The notes under the pieces: generated by a model
The model's input: only the letters and a program-made list of their open reading frames with translations
The model's database searches: none
What the model was told of the DNA's origin: nothing
Shown here: positions 1 to 64,000 of the stretch, piece after piece
How positions within the stretch are numbered: the first letter of the stretch is position 1
Layout: each line of letters starts with the position of its first letter
Position numbers and translations under genes: made by a program
From: an uncultured Candidatus Binatia bacterium
GTDB taxonomy: Bacteria; Desulfobacterota; Binatia; UBA9968; JAJDTQ01
NCBI GenBank assembly: GCA_964291295.2
Contig: OZ219754.1
Location: 288,001-352,000 of the forward strand
Reading direction: 5' to 3'
Length of the DNA stretch: 64,000 nt

Positions 1-2
1 AG

Positions 3-257
3 CCGCTGGTCGGGGCGTGGGGCGGCAGCGCGGAAGCCTCCCTCGAAGGCAGGGACGGCCGGACCTACCTTGACCTGCGGCGGTTGAACACCGCGCTGCT
101 GGAAGCGGCGGGAGTACCCGGGGAACGGATCGCCAACATCGGCCCCTGCACCGCGTGCAACCCGGCCCAACTCTTCTCCTACCGGCGGGTGTCCAAGAGC
201 GGCGACGGCACCACGGGACGCCAGGCAAGCTTCATCGGCTGGCGGGAAGCGCCTTGA
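3..257 (+). CDS. pgeF: PgeF/YfiH-family protein, C-terminal part (truncated by window edge)
   Basis: Frame 3 reads ...TYLDLRRLNTALLEAAGVPGERIANIGPCTACNPAQLFSYRR...TGRQASFIG*, the typical YfiH C-terminus; not in the ORF track. Confidence 0.85.
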   Translation, partial: PLVGAWGGSAEASLEGRDGRTYLDLRRLNTALLEAAGVPGERIANIGPCTACNPAQLFSYRRVSKSGDGTTGRQASFIGWREAP

Positions 258-339
258 CCCGGGGAAACCGGGAACCCCGGCCCGGGAACGGAACCGGGAA
301 GAAAGCCGGAAACGGCAAGAAGGTTGGAAGCCCTGGCTG

Positions 340-376
340 AAAAAAGCCCCGGCTGACGCCTGGCCAGCCGGGGCTC
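340..376 (-). terminator. Rho-independent terminator
   Basis: Minus strand AGCCCCGGCTG-loop-CAGCCGGGGCT followed by a T run. Confidence 0.85.
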
Positions 377-427
377 GGTGTACTGTCGGAATTGACCAAG
401 ACCCTCAATTCCGAAAGGCTCGAGAGC

Positions 428-466
428 CTAGGTCTCAGTCACCTCGCAGCTGCATATGTCACTCAT
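428..466 (-). CDS. Putative 12-aa micropeptide MSDICSCEVTET (or ORF within a small RNA)
   Basis: ATG at 466, TAG at 428-430, AAAGGAGGTG 8 nt upstream; own promoter and terminator. Confidence 0.55.
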   Translation of the reverse strand: MSDICSCEVTET

Positions 467-498
467 ATTTTGACCACCTCCTTTCTCTGCTGGCTTGC

Positions 499-527
499 AT
501 CCTAAGGAAGAGGAACGTGTTTGTCAA
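499..527 (-). promoter_or_regulatory. sigma70-type promoter
   Basis: TTGACA (527-522), 17-nt spacer, TAGGAT (504-499). Confidence 0.75.
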
Positions 528-1168
528 ACTTTTGATGGACCTGGTCCGGATCGACTCGGGCGTCTCCCTGCCGGGGACCGCTTCGCGGCGAACGCCGCGG
601 CATTCCGCACCCGGGTGTCCGGGTCGTTGGCGGCGGCCTGCTCCAGGGCGGTCCGCACGTCCGCCCCGAGTTCCGACTCCTTCGCAAGGGCGGTGACCAC
701 CGCCACGCGCACCAGGGGTTCCGGGTCTTCGATGGCCTGGAGCAGGCCTGCCGGTACGCCCGCCCCGGCCGACCCGATGTCCCGCAGGCAGTAGACCGCC
801 ATGCGCCTTTGGGTGGGCGTACCGTGCCGCAGCAGATCCTTCAGGCGCACCTTGACCTCGGTATAGCGCGTTCCCAGGTCGGCGAGCAGCCGCTGTGTGG
901 CCCACCGGAGATCCGGGTCGAGGTTTCCGAGCCCCCGCTCGAGTACTTCGAGACAGGACGCGGACGGACGTGCGATCTGGCCAAGGGCATAGGCGAGGGG
1001 CCAGCGGGGCGCGGCGCGCAGCCGTTGGGCCAGCAGCCCGGCCACCCGGGCCTCCACCGCGGCCAGCGCCACCAGTTCTTCCACGGCGCGGCGGACCACC
1101 GCCTTGTCGGCCTGGTCCAGCGCATCGAGCAAGGTTGCCATGCGCCGGTTCGGGCATTCGCGTTGCAT
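524..1168 (-). CDS. HEAT-repeat protein (start may be ATG at 1141)
   Basis: Repeated D.D..VR..A..AL helical units. Confidence 0.8.
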   Translation of the reverse strand: MQRECPNRRMATLLDALDQADKAVVRRAVEELVALAAVEARVAGLLAQRLRAAPRWPLAYALGQIARPSASCLEVLERGLGNLDPDLRWATQRLLADLGTRYTEVKVRLKDLLRHGTPTQRRMAVYCLRDIGSAGAGVPAGLLQAIEDPEPLVRVAVVTALAKESELGADVRTALEQAAANDPDTRVRNAAAFAAKRSPAGRRPSRSGPGPSKV

Positions 1169-1186
1169 CGGCGGGTTGCGGACCGG

Positions 1187-2026
1187 CTACCGCGCCGGCA
1201 ATGAATGGAGCAGTTCCCGGCACCGGGCCGGGTAGTCCGTGATGATGCCATCGACCCCGAGCGCCAGCAGCTCCCGCATCTCGTCCACCTCGTTCACGGT
1301 CCAGACATGGACCTCGACGTCCCGCCGGTGGGCGGCGGCCACCAGCGCCGGCGTGACCAGATCCATGCCCTGGTGGCGCCGCGGGATCTGGAGCGCCTGT
1401 CCGGGGGCCTCCCGCGGCGGCTCCTGTCCGGTCCGGAGCGCGGTCACGAAGGTGCGGATCTCCCCGGTGGAGAATCCCGTGGCCACGGGCAGGCCGCGGC
1501 CCCGGATGACCGCGCGTGCGGCGTTCATGGCGGCATCGTCCTCGGCCGCCACCAGCACCTGCTCCGCCTTGCCGCACTCCTCCACGAGATCGAACAGCGT
1601 GTCCATGGCCGGCACCGGCAACTCCTTGATCTCCAGCGTCGCCCGGGCGCGGGGAAGGTCCGAGAAGAACTCCCGCAGGGTGGGGACGCGGATCCCCCGG
1701 CCACGGAACGGATGGCTGGCGCCGCCGTCGGGCGTGAAGCGGAAACCGGCGTCCAGCCGCCTCAACTCGGCCAGGTTCATTTCCCGTACCGTGCCGGCGC
1801 CGTCGGTGGTGCGCTGGACGGTATCGTCGTGGATGACGACGATCTCGCCGTCGCGGCTGGCGTGAACGTCCAGTTCGATGAAGCCTGCGCCATCATCGAG
1901 GGCGCGGCGGAACGACGCCAGCGTATTCTCCGGCATGAAGCCGGCCGCCCCGCGATGCCCCCCGATTCTGGGCGGGGGATCCGAGAAGAATGACGGACAG
2001 GATGGCTGCGAAGGTGCGTCGCTCAT
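1187..2026 (-). CDS. Glycerophosphodiester phosphodiesterase
   Basis: GHRGAAG..PENTL, IELDVH, HDDTVQRTT, WTVNE, GVDGIITDYP motifs. Confidence 0.92.
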   Translation of the reverse strand: MSDAPSQPSCPSFFSDPPPRIGGHRGAAGFMPENTLASFRRALDDGAGFIELDVHASRDGEIVVIHDDTVQRTTDGAGTVREMNLAELRRLDAGFRFTPDGGASHPFRGRGIRVPTLREFFSDLPRARATLEIKELPVPAMDTLFDLVEECGKAEQVLVAAEDDAAMNAARAVIRGRGLPVATGFSTGEIRTFVTALRTGQEPPREAPGQALQIPRRHQGMDLVTPALVAAAHRRDVEVHVWTVNEVDEMRELLALGVDGIITDYPARCRELLHSLPAR

Positions 2027-2360
2027 GGCCCGGGTGCGTCGGGTGCGGGATGGAATCGGGGACAATCCTTGAATTTTTGCTCCGCGGCACCTAAGATCGG
2101 TCGGATTGTCTCGTGCGTTATTATCCCGTTCGTGACCATCGTGCGTGACTATCTCATGTTTCCAGGATCGACACCCGTTGTCGATCACCATTGTATCGAG
2201 TGTCGACCACCATCGATTCCTGTGTTGATACCTGTGGCGACCTTTCCGGGTCAAGAGACCGGGCTGCGCACCTGGACGGCAGACCATGGAGCGGAGGCGC
2301 GAGGCCGAAGGGACAGGGGCGGGGCATGAACCACCGTAAAACGGCAGGCAAGGGGCGCTG

Positions 2361-3911
2361 ATGGCCGCGGAGGACCGTCTGCTCAGGCTGAAGGAACTGG
2401 ACCGCCGAGCGCAGCTCGGGGGCGGCGAGGTGCGCATTCGCCGGCAGCACCAGGAGGGCAAGCTGCTGGCGCGGGAACGTATCGAAATCCTGCTGGACCA
2501 GGGCAGCTTCGTGGAACTGGACCGTCTGCGGACCCACGAATGCACCGACTTCGACATGCAGGATCAGAAGATTCCCGGCGATGCCGTGGTGACGGGGTCC
2601 GGCACCATCGACGGCCGCACCGTATTCGTCTACGCCCAGGACTTCACCGTATTCGGGGGCAGCCTGAGCGGGGTGGTGGCGGACAAGATCTGCAAGGTCC
2701 AGGAGCTGGCCATGAAGAACGGCGCTCCCATCCTGGGCATCAACGACTCGGGGGGTGCGCGCATCCAGGAGGGGGTGGTCAGCCTGGACGGCTACGCCCG
2801 CATTTTCGCCAACAACGTCGCCGCCTCGGGCGTCGTCCCGCAGATTTCCGCCATCATGGGACCCTGCGCCGGCGGCGCGGTCTACTCGCCGGCCATCACC
2901 GACTTCATCTTCATGACCCGGAACACCGGGTACATGTTCATCACCGGGCCGGACGTCATCAAGACCGTCACCCACGAAGAGGTTTCCAAGGAAGAGCTGG
3001 GCGGGACCGAGACCCATACCCGCAAGAGCGGCGTGGCCCATTTCTCCGCGGACAACGACAAGGACTGCCTGCTCATGATACGCGAGTTCATGAGCTTTCT
3101 CCCCAGCAACAACCTGGAGGAACCGCCGTTCCGTCCGACCGAAGACGATCCCCAGCGGCGCGACCAGCGGCTGCCGCACGTGGTGCCGGCGAACCCCAAC
3201 CTTCCCTACGACATGAAGGATCTCATCGGCGTGGTGGTGGACGAGGGTTATTTCTATGAGGTCCACAAGGAGTTCGCGCCCAACATCGTGGTGGCGTTCG
3301 CGCGTCTGGGAGGGCGCACGGTGGGCATCGTCGGCAATCAGCCGGCCCATCTGGCCGGGTGCCTGGACATCAATGCGTCGGTGAAGGCGGCACGGTTCGT
3401 GCGCTTCTGCGACTGCTTCAACATACCGGTCATCACCTTCGTCGACGTTCCCGGCTTTCTGCCCGGCACCGATCAGGAGTACAACGGCATCATCCGCCAC
3501 GGCGCCAAGCTCCTGTTCGCCTACGCCGAGGCGACGGTGCCGAAGATCACCGTCGTCACCCGGAAGGCCTACGGCGGCGGCTACATCGTCATGGCCAGCA
3601 AGTTTCTGAAAGGCGACATAAATCTGGCCTACCCGGCCTCGGAGATCGCGGTGATGGGCCCGGAAGGCGCCATCAACATCGTCTTCCGCAGCGAGATCAA
3701 GGAGGCGAAGGACGAGAAGAAGACCCGGCAGAAGCTGGTGAACGACTACCGGAGAATGTTCGCCAACCCGTTCCGGTCCGCCGAGCTGGGCAACCTCGAC
3801 GCCATCATCGTGCCCGAGGACACCCGGCCCACGCTGATCCATGCGCTGGAGATGCTGAAGAAGAAGCGCGACAACAGCCTCCCGCGAAAACACGGCAACA
3901 TGCCGCTCTGA
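2361..3911 (+). CDS. pccB: Acyl-CoA (propionyl-CoA-type) carboxylase carboxyltransferase beta subunit
   Basis: DSGGARIQEG, GPCAGGAVYSPA, DVPGFLPG, RKHGNMPL C-terminus. Confidence 0.93.
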   Translation: MAAEDRLLRLKELDRRAQLGGGEVRIRRQHQEGKLLARERIEILLDQGSFVELDRLRTHECTDFDMQDQKIPGDAVVTGSGTIDGRTVFVYAQDFTVFGGSLSGVVADKICKVQELAMKNGAPILGINDSGGARIQEGVVSLDGYARIFANNVAASGVVPQISAIMGPCAGGAVYSPAITDFIFMTRNTGYMFITGPDVIKTVTHEEVSKEELGGTETHTRKSGVAHFSADNDKDCLLMIREFMSFLPSNNLEEPPFRPTEDDPQRRDQRLPHVVPANPNLPYDMKDLIGVVVDEGYFYEVHKEFAPNIVVAFARLGGRTVGIVGNQPAHLAGCLDINASVKAARFVRFCDCFNIPVITFVDVPGFLPGTDQEYNGIIRHGAKLLFAYAEATVPKITVVTRKAYGGGYIVMASKFLKGDINLAYPASEIAVMGPEGAINIVFRSEIKEAKDEKKTRQKLVNDYRRMFANPFRSAELGNLDAIIVPEDTRPTLIHALEMLKKKRDNSLPRKHGNMPL

Positions 3912-3934
3912 GAGCGGCCCGGGGTCGTCCGACG

Positions 3935-5473
3935 ATGTTCAAACGGATCCTGGTGGCCAACCGCGGCGAGATCGCCGTCCGAATCATCCGCGCGTGCCGG
4001 GAACTGGACATCCAGAGCGTGGCTGTCTATTCCGAGGCGGACCGAGAGGCGCTGCACGTCAAGTACGCCGACTACTCCTATCCGGTGGGGCCGGCTCCGT
4101 CCACGGAGAGCTATCTCCGGATCGATCGGATCATCAGCGCCGCCCGGAAGAGCCGGGCCGACGCCATTCACCCGGGCTACGGCTTTCTCGCCGAGAACCC
4201 GGCGTTCGCCCGGGCCTGCGAGGAAGCCGGCATCGTGTTTCTGGGGCCGTCCCCGGAAATCATCAAGCAGATGGGCGACAAGGTCCACGCCCGGGCGCTG
4301 ATGAAGAAAGCGGGGCTGCCGGTGATTCCGGGCTCCGACGACATCCTCAGTTCCGAGCAGGAGGTGCTGGAAACCGCCGACGCCATCGGCTACCCGTGCG
4401 TCCTCAAGGCGGTGGCGGGCGGCGGCGGCAAGGGGCTGCGGCTGGTGGAGTCCGGCGGCGAGATACGCTCGGCCTATCGCGCGGTGCGTTCCGAGGCGGC
4501 CTCATCCTTCGGCGACTCCCGCCTCTATGTCGAGAAGTACCTGGAGCACTGCCGTCACATTGAAGTCCAGCTGTTGGCCGACATCTACGGCAAGGTGCTG
4601 CACCTGTTCACTCGGGAGTGCTCCATCCAGCGGCGCCACCAGAAGATCATCGAGGAGTGCCCCGCGCCCACCATCGACACCCGGATGCAGAAAGCCATGG
4701 GCAAGACCGCGGCCCAGGGGGCCCGGGCGCTCGGCTACACCGGCGCCGGCACCATGGAATTCCTGGTGGACCGCAACCGGAACTTCTACTTTCTGGAGAT
4801 GAACACCCGCCTGCAGGTGGAACATGCCATCACCGAGCGGGTCATGGGCATCGATCTGGTCAAGGCGCAGATCCATGTCGCCGCGGGCACACCGCTGTCC
4901 TGGTCCCAGCGCCAGATCCGGCCCACCGGGCACGCCATCGAATGCCGCATCTACGCCGAGGACCCGGAGACCGATTTCATGCCCTGTCCGGGCAAGATCG
5001 AGGGCTTGCGGCTGCCCGAGGGATTCGGCATCCGCAACGACTGCGGCGTGTACGAGGGCGCCGAGATTCCCATCCACTACGACCCCATGATCGCCAAGCT
5101 CATCGTCTGGGGCGAGGATCGCGCGGAGGCCATACGGCGCCTCAAGCGGGCGTTGCGCGAGTACCAGGTCCGGGGGGTCAAGACCAACATCCCGTTCCAC
5201 CAGTGGCTGCTGCGCCACCCGCAGTTCATCGAGGGCGACGTCTACACCGGATTCGTGGACGACCAGCGGGGCTACATGACCATGGAGCAGGTCTATCCGG
5301 ACCGTCACGTGGCGCTGGCCTCGGCGGCCATCGTGGCGCTGCACCGGGAGCAGCAGCGCGCGCTCCGCATGGTGGAGAAGGGGGCGGCGGAGAAATCGGA
5401 GTGGCGCGAGGCCGGCCGCCGGGAGGCGCTGCGGCTTCGCTCCGACGGGTCCGCTCCCGGGCGCGGCTGGTAA
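3935..5473 (+). CDS. accC: Biotin carboxylase subunit
   Basis: MFKRILVANRGEIA, HPGYGFLAEN, ECSIQRRHQK, EMNTRLQVEH. Confidence 0.93.
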   Translation: MFKRILVANRGEIAVRIIRACRELDIQSVAVYSEADREALHVKYADYSYPVGPAPSTESYLRIDRIISAARKSRADAIHPGYGFLAENPAFARACEEAGIVFLGPSPEIIKQMGDKVHARALMKKAGLPVIPGSDDILSSEQEVLETADAIGYPCVLKAVAGGGGKGLRLVESGGEIRSAYRAVRSEAASSFGDSRLYVEKYLEHCRHIEVQLLADIYGKVLHLFTRECSIQRRHQKIIEECPAPTIDTRMQKAMGKTAAQGARALGYTGAGTMEFLVDRNRNFYFLEMNTRLQVEHAITERVMGIDLVKAQIHVAAGTPLSWSQRQIRPTGHAIECRIYAEDPETDFMPCPGKIEGLRLPEGFGIRNDCGVYEGAEIPIHYDPMIAKLIVWGEDRAEAIRRLKRALREYQVRGVKTNIPFHQWLLRHPQFIEGDVYTGFVDDQRGYMTMEQVYPDRHVALASAAIVALHREQQRALRMVEKGAAEKSEWREAGRREALRLRSDGSAPGRGW

Positions 5474-5478
5474 GGGCC

Positions 5479-5982
5479 ATGGCATTCATCGCGGAACTCG
5501 GCGGACAGACCTCGGTGGTGCGCATCACCGAGACCGGGAAGTCGCTCTACAAGGTGGTGGTGGACGGGAACGAGTTCATGGTGGACGGCAGGCGCACCGG
5601 CCGCAACAACTATTCGCTCCTGATCGACAACCGCTCCTTCGAGGTGGACGTGGACACCACCGAGGACGAGTACCGCGTCCTGCTCGACGGCCGCACCTAC
5701 CACATCCGCATGTCCGACGAGCGGCAGGTGCGCGTCGGCGGCCGGCAGGAGTCCACCGAAATGTCGGGCCGGCAGGAGGTGCGGATCCCCATGCCCGGCA
5801 AGGTGGTGGCCGTGCTGGTGAACGAGGGCGACGCCGTGACCAAGGGCCAGGGGCTGGTGATCGTCGAGGCCATGAAGATGGAGAACGAGGTGCGTGCACC
5901 CGGCAACGGCGCGGTCAGGGAGATCCGCATCAACGCCGGGGAGTCGGTGGAATCCGGGCAGGTGCTGGCGATCGTCGAATAA
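5479..5982 (+). CDS. Biotin carboxyl carrier protein
   Basis: PMPGKV...EAMKMENE biotinylation motif. Confidence 0.92.
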   Translation: MAFIAELGGQTSVVRITETGKSLYKVVVDGNEFMVDGRRTGRNNYSLLIDNRSFEVDVDTTEDEYRVLLDGRTYHIRMSDERQVRVGGRQESTEMSGRQEVRIPMPGKVVAVLVNEGDAVTKGQGLVIVEAMKMENEVRAPGNGAVREIRINAGESVESGQVLAIVE

Positions 5983-5988
5983 CCCCCC

Positions 5989-6750
5989 CTACGCCTTCCG
6001 TCTCATGAAGTAGACCAGCACGAGGGTGAGGCCGTAGAGGGCGGTCAACGGCAGCGCCAGCAACACCTGCGAGATCACGTCGGGCGGGGTCAGGACCGCG
6101 CCCAGAACGACGATGCCCAGCAAGGCGTAGGGGAACCGTCTGATCATCATCCGGTGATCGATGATCCCCGCCCGGGCCAGGAACACTCCCGCCACCGGCA
6201 ACTCGAAGACCACCCCGAAGGCCAGCATCAGCTTCGCCGAGAACGACAGGTACTCGCTCACCCGGATCGCCGGACGGACATCCAGTTGCCGGTACTGCTC
6301 CACGAAGAACCGATAACCGATGTCGAAGATGACCAGATAGCAGAAACCGGCTCCCAGCAGAAAGAACAGGGTACCGAAGGCGACGAAGCCCTTGGCATAG
6401 CGCTTTTCGCGGCGGTAGAGACCCGGCGCCACGAACCTCCAGGCGTGCCACAGCAACACGGGTAGAGCCAGGAAGAGGGCCGCCACGAACGCCACCTTCA
6501 ATTTCGCGAAGAACGCCTCGGCCACGCCGGTGCCGATGACGGTCAGGCCGGCAGCCTCCAGTCGGAGTAGCGGCGCGGTCATGAACCGGACGAGATGATC
6601 AGCCGCCAGATAGCAGGCGATGAAGCCTGCCAGCACGGCCAGCGCGGACTGGATGAGTCGGGAGCGGAGTTCTTCCAGGTGAGCCGTCAGCGGCATGCTG
6701 GCGTCGTCCGACAGCCGCTCCTCTCCGCCCGCCTCTTCGTCCGTGCTCAC
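5989..6750 (-). CDS. tatC: Twin-arginine translocase subunit TatC
   Basis: [32 protein letters not shown]; multiple TM helices. Confidence 0.95.
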
Positions 6751-7013
6751 TCTTTCCTGGCGGGATCGTCCGCTGGAGACAGGGTATTGGCGGGCTGGTC
6801 TTCCCCGGACGGTTCGGTGTTGTCGCTCAGCGGACGGCCGTCGAGCTCATCCGCGGCGGCCTCCATTTCCCGCTTCATGTCGTCGGTGGTGCGCCGAAAT
6901 TCGGCAATCCCCCGCCCCAGGGAACGTGCGATCTCCGGCAGCTTCCTGGGCCCGAGAACGATCAGGGCCACGGCCAGGATCAAGAGCAACTCAGGCATTC
7001 CGATACCGAACAT
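6747..7013 (-). CDS. Twin-arginine translocase TatA/TatB subunit
   Basis: [41 protein letters not shown]. Confidence 0.93.
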
Positions 7014-7755
7014 TCCGCCTCCCGCAACAAGGCTAAGGCATTTGCCGGAACGAGTCAAAGCGCAGTCCGCAGGACTGTCCCACGCTGCGTGTTTGTGCGG
7101 GCGGTGAGGTTTGGGTCAAGCACGGACGTTCTTGCGCTGGGGCAATCATACTTCGGGAATGTGGGAACGCATCTGCAAGGGGTCGAGCGCGATCCCGCGG
7201 CCGCATTCGGAGGACCCGGGCCTCAACGACGCCCGCAGGGCACCAGACCGCCCAAACCCATCCCCCGTCCACCGGGCCGGCGCTCATCCCTCGACACTAT
7301 CCCTACCGACAAGGATGGCGCCAAACACCCTTCCGCCCGGCTCTCGTCCCGACACAAACCTTCAGAAGGGACAGTCCTGGCCGCATTCAGGAAACCGGTG
7401 GCCTTTTCATGGAATACGGGATGGCGGCGAGCTGAGATGGAGAGGATGATGATCAAGGATTGGAAGCAGATGACGGTTGAGGAGAAATGGGAGAAGCAGG
7501 GCCTTTCCTGGTGGGAAACCGCTCCTTGGTGGTCAGACGGGGATACAGGCTAGAACTTGGTTCCTTGGACAAGACCTTGGCTTGAAGGGGGTTGACAGGG
7601 GGGGGGAGTAAGGGCTTGAAGGTAGCCGTGTTGCAGGTAGTGGTGTGTGCGACAGCAGGGCTATACGGCAAGGAATGTATCGGCTGTGTATCGGCTGTGT
7701 ATGGTGAAGCATTTCCGGGGTTGGCTGACGGCGACCGGATTACAGGAGGAGAACC

Positions 7756-8770
7756 ATGATGGCACAAGGTTATTTCAAGGACCGGTGGTGAGGGCGACGA
7801 CATCCTGACGGGCGGTATTGGCGACGATACGCTGGACGGCGGCATGGGCGACGACAGGCTGAACGGGGGCGACGGCGACGACCGGCTGTATGGCGGCAAC
7901 GGGGACGACACGGTGGAGGGGGGTTCTGGGAACGACTCCGTGTTCGGGGGGCAAGGCGACGACAGGCTGAGAGGCGGTCGGGGCGGGGACAAGCTGTTTG
8001 GCGGCTTGGGGGCGGACACTTTCGCATTCGCGGTGGGGGACGGTGCCGACAGGATCGTGGATTTCGAGGCGGGGGACACCATCGAGATTGCCGGGGTGTC
8101 TGGCGGGTTCCCGGAACTGGTGATCGAGCAGGAGGGCACCAATGCGGTCATCCGCTACGGCGAGGGAGACAGGATCACGTTGCAGGGCGTGACCGCGGCC
8201 TCTCTCGGCGCGGAGGATTTCCACTTCCTTCCGGTGGAGACGGGGGGCGAGGAGGGCGCCGCTCCGCAGGGCGACCCGCCGCAGGACAACGCTCAACAGG
8301 GTGCCCCTCAGCAAGGCGCTCCGGTGCAGGATACCCCGCAGGGTGGCAACGACGGCGACGCCTTGCGGGGCCAGCTCTTGGGCAGGAGGGTGCTCACGGG
8401 CGGCAAAGGCGCGGACACGCTGCGGGGTGGCGAGGACGACGACACGCTGAAGGGCGGTGCCGGTGCCGACATGCTGGGGGGTGGCAAGGGCGGCGATGTC
8501 CTGATGGGCCTTGAGGGCGACGATACGCTGCGGGGCCGCCAAGGCGACGATACGCTGCGGGGCGGTGCCGGTGCCGACATGCTGGAGGGAGGCAAGGGCG
8601 ACGACACGCTGGAGGGCGGGGAGGGCGGCGAATATGATGACCTGAATATTTCTCAAGATGGCAACGACACGATAATCAAAGCCCGTGAAGCCAGTGAAAC
8701 CTGGCAGATCGTTATCGAGGGCACAGTCGATTCGACTCTGGTTGAAAGCGATTTCTCTTTTATCGCGTGA
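7756..8770 (+). pseudogene. RTX-type (GGxGxD) calcium-binding protein, frameshifted near the start (in-frame ATG alternative at 7844)
   Basis: Many GGxGDDxLx nonapeptides; AGGAGGA plus ATG at 7756/7759 is one base out of frame with the repeat frame. Confidence 0.7.
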
Positions 8771-8797
8771 TCGGGACGTGACCTGATGTCGGAGAGG

Positions 8798-8822
8798 AAG
8801 GGCGGCCATGGGCCGCCCTTTT
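8798..8822 (+). terminator. Probable terminator after RTX gene
   Basis: AAGGGCGGCC-ATG-GGCCGCCCTT-TT hairpin. Confidence 0.65.
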
Positions 8823-9039
8823 CGCATCTCCGCATTGGCCCGCGCAGGGCCGCGTGACCTGCGGGTCCACTTCATGTGTCAACGACCTTCGGACGGCAAA
8901 TGACAGGCCGGGTTTCAACCCGGACTACGCAGCTCCTCCAACCCGGCAAGCTTGCGGGCATCGCCCTGCCCCCAGCCAGCTGCCGGCGGTCCGGCGCTTT
9001 GACTCCGTCCGCGGAGCGGTGGTATGCTCCGCGTCCAGC

Positions 9040-10077
9040 ATGCCTCGCTCCGCCACTCCTTCCGCCATCGTGGCCGACCCGGTGTTCCTCAGGCACCAGC
9101 CCGGCCCTCATCATCCCGAGAGCCCGCAGCGGCTGAAGACGCTCCTCCATCTCGCGGACGAGGTGGTGGGCGGCGGCAACGACTTCGAACGCCTGCCATT
9201 GCGCGCGGCGGTGCAGGGCGAACTGGAGTTGTGCCACGGCCCGGGCTACGTGGCGCAAGTGCGCTCCACATCCGAGCACGACCAGTGCGCGCTGGACGGC
9301 GACACCGTCACCTGCCGCGACTCCTTCGGAGTGGCACTGATGGCCGCCGGGGGGTTCCTGCAGGTGCTGGACGGCGTGGCGGCGGCCGAGTACGCCAACG
9401 GCTTCACCATGGTGCGGCCGCCGGGACACCACGCGCTGCGGGACCGGGCCATGGGTTTCTGCCTGTTCAACACCGTGGCCATCGGTGCGCGTTATCTCCA
9501 GAAGGTGCACGGAGCCGGGCGGGTGGCCATCGTGGACTGGGACGTGCACCACGGCAACGGCTCGCAGGACGCCTTCTACGACGACCCGTCGGTGCTCTTC
9601 CTGTCCACCCACCAGTACCCCTTCTACCCGGGGACCGGAGCCGCCCACGAGACAGGCAGCGGCGAGGGCGAAGGATACACCGTGAACGTCCCGCTTCCGG
9701 CGGGCTGCGGCAACGCCGAGTACCTGGCGGTCTTCAGGGAGATCATCGTCCCTGCCATCGAACGCTACCAGCCTGAATGGCTGCTGGTTTCGGCCGGCTT
9801 CGACGCGCACCGGGACGATCCTCTGGCGTCCATGACCGTCACCGAGGAAGGCTTCGGCGTCATGGCCGATGCCTTGCTGGAACTGGCCCGAAAACACGCC
9901 GGCGGCAGGATCGCCTTTCTGTTGGAGGGCGGCTATGACCTGACCGCGTTGCGCAACTCCGTGGCCACGGTGCTGGACCGCATGCGGTCCGACGAGGCCG
10001 CGCGGCTGGACAGCGACGGCGGTCGTGCCGCGGCGCGCATCCGGGAAGTCCTTCAGATCCACGAAAAGTACGGGTAG
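9040..10077 (+). CDS. Histone deacetylase-family (acetylpolyamine/AcuC-like) hydrolase
   Basis: HPESPQRL, RPPGHHA, GFCLFN, DWDVHHGNG, SAGFDAH, LEGGY. Confidence 0.93.
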   Translation: MPRSATPSAIVADPVFLRHQPGPHHPESPQRLKTLLHLADEVVGGGNDFERLPLRAAVQGELELCHGPGYVAQVRSTSEHDQCALDGDTVTCRDSFGVALMAAGGFLQVLDGVAAAEYANGFTMVRPPGHHALRDRAMGFCLFNTVAIGARYLQKVHGAGRVAIVDWDVHHGNGSQDAFYDDPSVLFLSTHQYPFYPGTGAAHETGSGEGEGYTVNVPLPAGCGNAEYLAVFREIIVPAIERYQPEWLLVSAGFDAHRDDPLASMTVTEEGFGVMADALLELARKHAGGRIAFLLEGGYDLTALRNSVATVLDRMRSDEAARLDSDGGRAAARIREVLQIHEKYG

Positions 10078-10091
10078 AGCGGCGGGCGCAC

Positions 10092-11345
10092 ATGGGAAAT
10101 TCCAACGGACGCAGAGTGGTCGTTACCGGAATGGGAATGCTGACGCCCCTGGGCATCGGCGTGGACGCCAACTGGGCGGCGATTCAGGCGGGGCGCTCGG
10201 GCATCGGCCCCATCACCCGCATCAAGGACATCGAATCGTTCTCGAGCCGCATCGCCGGCGAGGTCGACGACTTCAACCCACAGGACTTCATTGATGCGCG
10301 CGAAGTCAAGAAGATGGACCTGTTCATGCAGTACGCGCTGGCCGCGGCCCAACTGGCCGTCGAGGACAGCGGGTTCGAGGTGGACGGCGACCAGGCGTTC
10401 CGGGCCGGATCCATCGTGGGCGTGGGCTTCTGCGGCATCGCCACCATCGAGCACTACCACGAAGTGTACCTGAAGCAGGGGCCGCGCAGGATCTCCCCCT
10501 TCTTCATCCCCAAGGTCATCTCCAATCTGGCACCGGGACAGATCGCCATCCGCTACGGCCTGAAGGGGGTCAACTGGACGCCGACATCGGCCTGCGCCTC
10601 GGGCAACAACGCGCTGGGAGAAGCCTTCCACCTGATTCGGGACGGCCGGCAGGATGCGGTCATCGCCGGCGGAACCGAGGCTGCCACGACTCCCCTGGGA
10701 CTGGGCGGGTTCAGCGCCATGAAAGCGCTGTCCACGCGCAACGACGAGCCCGAGCGGGCCAGCCGGCCCTTCGACAGGGAGCGGGACGGATTCGTCATGT
10801 CGGAAGGCGCGGGCATGCTGGTGCTGGAGGAGCGCGAGCGCGCCCTCCGCCGAGGCGCCCGGGTCTACGCCGAGATCATCGGCTACGCCACCAACGGCGA
10901 CGCCTATCACATCACCTCCCCGGCGCCGGAGGGAGAAGGAGCCGCCCGCTGCATGGCGCTGAGCCTCGAAGACGCCGGCATCGCGGCCGGGGACGTGGAC
11001 TACATCAACGCCCACGGCACCTCGACCCCATACAACGACGCCAACGAAACCACGGCCATCAAGGCGGTCTTCGGCGACCACGCCCGCGCCCTGGCCATCA
11101 GTTCCACCAAGTCCATGACCGGCCATCTGCTGGGCGCGGCCGGTGCGGTGGAGGCCATCTACAGCGTGCTGGCGCTCCATCACGGCGTGCTTCCGCCCAC
11201 CATCAACTACGAGACGCCGGACCCCGACTGTGATCTCGACTACGTACCCAACCAACCGCGGCAGGCGGACGTCGGCATCGCCCTTTCCAACTCCTTCGGA
11301 TTCGGCGGCACCAACGCGTGTATCCTGTTCAGGAAGGCGACATGA
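10092..11345 (+). CDS. fabF: Beta-ketoacyl-ACP synthase II
   Basis: SACASG, YINAHGTST, KSMTGHLLGAAG, NSFGFGGTNA. Confidence 0.95.
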   Translation: MGNSNGRRVVVTGMGMLTPLGIGVDANWAAIQAGRSGIGPITRIKDIESFSSRIAGEVDDFNPQDFIDAREVKKMDLFMQYALAAAQLAVEDSGFEVDGDQAFRAGSIVGVGFCGIATIEHYHEVYLKQGPRRISPFFIPKVISNLAPGQIAIRYGLKGVNWTPTSACASGNNALGEAFHLIRDGRQDAVIAGGTEAATTPLGLGGFSAMKALSTRNDEPERASRPFDRERDGFVMSEGAGMLVLEERERALRRGARVYAEIIGYATNGDAYHITSPAPEGEGAARCMALSLEDAGIAAGDVDYINAHGTSTPYNDANETTAIKAVFGDHARALAISSTKSMTGHLLGAAGAVEAIYSVLALHHGVLPPTINYETPDPDCDLDYVPNQPRQADVGIALSNSFGFGGTNACILFRKAT

Positions 11346-12337
11346 CACAGACAACACCGCGCAGCGTCATACGGGGTACGGGTTCCGCCGTTCCCTCCAC
11401 GGTGGTCACCAACGACGACCTGGCCCGAATCGTCGACACCAGCGACGAGTGGATCACCGCCCGAACGGGCATCCGGGAACGCCGGGTGCTGGAACAGGAC
11501 CAAGCCGCTTCGGACCTGGCGCGTAGCGCCTCGGAGCAGGCGCTGGACGATGCCGGCATCGACGCCGCCGACCTCGACGCCATCATCGTGGGCACCTGTA
11601 CGGCGGATTACCAGTTTCCCAGCCTGGCATGCGTGCTGGAAGCCAAACTGGAGGCGAAGAACGTCTTCTCGTTCGACGTCAACGCCGCCTGCTGCGGTTT
11701 CCTGAACGCCCTGTCGGTGACGGACATGTTCATCCGCTCCGGGCGTATCCGCAATGCCCTGGTGGTGGGCACCGACGTGCTGAGCCGCTTTCTCGACTGG
11801 CAGGATCGCAGCACCTGCATCCTGTTCGGGGACGGCGCCGGCGCCGCGGTGCTGAGCGCAAGCGACAACGGCGACCGCGGCATCCTCAGCAGCAGGCTGC
11901 AGACCGACGGCTCCCATGCCGAGACCCTCTACATACGGGCCGGCGGCTCCAAGAAGCCGGCGACCCTGGAGACCGTGGAGAAACGGCAGCACTCGATCTA
12001 CATGAACGGCAAGGAGGTCTTCAAGGTGGCGGTGCGGTCCATGGAAGAGATCAGCCGCCAGGTGCTTGCCGAAGCCGGCCTGGGCGTGGACGACGTCTCC
12101 CTCGTGGTGCCCCACCAGGCCAACCGCAGGATCATCACCGCCCTGGCCTCGCGGCTCGAAATCCCCATGGAGAAAGTCATCGTCAACGTGGACAAGTACG
12201 GCAACACGTCGGCGGCGTCCATCCCCGTCGCTCTGGACGAGGTGCGGCGGGAAGGCCGCATCGCCGACGGCGATGTGGTTCTGCTGAACGCTTTTGGCGC
12301 CGGCTTCGCCTGGGGCGCCGCGGTCATCCGGTTCTGA
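11342..12337 (+). CDS. fabH: Beta-ketoacyl-ACP synthase III
   Basis: DTSDEWITARTGIRERR, AACCGF, VPHQAN, GNTSAAS. Confidence 0.95.
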   Translation: MTQTTPRSVIRGTGSAVPSTVVTNDDLARIVDTSDEWITARTGIRERRVLEQDQAASDLARSASEQALDDAGIDAADLDAIIVGTCTADYQFPSLACVLEAKLEAKNVFSFDVNAACCGFLNALSVTDMFIRSGRIRNALVVGTDVLSRFLDWQDRSTCILFGDGAGAAVLSASDNGDRGILSSRLQTDGSHAETLYIRAGGSKKPATLETVEKRQHSIYMNGKEVFKVAVRSMEEISRQVLAEAGLGVDDVSLVVPHQANRRIITALASRLEIPMEKVIVNVDKYGNTSAASIPVALDEVRREGRIADGDVVLLNAFGAGFAWGAAVIRF

Positions 12338-12367
12338 CCGCGCTCCCCGGGGAATCGACGCCTTCAC

Positions 12368-13234
12368 GTGATCCCGGCCGAAGCCTTCGCCCTCGCCTGC
12401 GGCCTGTTCACGGCCATCAATCTGACCCTCCTCAAGAAGGGGTTGGCACACGGCAACACCGTCACCGCCATTGTCATCTCCCTGGCCATCAACGTGGTGT
12501 CCTTCTGGAGCTTCGTCCTGGTGGTGTTCCCGTGGGACCAGATCCTGCGCCCGGGGCTGCTGGTCTTCGTACTGGTGGGGCTGATCCAGCCCGGCGGCAC
12601 CCGCTACCTGGCCTACCTGAGCGTGGAGAAGGTGGGCGTCGCGGTGACCGCGCCGCTCCGGGCCACCACACCGCTGTTCTCGTCGCTGATGGCCATCGCC
12701 GTGCTGGGGGAGCAACTCACGCCGGCAGTGGGGGCGGGAACGGCGCTGGTGTTCGCCGGCGTCACCCTGCTGAGCCTGCGCGAGGAGAAAAACGGCGGCT
12801 GGATGAACATCCTGGTCACGCTGCCGCTCCTGAGCGCCTTCGTGGCCGGCTCCACCCAGGTCATCCGCAAGATCGGTCTGGCACAGATCAACCTGCCGAT
12901 CCTGGCGGCCGCGGTCACCACCGGCACCTCCCTTGCCGCCGTGGCCCTGTCGCTGACCGTCTCGCGGAAGTGGTCCACCCTCGACTTCAACCGGGACTCC
13001 CTGGGCTACTTCATGCTGGCGGGCTGCGCCGTGACCCTGGGCGTCGCCAGCATCTACATGTCGCTGTATCTGTCGGACGTGGTCATCGTCGCGCCCCTGG
13101 CGAGCCTCAGCCCGCTCTACAGCCTCGTGCTCTCCGCCATCTTCCTGCGCGAGGTCGAGGTCATCACCGTCCGGCGGGTGGCCGCCGCCGTCCTGATCGT
13201 GCTGGGCGTGGTGCTCATCACCGCGATCCGCTGA
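12368..13234 (+). CDS. EamA/DMT-family transporter
   Basis: ~10 hydrophobic helices in two repeated halves, ...LREE/FLRE ends. Confidence 0.85.
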   Translation: MIPAEAFALACGLFTAINLTLLKKGLAHGNTVTAIVISLAINVVSFWSFVLVVFPWDQILRPGLLVFVLVGLIQPGGTRYLAYLSVEKVGVAVTAPLRATTPLFSSLMAIAVLGEQLTPAVGAGTALVFAGVTLLSLREEKNGGWMNILVTLPLLSAFVAGSTQVIRKIGLAQINLPILAAAVTTGTSLAAVALSLTVSRKWSTLDFNRDSLGYFMLAGCAVTLGVASIYMSLYLSDVVIVAPLASLSPLYSLVLSAIFLREVEVITVRRVAAAVLIVLGVVLITAIR

Positions 13235-13364
13235 AGGGCATCCGGCAGGGGAGCCCGAAGCCCGGAGGGAAGCCGCGGGAGGAGGGCCGGCCGGCTGTTG
13301 AAAGTTCGCGCCCGGGGAGTCACATTCCGCAGAAAGTCACATTCCGCAACCAGGGAGGCCGAGA

Positions 13365-13997
13365 ATGAAGAAGATATTCGCCGGGCACGTTCCCGCCAAC
13401 AGCGGCTGGTCCGGGGATCTCAGGCAGGGACAGACCATCCGCATCATCGCCATGTCCACGGTGGACTTCGTGGTGCTGGACCGGCACAACCTGCGGGAGC
13501 GTTTCGACCAGGCGCGCACCAAGGTCTACAACGGCAAGCTTTTCCTGAGCACCGGCGACAAGCTGATGTCGCGGGACAATCACCACTTCATGACCATCGT
13601 GGCGGATACCTTCGAGGAAGGGACCCACGACCTGCAGAAGGGCATGTGCAGCGGGCGCCGCTTCCAGTTGGCCAGGGAGGAGGGGCGGCTGCGCGAGTAC
13701 TACCACCGGGACTACCGGGACGACGAGATCCCGGACCATGGTTGCTGGGAGAACCTGTCCCGGGCGCTGGCGCCCTACGACATCGCCCCCGAAGACATCC
13801 CGAACCCCTTCAACATCTTCCAGCACATGATCATCGACGGCAGCACCGGACTCATGCGGCACACCACCGTCCGGCCCAAGCGTCCGACCCATGTGGACAT
13901 GCGAGCGGAGCGGGATCTGCTGGCGGCGTTGAGCGCGTGCCCGGACATGCCGGTGGGCGGCAAACCGGTGGACGTGGAGATCCACGAAGCGGACTGA
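13365..13997 (+). CDS. DUF1989 / urea carboxylase-associated family protein
   Basis: VDFV, HDLQKGMCS, HGCWENL, PFNIFQ, LSACPD. Confidence 0.85.
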   Translation: MKKIFAGHVPANSGWSGDLRQGQTIRIIAMSTVDFVVLDRHNLRERFDQARTKVYNGKLFLSTGDKLMSRDNHHFMTIVADTFEEGTHDLQKGMCSGRRFQLAREEGRLREYYHRDYRDDEIPDHGCWENLSRALAPYDIAPEDIPNPFNIFQHMIIDGSTGLMRHTTVRPKRPTHVDMRAERDLLAALSACPDMPVGGKPVDVEIHEAD

Positions 13998-14124
13998 GGA
14001 CGCCGGAAGCGGCAGCGCGCCACCCGGAGGCGCGCCGCCGCGGGCGGAGCGTGTCCGCGGTTTCCCCGCGGGACCGCGGGGTTCGGGAATAGTCCGGCGG
14101 TCCGGGGATTCCTTCCGCGGCCCG

Positions 14125-14793
14125 CTACTCGAATCCCATGCGGCGGCCCCAGTTGGAGGGATCTTTGAGGAAATCGACGATCTGGTCCCGGCTCTCCTGG
14201 GAGAAGAAACGCGTTTCCTCGCCGGCGCTCAGGACGTCGTCCCAGTTGGACAGGGCGTGGAGGCTGATGTCGTGGCCGCCCAGGTTCTTCTTCCCCTCGT
14301 GCAGGTCCAACTCGTCCGAACTGTACTCGAAGACGCACAGGCAGTGCGTGATGCGCGCCTTCTGGGCGCGAACGCCGATGTTGAAGCGGAGCTTGCTGAA
14401 GCCGTCCGTCACCAGGTCTTCCACGAGCGTGACCCGCTGCCCCTCGCCGAGCACCCCTTCGATCTGGTTGGTGTGCCCGTAGCCCTTGGGATTCTTGCGG
14501 ATGTAGATCATGGGCTTGCGCAGGTAGTGGGACACGAACGCGGCATAGGGAATGCCGGCGGTTTCGCCGCCGGCCACCACATCCATGTTGTCGAGACCGA
14601 TGTCGCGGCGGGCGATCTGGGCCAGCGCCTCGAGGATCTCGTCCCGGGCTTCCGGAAAGGACAGCAGCCGGCGGCAATCGATGTACACCGGCGAGACCCT
14701 GCCCGAGACGAACACGAACGGCCTCTGGTCGTAAACCTGTATGGATTGCGTGCTCAGCAGCAACTGCGCGATTCTCTTGCCGGTTTCTGACAT
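14125..14793 (-). CDS. pyrE: Orotate phosphoribosyltransferase
   Basis: SGRVSPVYIDCR, AGGETAGIP, IRKNPKGYG, LVEDLVTDG. Confidence 0.85.
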   Translation of the reverse strand: MSETGKRIAQLLLSTQSIQVYDQRPFVFVSGRVSPVYIDCRRLLSFPEARDEILEALAQIARRDIGLDNMDVVAGGETAGIPYAAFVSHYLRKPMIYIRKNPKGYGHTNQIEGVLGEGQRVTLVEDLVTDGFSKLRFNIGVRAQKARITHCLCVFEYSSDELDLHEGKKNLGGHDISLHALSNWDDVLSAGEETRFFSQESRDQIVDFLKDPSNWGRRMGFE

Positions 14794-15007
14794 GAAAGCG
14801 GCTCCTCAAGGCCCGTCGGGCGGGCGCACGGTCCGCGGGCGGGGTCCATGGACCGTGCGGTCCCGCGGACCCGGCCGGCTCTGCGGGGCCGGCGGTTCCA
14901 GAATGATGGTTTCAGGGTGGCGGTTCCAAGGCTCGTCCGGTGACGTTTCCTAACATGGCCGGCGGCGCTTTGCCACACGTTGTTCCAAGCCGCCGTTTCC
15001 TGTTACC

Positions 15008-16300
15008 ATGCCTTCCTCTCCCGATCGGATGCGTGTTCGGATGGATGTCCCCGAGATCGATCGAAGCAGGCTGTTGCGGGATCTGAACGCGGTCTCCCGC
15101 ATCGGCTTGGGCGAGGGCGGCTCGGTCACCCGGCTGGTGTTCTCGGTGCACGAGTTGCGCGCCCGCCAGTTGCTGGTCCACCTCATGGACCAGGCGGGTC
15201 TTGAGGTACGCGTGGACGCCGTCGGCAACATTTTCGGACGCTTGGCCGGGGCGCGGACAGGCCCCGCGGTGCTGGCCGGCTCCCACCTCGACTCGGTCAT
15301 CCAGGGAGGACGATACGACGGCCCGGTCGGCGTCATCGGCGCCCTCGAGGCGGTGCGGACCATCGGCGAGAGCGGCCTGCCCTTGCCTGTGCCGCTGGAA
15401 AGCGTCTGCTTTGTCGGAGAGGAGTCGAGCCGCTTCGGCTTCGCCACGCTGGGCAGCAGCCTGGTGGCCGGGGACGTCACCGTGGACGACTTCACCCACG
15501 CCGTGGACGCCGGCGGCAACCGGCTCGAGGACGTGCTGTCGAGCCTGGGCATCCACCGGGAGAACCTCGATTCGCTGAAACGCGACCCCGGGACCGTCAA
15601 GGCCTACCTTGAGCTTCACATCGAGCAGGGTCCCGTGCTGGAATCGAGAAAGAAGAAGATCGGCGTCGTCAACGCCATCGCCGCACCCAGCCGGTTCAGG
15701 GTGATCTTCAAGGGGCAGGCCGACCACAGCGGCACCACGCCCATGGAGATGCGCCGGGACGCCCTGGTGGCGGCGGGACACCTCATTACCTACGTCGACG
15801 AGGTCTGCCGGGAACACGCCGCCGCGGACGCGGGCCGGGTGGTGGGCACGGTGGGCACGGTCAAGGCGGAGCCCGGGGTCATCAACGCCATACCGGGGCG
15901 GGCCGAATTGCAGGTGGACGTGCGCAGCATCACGCCGGCCTCGAAGCGCAAGGTGGCCGGGCTGATCAGGAAGCGAGTCCGGCGCATCGCCCGGGAGCGG
16001 GGCGTTACAGCCGAAATCCTCACCATCCGGGAAGAGGAACCGGTGCCGATGCACCCGCGCGTCATCGCGCTGCTCCGCGGCATGTGCGAGTACCGCGGCG
16101 TTCCCTTCGAGGTCATGCCGTCGGGCGCCGGCCACGACGCCATGCAGATGGCCAGGATCACCCCCGCCGGCATGATTTTCATACCCAGCACCCGCGGGGT
16201 GAGCCATAACCCCGCGGAGTGGACCGACCCCGAGGACATCTGCCTTGGCACCCAGCTTCTGGTGGAGGCCCTGCTGAGAGCCGCACATGCAGACATCTAG
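15008..16300 (+). CDS. M20 Zn-dependent N-carbamoyl/ureido amidohydrolase (allantoate amidohydrolase/beta-ureidopropionase-like); start uncertain (15008-15041)
   Basis: GSHLDSV..GG.YDG, GEESSRF, ELHIEQGP, SGAGHDA, SHNPAE. Confidence 0.9.
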   Translation: MPSSPDRMRVRMDVPEIDRSRLLRDLNAVSRIGLGEGGSVTRLVFSVHELRARQLLVHLMDQAGLEVRVDAVGNIFGRLAGARTGPAVLAGSHLDSVIQGGRYDGPVGVIGALEAVRTIGESGLPLPVPLESVCFVGEESSRFGFATLGSSLVAGDVTVDDFTHAVDAGGNRLEDVLSSLGIHRENLDSLKRDPGTVKAYLELHIEQGPVLESRKKKIGVVNAIAAPSRFRVIFKGQADHSGTTPMEMRRDALVAAGHLITYVDEVCREHAAADAGRVVGTVGTVKAEPGVINAIPGRAELQVDVRSITPASKRKVAGLIRKRVRRIARERGVTAEILTIREEEPVPMHPRVIALLRGMCEYRGVPFEVMPSGAGHDAMQMARITPAGMIFIPSTRGVSHNPAEWTDPEDICLGTQLLVEALLRAAHADI

Positions 16301-16832
16301 ACCGGCCCGGACGAAGCGCGTGCTGGGCGCGACGCAGATCAGGCGAATCCTCGCGGGCTTTGCCCGCCGCATCTTCGAGGACCACGGCGACGCCGGTCCG
16401 CTGGCGTTCGTCGGCATCCGCACCCGGGGACCGACCCTGGCCCGCCGGGTGGCGGCAGCGCTGAAAGCGGAGCAAGGCCTGTCGGTGCCCGTGGGCGAAC
16501 TCGACGTCACGCTCTACCGCGATGACCTGGACACGCTGCTGCCCAAGGGACGCATCGACGCCACCCGCATCTCCTTCGAGATCGCCGGCAGGACGCTGAT
16601 CCTGTTCGACGACGTGCTCCAGACGGGCCGCACGGTGCGCGCCGCCCTGGACCACCTCATGGCCCTGGGCCGACCCCGGACCATCGTCCTGGCCGTACTG
16701 GTGGACCGGGGCGGACGGGAACTCCCCATCGAGGCCGGTCTCGTCGGCAAGACGGTGCCGCCGTCGAAAGGCGGGGAGGTGCGGGTGAGACTCGCGGAAA
16801 TCGACAAGGCCGACGAGGTCTTGCTGGCTTGA
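16287..16832 (+). CDS. pyrR: PyrR regulator / uracil phosphoribosyltransferase
   Basis: VGIRTRG, LDVTLYRDD, DDVLQTGRTVRAALD, DRGGRELPI. Confidence 0.9.
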   Translation: MQTSRPARTKRVLGATQIRRILAGFARRIFEDHGDAGPLAFVGIRTRGPTLARRVAAALKAEQGLSVPVGELDVTLYRDDLDTLLPKGRIDATRISFEIAGRTLILFDDVLQTGRTVRAALDHLMALGRPRTIVLAVLVDRGGRELPIEAGLVGKTVPPSKGGEVRVRLAEIDKADEVLLA

Positions 16833-16982
16833 TCGGCCGGCTTGCCTGGCACCTGGACAGGATGCGGGGGATTTCCCGGCTGGCCCTTGACAACCCATGC
16901 CGATACCCGTATTAGGCATGGATTCCATCGTTGGGCAGGGGTTCCGTCGGATCGGAGTCCTTTCCCGCGCCCGTCCCGTTCC

Positions 16983-17813
16983 ATGAGCACTCCACAGGAA
17001 ATACCTCTCGAAGAAACCGGCGAGTCATCGTTCACCACGTCCGTGAAAGCGGTCTACAACCGCCACCGCATCGGGATCAATTTCAGCCTGTCCACGGTCC
17101 TGGCACTGTTGGTGTGGGAGTTCGTCGACTTCGTCTTCAACGATCCCGACTTCTTCACCGGACCCGTCGCGGTGATGATCGAGTACGGCGTGCTGATCCA
17201 CGAGCCGCGCTTCTGGGAGCATGTGCGCTACAGCGGCACCGAACTGGTGTACGGTTTCGCCCTGGCCGTGGCGCTGGGAGTCCTCATCGGCTCGGCGGTC
17301 GCCTTCAGCCGCACCCTGGACGAGATGTTCTCGCCCATCCTGGTGGGGCTTTACGCCACGCCGCGTTCGGTGGCCGCGCCGCTCTTCATCATCTGGCTGG
17401 GGCTCGGCATCGCCTCCAAGGTCGGCGTCATCACCCTCGCCTCGGTCTTCCCGGTGATCATCAACACGCAGGCCGGCATCAAGAACGTCCAGGGCGAGTT
17501 CCGCATGCTGGGACGGGCCTTCAACATCTCCTTCTGGTCCATGCTGGTGAAGATCATCGTGCCCGGGTCGCTGCCGTTCCTGATCGCCGGTCTGAGGCTG
17601 GGCTACTCCCGGTCGGTGGTCACCATCATGGTGGCCGAGTTGTTCGGAGCCGAGGCCGGCATCGGCTACATGATCGACCAGGCGACACAGACATTCCACG
17701 TCGCGGAGATGATGGTGGGCATCTCGCTGCTGACGATCATGGGCATCGCCGGCAACGAGATGCTGAAGTTCATCGAGCGCTGGGCCACCCCTTACAGACA
17801 GACCATGGTCTAG
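16983..17813 (+). CDS. ABC transporter permease (NitT/TauC-like)
   Basis: TM helices, KIIVPGSLPFLIAGLRLG, VAELFGA..GIGY. Confidence 0.9.
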   Translation: MSTPQEIPLEETGESSFTTSVKAVYNRHRIGINFSLSTVLALLVWEFVDFVFNDPDFFTGPVAVMIEYGVLIHEPRFWEHVRYSGTELVYGFALAVALGVLIGSAVAFSRTLDEMFSPILVGLYATPRSVAAPLFIIWLGLGIASKVGVITLASVFPVIINTQAGIKNVQGEFRMLGRAFNISFWSMLVKIIVPGSLPFLIAGLRLGYSRSVVTIMVAELFGAEAGIGYMIDQATQTFHVAEMMVGISLLTIMGIAGNEMLKFIERWATPYRQTMV

Positions 17814-17837
17814 GTCGAGGGAGCCGGAAGCAGACCC

Positions 17838-18623
17838 ATGAACGCATTGTTGAAGATCTATCAGCGGCAGCGCAGATGGATGAACGCCGTCTTCGGCCTC
17901 GCCATCGTCACGGTGTTCTGGACCTTCGCCAACTGGCAGGTGAACAGCGAGCTGTTCTTCGTGGGGCCGTGGCGTGTCGTCACCTACACCTACGGACTCT
18001 TCGCCAGCGGCGAGATCATCGACGACCTGCGGATCAGCGGCATCGAGTTCTTCCTGGGCTATGGCGTGGCCGCGGTCACGGGCGTCGGCCTGGGCATGGT
18101 TTTCGGCATCAGCCGGGTCTTCCGGGAGTTCTTCGACCCTTGGCTCAGCGCCCTCTACGCCACACCCTCCGTGGCCCTGGCCCCGCTCATCATCATCTGG
18201 TTCGGCGTGGACCTCACAGCCAAGATCGTCATCGTGCTGATCACCGCGGTGGTACCCATCGTGCTGAACACCTACACGGGCGTACTGAGCGTCGGCAAGG
18301 AGTTCCAGACCCTGGCCCATTCCTTCTGCATTCCCAGGAACGAGATTCTCTACAAGATCCTCATCCCCGGTTCGCTCCCCTACATCGTGACGGGGCTGCG
18401 CCTCGGCATCTCCCGCGGCATCGTGGGAGTCGTGGTGGGAGAGTATTTCGGCGCCTATGCGGGACTGGGCTATCAACTGTTCAAGGGACTGGATACCTTC
18501 AACATGCCGCTGATGATGTCATGCGCGGTTATGCTGGCCGGTGCCGGCGTGGTGTTGAACCAGGTAATCCTGATGGTCGAGCGGCGGATGGCGCCCTGGC
18601 GCGATTCCCAGTTGCAGGAGTAG
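17838..18623 (+). CDS. ABC transporter permease (NitT/TauC-like)
   Basis: KILIPGSLPYIVTGLRLG, VVGEYFGA..GLGY. Confidence 0.9.
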   Translation: MNALLKIYQRQRRWMNAVFGLAIVTVFWTFANWQVNSELFFVGPWRVVTYTYGLFASGEIIDDLRISGIEFFLGYGVAAVTGVGLGMVFGISRVFREFFDPWLSALYATPSVALAPLIIIWFGVDLTAKIVIVLITAVVPIVLNTYTGVLSVGKEFQTLAHSFCIPRNEILYKILIPGSLPYIVTGLRLGISRGIVGVVVGEYFGAYAGLGYQLFKGLDTFNMPLMMSCAVMLAGAGVVLNQVILMVERRMAPWRDSQLQE

Positions 18624-18626
18624 TTC

Positions 18627-19418
18627 GTGTCTTCATCGATTCAGGTAGAACAGATCCACAAGACCTTCGTGAAACCCACCGGAGAGACCGTTCACGCGGT
18701 GGGCGGCGTCGACATGGACCTCCGCCCCGGGACGTTCTATTCGTTCGTGGGGCCCAGCGGCTGCGGCAAGACCACGCTGTTGCACATGATCCACGGGCTG
18801 GTGCCGCCCACCCGGGGGCGCATCCTGCTGGACGGGGTGGAAGTCGCCGGCCCGACACCCAACAAGGCCGTCGTGTTCCAGCAGGCGCTCCTGTTGCCTT
18901 GGCGCACCGTCATCGACAACATCCGGTTCGGCATCGAGAACGACCGCACGAAATCCGCCGCCGAGAAGCTGGATATCTGCGAAAAATACACGCAGGTCGT
19001 CGGTCTGCGGGGCTTCGAGAGCCACTACCCCCATGAACTGTCCGGCGGCATGCAGCAGCGCGTGAACCTCGCCCGGGCGCTGGCGGTGGATCCCGAGATC
19101 CTGCTGATGGACGAACCCTTCGCCTCCCTGGACGCTCAGACTCGACTGCTCATGCAGGAAGAGCTCCAGCGCATGATCGACTGGAAGAACTCGGGCAAGA
19201 TCGTGGTCTTCGTCACCCACGACATCGAGGAAGCGGTGTTTCTGTCCGACGTCGTGTTCTGCTTCAGCTTCAGGCCGGGTACGATCATGAAAGAGATCAA
19301 GGTGCCCTTCCCCACTCCCCGCACCCTGAGAGTCAAGGAAGAACCCGAATTCCTGCAGATCAAGCACGACATCTGGGAGCTGCTGGCGGACGAGGCGCGC
19401 AAGGCCATGGAGGAATAG
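18627..19418 (+). CDS. ABC transporter ATP-binding protein
   Basis: GPSGCGKTT, LSGGMQQR, LLMDEPF, VTHD. Confidence 0.95.
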   Translation: MSSSIQVEQIHKTFVKPTGETVHAVGGVDMDLRPGTFYSFVGPSGCGKTTLLHMIHGLVPPTRGRILLDGVEVAGPTPNKAVVFQQALLLPWRTVIDNIRFGIENDRTKSAAEKLDICEKYTQVVGLRGFESHYPHELSGGMQQRVNLARALAVDPEILLMDEPFASLDAQTRLLMQEELQRMIDWKNSGKIVVFVTHDIEEAVFLSDVVFCFSFRPGTIMKEIKVPFPTPRTLRVKEEPEFLQIKHDIWELLADEARKAMEE

Positions 19419-19582
19419 CCGACGGTTTGCCAGGCCGGCATCGTTGTCGGACCGCACTCCGGCCTGGTGGAACAAGGCGTGGACACAGAAGCAAGGAGTC
19501 ACGGATTGCCCCGGAGCCGACGGCGCCGGAAGCAAACCTTTGTCAGGCGCTGCACCGCAGCCGTTAACCAAGGAGGAGACTC

Positions 19583-20608
19583 ATGAGGCGCAAGTCTAAC
19601 ATCCCAAGGGGAATCGTGGTGGCGCTGGCAGTCGCGGGACTGCTGCTGGGCGGCCATGCGTTCGCACTGGAAAAGCTCCGCATTCCGGTGGCGCAGACCA
19701 GCTCGACGACGTCGCTGGTGGAGCAGGTGGCGATCCACAAGGGTTTCTTCAAGGACATCGGCTACGACGCCAAGGTCTATTCCGTATCGGGCGGTGAGAA
19801 TGCCGCCGTGCTGGCGCTGGAGCGGGGTCAGCTCCCTTTCTTCGGGTCTGACGACAACATCGCGCTGGCCATTCGACCGGGCAGCAACATTCGCATCGTC
19901 GGCACCGAGGTGAACACCCTGCCCTACTGGCTCGTGGGCGGGAAGCACGTCAAGTCCTACAAGGATCTGCCGCGGCCGGTAAAGGTGGGCATCAGCTCTC
20001 CCACGTCCGGCAACGTCTATGTTTCCCTCAAGCTGCTGCAGAATGCGGGCATCCCGGAGAAGGATGTGCGCCTGGTGAAGGTCGGCGGCTCGTCGGCGCG
20101 GCTGGCCGGCGTCAAGGCCGGCAAGATCGACGTGGGCTCGCTTACCTTCGGCAAGATGCTGCTGGCGCGGGAGGCGGAATTGACGGTTCTCGGCTCGGCA
20201 AGCCAGTTCGTCAAGGAATACGCGTTCCTGCAACTCGCCATGAACAAGACGTTCATCAAGGACAACCCCGAGAAGGCCACCGCCCTGTTCGGCACGCTCA
20301 TTCGCTCGTGCGCCTACATCAACGACCCGGCGAACGGTGAAGAGATACTGCACGTCTACCAGGACGTGATGCGCAACAAGCCGAACATCGCCAAGCAGAT
20401 GTACGAAATCGAGATCGTCGACGGAAAGGCCATCCCCGATCGCTGTCAGGCGACCGCGGCGGGCATAAAAGCGTACATTGATTCGGCCTTCTGGACCAAG
20501 TCCATCGCGGCGGACACGGAGATTCCGCCGATGGACCAGATCATGTTCCCGGAGTTCTACGCCCAGGCGCTGGCCTGGTACAACAACAAGGGCTGGATGA
20601 AGAATTAG
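19583..20608 (+). CDS. ABC substrate-binding protein (NMT1/SsuA-like)
   Basis: Signal peptide ending AFA; KGFFK..G, VGGSSARLA; follows the ABC genes. Confidence 0.85.
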   Translation: MRRKSNIPRGIVVALAVAGLLLGGHAFALEKLRIPVAQTSSTTSLVEQVAIHKGFFKDIGYDAKVYSVSGGENAAVLALERGQLPFFGSDDNIALAIRPGSNIRIVGTEVNTLPYWLVGGKHVKSYKDLPRPVKVGISSPTSGNVYVSLKLLQNAGIPEKDVRLVKVGGSSARLAGVKAGKIDVGSLTFGKMLLAREAELTVLGSASQFVKEYAFLQLAMNKTFIKDNPEKATALFGTLIRSCAYINDPANGEEILHVYQDVMRNKPNIAKQMYEIEIVDGKAIPDRCQATAAGIKAYIDSAFWTKSIAADTEIPPMDQIMFPEFYAQALAWYNNKGWMKN

Positions 20609-20756
20609 GCCCGCCCGCAGCCCCGGCGCACCGACAGAAGGGACCCTTCCGATGTCACGGGACATGGGGAGGGTTCCTTTCCTTTCAACCTTTCCCGGCA
20701 CCCCGCCGCACACCGGACCGTCGCACGCCGAGCCTTCGCAGGTTCCAGGCGAGTCG

Positions 20757-21953
20757 CTACCCGAGCATCCGGAGGGCGGCGGCGGCGTAAATCCTGGCCG
20801 CCCGGCGCACCTGCTCCAACGGCACCACCTCGGCATCGGTGTGGGCGAAGGCCAGGTCTCCCGGGCCGAACATGACGGTCTCGATGCCCTTCTCGTTCAG
20901 GTAGCCCGCATCCAGCGCCGCCGGGAACCAGACGGGCGGCCCGGTTTCGCCGGCCATCCCGCGCGCCGCCTCCAACGCCACCGCCACCTCGCTGTCTCCC
21001 GGCACCTCGGCGGGATACATGAAGGCGCCCCGGGTCACCTCCACCTGCCAGGGCGCCATGTCCGCCAGCGCCCGGGAGATGGCGGCCAACGCCTCGACGG
21101 GGTCGTCGCCGGGCAGAAGCCGCCGGTCGAGCGTCAACCGGCAATGGTCCTGAATCGTGTGGAGGATATTCGGCCCGCTTTCGATGTGGGTGGCTGCCAG
21201 ACTCGCCTGGCCCAGTTCCGGATGGACGTGGCCCGCCACCAGACCGTCCAGGCGCTCCAACACCGCGCGGGCGCCGTCCACCGCGTTGACCCCGGACCAC
21301 GGCGTGCTGCTGTGACAGGAGCTCCCCCGCACCATCACCTCCACGTCGATCCTTCCCTTGTTGCCCAGACAGACCCGGTTGCCGGTGCCCAGCCCGACGA
21401 TGGCGTGCCGTGCCGCGAGCCCGTCCTGTTCCAGCATGTACCGGGCCGCGTCGTGCCGTCCGGTCTCCCCGGCCGTGCTCACCGCCAGGGACAGGGGGCG
21501 CGCCGGCTTCCGGCCCGACCGCCGCACCGCGGCCGCGGCCGCCAGCATGGCCGCCAGCGCCGCCTTCTGTTCGCAGCCGCCCCGGCCCCACATGCACGGT
21601 CCCTCAAACCCGTGGGGCTCTCCGGGCACGATCTTTCCCGAAAACGGCTCCGGCATGGCGCCCGCCGGATAGGTCATGGCGTAGCCCATGAAGAGCAGCC
21701 CGTCCGCCGGGTCCGCCTGCGGCGGCCCGAGTTGCCACAGGAGGTTGCCCATGCCGTCGAGCCGGGGCGCCACGCCGGTGAGCGCTTCGAGCGCCGGCGC
21801 CACCACACCGGCGATAAAGGCCTTGAGCGCCGGATCGGCTTCCATGCGCTCGGTGTGAACCGACGGGACCCGTACCAGACGGGTGAACAACCCGTCCAGC
21901 CCGGGATCGTCGACGTTCGCGTCCGCGATGACGAAGGCTTCCCGCGCATCCAT
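20757..21953 (-). CDS. ArgE/DapE-like M20 metallopeptidase with atypical metal ligands
   Basis: WGRG, GSSCHSSTPWSGVNAV, LDRRLLPG, FGPGD..AH. Confidence 0.85.
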   Translation of the reverse strand: MDAREAFVIADANVDDPGLDGLFTRLVRVPSVHTERMEADPALKAFIAGVVAPALEALTGVAPRLDGMGNLLWQLGPPQADPADGLLFMGYAMTYPAGAMPEPFSGKIVPGEPHGFEGPCMWGRGGCEQKAALAAMLAAAAAVRRSGRKPARPLSLAVSTAGETGRHDAARYMLEQDGLAARHAIVGLGTGNRVCLGNKGRIDVEVMVRGSSCHSSTPWSGVNAVDGARAVLERLDGLVAGHVHPELGQASLAATHIESGPNILHTIQDHCRLTLDRRLLPGDDPVEALAAISRALADMAPWQVEVTRGAFMYPAEVPGDSEVAVALEAARGMAGETGPPVWFPAALDAGYLNEKGIETVMFGPGDLAFAHTDAEVVPLEQVRRAARIYAAAALRMLG

Positions 21954-21955
21954 GG

Positions 21956-22609
21956 TCAGCGGTCTTCCGTTTCGAATATCTCCACCCGCACCGACTGCCC
22001 CCGGCCGGATTCCGGGCAGGCGCTGAGGGCCACCAGGCAGTCCAGCTCGGCGCGAAAGTCCACGCGGGCCTCTTTTGCGGGACGCACGAAGGTGTCGAAC
22101 AGGGCGCCGCTGTCCGGATCGATGCGCATGGTCTGGAAGATGTTGAACGGGCTCGGGATGTCCACCGGGGCGACGCCCCAGGGCGCCACCGCCTCCGACA
22201 GGTTCTCGTAGCAGCCGTGGGAAGGCATCTCCTCCGGCCTCCCGGGATTGGGGTCCACCCCCTCGATGAAGTTGCGCCGGGCCAGGCCTGCGGCCACCAG
22301 TTCGAAGCGCCTGCGGCTGCACATGCCCTTTTGCAGATCATGCCGTCCTTCGTGGAACGTGTCCGCCACGATGGTCAGCAGCGGATTGTTGAGCTTCGAC
22401 AGGAGCTGGTCTCCGGTGCTGATGAAGAGCTTGGCCTGGTTGGTCTTGGTCCGGGCCTGGTCAAAGCGCTCGGTGAGGTCATGGAGGTTGAAGGCGACGA
22501 AATCCACCACCGACCTCCCGGCCACACGGATGCACCGACCCTTCGTCACCACAAAGGCTCGGCCCGAATTCTTCGGCACCATCACGCTGCCGAGAACGCT
22601 TTCCGACAT
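21956..22609 (-). CDS. DUF1989 / urea carboxylase-associated family protein (paralog of 13365-13997)
   Basis: ERFDQARTK, HDLQKGMCS, HGCYENL, LSACPE. Confidence 0.85.
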   Translation of the reverse strand: MSESVLGSVMVPKNSGRAFVVTKGRCIRVAGRSVVDFVAFNLHDLTERFDQARTKTNQAKLFISTGDQLLSKLNNPLLTIVADTFHEGRHDLQKGMCSRRRFELVAAGLARRNFIEGVDPNPGRPEEMPSHGCYENLSEAVAPWGVAPVDIPSPFNIFQTMRIDPDSGALFDTFVRPAKEARVDFRAELDCLVALSACPESGRGQSVRVEIFETEDR

Positions 22610-22781
22610 CTCTTTTCATCCTCTCCGGCCGTGGCGCTGCAGGCGCCCGGCAGTTTATGACGTAAACCCTCCCGGGTAAAGGCATCCTGACGTCTCACGG
22701 CGTCCTGGCGTCTCACGCTTGCGTTCGACCAAGGCTTCTGCTAATTCGGTTACACACGCAATACCACGAAGGAGAGACATC

Positions 22782-23498
22782 ATGTTCACCGACAAGGTCG
22801 AACTCAAGGACTTCGAGAAGATGGATCCGGAGTACCAGGATCTGCTGAAGCGGGTGCTTGCGATCCAGTGCGACTGCGAGATCGGCGGGCCGCATCTCTA
22901 CCTGGAAGACATTCTTCCCAACGCCCCGACGAAGCTCTATCAACTCGTGGTGGCGCGCACCGCCGCCGAAGAGGTGGACCACTACCGGAAGATGGCCAAG
23001 CTGGCCGGCGACGTCGGCGAGGACGTCTCCTACGTCCTGAGCTGGCCGAACCGGAAACGTTATGTGGAGGCCTTTCGCGGCAAGATCACCACTTGGGAAG
23101 ACTTCGCCGTCTTCGGCTTCCTGATCGACCGGGTGGGGCGGTACCAGCTCGAGGAATTCGAAGATTGCAGCTACGTGCCGCTTGCCGAGATCCTTCCCAC
23201 CATGGAGCAGGAGGAAGTGGCCCACATCTCCTTCGGCACCAACATCACCCGGGAGATGGCCGACAAGGGCGGCGAGTCCAGGGAGCGCGTCCAGCGGGCG
23301 ATCAACTACTGGTACGTCAAGGGCCTGGACATGTTCGGCAAGTCCGACTCCCGGCGCTCCGAGCGATACCGCTACTGGGGGCTCAAGCGGCGCACCAACG
23401 CCGAGCAACGGCAGCAGTACACCGACGAGGTCAACCCCCTGATCACGGACATGGGGCTGGAGATTCCCGACCCCGGAAAGGGCCGTCTCTACAACTGA
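22782..23498 (+). CDS. Ferritin-like diiron protein, PaaA/BoxB (phenylacetate catabolic) family
   Basis: DCEIGG, AAEEVDH, W.DF..F.FL.DR.G.YQL, SYVPLA, EEVAH, DMFG. Confidence 0.8.
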   Translation: MFTDKVELKDFEKMDPEYQDLLKRVLAIQCDCEIGGPHLYLEDILPNAPTKLYQLVVARTAAEEVDHYRKMAKLAGDVGEDVSYVLSWPNRKRYVEAFRGKITTWEDFAVFGFLIDRVGRYQLEEFEDCSYVPLAEILPTMEQEEVAHISFGTNITREMADKGGESRERVQRAINYWYVKGLDMFGKSDSRRSERYRYWGLKRRTNAEQRQQYTDEVNPLITDMGLEIPDPGKGRLYN

Positions 23499-23511
23499 GG
23501 CTGATTCCGGA

Positions 23512-23700
23512 ATGGCAAAGGCACCCCACACCAACGAGTTGGACGAGCACCTGAAGGACTGCGTCGCCGCGGTTCGCGGCGCCGTCAACCGGGCGATCCC
23601 CAACATCAAGGACGAGAAGACCGTCGATCAGGCCCTCCGGGATTGCCGGGAGGTACTGGACATGGTGATGGAGGGGAAGGTATCCGAGTGGCTGGAGTGA
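23512..23700 (+). CDS. Small hypothetical helical protein
   Basis: 62-aa ORF 13 nt after the diiron gene, host-like codon use. Confidence 0.65.
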   Translation: MAKAPHTNELDEHLKDCVAAVRGAVNRAIPNIKDEKTVDQALRDCREVLDMVMEGKVSEWLE

Positions 23701-23817
23701 CGGCGCCCGAAGCCCCGGCCCTCCTCCGGTCCCTTCGAGCCCGTTCGAACTCACGTCGTGGCCCGTCTTGGCCGCGGTTTCCATTGAGTTTTCACTGACC
23801 TGCCGGAGGTTCGCACC

Positions 23818-24597
23818 TTGGACATCGTGGTCTGCGGCAAGATCATACCCGCCAGCACCGTGACCATCGAGATCGACCCCTCCACCCGGCGGATGATCCG
23901 CAAGGGCGTGGCCCACGAACTGGATCCGGCCGCCGCCAGCGCGGTGGAAGAGGCCCTGCGGCTGAAAGAGAAGGATGGCGGCACGGTCACGCTGGTGACC
24001 ATGGGCTTCAACGAGATCACCATCGGCATACGGACCGCTCTGGCCATGGGGTGCACATCCGCGGTTCACATCTTCGACGAGGCATTGGCGGGGTCGGACG
24101 CCCTGGCGACAGCCAAGGCCCTGGCGGCGGCCATCGCGAAGCAGCCCTTCGACCTGGTCATCTGCGGCACCGAGAGCAGCGACAGCTATTCCGGCATCGT
24201 GCCGGGCCAGATCGCGCGGCTCCTTGGAGTGCCGCCGGTCACCTTCGCCAACGAGATGACCGTCCAGGGCTCCACCCTGTCCATCCAGCGGCAGAGCGAG
24301 ACGGGCTACGACGTGGTCGAGGCCGACCTGCCGGCACTGGTGACGGTCACCAGCGGCATCAACGAGCCGCGCTACCCCCAGCTCAGGGGCATCATGGCGG
24401 CCAAGCGCAAGGAAATCCTGCAATACTCGATCCAGGATCTGGGGCTCACGGCGGACGACGTGGGCGAGCGGGGCGCCCGGGAAAGGGTGCTCGAGGTAGG
24501 CAGGCCGCCGAAGCGCGAGGCCGGTGAGGTGGTGCAGGACGAGGGCGACGGGGGCAGGCGCATCGCCGACTTTCTGGCCGAGGCCAAGGTCGTATAG
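23818..24597 (+). CDS. etfB: Electron transfer flavoprotein beta subunit
   Basis: AVEEALRLKE, GSDALATA, INEPRYP.LRGIMAAK; TTG start after GGAGG. Confidence 0.93.
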   Translation: MDIVVCGKIIPASTVTIEIDPSTRRMIRKGVAHELDPAAASAVEEALRLKEKDGGTVTLVTMGFNEITIGIRTALAMGCTSAVHIFDEALAGSDALATAKALAAAIAKQPFDLVICGTESSDSYSGIVPGQIARLLGVPPVTFANEMTVQGSTLSIQRQSETGYDVVEADLPALVTVTSGINEPRYPQLRGIMAAKRKEILQYSIQDLGLTADDVGERGARERVLEVGRPPKREAGEVVQDEGDGGRRIADFLAEAKVV

Positions 24598-25560
24598 ATG
24601 TCCGACGTTATCTGGGTCTATGGCGAGGTAGTGGAGGACGCCGTCAGTTCCACCACGCTGGAGATGGTGACAAAGGCCGCGGAAGTGGGCACGGCGGAGG
24701 CGATCCTGCTCGGTCCGGCCCCCGACAACGCGGTGGAACTGCTGGGCCAACACGGCGCCGGCAAGGTCTATCGGTCGCAAGACCCGGTCTTTCGCGACTG
24801 TCTGACACTGCCGGCGGTGGCGGTGGTCGAGTCGCTTATCCGCGAGCACGAGCCCGCGGTGCTGATGCTGGCGTCGAGCTACGGCGGCCGTGACGTGGCC
24901 GCGGCCTTGAGCGCCAGCCTCGACTGCGGTGCCATCACCGACGTCGCCGACTTTGACCTGACGGACGGCACCGTCGAGGCCAGGATCCCCGCCCTGGGCG
25001 CCAGCTACTGGAACACCGCCACGCTGGTGCACGACGATGTCAAGCTCCTGCTCGTGAGGCCCAGGGCTTTCGAACCCGCGCTGAAACCCAGGACCCCGGT
25101 GGTGCAGGAAGTCGCCCCCCCGGATGACGTGAATCTCCACAGAGTCCGGCTCAAGGAGAAGGTCGCCGCCAAGGCCGAGGGTCCCCAACTGGACAGCGCC
25201 AACGTCATTGTCGCCGGCGGACGCGGCTTGGCCGGGGCCGAGAATTTCGACATGCTGCGGGAACTGGCCGACCTGCTGGGCGGCGCCGTCGGAGCCACCC
25301 GCGCGGTGGTGGACTCCGGTTGGCTGCCCTGGTCCCTGCAGATCGGCCAGACCGGCAAGACCGTCAAGCCGGACCTCTACATCGCCTGCGGCATCTCCGG
25401 CGCGGTGCAGCACCTCGCCGGCATGAAGGACTCCAGGATAATCGTCGCCGTCAACAAGGACGCCGACGCCCCCATCTTCCAGATGTGCGACCTGGGCATC
25501 GTGGGCGACGTCTTCAAGGTCATCCCCCAACTGATCGACGAACTGAAGGCGCGGAGGTGA
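24598..25560 (+). CDS. etfA: Electron transfer flavoprotein alpha subunit
   Basis: [42 protein letters not shown]. Confidence 0.95.
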
Positions 25561-25846
25561 GGCGCAGGGTCTGTTGACGCCAGGCCCGGTCCATGGTATC
25601 CTCGCTCCATATCCTTGCTCCGTATTGCTGACACGCCATCCAACCCCCTCGGGAGCGAGCCGTAACCGGCCCCGAGGGGTTTCTTTACATACGCGCTCTA
25701 CCACCCGTGCCTCGCCAGGCGGTGCCTCGCCAAGTGTCGCAAAATCGTCGACCAGAACGTCACTGATCGACGATCCCGTCGGCGGCGCCCCACCGGAGAA
25801 ACCTGCAAGACCGCATCATTACCGGGGCTTGGCGTGGTCCGTGGTC

Positions 25847-25862
25847 TGGCACGATTGTTGCT
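25847..25862 (+). promoter_or_regulatory. sigma54 (-24/-12) promoter
   Basis: TGGCAC-GATTG-TTGCT, an exact fit to TGGCAC-N5-TTGCW. Confidence 0.75.
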
Positions 25863-25919
25863 CTACAAGGATATCGAAAAACCGCCTCAACCGAGGCCGT
25901 CTCAACCGAGGAACTCACG

Positions 25920-26147
25920 ATGCAATCACTCACGCTTCTGGACGTGATCAACGCCGTAGGCGAATACGCCAGGACTCCCGACGAAATGAAGGCCGTGGTC
26001 ATCCACCTGGTCAACAGCGGCAAGGTGAAACTGCGCGGCGAACTGGCCGGCTGCAAGATCGACTGCGGCCCGGATGGGGCGCTCAAGCTCGTCACCATCG
26101 GATCCCGGACCGTTCTGCCCCAACAGGCTCTGGACCAGGCAGGGTAG
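25920..26147 (+). CDS. Small hypothetical protein
   Basis: 75-aa ORF with GAGGA RBS, downstream of the sigma54 promoter. Confidence 0.7.
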   Translation: MQSLTLLDVINAVGEYARTPDEMKAVVIHLVNSGKVKLRGELAGCKIDCGPDGALKLVTIGSRTVLPQQALDQAG

Positions 26148-26416
26148 CGGCCCGCAGCCGCGGGTGATGCGACACGCACCGAATTCCCGACGGTGCTCGA
26201 CAGCGCAACCGTCCGATCCTCGACAGCCGACTCTTCCGGCGGGCGGATGAATGCCGGCGGCTACGGCTCCACCCTCGTGGCACCCGATAGCGTCTTTGAC
26301 CGCCGCGATGCCTCCACCATGATGAAAGAGGACGGCTGCCCGCTGCTTCAGGTCCGCAGCGCCTTTCCGTACCGGGGATTGACCATCGCCCGGAGGATGC
26401 AGGGTATGGATCCCGC

Positions 26417-27982
26417 TCATGCGGGTTCGGCGCGGAGGTCGAGGAAGTTCCACGCCTCGCGCCCGCAAGCCACGCCGATCAGGTGGACCGGGCCGTCGTG
26501 CTCGCGGTAGGTCTCCGCATAGCCCCGCTCGCGCATCTGCGCCATCGCCGCGTCCAGCGCGGCAGCGCCGTCCTCCTCGCCGTCGGCCATCTTGAACTCC
26601 AGCACGAAGACCTGCCCGCCGAGACGCAGCACCATGTCCGCGCGGCCGCGATGCGAGGCCTCCTCCACGCTCAGGTCGGCGCCAGCCGAGCGCAGGCACA
26701 TGTAGAGAAGGCTCGCATACCAGGCCTCGTAGCGTGCCAGATCGCCCTTCGCATGCCACTGGTAGGGAATCCCCGCGAGCCAGGCGCGGAGCTTCTCGCC
26801 GAAACCCGCGAAGTCGTTCGCCTCCAGCAGCGCACAGAACTCCCGGCCCCGCTCCAGCGGCTCGGCGTCCCTCGTCCCCAACCACGCGAGCAATCCTCGG
26901 CTCAGGCTGACCCGAACCTCGAGGTTGGGAAAGTCCAGCCGGTAGAGAGCGTCGAAGTCGTCCTGTTCCTCCCCCGCGATGGTCAGGTATCCGGTCTGGA
27001 AGAGCAGCGCCTTGATGTCGATGTCTCCGACATCGAACTTCGAGACCCGTGACATGTCCGCCAGTCGTCCCTCCAGTTCCATCGGACTCACGGACTTCTC
27101 CATCAGCACCCGAAACAGGAAGTTCGGTGATCCGGTCTCGAACCAGTAGGGACGGAATTCCCTGCTGTCGAGCAGCAGGAGCAAGTCATGGGGATTGTAG
27201 ACCCGCTCCCCGCCCCGCCAGTGGTAGCCGTTGTACCAAATGCGGATCTTCTCGCGGTCCAATCCCGCCAGTTCGGGACCGAACACCCGGTCCAGATCCT
27301 CGTCACGATAGCCGCAGATCGTGGCGAAGCGAGGATCGAGGCTGATGTCTTTCAGATTGTTGAGCCCCGAGAACAGGCTGACCTTGGAGAACATGCTGAC
27401 CCCGGTGACGAAGACGAAACGAACATGTGCGGCGCTGTCCTTGACGATGCCGTAGAAGCCGCGCAGATAGTCCCGGTTGGCCGTCGCGAGCTCCGGATCG
27501 TGGAGCACGTCGAGGATCGGCTTGTCGTACTCGTCCACCAGCACCACCACCTGCCGGCCGGCGGCGCCGTGAAGGCGGTCGAGAACATTCCGAAGACGCC
27601 TCGGGCCGGTATCGGACGTCCGGGCGGGCGAGAGGCCGTGCTCGCGTTCCACGCTCTCCAGTTGCTCGATGATGTCCCCTTCGATCTCGCCGGGTTCGTT
27701 GTATTTCCCACCGAAGCTCAGCCACACCACCGGATGCGGCGAGGACCAGTCCCAGTGGGGGTGGATGGCCAGCCCCCGGAACAGGGGGTCGTGGCCGGCA
27801 AACAGCGATCGCAGCGTGTCGAGCAGCAGGCTCTTGCCGAAGCGGCGCGGACGGGACAGGAAATAGTGGCGACCCTCGTCCACCAGCTTCCGGACGAGTG
27901 ACGTCTTGTCGACATAGTAGAAGTCCTCGCTCCGGATCGTCGGGAAGTCCTGTATCCCGATCGGAAGATGGCGGCGGGTCAT
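26417..27982 (-). CDS. AAA-ATPase-like protein with C-terminal PD-(D/E)XK nuclease-like domain (DUF1703 type)
   Basis: LPIGIQDF, YYVDKT, LSRPRRFGKSLL, LVDEYDKP, GRADM...VLEFK...Q...Y. Confidence 0.9.
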   Translation of the reverse strand: MTRRHLPIGIQDFPTIRSEDFYYVDKTSLVRKLVDEGRHYFLSRPRRFGKSLLLDTLRSLFAGHDPLFRGLAIHPHWDWSSPHPVVWLSFGGKYNEPGEIEGDIIEQLESVEREHGLSPARTSDTGPRRLRNVLDRLHGAAGRQVVVLVDEYDKPILDVLHDPELATANRDYLRGFYGIVKDSAAHVRFVFVTGVSMFSKVSLFSGLNNLKDISLDPRFATICGYRDEDLDRVFGPELAGLDREKIRIWYNGYHWRGGERVYNPHDLLLLLDSREFRPYWFETGSPNFLFRVLMEKSVSPMELEGRLADMSRVSKFDVGDIDIKALLFQTGYLTIAGEEQDDFDALYRLDFPNLEVRVSLSRGLLAWLGTRDAEPLERGREFCALLEANDFAGFGEKLRAWLAGIPYQWHAKGDLARYEAWYASLLYMCLRSAGADLSVEEASHRGRADMVLRLGGQVFVLEFKMADGEEDGAAALDAAMAQMRERGYAETYREHDGPVHLIGVACGREAWNFLDLRAEPA

Positions 27983-28439
27983 CGGTCTCTCCCTTCGCGG
28001 CGCCGGAACCTGCGGCCAAGCGGGGCGCGCGGGACTTCCCCTGTGGTGGCTCCGAATGCCCCGGAACGGCGACGTCGCACGCACGGCCGCGCTATCCGCC
28101 TGCCTGTCCATGAGCAAGGGATAGATACGGCCAAGGCGAACATGACGGGCAACCCGAAATTCGTCCAGGAGATGTTCCGCTTCGTTCGAAACCCGGACGC
28201 CCATGTTGCGGAGCGGCGCCGGGGAGAAAGTCACTTTGCGTCGTGAACCGTTCGGTCCTGTCGCCTGAGAATACACCGCCCACCTGTTCTCGTTACGGCG
28301 CGCGTCTGCAACCGGTTCCGGTTGGGTTGCGGACTGCCGCGACAGGTTCGCTGCGGTCGTACAGGCCAAGCCGGCCGAAGACGGGAATTCGGCATGCGGC
28401 ATGAAGTCATGACGCTCGTGCCGAGCGAAGTTGCGCCGC

Positions 28440-28735
28440 ATGGTCGGTAGCGGCGGTCCGGGTGTGGGGTTGCAGCGCGACCGCGCCACGCGGCTTTCGT
28501 CTTTTCGTCCCCCTGCGATCATGTCCTGAATGGCAAACGGCGAGGCCCTTGAGACCGGATTTCGGGTGTCGGTGCCGCAGAGTTCCCGTCGTTCGAGAGC
28601 TTCGATGGCGAGTTCGACCGGGAACGGGTTGGTGCTCGGGGCGACCCCCTGGTGGCCGCTTCGATGCGTTCCCACGGTTCCGGGAGCACGCAGACACGCT
28701 TGTTCAGCGTTTTCCTGCCTGCGGAATCGGTCATG
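28440..28735 (-). pseudogene. Probable frameshifted small gene remnant (boundaries approximate)
   Basis: MTDSAGRKTLNKRVCVLPEPWERIEAA in one frame appears to continue as VELAIEALERRE...QDMIAGGR in another. Confidence 0.4.
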
Positions 28736-29628
28736 GTTGTCGCTTCTGTCGGATGCGGGATGAGCCGATGCGGCCAACCCGGCATACGATCGATGCCCTC
28801 GGTCCACGGTCAGTCTGCGCTTCAACCGATCGACGCCCGGATCGAATGCGACGCCATCCTCGCTGGAAACAGGACCTGGATCGCACGTCAGCCGGCACCA
28901 CCGATCAGCGGCGCGAGGCCGATACCACGATGCCCGGGAGTATTCGATCCGTGGCAGAAGGTCTGCGCGATCATGCTGCAGGCGGCGCATGCGCACGTCA
29001 TCGACAGCGTGTCGATCGCCACCGATCGGTGGCAGATCTTCCCGGCACGTCAGAACGGCGCACATCTGCGACCGGTCACCCTCGTGCGCACTCCGCACCG
29101 ACAGCCGCAACCCCGGTGTTGAGGGCACCGTCGGTGCGTCAGACGTGCCGAAACAACGCCATCGGGCAGGGTTGCCTGCGCACCGTCACCGCGGAAACGC
29201 ATGCTCCAAAAGGAGTTGCAGCCCGCCCGGCGCTTGAGCGAGACGACCGGTGCGCGATCTTCGAGCGCGTCCCGCGTTCACGAGCCAAGGTAACAGAACG
29301 GGTCGCGCGGCGGAAGGATCCTGCGCCGTCCGTCACACAGGGCACACCGAACGCCGGAACGGTGGCGGGGTTGGTCTCGCAGTGCAGACGGTGCGTGTCT
29401 CCTGTTCCCGCAGCGGACCGGTGAACGACAACAGCGCCGGTATCACCGGCGCTGCGGTCTCGGTTCACTTGCTGCCGCAAGCACAGCGACCCTCCGTGCA
29501 CCCGTTCCCGCGGCGTCACCCGTGCGGATGCGTTGGCAGTTGCACGGGCCGTTGCAGTCGGAGGCGGCCACGGCAGCACCTGCACGACCGCAGGCGGCGC
29601 TCGACAGCTACACCGTGCGCGGCGCGGG

Positions 29629-31158
29629 CTACTGGACCGGCGGCCGATCCAGGCTGCGGTACTGGATGGCTTCGGCGATGTGCGGCGGCTGGATCTCTTC
29701 GGCACCGGCAAGGTCGGCGATGGTGCGGCTGACCTTCAGGATGCGGACGTAGGCCCGGGCGCTCAAGCCAAGCCTGCTGAGGGCGGCCTCCAGGAGTTGC
29801 TCTCCGGCCGCGTCCAGCGTGCAGTAGCGCTGGACGTCGCGCGCGCTCATGCGCGCATTGGCGTGGTATCCCGCCTGCTGGAAACGTTCGACCTGGATTC
29901 TCCTCGCCTGGTTGACGCGTTCACGGACGGCCGTGGAGGGCTCGCCCGGCGCACGGGACGCCAGCGCCTGGTACTCGACCGCCGACACGTCCACCTGGAT
30001 GTCGATGCGATCGAGCAGAGGCCCGGACACGCGGGAGCGGTAGCGGGTGATCTGCACGGGGGTGCAGCGGCATTCCTTGTGCGGATCGGAGAAAAACCCG
30101 CAGGGACAGGGATTCATGGCCGCCACCAGCATGAAGCTGGCCGGATAGTCGATGGAGCCGGCGGCCCGGGCCACCGTGATGCGGCCATCCTCCAGTGGCT
30201 GGCGCAGCACCTCAAGGACATTCCGGCGGAACTCGGGAGCCTCGTCGAGAAAGAGCACACCGTTATGGGCCAGCGACACCTCTCCCGGCTTCGGCACCGT
30301 GCCTCCGCCCACCAGTCCCGCATCGGAAATGGTGTGGTGCGGTGCCCGAAACGGCCGAATGGCCACCAGCGCACGGCCATCGAGCACCCCCGCCACGCTG
30401 TGGATCTTGGTCGTCTCCTGCGCCTCCGCCAAGGTCAGGTCCGGCAGTATGGTGGGGAGCCGCTTGGCCAGCATGGTCTTCCCGGAGCCCGGCGGCCCCA
30501 TCATGAGAACGTTGTGGCCGCCGGCCGCCGCCACCTCCAGCGCCCGCTTGGCGTGGGGCTGACCGCGGACGTCGCTGAAGTCGGCGTCATGAACGGCATG
30601 CTGGCGGAACAACCGGGCGAGGTCCACCCGTGTGGGCTCGATGACGCGCTCTCCGTTCAGGAACTCCACCACCTCGGCAAGGCTTTCGACGCCGAAGACA
30701 TCAATGTCCTGGACCACCGCGGCCTCGGCGCCGTTGGCGGAGGGCAGGATCAACCCCTTCAGGCCCTGCCGCCGCGCCGCCGCCGCGATGGGCAGCGCCC
30801 CGCGGACGGGCTTGACCGCACCGTCCAGGGACAACTCCCCCACCAGCACGTAGTCGGCGAGTCGGGATGCCTCCACGGCACCCTGGGCGGCGGCGATGCC
30901 CAGGGCCATGGGCAGGTCGTAGCCCGACCCTGCTTTCCTGACGTCGGCGGGCGCGAGGTTGATGGTGATCCTTTGCGGCGGGAACGGGTAGCCGCAGTTC
31001 CGCAACGCCGCCCGTACGCGCACCTTGCTCTCGCGCACGGCACCCTCGGGCAGACCGACCATGGCCAGCTCCGGGAGGCCCGAGGCGATGTCGACCTCCA
31101 CCGTCACCTTGAGCGCGTCGATGCCGTGAAGCGAAACGCCGTAGATCCTCGAAAGCAT
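29629..31158 (-). CDS. comM: YifB/ComM Mg-chelatase-like AAA ATPase
   Basis: [58 protein letters not shown]. Confidence 0.95.
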
Positions 31159-31430
31159 GCCAGTATCACTATCGGCAGCGGCGCACCGGATCTTTAGCCG
31201 GCCTCCGGCGAAAGCCGCGCGCCAGTCATGACGCGGCGGGCGGTGCGCGCCCGGAGCGACTGAAGCGAACCGGCGGGAACGGGCAACTTGCCAGCGCCAG
31301 GAAATCCTGCCAGGATGTGTCATGGCCGGCAGGATGACGCGGAACCACCACGAAGCCCGGGCGCACGTCTGGGCTTTTTTTGTACGATTGGCTGTACGAC
31401 TGCCTGTACGATTGTCTTCGAGGTGAACGG

Positions 31431-32897
31431 ATGCTCGATCAGGAGGTCTTGCCGCTTGGACTGACGTTCGACGACGTGCTGCTGGTGCCGGCGGAGTCAT
31501 CGGTCCTGCCGCTGGACACGGACGTATCCACGCGGTTGACGGAGCGCATCCAGCTCAACATTCCCCTCCTGAGCGCCGCCATGGATACGGTCACCGAATC
31601 CAGAACGGCCATCGCCATGGCCCAGGAGGGGGGGCTGGGCTTCATCCACCGCAACATGTCCGTGGAAGCGCAGGCCAGGGAGGTCGAAAAGGTCAAGAAG
31701 TTCGAAAGCGGCATGATCTCGGACCCCGTCACCGTGAGCCCCCACCAGAAGATCGCCGAGGCGCGGGTGCTGATGGAGCAGCACGGCATCTCGGGCCTGC
31801 CGGTGACGCAGAAGGGCCGGCTGGTGGGCATCCTGACCAACCGCGACCTTCGTTTCGAAAAGAATCTGGAACGTTGCGTCGACGAGTTGATGACCCGGGA
31901 TCACCTGGTGACGGTGCGGGACGGCGTCGACCTCGACAAGGCCCAGGAACTGCTGCACCGCCACCGCATCGAGAAGCTGCTGGTGGTGGACGGGGACTAC
32001 CGCTTGAAGGGTCTGATCACGGTGAAGGACATCGAGAAGAAGACCCGCCACCCGATGGCCTGCAAGGACGACCGCGGGCAACTCCGGGTGGGCGCCGCCG
32101 TGGGCGTGGGGGCCGACCGGGAGGAGCGCATCGACGCGCTGGTACGGTCCGGCGCCGACGTGATCGCGGTGGACACGGCCCACGGCCACGCCCGCAAGGT
32201 GCTGGAGACGGTGGCGCAGATTCGCCGCGACTATCCGGAACTGGAGATCATCGGCGGCAACGTGGCCACGGCCCGGGGCGCCCAGGCACTTGTGGACGCC
32301 GGCGTCAACGGCGTCAAGGTGGGTGTCGGACCCGGCTCCATCTGCACCACCCGGGTGGTCTCGGGGGTGGGCGTGCCCCAGCTCAGCGCCATTGCCGACT
32401 GTGCCCGGATCGGCGCCCGCACCGGCGTCCCGCTGGTGTCCGACGGCGGCATCAAGTACTCCGGCGACATCACCAAGGCACTGGCGGCCGGCGCCAGCTC
32501 CGTAATGATCGGCACGTTGTTCGGGGGCTGCGAGGAAAGCCCCGGCGAAACCGTGCTCTACCAGGGCCGTACCTACAAGGTCTACCGCGGCATGGGCTCC
32601 CTCGGCGCCATGCGCGAAGGCAGCCGCGACCGTTACGCCCAGGATGAGATCGAGGAGGATGTGAAGCTCGTCCCGGAAGGGGTCGAAGGCCAAGTGCCCT
32701 ACCGCGGCACCTTGGCGGCCAACGTCTATCAACTCATCGGCGGCGTGCGCGCCGGCATGGGCTATGTCGGCTGCGGCAACATCGAAGAGCTCCAGGCCAG
32801 GGCGCGGTTCATGCAGGTCACCGCCGCCGGCCTTACCGAAGGCCACGTTCACGACGTCTTCATCACCAATGAAGCGCCCAACTACCGCAGAGAGTGA
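31431..32897 (+). CDS. guaB: IMP dehydrogenase
   Basis: [19 protein letters not shown] pair, [15 protein letters not shown]. Confidence 0.97.
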
Positions 32898-34426
32898 TCG
32901 TCGTTCTTGATTTCGGGTCGCAGTACACGCAACTCATCGCACGCCGTGTCCGGGAAGCGCGTGTCTACTGCGAAATCCACCGCTTCGATACGCCGGTGGA
33001 AAGCCTGGCCCGCCTGGAGCCCGACGGCATCATCCTGTCCGGCGGACCCGCCAGTGTCTATGCCGGCGGCGCCCCCTCGGTGGGAGCGGAGCTGTTCCGG
33101 CTGCGCGTGCCCTTTCTGGGCATCTGCTACGGCATGGGTGTCATCAACCAGGCCATGGGAGGCTCGGTGGCAAAGGCCGCCCGGCGCGAGTACGGTCTCG
33201 CCGACCTCCACATCGACGATGACACCGATCTGTTCGCCGGCCTTGAGCAGGGGGACGGCCAGAGCGTGTGGATGAGCCACGGCGACCGGATGACATCCCT
33301 GCCCGAGCACTGGTCGGTAATCGCGCATACCGGGAACTCCCCCATCGCCGCCTTTGCCGACGACCGGCGCCTTTTCTACGGCCTCCAGTTTCATCCCGAA
33401 GTGGCGCACACCCGGAACGGGCGGACCATGCTGGAGAACTTTCTGTTCCGCATCTGCCGGTGCGCCGCCGACTGGGACATGGAGCACTTCGCCACCGCCG
33501 CGGTGGAGAAGATTCGCCGGCAGGTGGGCGGCGGACGGGTACTGTGCGGCCTGAGCGGCGGGGTGGATTCATCGGTGGCCGCCACCTTGGTGCACCGCGC
33601 CATCGGCGACCGGCTCGCATGCCTTTTCGTCAACAACGGGCTGCTGCGGCAGGGGGAGCCCGAAGCGGTGTACGAGGTCATGAGTCGACGTTTCGGCGCG
33701 GGGTTTCACTACGTGGACGCCTCCCCGCGGTTCCTCGACGTGCTGGCCGGGGTGGAAGACCCCGAAGACAAGCGCAAGCGCATCGGCAATCTGTTCATCC
33801 GCGTGTTCGAGGAAGAGACCCGCAAGCTCGGCGACTTTCCGTTCCTGTGCCAGGGAACCCTCTACCCCGACGTCATCGAATCGGTTGCCCATGCCGGGCC
33901 GTCCGCGCTGATAAAGAGCCACCACAACGTCGGCGGGCTCCCGAAGCAGATGAAGTTCGAACTGGTGGAGCCCCTGCGGGAACTCTTCAAGGACGAAGTG
34001 CGCGTGTTGGGGCAGGAACTGGACCTGCCGCACAAGTGGATCCACCGGCAGCCCTTCCCGGGCCCGGGTCTGGCCATCCGCATCCTCGGCGACGTCACCG
34101 CGGAACGGCTGCGGATCCTGCGGGCCGCGGACGCCATCGTGGTGGAGGAGGTCCGCGGCGCCGGGCTCTACGAGAGCCTCTGGCAGTCCTTCGCCGTGCT
34201 GCTGCCCATCCGCACCGTGGGTGTCATGGGCGACGAGCGCACTTACGAGAACGTCGCCGCCGTGCGGGCGGTGGACAGCCGGGACGGCATGACCGCCGAC
34301 TGGGTTCCGCTGCCCGCCGAGCTGCTGGGCCGCATCTCCAACCGCATCATCAACGAGGTGCCGGGCATCAACCGGGTGGTCTACGATATCTCGTCCAAGC
34401 CCCCGGCCACCATCGAATGGGAATGA
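32894..34426 (+). CDS. guaA: GMP synthase (glutamine-hydrolysing)
   Basis: [39 protein letters not shown]. Confidence 0.97.
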
Positions 34427-37400
34427 CGCGCGTGAATCAGAGCTTCGTACACCTTCACTGCCACACCCAGTACAGCCTGCTGGATGGCGCCAACAAGATC
34501 GACCCGCTGATCGAGCGGGCCAGGAGTCACGGGCAACCGGCCGTGGCCATGACCGATCACGGCAACATGTTCGGTGCGGTGGAGTTCTACCGGAAGGCGG
34601 CGGCGGCGGGCATCAAGCCGATCCTGGGCTGCGAGGTATACGTGGCCCCGGGCCACCGCCACGAACGCCAGGGGGTCGACCGCGGCAACCGGGAGTACAA
34701 CCACCACCTGATCCTGCTGGCCATGAACCACGAGGGCTACCGCAACCTGTGCCGGCTGGTCACCCGGGGCTACACCGAAGGATTCTACTACAAGCCGCGG
34801 ATCGACAAGGAGCTGCTGCGGGAGTTCAACGAAGGCATCATCGCCCTGAGCGGCTGCCTGAGCGGCGAGATGGCCAAGGCCTTGAGCCTGGGTTCCATGG
34901 AACAGGCCCGGAAGGTGGCGGAGGCCTACCGGGCCATCTTCGACGACCGCTACTACCTTGAGGTCCAGGACAACAAGCTGCCCCTGCAGGAAAAGGTCAA
35001 CGCGGGCATCCTGGAACTGGGCAAGGAGCTGTCGCTTCCCATCGTGGCCACCAACGACTGCCACTACCTCGACCCCGAGGATGCCCATGCCCACGACGTG
35101 CTGCTCTGCATCCAGACCGGCAAGGGCCACAACGACCCCAACCGGATGAAGATGGACACCAATGAGCTCTACCTCAAATCCACCGAGCAGATGCGGGAAG
35201 GGTTCGCACATCTGCCGGAGGCGGTGGAGCAGAGCGTGGCCATCGCGGAACGCTGCGACGTGGAGATCGAGTTCGGCAACTACCACTTTCCACACTACGA
35301 GGCGCCGAACGCCGAGAGCCTCGACGACTACCTGGACGCGTGCGCCCGCGAGGGTCTCCGTCGCCGTCTCAAGGACGCCGGCGCCGTCGACCGCGACGCC
35401 TATCGGGCACGGCTCGACTACGAGCTGGATGTCATCAAGAGCATGCAGTTTCCGGGATATTTCCTCATCGTCGCGGACTTCATCAACCATGCGAAGGACA
35501 AGGGCATTCCGGTGGGTCCGGGACGCGGCTCCGCCGCCGGCAGCCTGGTGGCCTATGCCCTGCGCATCACCGACCTCGATCCGATTCGGCACAATCTGCT
35601 GTTCGAGCGCTTCCTGAACCCGGAACGGCGCTCCATGCCGGACATCGACGTGGACTTCTGCATCCGCGGCCGCGATCAGGTGATCCAGTACGTCAAGGAC
35701 AAGTACGGCGCCGACAAGGTGGCCCAGATCACCACCTTCGGGACCCTGAAGGCCAAGGCGGCCATCCGCGACGTGGGCCGCGCACTGGGCTTGTCCTTTG
35801 CCGAGACCGACGCCATCGCCAAGCTGGTGCCGGCTTCCAGGCAGGGGTTCGACTGCCCGCTCACGGAGGCACTGAAGCAGGAGCCGCGGCTCAATCAGCT
35901 GGCGGACGACGACCCGCGCGTGGCCAACCTCATCAACCACGCGCTGCGGCTGGAGGGCCTCACCCGGCACTCGTCGACCCATGCCGCCGGGGTGGTCATC
36001 GCCAACCGCCCGCTGGTGGACCATCTGCCGTTGTACGTAGACCGGGACGGCGGTATCGTCACCCAATACGACATGTCGAGCGTGGAGAAGATCGGCCTCA
36101 TCAAGTTCGACTTCCTGGGCCTCAAGACGCTGACGCTCCTCCACGACTGCCTGGACCTGGTACGGGAGAGCCGCGGCACCGCGCCGGACCTCGAGACCCT
36201 GCCCCTGGACGACCCGGACGCCTACGGCCTGGTGGGAAGCGGCAATACCACCGGGATCTTCCAACTGGAAAGCACGGGCATCCGGGCCATGAGCGTGCGC
36301 ATCAAGCCCGACTGTTTCGAGGATCTGGTGGCCATCCTCGCCCTCTACCGTCCCGGACCGCTCGACAGCGGCATGGCGGAGGAATACATCAAGCGCAAGA
36401 GCGGCACGGAGAAGACATCCTACCTGCACCCGGCCCTGGGTCCCATCCTCAAGGACACCTACGGCGTCATTGTCTATCAGGAACAGGTGATGCAGATCGC
36501 CCAGACCATGGCCGACTACAGTCTCGGGGACGCCGACATCCTGCGCCGCGCCATGGGCAAGAAGGACCCGGAGGAGATGGCCAGCCAGCGGCGGCGGTTC
36601 ATCGAGGGGGCGCGCGCCAACGGCGTGCGGGACGATCACGCCACCGCGATCTTCGACCAGATGGAGACCTTTGCGCGGTACGGCTTCAACAAGTCCCATT
36701 CCGCCGCCTACGCGCTGGTTTCCTATCACACGGCCTGGCTGAAGGCCCACTACCCGGTGGAGTTCATGGCGGCCTTGATGAGTTCGGAGATGGGCGACAC
36801 CGACAAGGTCATCAAGAACCTCGCCGAGTGCCGCGAGCAGGGTGTGGAGGTGCTGCCTCCGGACGTCAACGAGGGCGGCGCCGAGTTCACGGTGACGGGC
36901 GAGCGGATCCGCTTCGGCCTGTCAGCGGTGAAGAACGTCGGCGGCAAGGCCGTCGATGCCATCAAGGAAACCCGCGACCGCAGCGGACCTTTCGAGTCGC
37001 TCTTCGATTTCTGCCGGCGCGTGGACCTCAAGGTGGTCAACCGGCGGGTGGTGGAAAGCCTGATCAAGTGCGGCGCCTTCGACTCCACCGGCGTCTACCG
37101 CGCGCGCCTCATGGTGGCGCTGGACGACGCGCTGAAGGCGGGCCAGTCGTCCCAGCGGGACCGGGACAGCTCCCAGTTCGGCATGTTCGACCTGCTCGAG
37201 GTGCCGACAGCCGATCCCATGGACGCCTACACCTCCGTGGAGGAATGGACCGGAGGCCAACTGCTGGCGTTCGAGAAGGAAACCCTCGGCTTCTACATCA
37301 CCGGCCATCCGCTGGACCGGTTCGAGGACTCCTGCCGTCGCCTCGGCGTGGTGACGGCGAACCAGGTCCGGGAGCACGGCAGCAACGGCGAGGTGACCAT

Positions 37401-37902
37401 GGTGGGCGTGGTGACGGCGCTCAAGCTCAGGAACACCAAGAAGGGCGAGCGATACGCCAGCTTCAATCTCGAGGACAAGAGCGGATTCGTGGATACCATC
37501 GCGTGGCCCGACACCTACCGGCAGGCGGCCGACTGCATCGGACGCGACGACCCTATCCGGGTCAAGGGCAGACTCGACGCGGGCGAAGAGCGCGTCACCC
37601 TGATCGCCAACGACATCCTGCCGCTGGAGGAGGCCTGCGCCCAGACCATCGCCGCGCCTTCGAGCGCACCCCCCCGGGAGGTGCACTTCTACCTGAAGGA
37701 GATCAGCCGCCCGGAGTTGCAGCGCTTCCATGACCTCATCGCCGGCGCGCAGGGACAGGCGTCCGTCTATCTGCACATGACCACACCCGACCGGGAGACC
37801 CGGGTGATCGGACCCGCCAACTTCCGCATCAACCCGTCGAAGAGACTCCTGGACACCGTGCACCGTACCTTCGGCGCCCGCATCACGGCGAGAAGAAACT
37901 GA
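34423..37902 (+). CDS. dnaE: DNA polymerase III alpha subunit
   Basis: [14 protein letters not shown] (PHP), [28 protein letters not shown] fold. Confidence 0.97.
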
Positions 37903-39194
37903 TGGATACCGGACGCGAGGAACGGAACGGGCCGGCAGGGCGGGTGGAGCGTACGCTGCTGGTAGGGGCGGAGACCGCGGCTGCCGGCGGCGATGTGCCG
38001 CTGGAGGACAGCCTGGAGGAACTCCGGGGACTCGCCGCCAGCGCCGGCGCCGAGGTTATCGGCGTGTTCAGCCAGAGTTCGGGGAGAGTCCGTGCCGCCA
38101 CCCTGGTGGGATCCGGAAAGGTCGAGGAGGTTCGCGCCTTTGCCGTGGAACAGCGCGCCGACCTGGTCATCTTCGACAACGACCTGACGCCGGCGCAGCA
38201 ACGAAACCTGGAGGCGTCGTTGGGCCTGCGGGTGATCGACCGTACCCAGCTTATTCTGGACATCTTCGCCCAGCGCGCCCGCAGCCGCGAAGGCAAGCTC
38301 CAGGTGGAACTCGCCCAACTCCAGTACCTGCTGCCCCGGCTGACCCGACTCTGGTCCCACCTTTCCCGGCTGGCCGGCGGGATCGGCACCCGCGGTCCGG
38401 GTGAGACCCAGCTCGAGGTGGACCGCAGGCGCATCCGGGAGCGCATCGGCCGCCTCAAGCGGCGCCTGGAGGACGTCGCCAGAACCCGGCGGTTGCAGCG
38501 CAAGGAGCGCGAATCCATCCCCTGCCCCACGGTGGCGCTGGTAGGCTACACCAACTCGGGCAAGTCCACCCTGATGAACCGCATCACCGGGGCCGGAGTG
38601 CTGGTGGAGGACAAACTCTTCGCCACCCTCGACCCCAGAACCCGGGCACTGCGGCTGCCCGACGGCGAACAGGTGATGCTGGTGGACACCGTAGGCTTCA
38701 TCAACAAGATTCCCCACACCCTCATGGACGCATTCAAGGCCACCCTGGAGGAGGTACGTCAGGCAGACCTGCTGCTCTGCGTGATGGACCCCACCAGTCC
38801 GCTGGCCGAACAGCAGTTCGCCATCGTCGACTCGGTGCTGGACGACATCGGCGCGGGCGAGACCGCCCGGCTGGTGGTGCCCAACAAGATCGACGTCGCC
38901 GAGGGCCTTCCGGTCTACCCGCAGAACGGCCACGAGGGTGTCTGCCCCATCTCGGCCCGCACCGGCGCGGGTATCGACAGGCTGCTGGAAACCATCGGCG
39001 GGCTGCTGGACCGGGGAAAGCAGACCCTCCGCCTGACGCTGCCGCAATCCGAGAGTGTCATCATCCCGTTCCTGCGTGCCCGGGGGCGCGTGCTCGCCGA
39101 GGAGTACGCCGGCGGCGACGTACACATCACCGCGCGGGTGACCGCAAAGGTCTCGGGACAGCTCCGGAAACTTGCCGCCGCCCCGCGCCATTGA
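37902..39194 (+). CDS. hflX: GTPase HflX
   Basis: [40 protein letters not shown]. Confidence 0.96.
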
Positions 39195-39403
39195 CAGGAC
39201 CCCCTGCGTTTGGTAATAAATTCAGACCCTTGCGAATACGCGCGAAGGCGCACCCGAAGGTGCGTTGTGTTGTGTACCGTGTGTTGTGTACCGTGTTGCT
39301 TGATGCGTCGTGCCTTCGTCGCGTACAACACCGTGTGTTGAGCCCTTTGGTGTGTTGAGCCCTTTGTCGAGTCCCGTATCAGGTCTTTTGTTGAGTCTTA
39401 TCG

Positions 39404-39478
39404 AGGCACGTAGCTCAGTGGGAGAGCGCTTCCTTGACGCGGAAGAGGTCGGCGGTTCAATCCCGCCCGTGCCTACCA
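39404..39478 (+). tRNA. tRNA-Val(GAC)
   Basis: Cloverleaf AGGCACG...CGTGCCT-ACCA; anticodon arm CTTCC-TTGACGC-GGAAG; GGTTCAA T-loop. Confidence 0.95.
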
Positions 39479-39550
39479 GCCCGTGCCCGCCATTTTCCCG
39501 TTGACCTGCCGTCGAGAACGAGTCTCCTTGCCGGCGACCGCCAGGACAGC

Positions 39551-41467
39551 ATGAAGAAGATCCGCGTGACCGTGGCCGGCGGCGAAGTCATTGAGGCCGC
39601 TCCCGGCACCCGAGCCGGAGACATCGGGATGTCGCCTTCCGATTGCCGACGCATTGTTGCGGCCAAGGTGGACGGCGCCGCCGTGGACCTTGCCCGGCCG
39701 ATAACCGGGGACTGCGCCATTGAACGGATTCCCCTCGACAGCCCCGAGGGCATCGACATCCTGCGCCATTCCACCGCCCACCTGATGGCCCAGGCGGTTC
39801 AGAGCCTGTTTCCCGACACCCAGGTGACCATCGGCCCCACCACTCGGGATGGCTTCTACTACGACTTCAAGCGCGACAAACCGTTCACGCCGGAGGAGGT
39901 CGAAAAGATCGAGGAAAGGATGCGCGAACTGGCCGGGCAGGATATTTCCATCGCCCGCGAGGAGTTGCCCCGGGCGGAGGCCATCGCGCTGTTCCGCGGC
40001 ATGGGGGAGGACTACAAGGTCGAGATCCTCTCATCCATTCCCGACGACACCGTTTCGCTCTATCGCCAGGGCGGCTGGATCGATCTATGCCGCGGACCCC
40101 ATCTGCCCAGCACCGGGTTCATCCAGGCCTTCAAGCTCACCTCGGTGGCCGGGGCCTACTGGCGCGGCGACGAGAAGAACGAGATGCTCCAGCGCATCTA
40201 CGGCACCGCGTTCCCGTCCCGGAAGCAGTTGAAGCAGCACCTGGCGCTGCTCGAGGAGGCACGCAAGCGGGACCATCGCAAGCTCGGCAAGGAACTGGAT
40301 CTCTTCAGCTTCCATCCGGCGGCCCCGGCAAGCCCGTTCTTCCATCCCAAGGGAGCCCTGCTCCACAACACCCTGCTGGAGTACATGCGCGGCCTGTACC
40401 GGCGCTACGGCTACGAGGAGGTGATCACGCCCCAGATATTCGACGCCAGCCTGTGGCACCGCTCCGGGCACTACGACCACTACAAGGACAACATGTACTT
40501 CACCCGCATCGACGAGCGCGAGTTCGGGGTGAAGCCCATGAACTGCCCGAGCCACACGTTCATCTACGCATCGAAGAAGCGCTCCTATCGGGACCTGCCG
40601 TTGCGCCTGGCTGACTTCGGGAGGCTGCACCGCTACGAGAAGTCCGGAGTCACCGCGGGGCTCACCCGGGTGCGCAGCTTCTCGCAGGACGATGCCCACA
40701 TCTTCTGCACCCCGCCGCAGATCGAGGAGGAAGTCGACCGCCTGCTTGACATGCTCCGCGAGGTGTATCATAGGTTCAACTTCGAAGATCCGGAGGTCTT
40801 CCTCTCCACAAGGCCGGACCAATACCTGGGGGCTCTGGAAACGTGGGAGCGGGCCGAGGCCGCACTGGCCGCATCGCTGAAGAAACGGAACGCAGCCTAT
40901 GAGATCAGCGAAGGCGACGGGGCCTTTTATGGCCCGAAGATCGATTTCGTCGTCAAGGACGCGATGAAGCGTGGCTGGCAGCTCGGCACCGTCCAGCTCG
41001 ACTTCTCCATGCCCGAAAGGTTCGACCTTGGTTATGTCTCGCCTGCCGGAGACCTTGAACGGCCGGTGATGATTCACAGGGCGATTCTCGGCTCCATCGA
41101 ACGCTTCATGGCGTTGTTGATCGAGCACACCGGAGGGGCCTTTCCCCTGTGGCTGGCCCCGGTGCAGTCGCGCATCGTGACCGTCACGGATCGGCAGAAA
41201 CCGTACGCCGCCACCGTGCGCGACCGGCTGCTGGCGGACGGATGGCGGGTGGAACTGGACGAGCGCAACGAGAAGCTCGGCTTCAAGATCAGGGAAGCAC
41301 AGGTGGCGAGGATCCCTTACGCGCTGGTCATCGGCGACAACGAAGTGCAGCATGGCACGCTGTCGGCGCGGAAGCGCGGCGGCGAGAACCTTCCGGCCAT
41401 GTCCGTCGAGGCGTTCCTCGGCAGGTTGCGGGACGACCTGCGGCAGGAAACGGAGCCGGTCCGGTGA
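39551..41467 (+). CDS. thrS: Threonine--tRNA ligase
   Basis: RHSTAHLMA, DLCRGPH, GAYWRGD, KPMNCP, GAFYGPKID. Confidence 0.97.
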   Translation: MKKIRVTVAGGEVIEAAPGTRAGDIGMSPSDCRRIVAAKVDGAAVDLARPITGDCAIERIPLDSPEGIDILRHSTAHLMAQAVQSLFPDTQVTIGPTTRDGFYYDFKRDKPFTPEEVEKIEERMRELAGQDISIAREELPRAEAIALFRGMGEDYKVEILSSIPDDTVSLYRQGGWIDLCRGPHLPSTGFIQAFKLTSVAGAYWRGDEKNEMLQRIYGTAFPSRKQLKQHLALLEEARKRDHRKLGKELDLFSFHPAAPASPFFHPKGALLHNTLLEYMRGLYRRYGYEEVITPQIFDASLWHRSGHYDHYKDNMYFTRIDEREFGVKPMNCPSHTFIYASKKRSYRDLPLRLADFGRLHRYEKSGVTAGLTRVRSFSQDDAHIFCTPPQIEEEVDRLLDMLREVYHRFNFEDPEVFLSTRPDQYLGALETWERAEAALAASLKKRNAAYEISEGDGAFYGPKIDFVVKDAMKRGWQLGTVQLDFSMPERFDLGYVSPAGDLERPVMIHRAILGSIERFMALLIEHTGGAFPLWLAPVQSRIVTVTDRQKPYAATVRDRLLADGWRVELDERNEKLGFKIREAQVARIPYALVIGDNEVQHGTLSARKRGGENLPAMSVEAFLGRLRDDLRQETEPVR

Positions 41468-41498
41468 TACCGGGTCAGCTTTTTACAGGAGGTGCCTT

Positions 41499-42014
41499 AT
41501 AGCGCGGCCCACAAGAATCAACCAGCAGATCCGGGCACGCGAGGTTCGCGTCATCGATGCGGACAGCGGGCAACTCGGGGTCATGCCGTTGCATGAAGCA
41601 CTGGGCATCGCCGAGCAGAAGGAACTCGATCTGGTGGAAGTGGCCCCGGACGCGCAGCCGCCGGTGTGCCGCCTGCTGGACTACGGCAAGTTTCGCTACC
41701 TGCAGAAGAAGAAGACCCAGGAGGCGAAACGGAACGCCACTTTCGTTGCCGTCAAGGAAGTCAAGATGGGGGCCCGGACCAACCAGCACGACCGGGACTT
41801 CAAGATCAGGAACATCCGGCGCTTCCTCGAACGGGGACAGCGTGTCAAGGTGTCGGTGTTCTTTCGCGGCCGGGAGATCACGCACCCGGAGCTCGGCCGG
41901 GCCATGCTCAACGGTGTCTTCGATGAAGTGCAGGATCTGGCGAAACTGGACGTGTCGCCGAAGCTGGAGGGCCGGAACATGGCCATGCTTCTGACACCCA
42001 AGGCCAACGCCTGA
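41499..42014 (+). CDS. infC: Translation initiation factor IF-3 (ATA start)
   Basis: AGGAGGT then ATA; RINQQIRAREVRVI, LDLVEVAP, DYGKFRY, FRGRE. Confidence 0.93.
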   Translation: MARPTRINQQIRAREVRVIDADSGQLGVMPLHEALGIAEQKELDLVEVAPDAQPPVCRLLDYGKFRYLQKKKTQEAKRNATFVAVKEVKMGARTNQHDRDFKIRNIRRFLERGQRVKVSVFFRGREITHPELGRAMLNGVFDEVQDLAKLDVSPKLEGRNMAMLLTPKANA

Positions 42015-42045
42015 CACGAAACCGCTGAAGACAAGGAAATCCACG

Positions 42046-42243
42046 ATGCCCAAGATGAAGACAAAGAGGGGGGCCGCCAAGAGGTTCAAGGTCAGCAAGA
42101 GCGGAAAGGTCATGAGGCGGCGCGGCTTCACGAGCCATCTTCTGTCCGCCAAGGGCCGGAAGCGGAAACGCCGCCTGAGACAGGCCGAGTCGGTATCGAA
42201 CTGCGAAACCAGGACCATGCGCCGCCTCATTCCCTACCTGTAG
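42046..42243 (+). CDS. rpmI: 50S ribosomal protein L35
   Basis: MPKMKTKRGAAKRFK. Confidence 0.97.
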   Translation: MPKMKTKRGAAKRFKVSKSGKVMRRRGFTSHLLSAKGRKRKRRLRQAESVSNCETRTMRRLIPYL

Positions 42244-42380
42244 GGAAAGACCGGCCGGAGACTTGCGTCCCGCGGCACACCGGCGGGACCCGTTGAAACC
42301 ACCACCTGTTCGGAACGAAGTGCCCGGGCGCGCCCTCACCGGCGGCGCCCCCTTCGATATGGGTTCAAGGAGCGAGCGCG

Positions 42381-42752
42381 ATGTCCAGAGTCAAGGGCGG
42401 ACCGGCTTCCCGCCGGCGCCGAAGAAAGATCATGAAGCTGGCCAAGGGGTACGTCGGCGGCCGCCGCAGGCTTTACCGCACGGCCAGGGAGACCGTCGAG
42501 CGCGGGCTGGTCTACGCCTACCGGGACCGGCGGGTGCGCAAGCGAACGTTCCGGGGCTTGTGGAACATACGCATCAGCGCCGGCGCGCGGGTCCACGGAT
42601 TGTCCTACAGCCGACTGATTCACGGCCTGAAGGAGGCCGGGATGGAACTGGACCGCAAGATCCTGGCGGATATCGCGGCATGTGACGCGGCCGCGTTCGA
42701 CCAGATCGCCCAGCGCGCCAAGCTTGCACTCGAGTCCCGGACCCAAGCCTGA
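42381..42752 (+). CDS. rplT: 50S ribosomal protein L20
   Basis: MSRVKGG, AKGY.G, YAYRDRR.RKR.FR.LW. Confidence 0.97.
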
Positions 42753-42767
42753 CCTTCGGCCCCGCCC

Positions 42768-43805
42768 ATGATCGAGACTCTCGAGAAGCTCCATGAGGAG
42801 GTCGTCGGGCGCCTTGAGAAGTGCGCCTCGGAACAGGAACTGGAGCAGGTCCGCATCGACTACCTGGGGCGCAAGGGCGGGAAGCTCACCACGCTGCTGC
42901 GCGGGCTCCGGGAACTGCCGGCCGACCAGCGGCCGCAGGCAGGCCAGGAGCTGAACCGGCGGCGGGCCGAATTGGAGAGCCTTCTCGAGGCCCGCCTCAA
43001 GGGTCTCCGGGAAAAGCCGAACCCCCTGTTGGACGGTGCCCCGCGCCTCGACGTCACCCTCCCCGGCAACCGCCCGGAGCGGGGCCGCGTGCATCCCCTC
43101 ACCCGGGTCACGGACGAGATCATCGATGTCTTCACCGGCATGGGTTTCGAGATCGCCCGGGGGCCGGACGTCGAGGACGACTACCACAACTTCGAGGCGC
43201 TGAACATTCCCCGGGATCATCCGGCCCGGGACATGCAGGACACCTTCTTCGTGTCCGCGGATCACGTGCTGCGCACCCACACGTCACCGGTGCAGATCCG
43301 CGTCATGGAGCAACGCCGGCCGCCGCTGCAGGTCATCGCTCCGGGTACCGTCTACCGCCATGACGACGACGCCACCCACTCCCCCGTGTTCCACCAGGTG
43401 GAGGGCTTCATGGTGGACCGCCACATCACCTTCGGGGATCTGAAGGGCGTCCTGACCCACTTCCTGGAACAGATCTTCCAGGACGACGTGCGCGTCCGCT
43501 TCCGCCCGAGCTTCTTCCCGTTCACCGAGCCCAGCGCCGAGGTGGACATCGGCTGCATCCTGTGCCAGGACGCCGGGGACGCGGGCGGCTGCCGCGTGTG
43601 CCGGGGGTCGGGCTGGCTGGAGATCCTCGGCTCGGGAATGATCGACCCCAACGTGTTCCGCTTCGTGCGCTACGATGCCGAGACCTTCTCGGGCTTCGCC
43701 TTCGGCATGGGCGTGGAGCGCATCGCCATGCTGAAGTACGGGATCGACGACATCCGGATGTTCTTCCAGAACGACATCCGCTTCCTGAAACAGTTTCCGG
43801 CCTAG
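42768..43805 (+). CDS. pheS: Phenylalanine--tRNA ligase alpha subunit
   Basis: HPARDMQDTF, LRTHTSPVQ, FRPSFFPFTEPS, GFAFGMGVER. Confidence 0.97.
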   Translation: MIETLEKLHEEVVGRLEKCASEQELEQVRIDYLGRKGGKLTTLLRGLRELPADQRPQAGQELNRRRAELESLLEARLKGLREKPNPLLDGAPRLDVTLPGNRPERGRVHPLTRVTDEIIDVFTGMGFEIARGPDVEDDYHNFEALNIPRDHPARDMQDTFFVSADHVLRTHTSPVQIRVMEQRRPPLQVIAPGTVYRHDDDATHSPVFHQVEGFMVDRHITFGDLKGVLTHFLEQIFQDDVRVRFRPSFFPFTEPSAEVDIGCILCQDAGDAGGCRVCRGSGWLEILGSGMIDPNVFRFVRYDAETFSGFAFGMGVERIAMLKYGIDDIRMFFQNDIRFLKQFPA

Positions 43806-43986
43806 GAGCCTGTGCCGCAGGACGCTTCGAGGACGCTTCGGGATGTGACCGGTGGGATAGCATGACCAGATTTTCGTCCAAAATGCCAGAAACGTGTAGC
43901 CTTGTCCCATTATTGGACATTGATCGGGCGCCAAGTGGGATTCTGGTGGATCTCTGTCCCACGAAAACTTTCTGCGGCACAGACTC
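43806..43986. mobile_element. MITE (181 bp) with 15-bp TIRs and CTAG target duplication
   Basis: GAGCCTGTGCCGCAG (43806-43820) vs CTGCGGCACAGACTC (43972-43986), 14/15 complementary; CTAG at 43802-43805 and 43987-43990. Confidence 0.85.
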
Positions 43987-44012
43987 CTAGGGATCTCCCC
44001 GGCAAATCGATC

Positions 44013-46418
44013 ATGAAGCTGACTTTCAACTGGCTGATGGAGTTGGTGAAGGTTCCTGCCGGCGGAGAGCCGTTCGGTCCCCGGGAACTGGCCGAGCGGC
44101 TGACCCGGGGCGGGCTGGAGGCGGAGGCGGTCAAGCCCCTGGCGGACGATGCTGGCGCGGTGATCGTCGAAGTGGCCGGCGTCCGGCCCCATCCCGATGC
44201 CGACCGCTTGTCCGTGTGCGAGGTCCACGACCGGGGCGCGCCCCTGCGCATCGTGTGCGGCGCCCCCAATGTGCGGCCAGGCATGAAGACGGCGTTTCTG
44301 CGCGCGGGCTCGGTGCTGCCGTCGGGACAGGCCATCGAGCGCCGCTCCATCCGGGGGGTGCGCTCCGACGGAATGCTCTGCTCCGAGAAGGAGCTGGGGT
44401 TTTCCGACGACCACCAGGGCGTCATGGAGCTGCCCGGGGACGCGCCCGCGGGCGGCTCGCTGCACACCTGGCTGGGCCTTGACGACTGGGTGCTGGACGT
44501 CGGCGTCACGCCCAACCGGGGGGACTGTCTGAGCGTGCTGGGCCTGGCGCGGGAGACCGCGGCGATCACCGGAGGACACCTGCGGATTCCCGTCATCCCC
44601 GACCACCTCCGCAACCACCCGCCGGTGCTACCGGTCCCGGTGGAGATCCTGGACCCGGTGGCGTGTCCGCGCTATTCGGCCCGGCTGATCCACGGCCTCC
44701 GGCCGGCGCCGTCGCCCCCGTGGCTCCGCTTCCGGCTCGAAGCCTGCGGCATCCGCTCCATCAATCACATCGTCGACGTCACCAACTACGTCATGCTGGA
44801 GACGGGCCAGCCGCTCCACGCCTTCGACGCCCGCAGCATCGCCAGCGGCCGTATCGTGGTGCGCACGGCCGGCGATACGGACACGTTGACCACTCTCGAC
44901 GGTTCCGAACGGCGGCTCCATCCCGACGACCTGCTGATCTGCGACGGCGACACCCCCGCGGCCCTGGCCGGAGTCATGGGCGGGACGGGTTCGGAGGTCA
45001 CCGGCGTCACCGCATCAGTGCTGCTGGAGAGCGCCCATTTCGACCCTCTGACCATCCGGCGGACCGCCCGGCGCATGGGAATGCATACCGAAGCCTCGCA
45101 CCGGTTCGAGCGCGGTGTGGATCCGGATGGAACGCGCTACGCCATGGACCGGGCGGTGGCGTTGTGGGAGGCCATGGGCGAGGTCGAGGTGGTGCCCGGT
45201 TTCGCCGACGTCTACCCGGGCGCCCGGGAGCCGGCCGAGGTCACGCTGCGTTACGCCAGCGTCAAGCGCGCCCTGGGGGTGGAGCTGCCGCGCGACCGCG
45301 TCCACGGCATCATCGAATCCCTGGGAATCGAACTCCGGCGCCGTTCGGAGCAGGAACTGGTGACGGTCCCCCCTTCGTACCGCTTCGACCTGACGCGGGA
45401 GGCGGACATCATCGAGGAACTGGCGCGGCTCCACGGCTACGACCACATACCGGCGACGCTGCCGGCGTTGGGAATGGGGGGCCGGAGGGATCCGCTGCTG
45501 CGCTGGATGCGCAAGGCGCGCTCGCTGCTCACGGCCCGGGGGCTCAGCGAGGCGGTGACGCTGCCCTTCTGCTCGGCGGCGATGAACCGGACCTTTCCCG
45601 GGCTGTGGGGCGGGGACGGCAAAGCCGTACGCATCACCAATCCGCTGCGGCAGGAAACGGACGAGATGCGCCGGAGCCTGCTTCCCGGCCTGATCGACAA
45701 CCTGCGCGACCACGCCGAGCGGCGCCACGAGAGCTCGATGATCTTCGAGTTGAACAAGGTGTTCTCGATCGGGGGCGACGGGGCCTGCACCGAGCGGATG
45801 AGCGCCGCCGGCCTGATCCGGGGCCATCGTCCCCGGCGGGGCATGAAGGTGCAACACCGGGCCTTCGTCTTCGCCGACATGAAGGGCATCGTGGAGGACC
45901 TCCTGGAAGGCCTCGGCCAGGCCGAGCCCCGCTGGACCGTGGACGCGCCACCGCCTTTCCTGCACCCCGGGGGATTCGCCACGGTCCGTGCGGGGGGCGC
46001 GGCCGTGGGCTGTGTTGGCGAGATAAGTGCGCGAATTCGCAAGGAGCTGGACCTTCCCCCCTTCTTCCTCTTCGAACTTGACTTCGGTGCCATCGTTCAC
46101 TATGCTCAGCCGGACTTCAAGGTCCGCCCGATTTCCCGTTTCCCTGCGGTGGAGCGCGACCTGGCCATCATCGTGGCGGAAGATTTCCCGAGCCAGACCG
46201 TGATCGACTGGGTGAGGGAGCGGGACCGCGCTCTCATTGAACGGGTGGACATCTTCGACGAGTACACCGGCGCTCCCATCAGCAAGGGCAGGAAGAGTCT
46301 GGCCTACAAGGTCTTCTACCGATCAGCGGAGCGGACCCTCACCGATCACGAGGTGAACACGGTGCACGAGGAGTTGACGCGTCGGCTCTGTGCCGCGTTC
46401 GACGCCGCGTTGCGGTAG
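44013..46418 (+). CDS. pheT: Phenylalanine--tRNA ligase beta subunit
   Basis: HPDADRL, IVCGAPNV, TPNRGDCLS, VDVTNYVMLE.GQPLHAFD, RFERGVD, FDX-ACB C-terminus. Confidence 0.97.
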   Translation: MKLTFNWLMELVKVPAGGEPFGPRELAERLTRGGLEAEAVKPLADDAGAVIVEVAGVRPHPDADRLSVCEVHDRGAPLRIVCGAPNVRPGMKTAFLRAGSVLPSGQAIERRSIRGVRSDGMLCSEKELGFSDDHQGVMELPGDAPAGGSLHTWLGLDDWVLDVGVTPNRGDCLSVLGLARETAAITGGHLRIPVIPDHLRNHPPVLPVPVEILDPVACPRYSARLIHGLRPAPSPPWLRFRLEACGIRSINHIVDVTNYVMLETGQPLHAFDARSIASGRIVVRTAGDTDTLTTLDGSERRLHPDDLLICDGDTPAALAGVMGGTGSEVTGVTASVLLESAHFDPLTIRRTARRMGMHTEASHRFERGVDPDGTRYAMDRAVALWEAMGEVEVVPGFADVYPGAREPAEVTLRYASVKRALGVELPRDRVHGIIESLGIELRRRSEQELVTVPPSYRFDLTREADIIEELARLHGYDHIPATLPALGMGGRRDPLLRWMRKARSLLTARGLSEAVTLPFCSAAMNRTFPGLWGGDGKAVRITNPLRQETDEMRRSLLPGLIDNLRDHAERRHESSMIFELNKVFSIGGDGACTERMSAAGLIRGHRPRRGMKVQHRAFVFADMKGIVEDLLEGLGQAEPRWTVDAPPPFLHPGGFATVRAGGAAVGCVGEISARIRKELDLPPFFLFELDFGAIVHYAQPDFKVRPISRFPAVERDLAIIVAEDFPSQTVIDWVRERDRALIERVDIFDEYTGAPISKGRKSLAYKVFYRSAERTLTDHEVNTVHEELTRRLCAAFDAALR

Positions 46419-46453
46419 CGGATCTTCGCCGGACTCCTCGGAGGAGGGCAATC

Positions 46454-46771
46454 ATGACCAAGGCCGATATCGTCAATCGGATCTATGAGCGGGTGGGCTT
46501 CTCCAAGAAAGAGGCCACCGACGTCGTCGAAGGCACTTTCGAGATCATCAAGGCCCACCTCGAAAAGGGCGACAAGGTGAAGATCTCGGGGTTCGGAAAC
46601 TTCGTCATCCACGGCAAGCAGCCGCGCAAGGGCCGAAACCCCCAGACCGGCCAGGAGATCACCATCGCGGGGCGCAAGGTGCTGACCTTCAAGCCCAGCC
46701 AGACCCTGAAAAAGAACATGAACTCCGAACCCGCCGGGACCGGGGAAACCGAAAGCCTGGTGGTTCCGTGA
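46454..46771 (+). CDS. ihfA: Integration host factor alpha subunit
   Basis: [25 protein letters not shown]; follows pheT. Confidence 0.93.
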
Positions 46772-46784
46772 TATCCTTGGATCC

Positions 46785-47117
46785 ATGGTGGCAGTCATTC
46801 CCGACAAGCTCTACTTCAAGATCGGCGAGGTCAGCGCCCTCCTGAAACTCAAGCCGCACGTGCTGCGTTACTGGGAAACCGAGTTCGACATCCTGCACCC
46901 GGGCAAGGCGCCCTCCCGACACCGTCTCTACAAGCGCAAGGACGTGGAGTTGCTGCTCCGGATCAAGCAACTGCTGCATGCCGAAGGGTACACCATCGAA
47001 GGCGCCCGCAAGAAACTCAGGCAGCGTCACCCGGACACGTGGCCGAACCCGGAGTACAGGGAGACTCTCCTGCAGATCAAGGAGGAGCTGACCTCCCTCC
47101 GGGACATGATATCCTGA
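46785..47117 (+). CDS. MerR-family HTH regulator
   Basis: [13 protein letters not shown]...[10 protein letters not shown]; usual position after ihfA. Confidence 0.92.
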
Positions 47118-47183
47118 CCGGCCATCCCGCGGATCCCGAATTGACCCGTCCCCGGTTGAGTGTTAAGACCTTTCAGTCAGTGT

Positions 47184-47260
47184 CGGGGCGTAGCGCAGCC
47201 TGGTAGCGCACACGCTTGGGGTGCGTGTGGTCGCTGGTTCAAATCCAGTCGCCCCGACCA
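47184..47260 (+). tRNA. tRNA-Pro(GGG)
   Basis: CGGGGCG...CGCCCCG-ACCA; anticodon arm CACGC-TTGGGGT-GCGTG. Confidence 0.95.
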
Positions 47261-47302
47261 TTTCTTGCCGGCACCCCGGGAGTCCTCCCACCGCGTCGAC
47301 CC

Positions 47303-47974
47303 ATGACCGTCCGTTCCAAAGACCGCAGCAGCGCGGGTTTCGAGGGTGCCCGGGAGCGGATGGTCCAGACCCAGTTGCTTGACCGCGGGGTTCACGACGC
47401 ACGCGTGATCCGTGCCATGCGCAAGGTGCCGCGCCATCTGTTCGTGGAGCCGGCCCTGGTGAACCGCGCCTACGACGACGACCCGCTGCCCATCGGCGCG
47501 AAACAGACCATCTCCCAACCCTATATCGTCGGTTACATGCTTCAGGCCCTGGAGTTGAAGGGCACGGAACGCGTCCTGGAGGTCGGCACCGGATCCGCCT
47601 ACCAGACGGCTCTCCTGGCCGAGTTGTGCGCCAATGTCTTCTCGGTGGAAAAGCTCCGGACCCTGGCCGTGCAGGCACGGAACCGCCTCGACGGCCTGCG
47701 CTACTACAATGTGGCGATCCACATCGGCGACGGCACTCTCGGCTGGTCGGAACACGCCCCCTACGATGCCATCATCGTGGCCGCGGGGGCGCCCGGGCTG
47801 CCGGCGCCGCTGGCCCGGCAACTCGCGGCCGGCGGCAGGCTCATCCTTCCCATCGGCAACGATCAGTCCCAGACCCTGAAACTTGCGGCGCGGAGTCCCA
47901 CCGGCCTCGAAGAAACGGACCTCGGAGGATGCCGGTTCGTCAAGCTGCTGGGGAGATACGGTTGGCCGGGCTGA
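47303..47974 (+). CDS. pcm: Protein-L-isoaspartate O-methyltransferase
   Basis: VPRHLFV, QTISQPY, VLEVGTGSAYQ, APYDAIIV. Confidence 0.95.
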   Translation: MTVRSKDRSSAGFEGARERMVQTQLLDRGVHDARVIRAMRKVPRHLFVEPALVNRAYDDDPLPIGAKQTISQPYIVGYMLQALELKGTERVLEVGTGSAYQTALLAELCANVFSVEKLRTLAVQARNRLDGLRYYNVAIHIGDGTLGWSEHAPYDAIIVAAGAPGLPAPLARQLAAGGRLILPIGNDQSQTLKLAARSPTGLEETDLGGCRFVKLLGRYGWPG

Positions 47975-48828
47975 CCTTTCGCGTTGTCGGGCTGCTCCAC
48001 CTCATCCTCCTCCTTGCCGTATCCGGTTGCAATTACGGCGGCAACCGCGGCCTTGCCCGCCCCGCGCCCGGACAGGCTCCGGGCAAGGCCCCCGGGGATC
48101 GCGGCATCTACCACATCGTCAGCAAGGGCGAGACCCTCTATCGCATCGGCAAGGCGTACGGGATAGACCACGCCGCACTGGCGCGCATCAACAAGGTGGC
48201 CAATGTGCGGAAAATCCGCATCGGCAACCGGCTGTTCATTCCCGGCGCCACCCGTCGACTGCCCGTCCGGATCATCACCCCGGTCAAGAAACGCAAGGCG
48301 CCGCCGACTCGAACCGCTTCCGGGAAGACCGCGGCCGGCAAGGCGCAGACGTCCCGCAGGAAGACCGCGGCCGGCAAGGCGGCCCGCGCTCCGGCCGCGG
48401 CGCGCAAGGCCCGGGTGACCCGCTCCCAAGTCAGGCGGTCCCCGCCGGCGAAGCGGTCGAAGTCGGGTTTCGCCTGGCCGGTAAAGGGGAAAGTCACCGC
48501 CAGATTCGACTCGCGCCCGGACAGCCTGAACGACGGCATCGACATCGCCGCGCCGGCGGGCACCCCGGTCCGGGCAACGGCGGCCGGGCAGGTCATCTAC
48601 AGCGACCACCTGCGCGGCTACGGGAACGTCATCATCGTGCGCCACCGGGGCGGCTTCGCATCGGTCTACGCGCACAATCGCCGGAACCTCGTTCGGCCGG
48701 GACAAAGGGTACGCCGCCAGCAGGTCATTGCCGAAGTCGGCAACACCGGCCGGGTCACCCGCCCTCACCTGCACTTCGAGATCCGCAGGAACAACATCGC
48801 CCGAAACCCGCTTTCCTATCTCCCCTGA
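47962..48828 (+). CDS. nlpD: NlpD-like LysM + M23 peptidase lipoprotein (TTG start inferred)
   Basis: Lipobox LAVSGC, LysM (HIVSKGETLYRI), K/A/R-rich linker, GIDIA, YGN, YAH, HLHFEIR. Confidence 0.85.
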   Translation: MAGLTFRVVGLLHLILLLAVSGCNYGGNRGLARPAPGQAPGKAPGDRGIYHIVSKGETLYRIGKAYGIDHAALARINKVANVRKIRIGNRLFIPGATRRLPVRIITPVKKRKAPPTRTASGKTAAGKAQTSRRKTAAGKAARAPAAARKARVTRSQVRRSPPAKRSKSGFAWPVKGKVTARFDSRPDSLNDGIDIAAPAGTPVRATAAGQVIYSDHLRGYGNVIIVRHRGGFASVYAHNRRNLVRPGQRVRRQQVIAEVGNTGRVTRPHLHFEIRRNNIARNPLSYLP

Positions 48829-48847
48829 CTGTGCTAGCCCAAGCCGC

Positions 48848-51509
<2,662 letters not shown>

Positions 51510-51587
51510 GGACGCCGCGCGGCCGAAGCGACAAGGGGATAGGTCCCGAGGGGAAGCCGTTCCCGCCGCCCGGAGCGCATCCCTTGC

Positions 51588-51926
51588 TCAGAAGAGCCTG
51601 CCGCCGTCGGGCACCGGGCGGTCGGGGGCGATCATCACCACCTCGCCGTCAGCATCGGGGAAACCCAGCACGAGAATCTCGGACCGGAACGGTCCGATCT
51701 GCCTGGGCCGGAGGTTGACCACGGCGGCCACCTGCCGGCCCACCAGCGCTTCCGCGCTGTAGTGGCGCGTGACCTGGGCGGAACTCTTGCGCTCGCCGAT
51801 CCCGGGGCCGAAATCCACGTACAGCTTGAAGGCGGGCTTGCGCGCTTCGGGAAAGGGCTCGACCCGGGTGATGGTGCCGACGCGGACGTCGACCTTCAGG
51901 AAATCGTCGAAGCGGATCTCGGCCAT
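51588..51926 (-). CDS. csaA: CsaA-like tRNA-binding protein / secretion chaperone
   Basis: DFLKVDVRVGTI, FPEARKPAFKL.VDFG, KSSAQVT, G.RLF. Confidence 0.9.
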   Translation of the reverse strand: MAEIRFDDFLKVDVRVGTITRVEPFPEARKPAFKLYVDFGPGIGERKSSAQVTRHYSAEALVGRQVAAVVNLRPRQIGPFRSEILVLGFPDADGEVVMIAPDRPVPDGGRLF

Positions 51927-51934
51927 CCCGCCAG

Positions 51935-52279
51935 TCAGAGGAGCGCCTTCAGGGCGGCCTCGTCGAAGCCCACCACCTTGCGCTTGCCCTTGAGGGTCAC
52001 CGGACGCCGCAGCAGGTTCTGGTCCCCGAGCATCAACCGGATGGCCTCTTCCCGGTTGGGAGGGTTGTCCTTCATCTTCCGCTCGCGGTAGAGGGGCGTC
52101 CGGGTATTGAGGAAATCGGTCACGGGTCCGCCGCCGATGATGGCCTCCAGCTCATCGCCGGTCAAGGGCCGCCTGCCGTACTCCCGCTCCTCCAGCTCCG
52201 CCCCCTGTGACTGCAAGAAACTTCTTGCCTTGCGACAGGTGGTTCAGGTGTTCTTGTAATAGAATTTCAGCTTGGCCAC
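51935..52279 (-). CDS. ArsC/Spx/YffB-family selenoprotein (in-frame UGA at codon 12)
   Basis: GTG start, then AKLKFYYKNT-U-TTCRKARSFL...LLRRP; SECIS-like hairpin after the TGA. Confidence 0.85.
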
Positions 52280-52315
52280 GGATGGGATCCCCCCGGCTGA
52301 TCGTCTTCGGTCGTC

Positions 52316-53695
52316 TCAGCCCACGTACCGGCTCACGTCGACGCGTTTCATGGCCTCCATCGGCACCTGATTGCGGATGGGAAACTCGCCTTCCAGGGGC
52401 CGGGTGGCGTCCACCACGGCAACGCTGTCGCCGAGCCAGCCGCGGAAATTCTGGACCTCCCGGATGACATCCAGATCCCGGTCCCAGTGGGTACGGGTAC
52501 CCACCGCCCACAGCACCTCGCGTTCGTTGAACACATCCACGTCATCGTCCACCACCACGCACAGCTTGAGGTTCGGCATGTCGGTGAAGGCCTGCATGGC
52601 GGCTTTCCTGGGCTCGTTGGCGAATTTCTTGTCGATGGAGATGTAGCAGATCACCCGGCCGCAGCCCGAGGGCGGCAGGTGGATGGCCTTGATGCCGTGG
52701 ATGTTGCGCTTGATGGAGTTGTAGACACTGCCTTCCTTGGTGATGCCGCCCAGATTCCAGTGGTCCTTCTGGCCGGCCCAGATGTCCTGGAGGATCGCGT
52801 TCTTCCGATGGGTGACGGCGGTGACCTCGACGATGGGCACGTCCATGGTCACCTGATAGTAGCCCAGCACCTCGCCGAAGGGGTTCTGGGAACGCCGCAC
52901 GTTGGGCGGCACCTCGCCCTCGATGATGATCTCCGCGTCGGCGGGCACGAGGAAGTCCTCGCCCCAGGTGACCGACGGCGTCAGGTGCAGCGGCTCGCGC
53001 ATGAACGCCGCGGCGCTCTGGTAGTCGTCGTTGCCGTAGGGCGTCATGCAGCAGGATGAGAAGTAGAAGGCCGGGTGATGCCCCAGCACGATGATCACCG
53101 GCGCCCGCTGATCCTTGGCCTCGTTCTCGGTAACGATGGCTTCCAGATGATGGTGCTTGTGGGCCGAGAAGCTCATGGTGCGGCCGTCATAATAGAGATT
53201 CTTGGTGAACGTGATGTCGTAGAACGGCTCCTGCGCGCCCTTCATGACGCAGGCCATGGTCCAGTAGGGGCCGACGTCCAGGTCGTGGTGCATGGGGATG
53301 GGAAAGCGCGCCAGATCCACCTCCGACCCCCGCAGCACGACCTGCCGGCACGGCGCGCTGTCGGGCGGGACCATCTCCGTGTCCCCTTTCTCCTTCTCCA
53401 GCCGCGAGACCTCCAGGCTCAGCTCCATCTTCGACCTGAGGTCGCCCATGCCGATGCCGTCGGCGCAGAACTGCCGGCTGACCCAGGGATTGTAGAAGAG
53501 CGGGAACGGCGACGGCTGCCCTTCCAGCGTCTTCACGTTCTCGAACAGCACCATCTTCTCGAGCCCGCGGTCGTCGAGGTGCTTGAGGAAGGCGATGGTC
53601 TCGCACCGGTTGGGGTCGATGGGGTCCGTCACCCGGATCAGATCACCCGGACGCCGGCTCTCCTCTTCCGCAATGAATTCATGGAGGTCTCTCAT
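52316..53695 (-). CDS. UbiD-family (prFMN) decarboxylase, divergent
   Basis: MRDLHEFI, DL..FPIP, VPADAEIIIEG, PFGE..GYY, VVVDDDVD. Confidence 0.88.
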   Translation of the reverse strand: MRDLHEFIAEEESRRPGDLIRVTDPIDPNRCETIAFLKHLDDRGLEKMVLFENVKTLEGQPSPFPLFYNPWVSRQFCADGIGMGDLRSKMELSLEVSRLEKEKGDTEMVPPDSAPCRQVVLRGSEVDLARFPIPMHHDLDVGPYWTMACVMKGAQEPFYDITFTKNLYYDGRTMSFSAHKHHHLEAIVTENEAKDQRAPVIIVLGHHPAFYFSSCCMTPYGNDDYQSAAAFMREPLHLTPSVTWGEDFLVPADAEIIIEGEVPPNVRRSQNPFGEVLGYYQVTMDVPIVEVTAVTHRKNAILQDIWAGQKDHWNLGGITKEGSVYNSIKRNIHGIKAIHLPPSGCGRVICYISIDKKFANEPRKAAMQAFTDMPNLKLCVVVDDDVDVFNEREVLWAVGTRTHWDRDLDVIREVQNFRGWLGDSVAVVDATRPLEGEFPIRNQVPMEAMKRVDVSRYVG

Positions 53696-53793
53696 GGTCG
53701 GATCTCCCTGGCTGGCGCGTTGCCGCGCGTACAGGACAACGCGTACAGGACACTTAGACGATCACGGCGGCGGGCGCAAGATCCGTGCGGGAC

Positions 53794-54120
53794 CTACCGC
53801 CGCCCCCCGGACAGGGACGCGGTCAGCCACTCCAGGTAGCTCTCGCTCCCCTTGGCGACGGGAACAGCGATGATCTCCGGGACATCGTAGCCGTGGAGTG
53901 CATGGACCCTTTCCTTGAGCCGTTCGAAGAGGTCCGCGCGTGTCTTGACGATGAGGAGATCCTCGGTATCGCGCTCCAACCGGCCATCCCACGTGTAGGT
54001 GGACTCGATTCCGGGCACGCGGTTGACGCAGGCTGCCAGCTTCTCGCGCACCAGCGCACCGGCCAGCTCCCTGGCATTTTCCCCCGATGCCGTGATGTAG
54101 ACCACCAGGAATTCACCCAT
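53794..54120 (-). CDS. cutA: Divalent cation tolerance protein CutA
   Basis: [28 protein letters not shown]. Confidence 0.93.
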
Positions 54121-54326
54121 GTCAACGATTCCGATTCCTTGGAACAGAGCCGCGGCGCGTCCGTTTGCGCGTCCAACCTTTGTATGGTTTATTTCGTCTC
54201 TTGCATAGGGCGAACCGTCGGACCGGCCGCCTGCCCGGTCCCCTGCAATCGCGGGTGCCTGCAACACGGGTGCCTTGTATCCAGCTTATTCCCGAACAGC
54301 GATCCAAGAACGAGGTGGAGACTCGA

Positions 54327-54704
54327 ATGGAGACCATCGATTTTGCCAAGGGTGGAGGAATCGTGCCGGTGGTGGTGCAGGATGACGGCACTCTGGACGT
54401 CCTCATGCTGGCCTACATGAACCAGGAGGCTTTCGATCTCACCCGGAAGACCGGCAAGGCCCATTACTACAGCCGTTCCCGGGACAAGCTGTGGCTCAAG
54501 GGCGAAGAGTCCGGCCACGTCCAGGAGGTCCGGGACATTCTGGTGGACTGCGACAACGACACGCTCATCCTCAAGGTCGTCCAACACGGCGGCGGGGCAT
54601 GCCACATGGGATACCGCACCTGCTTCTTCCGCCACGACGCGGGCGTCGACTGGGAGATCTGCGCCGAGAAGGTCTTCGATCCCGAGGAGGTCTACAACAG
54701 GTGA
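54327..54704 (+). CDS. hisI: Phosphoribosyl-AMP cyclohydrolase
   Basis: [33 protein letters not shown]. Confidence 0.95.
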
Positions 54705-55591
54705 GCCAACTCAAGCTGGGGCTTCCCAAGGGAAGCCTCGAGAACTCCACCATCGAGTTGTTCCGCAAGTCGGGATGGAAGATCACCGGCATGAACCGGA
54801 GCTACTTCCCCTCCATCGACGACCCCTCTCTGAACTGCAGCGTCGTGCGCGCGCAGGAAATGTCCCGCTACGTGGAGGACGGCACCCTGGACGCCGGCAT
54901 CACCGGCAAGGACTGGATCCAGGAGAACGACAGCCAGGTCGAGTACATCACCGAACTGGTCTACGCCAAGACGAGCTTTCGGCCGACACGCTGGGTGCTG
55001 GCGGTCCCCCACGACTCGCCGGTGCGGAAGATCGAGGATCTCAAGGGAAAGAAGATCGCCACCGAGATGGTCAACTTCACCCGCCGGCTGTTCGAAGCCC
55101 GCGATACGCCGGTGGACGTGGAATTTTCCTGGGGCGCCACCGAAGCCAAGGCCGCCGAGGGCCTGGCCGATGCCATCGTGGAGGTGACCGAGACCGGAGG
55201 TACCATCCGCGCCCACGGCCTCCGCATCGTCGCCGACCTGCTGGAATCCGCGCCCCAGCTCATCGCCAACAAGGAGGCCTGGCGGGATCCGTGGAAGCGC
55301 GCCAAGATCGATCAGATCAGCATGCTCCTGCAGGGCGCCCTGGCCGCGGAGCACAAGGTCGGCATCAAGATGAACGTCATGGAGGCCGACCTGGAGAAGG
55401 TCATCGACCTGATCCCCAGCGTGACCGCGCCCACGGTCGCGACCCTCTACCAGACCCCCGCCCTGGGGGGCCGCAAATGGTTCTCCATCGAGAGCATCAT
55501 CGCCGAGGACGTCGTGCGCGAACTCATCCCGGAACTCACGCGCAACGGCGCCGTGGGCATCGTCGAGTACCCGCTGAACAAGGTGATCTGA
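54701..55591 (+). CDS. hisG: ATP phosphoribosyltransferase (long form)
   Basis: [31 protein letters not shown]-terminal regulatory domain. Confidence 0.95.
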
Positions 55592-55835
55592 GCAGACGCC
55601 GGCGGCGACCCGGCCCACGCCACGACGATACTCGCCAAAGCCCGGGTCACCGCACCGCGCTGCGAGAACAAACGCCTTGTCCTCAGTTCTTGATACGACA
55701 CAACTGTTCCTTCCTGACTCCTCATCACTCCGAATCAACTTGCCACTCAGGACACGTTCATACCACGCCCCAAGCTCCCGGCCATCAGGACCGCACATAG
55801 ATTGAACAGGGTGTGAATCTACGGTTGCGCTCGCA

Positions 55836-56666
55836 TCAGTCCCTTTGACGGGTTCCCACGGTTGTCTCGCCGCCACCGTTCTTTTGAAGAAAATCCGGGC
55901 AGAGTTTGCGAACCACCGACATCACCAAATCCCGCATGACAACCAGTGCCGGCAGCACTTCTCGATCTTGCATGACATCCCCCATTTGGTCGAACTTCAT
56001 CTTGAACTCGAAGACATCGACCGCCTTTATAATCGCGTCCGGATGGGGTGTTTTGACGAACTCAAACTGGAAAATGACTTCTCCTTCTCTATTCGGGCGT
56101 GCGTTCGACGGGGGTCCATCTGGGGGTAGAATCAAAGTTGCCTCCTCCTTGGTATCTACCAGGAATGTTCCACCGGACCGCATGTCCACGCGGGCCGCCA
56201 CGGCCAACAGGAGGCGGTGCTTATCCATTATGTTGAGATGGTGCAACTGATAGAGAACAGCCTGTTCGGGGTCTGGCGATGTTTGGTACGGTTGCAAACG
56301 CTCAATCACTTGGACGGCCTTGCCGGGCACTCCCTTCACGACACCTTTCCTTATGGCACGTTGATACTGGTCCTCGCTCCGACAAACCGGGAACGTCAGC
56401 CTTGTGGGATCACCTCTTCCGCCAGCGAGAACGAATATCAGATGGTCAAGCACGGTTCGTAGGTGGTAGACAATCTCGCCGATCAGAACGGAGAACTGAG
56501 GAGGCAAGACAGGGTTGCCTGACGCCAGAAAGCGATACTTTTGCGTCTCCTGATCTAGATCACTCGCCACCCTGTAGTTTTCGGCAAAGAAGGCATTGCT
56601 TTCGCGTTCCAAGGACGCGAGCAAGTTGTTTGCCCGTTCGATCTTGGCATACAGATTCTCAAACAT
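55836..56666 (-). CDS. Hypothetical protein, possibly HEPN-like
   Basis: Lower-GC ORF; GEIVYHLRTVLDHL and LHHLNIMDKHR motifs. Confidence 0.65.
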   Translation of the reverse strand: MFENLYAKIERANNLLASLERESNAFFAENYRVASDLDQETQKYRFLASGNPVLPPQFSVLIGEIVYHLRTVLDHLIFVLAGGRGDPTRLTFPVCRSEDQYQRAIRKGVVKGVPGKAVQVIERLQPYQTSPDPEQAVLYQLHHLNIMDKHRLLLAVAARVDMRSGGTFLVDTKEEATLILPPDGPPSNARPNREGEVIFQFEFVKTPHPDAIIKAVDVFEFKMKFDQMGDVMQDREVLPALVVMRDLVMSVVRKLCPDFLQKNGGGETTVGTRQRD

Positions 56667-56804
56667 GAGAGCAGCTCGCCGGGCCGCCACCAATCCGCCT
56701 GGTCATCGACACTGGAAACCTCTACATCGCCCGCAGCAAAATCTGATACTGCTACAAGAACAAGAATAGGGGTCAGTGTAACGAACAACATATGACTTCT
56801 TGCC

Positions 56805-58043
56805 CTAATCTGGCCACCGGGCAGAAACATCATACTCGAATAATTCTCTTTTGGAATTTCTCTTCCGAATCACGCGACACCGGACGTCGTCAAAGCCGAT
56901 GTCTTCAAGCATCGCCACGTACAGCCGCTCCACCGGCAACAAGGTGCCGTAGAACGTCGAATTACCTATGATGTAATGCAATTCACTGCCCTTCTTGACT
57001 ATAGTCAATAAAGAATTGAGATGCCTCCAAATATCATTGAAATACTTGGCCACATATTTCGCAAGTATCATCCCGTTTTTGTTTTCACCATGCGCAATTT
57101 TGTTCAAAGGTTCATCAAGTAGTGGATGCGTAAACGATTCACCCGTCGGCTCCCAATCGATAAGCCTGCTGGTCGCAACGCCCCATGTGCCACCAATCGC
57201 CGACCAGTCCAATTCACCTGCATCGCGTCCGTTGCCCAGAAATCCAAGCCAATACATGTAAGGCCGGAGCTCTCGAATATACGACATTCGATTGACATAT
57301 GGCGGCGACGTAATAATCAAATCGAAAGTATCACCGGCCACCTGCTCCAGGTTTCTGGCATCCCCAAGGATCACTTGACCCAATCCGCTCGGATTATCTT
57401 CGGCGCCATCCAGGACAAATTGCAAGTCGGCACCGAACCTCTGCTCCATATCTCCGCCAAACGGCATGCACAGTTGATCTTCATCCTTGAAGGACATGGA
57501 CTGGTGGTTGAACGCAGCGTTTGAAAGACCCATCAGCGTCCTGCAAAACGCCACCGACAGGAGGTCTCTTTCAGGTGACCGCGGCTCGCTCTCAGCCGCA
57601 ATGCAAGACTTCAGTCTGCATAGAAACACCAACGCCTCCTTACGCCACCATCGATCAATGTTGTGAATAGGCGGCGTTTCGGCTGGATCGACAACACCCG
57701 TCCTGAACGCGCCCATCACTCGTGCATACGCGGAGCGGGTGGATGCCAGATCAGCGCCGGAGTAGTGGGCAACCTTCACCCCACCAAACCATACTAGGAA
57801 CGGGTTGATATCTGTCGTTATACCTTCGTGTCCTTGGCAAGCGGCGCTCAGGGCTGTTGTGGCGGTTCCGCAAAATGGATCCAGTACACGCTTCGGTGGG
57901 TCGTATCGATCTATGATTTCGTCCACTTTCTTGACCGAATATGCGGGCGTTAGCCGCAGCCAGCCATGTCGGCCTGAATTCGTATTGAATCGATGTGTGT
58001 AGTCTGCCCTTTGTCGCGCCTTCTCACCGGCAATGACCGTCAT
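56805..58043 (-). CDS. DNA amino-methyltransferase, alpha class, probably N4-cytosine
   Basis: Motif I VLDPFCGTATT precedes motif IV IITSPPY; IIGNS. Confidence 0.88.
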   Translation of the reverse strand: MTVIAGEKARQRADYTHRFNTNSGRHGWLRLTPAYSVKKVDEIIDRYDPPKRVLDPFCGTATTALSAACQGHEGITTDINPFLVWFGGVKVAHYSGADLASTRSAYARVMGAFRTGVVDPAETPPIHNIDRWWRKEALVFLCRLKSCIAAESEPRSPERDLLSVAFCRTLMGLSNAAFNHQSMSFKDEDQLCMPFGGDMEQRFGADLQFVLDGAEDNPSGLGQVILGDARNLEQVAGDTFDLIITSPPYVNRMSYIRELRPYMYWLGFLGNGRDAGELDWSAIGGTWGVATSRLIDWEPTGESFTHPLLDEPLNKIAHGENKNGMILAKYVAKYFNDIWRHLNSLLTIVKKGSELHYIIGNSTFYGTLLPVERLYVAMLEDIGFDDVRCRVIRKRNSKRELFEYDVSARWPD

Positions 58044-58855
58044 ATCGCCTCCGATTCCAGTAGAGAACGCAAGATGGCATCAATTTCCTCTCGAAGCGTG
58101 GAACTGTTACGCTCGAAAAAGGCGGCTAGATCATAGCCAATGACATCTCGCATAAAATCATAGGTGGAGACCAAGGGATCTGTAGTACCGAGAGTGCCAG
58201 TCACGACGGACCACTTTTCCGCTCGATAGCGCATCAGAACGTCATTGTCTATCTGCCCCGATAGAATGACCACACAGGGCAAGTAGCCCTTGGTGTACGC
58301 TGCCACAGCATTGGCGATGTCGGCATTCTGTCTCTTCGAGTCCTTGCTTTTGTAACCCTGTCGAACCTCGAAAATCGCGCCTGACAAGCTTCTGAATACC
58401 CTTTCATCGACATCCAGCATCCTGGCGGACTCGGTCATCCATCCAAGGAAACGGTCTCGCCTTGCCTTGTCCTTGATCTTGTCAAGGGAAACTCGGCCAT
58501 CCAGATGCTGCGTTCGCTTTCGTCCGCCAGGCAATGTTACCTGATACGACCATGTGACATCTTCCCTCGACAGGTCCATGGAGTCGCTGATGACTCTGCG
58601 AAACAGCTTCTCGCATCCGGTTCCTATCTGTCGATATACGCTGGTTATGCCACCTGCAGCTTTGTGAGCTGCGTACACTATCGGGTTGTCGAGCCCAAGC
58701 CAACTGTAGAACGCATCTCCCTGATACAGCTCTCGAAATTGCCCAAGCGTCAACCCGCCATTCTTTGGCCCTCGTCCGAACTTCGGTTGGTACCGGGAAG
58801 AGACTCTGATCGCGTCCAGAACGATCTGTAGATACTCTTCGTCCTTGGCATCCAT
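58040..58855 (-). CDS. Putative type II restriction endonuclease (start at 58855 or 58870)
   Basis: ATGA-coupled to the MTase; LDGR...FEVRQG variant PD-(D/E)XK core; lower GC. Confidence 0.65.
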   Translation of the reverse strand: MDAKDEEYLQIVLDAIRVSSRYQPKFGRGPKNGGLTLGQFRELYQGDAFYSWLGLDNPIVYAAHKAAGGITSVYRQIGTGCEKLFRRVISDSMDLSREDVTWSYQVTLPGGRKRTQHLDGRVSLDKIKDKARRDRFLGWMTESARMLDVDERVFRSLSGAIFEVRQGYKSKDSKRQNADIANAVAAYTKGYLPCVVILSGQIDNDVLMRYRAEKWSVVTGTLGTTDPLVSTYDFMRDVIGYDLAAFFERNSSTLREEIDAILRSLLESEAI

Positions 58856-59430
58856 GGCTTTTATCGTCACTTTCAGAATCGCTGGGACAAGCCAGCTGGA
58901 ATGGTCCCGGTTGGCTTGCCGCCCGTGGGTTGCTTCGATATGTCATGTGCTGATGCCCATGACATGGGGGAGTAGCCTTTGGGATTCGTGCCGGACATTA
59001 TCGTGGGTTCAGGGAAAGGCTGGATAACCCTGAGTTCGCTGGGACTGAATCAATGGAATCAACCGGCAGCGCCCGCCCCCCGGCCGCGCCATCGCCTTTT
59101 TCAGACCTTCCCGGGGTGAGGTCGTCGGGCTTGGCCTCGCACCCGCGCAGGCGGGGTATCTCCCTGCCGGCCTGCAATCCGTCAACAGGAACAGACGGAT
59201 CGCCGCGACACAGACCGGTTTTTCATCTTTGCGCAGGCGCGGGATCGCGTTGCGACCACGGCGTGGGCCGGAGACGCCGCCAAATCGTGCGGGCACCGGT
59301 CTTGCCAACTGGCAGGACCGCGCGGTCGCCGTGGATCTGCTTTCATTTGAGCCGCAGCGCCTCGAACTTGCGCGCGCCCATGTAGCGCGCCGCGACAGGA
59401 AGGAGGAGAGGCCGGAACCCCTCCGGCAGG

Positions 59431-59976
59431 TCAGAACCCTTCCATCTGCCGGTCTTCCAGCTCCTCCTTGCCCTTGTCGTCGATGGAGTAGACGCCGTCT
59501 TCGGCGGAGATCAGCTCGGGGTCGTAGTAGAGTCTGGACAGTTCAAGGCCGTCTTCGTATTCGACCATGCGGATGGCGTCCCAGGGGCAGATCTTCTTGT
59601 CGAGGCGGTCTTCGGAATCGGTGCCAATGAGCTGGAGGTCGCTCTTCCTGGGCTCCTGCTCCTTATCCAGAGGCTTCCTGTCGCTGTTGTAGAATCGGTT
59701 GCCGTACTCGAAAAAAATCTCGCCGGTGTTCTTGTGCTCGTGGATCTTGGTGAGGTCGTCGCTGTAGCACATCTGGCAGCCGATGCACTTCTCGTTGTCC
59801 ACCCAGACCCGGTAGGGTTTGAGACCGCCCGCGGGCATCTCCTCGTAGAGCAGGTTGATGCAGTCGTCCACCGGGCAGTGCACCTCGCACAGCGGCGACC
59901 CCGCGCAACTCGTGCAGTTCTCGTTCATCACGGCCAGCAGCGCCGTGCCCTTTCTCTTCCTGGCAGCTTCAGCCAT
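59431..59976 (-). CDS. 4Fe-4S dicluster ferredoxin-like protein with insertion
   Basis: CTSCAGSPLCEVHCP and CIGCQMC...ICPWDAI. Confidence 0.8.
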   Translation of the reverse strand: MAEAARKRKGTALLAVMNENCTSCAGSPLCEVHCPVDDCINLLYEEMPAGGLKPYRVWVDNEKCIGCQMCYSDDLTKIHEHKNTGEIFFEYGNRFYNSDRKPLDKEQEPRKSDLQLIGTDSEDRLDKKICPWDAIRMVEYEDGLELSRLYYDPELISAEDGVYSIDDKGKEELEDRQMEGF

Positions 59977-60790
59977 CGGCCGTCACCCTTGTCCTCGCCT
60001 TGTACCGGAACCAGAAGAACAGGCCCAGCGCCAACAACAGGAACACCCAGTAGTACCGTACCACACCGACCGTGGCCCATTCGAGCCAATAGACGAAATT
60101 CGGCGACTGGCGGCTCAGGCGCGCCAAGGCGGCCTGGGCCCCTGAATAGTCGCGCAGTTCCTTGCGCACCCGGGCCAGGCCGTAAAGCGCCCCCTCGTCC
60201 TCGGGCCGTACCGCCAGGGTCTTCTCGAAGTCGGCCCCGGCCGCCTGCCAGTTGCCCTGCTCCACATGGGCCCAGCCCCGGTTGCTGGCGGCCTTGGCGA
60301 AGTCCGGATCGAGTTCCATGGCGCGGGAGAAGCTGCGGATGGCGGACTCCAGATCGCCCTTCCGCTTCAGCGCCACGCCGAGGTTGTTGTGAACCTCGGG
60401 AACCTCGGGCTTGAGCGCCGTCACCTTCCGGTACGACGCCACCGCCGTGTCGACATCGCCCGTGACCTCCAGATCAAGCCAGCCCAGCAGCGTCAGCGCC
60501 TCGGCGTCGTCCGGGGCCAGCGACACGGCCCTTTTCACATGGGCCAGGGCCGCCTCCGTATCGCCCCGCCGCAGCGCCGCCAGCGCCGCCACCTGCCGGA
60601 GTTGCGGCTCATCGGGATATCGCTCCAGCAGCTTGTCGAACTTCTCCGAGGCATCCCGGGCCTTGCCCGCGGCCAAGTCCTTTCGGCCGGCGCGCCACAG
60701 ATCCTCATCGAGCAGCGCGGCCGGCGTCTCGCCGAAAACGCCCAGGACCGCAGCCAATACCACCAGAAACCGCACCACCCTCACTTCCAC
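59969..60790 (-). CDS. TPR-repeat protein, membrane-anchored
   Basis: N-terminal signal/TM, TPR repeats (HNNLGVAL, SNRGWA), C-terminal TM; start uncertain. Confidence 0.85.
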   Translation of the reverse strand: MEVRVVRFLVVLAAVLGVFGETPAALLDEDLWRAGRKDLAAGKARDASEKFDKLLERYPDEPQLRQVAALAALRRGDTEAALAHVKRAVSLAPDDAEALTLLGWLDLEVTGDVDTAVASYRKVTALKPEVPEVHNNLGVALKRKGDLESAIRSFSRAMELDPDFAKAASNRGWAHVEQGNWQAAGADFEKTLAVRPEDEGALYGLARVRKELRDYSGAQAALARLSRQSPNFVYWLEWATVGVVRYYWVFLLLALGLFFWFRYKARTRVTADG

Positions 60791-60966
60791 ATCTGGTCAG
60801 GGATCTCGTCCTCCCGGCCCTCATCGATCAGCCTGTCGTTTCTGATGGCTTGCCGCAGGCCGACCCAGGTAAAGAACAAAACGAGAATCAGCATGCCCAC
60901 GATGGGAATGTTGTCGGGTTTGGTTACGATCTCCATGAAGTAGTACAAGCCGGACTGTTCTTCCAT
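60781..60966 (-). CDS. Small single-TM protein (KPDNIPIV motif)
   Basis: 61-aa ORF with one hydrophobic helix and host-like codon use. Confidence 0.7.
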   Translation of the reverse strand: MEEQSGLYYFMEIVTKPDNIPIVGMLILVLFFTWVGLRQAIRNDRLIDEGREDEIPDQMWK

Positions 60967-61347
60967 GCGAATCGACCCCTCTGGCGAATCAAAACCCTGC
61001 AGGCCGGCCTCCCGCAGATCCCCACTCCGATGGGGGTCGGGACAGGATGCACAGGCCCGGAGAGGTCTTGAGGCACGAGTTCTTGAGGCACGAATAACGA
61101 TTATTGAAGTAACGGTTATTGGATATTCATGGGCTTGTCAATGAACGGCCTGAACAGCGAAAACCCCGTTCGAGTTCCAAGGGTGGCGCGGGCGGCGGGA
61201 ACCGGGCCTTCAGGCAGCCTGCGCCGATGGGACACGGTCGGGTGGTTCGGGTGCGCTGATGGGGCATCGGCGGAGCGGCGATGGCGGGCAGGCCATCCGG
61301 TGTCCGCTCTCGTGTTACCACGACCGCCGGGACAGTCTGTCGGGGGG

Positions 61348-63119
61348 CAGGGAAAATTTTTAGTCGAGCCGCGGGCTTTGTGTGAGTGATGTCGGTCTGG
61401 CTGCCGGTGTTTTGGGGAACCCCAGACGTTTCTGGCCGCCGTCGTGGTGGTTTCTTGATGCCGCGGTCCGGTGTTTTCGTCCTCGACGGGCGCAGTTGTT
61501 TTGCCGCGCCGTTCTTCGGCCCGAGCCTGTGGGGCGGTGGGGGGTGCGGTATCAGCCGATGGGCGCGATCATAATCGCGTCGAGGGCCTCTTGGGCGCGG
61601 GCGGCGTAGTGCCGGTTCGCCTCGGGTACATATCGGAAGCGCCCGTCGCAGCGCACGATAGCGATGGCCGCGTTGCTCAAGCAGGCCAGATTTCCGGGCA
61701 GGTGGCGCACATGTGCCCGGCAACGGTCTTCGTCATGGGTGAAGTCACGCACATAGTACACACGGTTCTCGATGTGCCAGTGGTTGCGCACCAGATCGAG
61801 AAGCTCCTTGGGGCCGGCTCGCTCTGCGCCAAGCGTCGTCAGGCTCCAGGTGACCTCGATGCTGCGCTTGCCGGTTCTGAGCATCTTGCCATCGCGTTCC
61901 ATGCGCATTGCCTGGCGGCGCCCGTGAAGGTGGGCGTAGCCGTCCCACTCGGCAGCGCAGAGGTCGACGACGGCACCGCGTCGGCGCTCAATGCGACCAT
62001 GGCGCTTGTCGACGGTTTCGTGCCAGGGCGCATCGCTGAAGTCGATCGCCTTGAGGTCTTCGAGGATGGTCTGCGGGTTGCCCTTCACCGCGCTGACCAC
62101 GTAGTCGGCACGGCGTTCGAGCAGACAACGCGCGGTCTCGTGCTGGGCGTGCATCGCATCGATGGTGACGATCCGGCCTGTGAGGTCGAGACCGATGGAG
62201 AGTGCGCGCACGGCCGGGAGCCGGTGTCATGCGCCACCGCAGCGACCATCCTCCTGCGCCGGTCTTCGGTCTGCTTCGAGGCGCCGCGCAAATCCTTTCC
62301 GTCCATGGCCACAGGCGCGTGCGCACTGCTGTGCTGTCCGGCCCACTGGCCGATGGCATTGTCCAGGGTCTGTGGCCGCAGAGCGGCGAGAATGTTGTGG
62401 AAGGTGGTGACCGCCGGCGGCGTGTAGCACTGCCTGGATGGGCTCCAGAAGGCGCCCACCGCCTTCAGTTGCTTCGGGGAGAGCAGGGCGGCGAACTGGG
62501 CGAAGGCGTTCACACCCCGGTATCCGGCAAGCCGGGCGGCAACGGCCAGCGTCAGAATGGTGGTGAGCGCATAGCGCTTGCCCCGGGCATGGCGGTATTC
62601 GGGCACCTCGCCCAAACACTCGAACAGGCTGCGCAGCCGGGGCGCCGCCCGCAGGTCCTGCGACAGCCGCCGCACGCTCAGCCCCAGCACCCGCGAGGCA
62701 AGGTTGGGAACTCGCTCAGGCGTCAGGATGACAAAGCGCGAGTTGTTGGCGACCAGATGCAGGCGACGGAACTGCTGCTCCGCCGACCACCCGATCCAGC
62801 GGTCCCGCGCTCCCACCTTGAACGCTCCAGGCTGCCAGCCAACCAGGGCAAGCCAGGCCTCGCCATGAACCGCGACATGGCGCAGACCCTTGCCCATGAT
62901 GCCGTGGAACCGCAGATAGTGGTGCGCCGCTACCAAATCGTCCCAGCGCCGGTGCTCCCGTGCCCCCCAGGTCGGGCGCACCGTGACCGCGCGAAGATCA
63001 ACCCAAACACCCGCAAACAGAAACCTCGCCATGACCGGCACACTGCCATATCAAGAAAGAAATGGTCACCCCGGACTTCACCTCAACCTGTCCCACAGGC
63101 AGACAATTAATTCGCCCTG
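61348..63119 (-). mobile_element. ISAs1-family IS, degenerate; transposase fused to a DUF4338-like domain
   Basis: Imperfect IRs CAGGGAAAATTTTTAGTC and CAGGGCGAATTAATTGTC; ISAs1 motifs MDGKDLRGA, IVTIDAMHAQ, VKGN, HGRIE.R, RNHWHIEN, F.ED. Confidence 0.85.
61552..63041 (-). pseudogene. ISAs1 transposase split by a frameshift/deletion near 62210
   Basis: Two overlapping ORFs (62085-63041, 61552-62211) carry consecutive parts of the transposase. Confidence 0.8.
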
Positions 63120-63600
63120 GAGGGTGACGTGACCACACCAGATCACCTTTGTTCCCGGGGATGGTCCTCGGGTGCGATGGATATGACCGCCGATCCGCGC
63201 CAGGGTCAGCACGGCGGTGGCCAGGGTATCGGGAGGGGCGTAGCGCTGTCGTGCGGCGAAGGCCTTCAGCGCCTTGATTTCGAGTTCGGAGAACAGGATG
63301 TCGGGTGACAACGTCCGGATGATCGCGTCCGAGCAGTGTCATCAGGTGAATGCGCCATGCGATGACAAGGTTGATGGCCACGACCCGGGCGAAGCGATCG
63401 GTCGAGCGGTTTTCGAGTTCCTCGACCTTGCAACCGGACTTCAGGGTCCGGTGCCAGTCCTCGATCCGCCAGCGCCGGGCGTAGTACCCGACCACGGTCC
63501 CGCGGCCCTCCAAGGTGTCGGTCGGAAGGGTGGTGAACAGCAGCCAGCGGATCGGGACGGCATCGCCGGGCGCACGCGCCTCCTCGACCATCACCGCCAG
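63120..63600 (-). pseudogene. IS4-family (IS50/Tn5-like) transposase fragment
   Basis: PIRWLLFTT, YYARRWRIEDWHRTLKSGCKVE, LARIGG...PGTKVIW; frameshift near 63310; cut by the ISAs1 end. Confidence 0.8.
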
Positions 63601-63773
63601 ATTCTTGCACGGTCAGCCTCTCCGTGGTATGGACTGCCGGATATGAAATGGAACGAAGGCTTGACGCTTGCTGAATGCCAGATGATGTTGCCGGAGGGAA
63701 GTTCCGTGGCATCGTACCAAGGCCGCTTCTGAAGGCGGGAGGAGAATTCGAGAATGAAAAGGAGAAGATACTG

Positions 63774-64000
63774 ATGTACACGATGATGCACAGGAATGTG
63801 GCGGCGATCTTCGGTGCGGTGGTGCTGGCCGTCGGGCTTGCGGCATGCGGCGGCAGCAGCAACAACCGGACCCCGGAGACTACTACCCCCCCCCCCCCCC
63901 CCCCACTGACGGAAGTTGAGACGATCCTGAAGGAGACCCGGACCGCGGCCATGACCGCGTCCGACAAGGCCATGACCGCGTCCGACAACGCCGGGACGTC
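63774..64000 (+). CDS. Lipoprotein, N-terminal part (truncated by window edge)
   Basis: AGGAGA RBS; signal peptide with LAAC-GG lipobox; TTTPPPPPP linker; AMTASD repeat. Confidence 0.8.
   Translation, partial: MYTMMHRNVAAIFGAVVLAVGLAACGGSSNNRTPETTTPPPPPPLTEVETILKETRTAAMTASDKAMTASDNAGT
63886..63904 (+). repeat. C19 homopolymer
   Basis: 19 consecutive C within the lipoprotein ORF. Confidence 0.9.

What the first reader, a model, noticed from the sequence alone, without database searches (positions are those of the whole stretch)
340..527. Stand-alone ~150-nt transcript with an over-long 16S-complementary site and a 12-aa CxC micro-ORF
Seen (minus strand, in order): TTGACA-N17-TAGGAT; AGAAAGGAGGTGGTC; an ORF MSDICSCEVTET*; two hairpins (AGGCTC/GAGCCT and GGAATTGA/TCAATTCC); a GC-rich terminator with a T run. 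Established: the usual 16S 3' end is GAUCACCUCCUUUCU, so this site could pair over ~15 nt with one G:U, much more than a normal RBS or any other RBS I noticed here. Inference: a separately transcribed unit that is a highly translated metal/thiol-binding micropeptide, a dual-function sRNA, or a 30S-trapping RNA. I do not recognise it as a named family.
Basis: partly seen in the sequence, partly recalled or inferred. Interest (0 to 1): 0.8.

Follow-up and report, generated by a model that had tools for sequence, protein, structure and literature searches.

The report
Ribosome-hooking small RNA with mini-ORF
This is a real, separately transcribed small RNA whose 5' end can pair with almost the whole free 3' tail of 16S ribosomal RNA and which carries a tiny translated reading frame; it is a distant relative of a known but unexplained actinobacterial small RNA, and related copies turn up in several bacterial phyla.

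Summary
The 15-nt site is one of only three in the 3.7-Mb genome that can pair with 15 or more nt of this genome's own 16S tail, and the only one of them followed by a start codon.

The unit is single-copy. It is found in 40 of 41 related genomes and in 65 of 121 genomes of its class. It is a sub-threshold relative of Rfam RF02471, Ms_IGR-5 (36.2 bits against a cut-off of 45, E 1e-6). Copies with the same layout occur in Actinomycetota, Terriglobales, Ignavibacteriales and Leptospira.

Across 125 distinct copies:
- The 5' purines vary only in ways that keep pairing with the rRNA tail.
- 118 have a canonical in-frame start.
- All 125 have a stop exactly 9 nt after an invariant in-frame GAGGUG.

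The peptide is otherwise not conserved. The cysteine is replaced by R, S, P or E in relatives, so a metal- or thiol-binding peptide is unlikely. The end of the ORF lies inside helices supported by covariation.

Best reading: an RNA that engages the ribosome and is remodelled when its mini-ORF is translated. The biological output is unknown. Direct evidence of transcription in this organism is lacking.

The parts
522..527 (-). -35-like hexamer TTGACA; it overlaps the stop codon of the upstream HEAT-repeat ORF (524-1168)
   Evidence: TTGACA, or ATTGACA in the other families, is kept in the relatives printed.
499..504 (-). -10-like hexamer TAGGAT, 17 nt after the -35
   Evidence: 10 of 12 matches; the only such site in 1-1500. 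Relatives have TAGGAT, TAAGAT, TAAAAT or TATGAT.
492..492 (-). Predicted 5' end of the RNA (inferred, not shown)
   Evidence: It lies 7 nt after the -10 hexamer. Invariant alignment columns begin here.
472..486 (-). Extended Shine-Dalgarno or 'anti-tail' site AGAAAGGAGGTGGTC, complementary to 15 nt of the 16S 3' tail
   Evidence: -26.3 kcal/mol. Family-wide substitution pattern.
454..474 (-). Weak hairpin(s) around the start codon (GTCA 474-471 with TGAC 461-458, or ATATG 468-464 with CATAT 458-454). This corresponds to helix P0 of the family.
   Evidence: P0: 84.8% of cells paired.
428..466 (-). Mini-ORF ATG..TAG, 12 codons, MSDICSCEVTET*
440..445 (-). In-frame GAGGTG (Glu-Val), a second Shine-Dalgarno-like site 9 nt before the stop
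   Evidence: 125 of 125 copies; -13.5 kcal/mol with the 16S tail.
436..443 (-). Helix P1, 5' strand GGTGACTG, inside the ORF
   Evidence: (100% of cells paired in 18 sequences of the order).
377..385 (-). Helix P1, 3' strand CAGTACACC (one bulged A)
416..429 (-). Alternatively it is the 5' strand of a rod with 399-408.
388..412 (-). It holds the family-wide motif AATTCC at 393-388.
340..376 (-). Terminator: a 14-bp hairpin 376-363/357-344 with T run 345-340
   Evidence: 6 of 14 pairs changed on both sides. Not called by the scan.
321..491 (-). Extent of the sub-threshold match to Rfam RF02471 (Ms_IGR-5), model positions 1-184

Best explanation
The locus encodes a stand-alone structured RNA of about 150 nt. 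It is a distant member of the Ms_IGR-5 kind.

Proposed mechanism:
1. The single-stranded 5' end captures a 30S subunit by pairing with almost the entire free 3' tail of 16S rRNA.
2. The ribosome then translates a 12-codon frame. The peptide itself is largely irrelevant.
3. The second half of the frame and its stop codon form the 5' strands of conserved helices (P1 and the stem above it). Translation must therefore unzip the RNA.
4. The ribosome arrives at the stop with a second Shine-Dalgarno-like GAGGUG exactly 9 nt behind it, which could re-pair with the rRNA tail and hold the RNA open.
5. This exposes the conserved 3' strand (AAUYCC...CAGYCACC).

Shown here:
- the sequence features;
- their conservation across phyla;
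- the wobble-aware match to the rRNA tail;
- conservation of the frame;
- the helices and their covariation.

Inferred:
- transcription in this organism;
- 30S capture;
- pausing at the stop;
- what the opened RNA then does. Candidates are pairing with targets, occluding its own Shine-Dalgarno site, or reporting the pool of free ribosomes.
For: Homology and conservation:
- Full-length Rfam match RF02471: 36.2 bits, E 1e-6.
- 40 of 41 genomes of the order match by BLAST, and the genus is 24 of 24 at 86-95% identity.
- Model R1 finds it in 65 of 121 genomes of the class.
- 132 of 150 copies carry a downstream motif (AAUYCC, then CAGN, then ACC) that was not part of that pattern.

Pairing with the rRNA tail (125 distinct copies):
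- The positions facing the tail's U residues hold A or G: x1 114, x3 124, x4 123, x5 123 of 125.
- The position facing the tail's C holds G in 122 of 125.
- After GGAGG comes U-G-R-U-Y-Y-R, which is all pairable.
- The 16S tail is identical in this genome, a class relative and a Mycobacterium.

Translation:
- 118 of 125 copies have an ATG, GTG or TTG start in the frame of GAGGUG, against 0 and 34 in the other two frames.
- Length changes come in whole codons.
- The stop lies exactly 9 nt after GAGGUG in 125 of 125.
- A passage of PMC4974804 reports ribosome footprints on Ms_IGR-5 homologues in M. abscessus and M. smegmatis.

The constraint is on the RNA, not the peptide:
- Only Glu-Val is invariant.
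- The codon before it is TGY, CGY, AGT, CCT or GAA.
- The 3' half of the ORF shows no synonymous change within the genus.

Structure:
- On 99 distinct rows, 83.1% of cells pair, against 77.4 +/- 0.4 in shuffles (0 of 500) and 24-52% when the partners are slid.
- 8 of 19 pairs change on both sides; in the helix that holds the stop codon it is 5 of 6.

Folding with a ribosome footprint at the stop held single-stranded re-pairs the freed CACC with GGUG of the 5' site.
Against: - There is no direct evidence of a transcript, of its ends or of translation in this organism. Only two short contigs from RNA libraries of relatives were found, and one of them runs 22 nt upstream of the predicted start.
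- The Rfam score is below the family's cut-off.
- The alignments used for covariation were fitted to the model's structure, which favours that structure, and many rows are related.
- The pattern scan forced GGAGGTGGTY and TGYGAGGTGRCTG, so invariance at those letters counts only for the 64 copies found by other means.
- 7 of 125 copies lack a canonical in-frame start. Four of these have CTG at the homologous place, and one Rfam hit (L184) has its ATG in another frame.
- GAGGUG partly lies in helix P1, so its conservation need not mean that it pairs with rRNA.
- Pausing at internal Shine-Dalgarno-like sites is itself debated (my recollection, not from a call).
- Within the order two Cys are kept with synonymous changes (29 of 30). 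A peptide role in this clade is therefore not excluded.
- No target or phenotype is known for any member.
Confidence: 0.45

Rival explanations
1. 30S parking or tail protection. The RNA's main job is to hold idle 30S subunits through a 15-18 bp duplex with the 16S 3' tail, shielding the tail or damping initiation on other mRNAs. The mini-ORF is only the exit route.
For: - The complementarity reaches the last nucleotides of the mature tail and is conserved in a wobble-aware way.
- In class relatives the match is a perfect 18 nt.
- Start codons are often weak: TTG 36 and GTG 30 of 118.
- Starts sit 10-12 nt after GGAGG, right behind the extended duplex.
- The promoter looks constitutive.
Against: - This reading does not explain why the stop codon, GAGGUG and the 3' motif are fixed inside conserved helices.
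- Titrating ribosomes would need very high copy numbers, and no abundance data were seen.
- The gene is single-copy.
Confidence: 0.2
2. An ordinary base-pairing or protein-binding small RNA. Its functional part is the rod or junction with the AAUYCC motif. The 5' Shine-Dalgarno site plus short ORF only stabilise it against 5' decay, as the STAB-SD element does.
For: - STAB-SD precedent: a 5'-proximal SD-like sequence binds 30S and blocks RNase J1 (passage of PMC4113751).
- The C-rich unpaired motif resembles seed regions of small RNAs in Gram-positives (recalled).
- Expression as an sRNA unit is reported in Streptomyces (passages of PMC8079986 and PMC8780764).
Against: - A stabiliser needs no ORF with a fixed end. 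Here the frame and the stop position are conserved in 118 and 125 of 125 copies.
- The complementarity is far longer than a stabiliser would seem to need.
Confidence: 0.15
3. A highly translated functional micropeptide (thiol- or metal-binding CxC).
For: - Within the order 29 of 30 peptides keep two or more Cys.
- TGC/TGT and GAC/GAT vary synonymously.
- The SD is very strong.
Against: - Family-wide only Glu-Val is invariant.
- The Cys before it is present in 22 of the 46 copies found by the Rfam and R1 scans, and is R, S, P or E in the rest.
- 13 of 118 peptides have no Cys.
- N-terminal halves differ even within the genus.
- Apparent conservation follows RNA pairing.
- No conserved partner gene lies nearby.
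Confidence: 0.1
4. A cis-acting leader peptide or attenuator for a downstream gene.
For: A short ORF followed by alternative hairpins and a terminator looks like classical attenuation.
Against: - The next gene is convergent here and in Mycobacterium.
- Neighbours differ between phyla, and the unit is flipped between the same two genes within the order.
- No antiterminator pairing with the terminator's 5' strand was seen (my reading).
Confidence: 0.03

Closest known systems
Rfam RF02471, Ms_IGR-5 (actinobacterial sRNA, function unknown)
   Same: - Full-length alignment to the model.
- The same order of blocks: purine-rich SD ending in GGUGGUC, a short frame, GUGAGGUGRCUG, a stop inside a helix, AAUYCC, CAGYCACC, then a terminal hairpin.
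- A stand-alone gene.
   Different: - The score is 36.2 bits, below the 45-bit cut-off.
- The host is not an actinobacterium.
- The middle domain is shorter and differently paired, with hairpin 2 masking the AAUYCC motif.
- ATG start and a T-run terminator.
- In the passages I saw, the family is described as an sRNA. One paper notes ribosome footprints on its homologues. None of the passages mentions an ORF or the match to the 16S tail.
STAB-SD 5' mRNA stabiliser of Bacillus thuringiensis cry3A
   Same: A Shine-Dalgarno-like sequence near the RNA's 5' end that can pair with the 16S 3' end and bind a 30S subunit (passage of PMC4113751).
   Different: STAB-SD does not direct initiation and sits in a long 5' UTR of a protein gene. 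Here a start codon follows, the frame is conserved, and the RNA has no long gene.
Dual-function small RNAs with tiny ORFs (SgrS/SgrT, Spot 42/SpfP, RNAIII/hld); recalled, not from a call
   Same: A small terminator-bounded RNA that is both structured and translated.
   Different: In those cases the peptide is conserved and the base-pairing region is separate from the ORF. Here the peptide is not conserved, and the ORF's 3' half is itself the helix strand.
Leader-peptide attenuators and internal-SD recoding sites (trpL type; prfB frameshift site); recalled
   Same: A ribosome on a short frame decides between alternative RNA folds. There is an SD-like sequence inside a frame at a fixed distance from a stop codon.
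   Different: There is no downstream gene. No slippery site or second frame was noticed. The spacing is 9 nt, which fits relaxed pairing rather than a frameshift (inference).
6S RNA and Ms1 (RNAs that occupy RNA polymerase)
   Same: As an analogy only: an abundant small RNA that mimics a substrate of a core machine. The abstract of PMC4191392 was seen in a listing.
   Different: The target here would be the ribosome's 16S tail. No binding data exist.

Membership tests
Rfam RF02471 Ms_IGR-5 | Bit score at or above the curated gathering cut-off (45 bits) | tested here: not met
   36.2 bits, E 9.9e-07 on the 501-nt stretch; 36.2 bits and E 1.7e-6 genome-wide. For comparison: Mycobacterium 167.6, Streptomyces 93.4, an Ignavibacteriales MAG 47.5, a Terriglobales MAG 32.7 (unpublished genome G042), Leptospira 24.7.
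Rfam RF02471 Ms_IGR-5 | End-to-end match to the model with the conserved sequence blocks in the same order | tested here: met
   Model positions 1-184 are aligned. The blocks were compared by eye. The 3' motif is present in 132 of 150 copies.
Rfam RF02471 Ms_IGR-5 | Shared helices supported by covariation | tested here: met
   Model R1 was built on 34 sequences from several phyla. All 100 sources searched gave a match, and the own copy scored 72.3 bits. Caveat: the alignment was fitted to the model.
Rfam RF02471 Ms_IGR-5 | Expressed as a discrete small RNA | not testable with these tools
   Only assembled contigs of RNA libraries were available, from relatives at 90-95% identity. Expression is reported for Streptomyces and mycobacteria (passages).
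Rfam RF02471 Ms_IGR-5 | Actinobacterial host (as in the family's name) | tested here: not met
   Public records holding near-identical copies are titled Candidatus Binatia (L079) and Syntrophobacterales (L091).
Leader-peptide transcription attenuator | A co-oriented regulated gene downstream of the terminator | tested here: not met
   The downstream gene is convergent and pgeF-like. The context varies in 5 loci from other clades.
Conserved functional micropeptide or RiPP precursor | Amino-acid conservation beyond what RNA constraints explain, and conserved partner or modifying genes nearby | tested here: not met
   Only Glu-Val is invariant. The residue before it varies. Neighbouring genes are not conserved.
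STAB-SD-type 5' stabiliser | The SD-like site binds 30S but does not direct initiation | tested here: not met
   A start codon follows at 5-14 nt in 118 of 125 copies, in a conserved frame. 30S binding itself was not testable.

The most novel reading that the evidence does not exclude
Ms_IGR-5-like RNAs form a multi-phylum class of 'anti-tail' RNAs. Each hooks a 30S subunit by pairing with the whole single-stranded 3' tail of 16S rRNA. A throw-away mini-ORF then lets the ribosome itself flip the RNA between two folds. On this reading the RNA works as a gauge, or a governor, of the pool of free ribosomes. No such mechanism turned up in the five literature searches that bore on it.
Probability: 0.25. 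Interest if true: 0.85.

Novelty: new member of a known kind. Interest (0 to 1): 0.62.

Why it matters
A small RNA filed as 'actinobacterial' turns out to have relatives in several other phyla. It carries three features that the passages I saw do not mention:
- a near-complete antisense match to the 16S 3' tail, with substitutions that preserve pairing;
- an obligatory tiny reading frame whose peptide is not conserved;
- a stop codon and a second Shine-Dalgarno-like site built into conserved helices.

If the ribosome really is both the ligand and the actuator of this RNA, it would be a new way for cells to sense or limit translation capacity. This is directly testable in tractable, harmless carriers such as Mycolicibacterium smegmatis or Streptomyces coelicolor.

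If the 5' site and ORF are only a stabiliser for an ordinary sRNA, the finding is still a useful re-annotation. It would also be a caution that this 'sRNA' is translated.

Tried and rejected
**RF1-specific stop.** All 30 copies in the order and 117 of 120 pattern-scan copies end in TAG. Copies found with the Rfam model use TGA (5 of 20) and TAA (2 of 20). The stop's pairing partner changes with it. Rejected.

**Second copy in the genome.** A site at C1:1501443 (-) pairs with the tail over 15 nt. It lies antisense inside a 256-codon ORF and has no start codon after it. Treated as chance.

**Pseudoknot.** I looked by eye for pairing between the AAUYCC motif and the 5' purine tract or the start region. 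No consistent covariation was seen. Dropped.

**AAUYCC paired with the apical part, family-wide.** Only 30 of 121 sequences reach p <= 0.05 against shuffles, with a median z of -0.55. It is strong in the own order only.

**RNA evidence.** Two RNA-library runs hold short contigs of relatives, 165 nt on 361-514 and 236 nt on 206-248 plus 341-474. Contigs cannot show ends or strand. One contig runs into the promoter and the other bridges into the convergent gene. I count this as no evidence of a transcript. The habitat labels attached to small shares were not used.

**Consensus folding.** RNAalifold on a MAFFT alignment recovered only part of P1, because bulges shift the register. I used a hand-set structure instead.

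**Terminator scan.** The scan found 0 terminators although RNAfold gives a 14-bp hairpin followed by a T run. I cannot say why.

**16S tails of other carriers.** The assemblies behind the Leptospira and Terriglobales copies hold no 16S gene, and the Ignavibacteriales one holds only a 5' part. Co-variation between the rRNA tail and the RNA could therefore not be tested. The Leptospira copy has A where G is expected.

**Plasmids and phages.**
- The own sequence finds nothing in plasmids.
- A mycobacterial copy finds a 2.66-Mb Nocardia farcinica record filed among the plasmids, on its size more likely chromosomal sequence.
- It also finds one record titled 'UNVERIFIED: Bacteriophage sp.'.

**Literature.**
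- 'Ms_IGR-5' occurs in 3 papers and RF02471 in 1; I read only the matching passages.
- Of the six peptide strings searched, five returned no occurrence in the 20 listed papers. Only 'rtceva' matched, in papers whose titles and abstracts are unrelated.
- Guessed M. tuberculosis sRNA names gave 0 papers.
- In Shell et al. 2015, passages matching my search terms held nothing on this RNA.
- The paper that named the family (Li et al., RNA 2013) is not held, so I have not seen it.
The Ribo-seq tables of PMC4974804, and small-ORF lists of other mycobacterial studies, may already list this ORF.

**Unpublished genomes.** G042 (loci L042, L158, L203) was used as one of 34 seed rows of model R1, as the centre of the survey, and for the 32.7-bit score. 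G063 (L177) and G093 (L187) were read, and L177 is one row. G165 and G046 enter only the count. No sequence from these genomes is quoted here.
Full report
**1. What is there**

On the minus strand of the window lie, in order:
- TTGACA (527-522), 17 nt, then TAGGAT (504-499);
- a purine-rich site AGAAAGGAGGTGGTC (486-472);
- ATG at 466 opening a 12-codon frame, MSDICSCEVTET, that ends with TAG at 430-428;
- two pairs of complementary arms (429-424/421-416 and 412-405/395-388);
- a 14-bp G+C-rich hairpin (376-363/357-344) running into six T (345-340).

The promoter-like site is the only one in the first 1500 bases; shuffles give a mean of 0.1. The same tool's terminator scan reported none. The hairpin comes from RNAfold. 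The 156-nt stretch folds at -65.8 kcal/mol, better than all 200 shuffles (z -3.68).

The upstream gene on the same strand is a HEAT-repeat-like ORF (524-1168) whose stop overlaps the -35 hexamer. The next gene downstream is convergent: the C-terminus of a PgeF/YfiH-like protein at 3-257 on the plus strand. The unit therefore stands alone between two genes.

**2. Is the 16S complementarity exceptional?**

The genome's single 16S gene ends in GGATCACCTCCTTTCT. Allowing G:U pairs, I counted sites on both strands of the 3.7-Mb genome that pair in register with this tail. Sites reaching at least 16, 15, 14, 13 and 12 contiguous positions number 1, 3, 8, 28 and 77.

The three sites of 15 or more are:
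- the antisense of the 16S gene itself;
- a site antisense within a coding region;
- this one, the only one followed by a start codon.

Its duplex with the tail is 15 bp at -26.3 kcal/mol. The in-frame GAGGTG further on gives -13.5 kcal/mol.

**3. Copies and relatives**

The element is single-copy in its genome.

BLAST finds it in 40 of 41 genomes drawn from the order. One of these 40 (G040) is only a marginal 22-nt match, and G032 has none. The genus is 24 of 24 at 86-95% identity, which is high for intergenic DNA. Other families match at 73-83% over the SD and ORF part.

Peptides in 30 loci of the order are M[SNYCI][DE][ILS]C(S)CEVTET in the genus and MI[DNE]K..CEVAET-like elsewhere. Length changes come in whole codons.

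A scan of Rfam with permissive thresholds gave one clear hit: RF02471, Ms_IGR-5, 'Actinobacteria sRNA'. It scores 36.2 bits against a cut-off of 45, E 9.9e-07, aligned end to end. The family consensus shows the same SD ending in GGUGGUC, the same GUGAGGUGgCug and a UAG.

**4. Distribution**

A pattern built from these two blocks was scanned over one genome per species. Record titles include:
- Mycobacterium, Mycolicibacterium, Nocardia, Streptomyces, Pseudonocardia, Aeromicrobium and other Actinomycetota;
- Candidatus Binatia, Syntrophobacterales and 'Deltaproteobacteria' MAGs, which carry the forms seen in the window's own order;
- Terriglobales;
- Ignavibacteriales;
- Leptospira weilii;
- one MAG titled Gammaproteobacteria whose copy looks mycobacterial.

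A further motif that was not in the pattern (AAUYCC, a few nt, CAG, a few nt, ACC) lies 28-170 nt downstream in 132 of 150 copies. That is independent evidence of common descent.

Surveys with the Rfam model:
- 44 of 151 genomes drawn from the phylum of a Mycobacterium match at E <= 1e-3, 20 of them above the cut-off.
- 0 of 14 control genomes match. The controls include E. coli, B. subtilis and Corynebacterium glutamicum.

Surveys with my own model R1:

| Group searched | Genomes with a match |
|---|---|
| Draw from the window's phylum | 3 of 151, all three in its class |
| Its class | 65 of 121 genomes, 30 of 65 genera; some families 12 of 14, others 0 of 14 |
| Phylum of a Terriglobales MAG (unpublished genome G042 as centre) | 10 of 121 |

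These searches used stricter filters, and the genomes are samples. 'Not found' does not mean absent.

Neighbouring genes differ between clades:
- Mycobacterium: a class IV aminotransferase upstream and a THAP4-like haem-binding protein convergent downstream.
- Leptospira: an MFS transporter and a patatin-like protein.
- Another family of the order: the element lies between the same pgeF and HEAT genes but in the opposite orientation.

**5. What is conserved, and at what level**

I pooled 125 distinct copies from four routes: BLAST in the order 18, pattern scan 61, Rfam scan 20, R1 scan 26.

*The 5' site.* Number the five nucleotides before GGAGG x1 to x5. They would face the tail's last five nucleotides, U-C-U-U-U read from the 3' end.
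- x1 is G 62, A 52.
- x2 is G in 122 of 125.
- x3 to x5 are A 106 and G 17-18 each.

So A and G alternate where the partner is U, and only G appears where the partner is C. After GGAGG the letters are U (124), G (123), G or A (110/15), U (123), C or U (116/9), C or U (99/11, others 15) and A or G (70/43). All of these can pair with the tail's ...CUGGAUCAC.

Most copies can therefore pair with 16-17 nt of the tail. Several class relatives have a perfect 18-nt complement. The tail is identical in this genome, in one class relative and in a Mycobacterium. I did not see the tails of the other carriers.

*The frame.*
- 118 of 125 copies have an ATG, GTG or TTG start 3-16 nt after GGAGG, in the frame of GAGGUG and open to it. 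The other two frames give 0 and 34.
- Of the 7 exceptions, four have CTG at the position where close relatives have TTG.
- All 125 have a stop exactly 9 nt after GAGGUG: TAG 114, TGA 6, TAA 5.
- ORFs are 11-19 codons, with 12 in 67 of 118 copies.
- Starts are ATG 52, TTG 36, GTG 30, mostly 10-12 nt after GGAGG, that is, directly behind the extended duplex.

*The peptide.*
- Only Glu-Val is invariant (118 of 118), and that is the GAGGUG itself.
- The residue before it is Cys in all order and pattern-scan copies; the pattern forced TGY there. In the Rfam-scan and R1-scan copies it is Cys in 22 of 46 and otherwise Arg, Ser, Pro or Glu.
- 13 of 118 peptides have no Cys.
- In actinobacterial copies the residue two before Cys is W, R or G. 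These are the three amino acids with NGG codons, and this GG-AC pairs with the GUCC at the end of the SD.
- Within the genus the 3' half of the ORF (GAG GTG ACT GAG ACC TAG) shows no change at all, not even a synonymous one. The 5' half shows both kinds.

The constraint is therefore mainly on the RNA and on the act of translation, not on the product. Within this order two Cys are kept (29 of 30), so a local peptide role cannot be excluded.

**6. Structure**

Folds of copies from many clades share one plan:
- a free 5' purine tract;
- a small hairpin P0, in which the last letters of the SD pair with codons in the middle of the ORF and enclose the start codon;
- helix P1, formed by GGUGRCUG (inside the ORF) and CAGYCACC;
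- above it a stem whose 5' strand contains the stop codon (P2);
- the AAUYCC motif on the 3' side between P2 and P1;
- a variable apical part;
- a strong terminal hairpin directly after P1.

On 99 distinct rows aligned to model R1:
- 83.1% of cells form standard pairs, against 77.4 +/- 0.4 in column shuffles (0 of 500 reach the observed value) and 24-52% when partners are slid by 1-3 columns.
- 8 of 19 pairs have changes on both sides, 5 of 6 in P2. For example, the partner triplet differs between TAG and TGA copies (my reading).

The alignment was fitted to the structure and the rows are related, so these figures lean towards it.

In the window's own order two folds of the middle part are about equally good:

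| Fold | Energy | Cells paired | Pairs with changes on both sides |
|---|---|---|---|
| Rod | -65.4 kcal/mol | 91.7% | 8 of 36 |

Hairpin 2 contributes 4 of its 7 changed pairs to the second figure. Hairpin 2 pairs the AAUYCC motif with an apical GGAAUUGA. This complementarity beats every one of 200 shuffles in all genus rows. Family-wide it reaches p <= 0.05 in only 30 of 121 sequences, so it looks like a clade-specific mask. The terminator stem has 6 of 14 pairs changed on both sides.

**7. How it most likely works**

A ribosome that starts at this site must melt P0, P1 and the stop-codon stem, because their 5' strands are the message. When the stop is in the A site, GAGGUG lies 6 nt behind the P-site codon. 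That is the spacing at which a Shine-Dalgarno duplex sits at initiation (established knowledge). The terminating ribosome could therefore be held by its own 16S tail while the 3' strands, including AAUYCC and CAGYCACC, are free.

I made a footprint at the stop single-stranded and refolded the rest. This pairs the freed CACC with GGUG of the 5' site and forms hairpin 2. That would keep a second subunit off until the first has left. This is a folding prediction only.

I therefore read the element as a ribosome-engaging RNA that translation switches between folds. What the open form does is not known.

Published passages say only that Ms_IGR-5 is expressed in Streptomyces lividans and S. avermitilis, and that its homologues carry ribosome footprints in M. 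abscessus and M. smegmatis.

**8. Rivals**

- A pure 30S-parking or tail-protecting RNA fits the 5' site and the weak starts. It does not explain the fixed architecture around the stop.
- An ordinary sRNA that uses the SD and ORF as a 5' stabiliser has a precedent in STAB-SD. A stabiliser, however, needs neither a conserved frame nor a fixed stop.
- A functional Cys peptide is contradicted by the family-wide variation.
- An attenuator is contradicted by the convergent and variable neighbours.
- RF1-specific termination was considered and rejected, because TGA copies exist.

**9. Novelty and limits**

The element belongs to a kind that is already in Rfam but has no function assigned, and it falls below that family's cut-off. 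Three things appear to be new relative to what I could read:
- the spread beyond Actinomycetota;
- the wobble-aware match to nearly the whole 16S tail;
- the conserved frame with a non-conserved peptide.

I could not read the paper that named the family or any supplementary table. My searches cover only the held library.

There is no direct evidence here that the RNA is made or translated in this organism. Claims that rest partly on unpublished genomes (G042, G063, G093, G165, G046) are named under Tried and rejected.

Noticed in passing
L233 1497-1611 (MT835602.1, titled 'UNVERIFIED: Bacteriophage sp.', human faecal sample): A full-length copy of the element (R1 63.9 bits, GC 0.62) with a TGA stop. 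The record has no annotation. The DNA looks actinobacterial rather than phage-like.
   Followed up: partly
G000:C1:1501443 (-), outside the window: A perfect 15-nt complement of the 16S 3' tail lies antisense inside a 256-codon ORF, so that gene's mRNA carries a copy of the 16S tail sequence. Probably chance.
   Followed up: partly
window 2361-3911 (+) and 3359-5473 (+): Long ORFs that read, from their translations, like a carboxyltransferase (propionyl- or methylmalonyl-CoA type) followed by a biotin carboxylase. Not scanned against any library.
   Followed up: no
window 1187-2020 (-): A glycerophosphodiester phosphodiesterase-like ORF (NCBIfam E 1e-32 to 1e-35, below the curated cut-offs), upstream of the HEAT-repeat ORF on the same strand.
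   Followed up: partly
L089 (record titled uncultured Gammaproteobacteria MAG): Its copy is indistinguishable from the mycobacterial form (peptide LVDLWTCEVAAS), which suggests a mis-binned or mislabelled contig.
   Followed up: no
L171, L173-L175 and others: In one actinobacterial group the homologous start position is CTG where close relatives have TTG, which suggests initiation at CUG behind this very strong Shine-Dalgarno site.
   Followed up: partly
L159/L095 (Leptospira weilii): This is one of only three copies without G at the position that would face the penultimate C of the 16S tail. The assembly holds no 16S gene, so a matching change in the rRNA could not be checked.
   Followed up: partly
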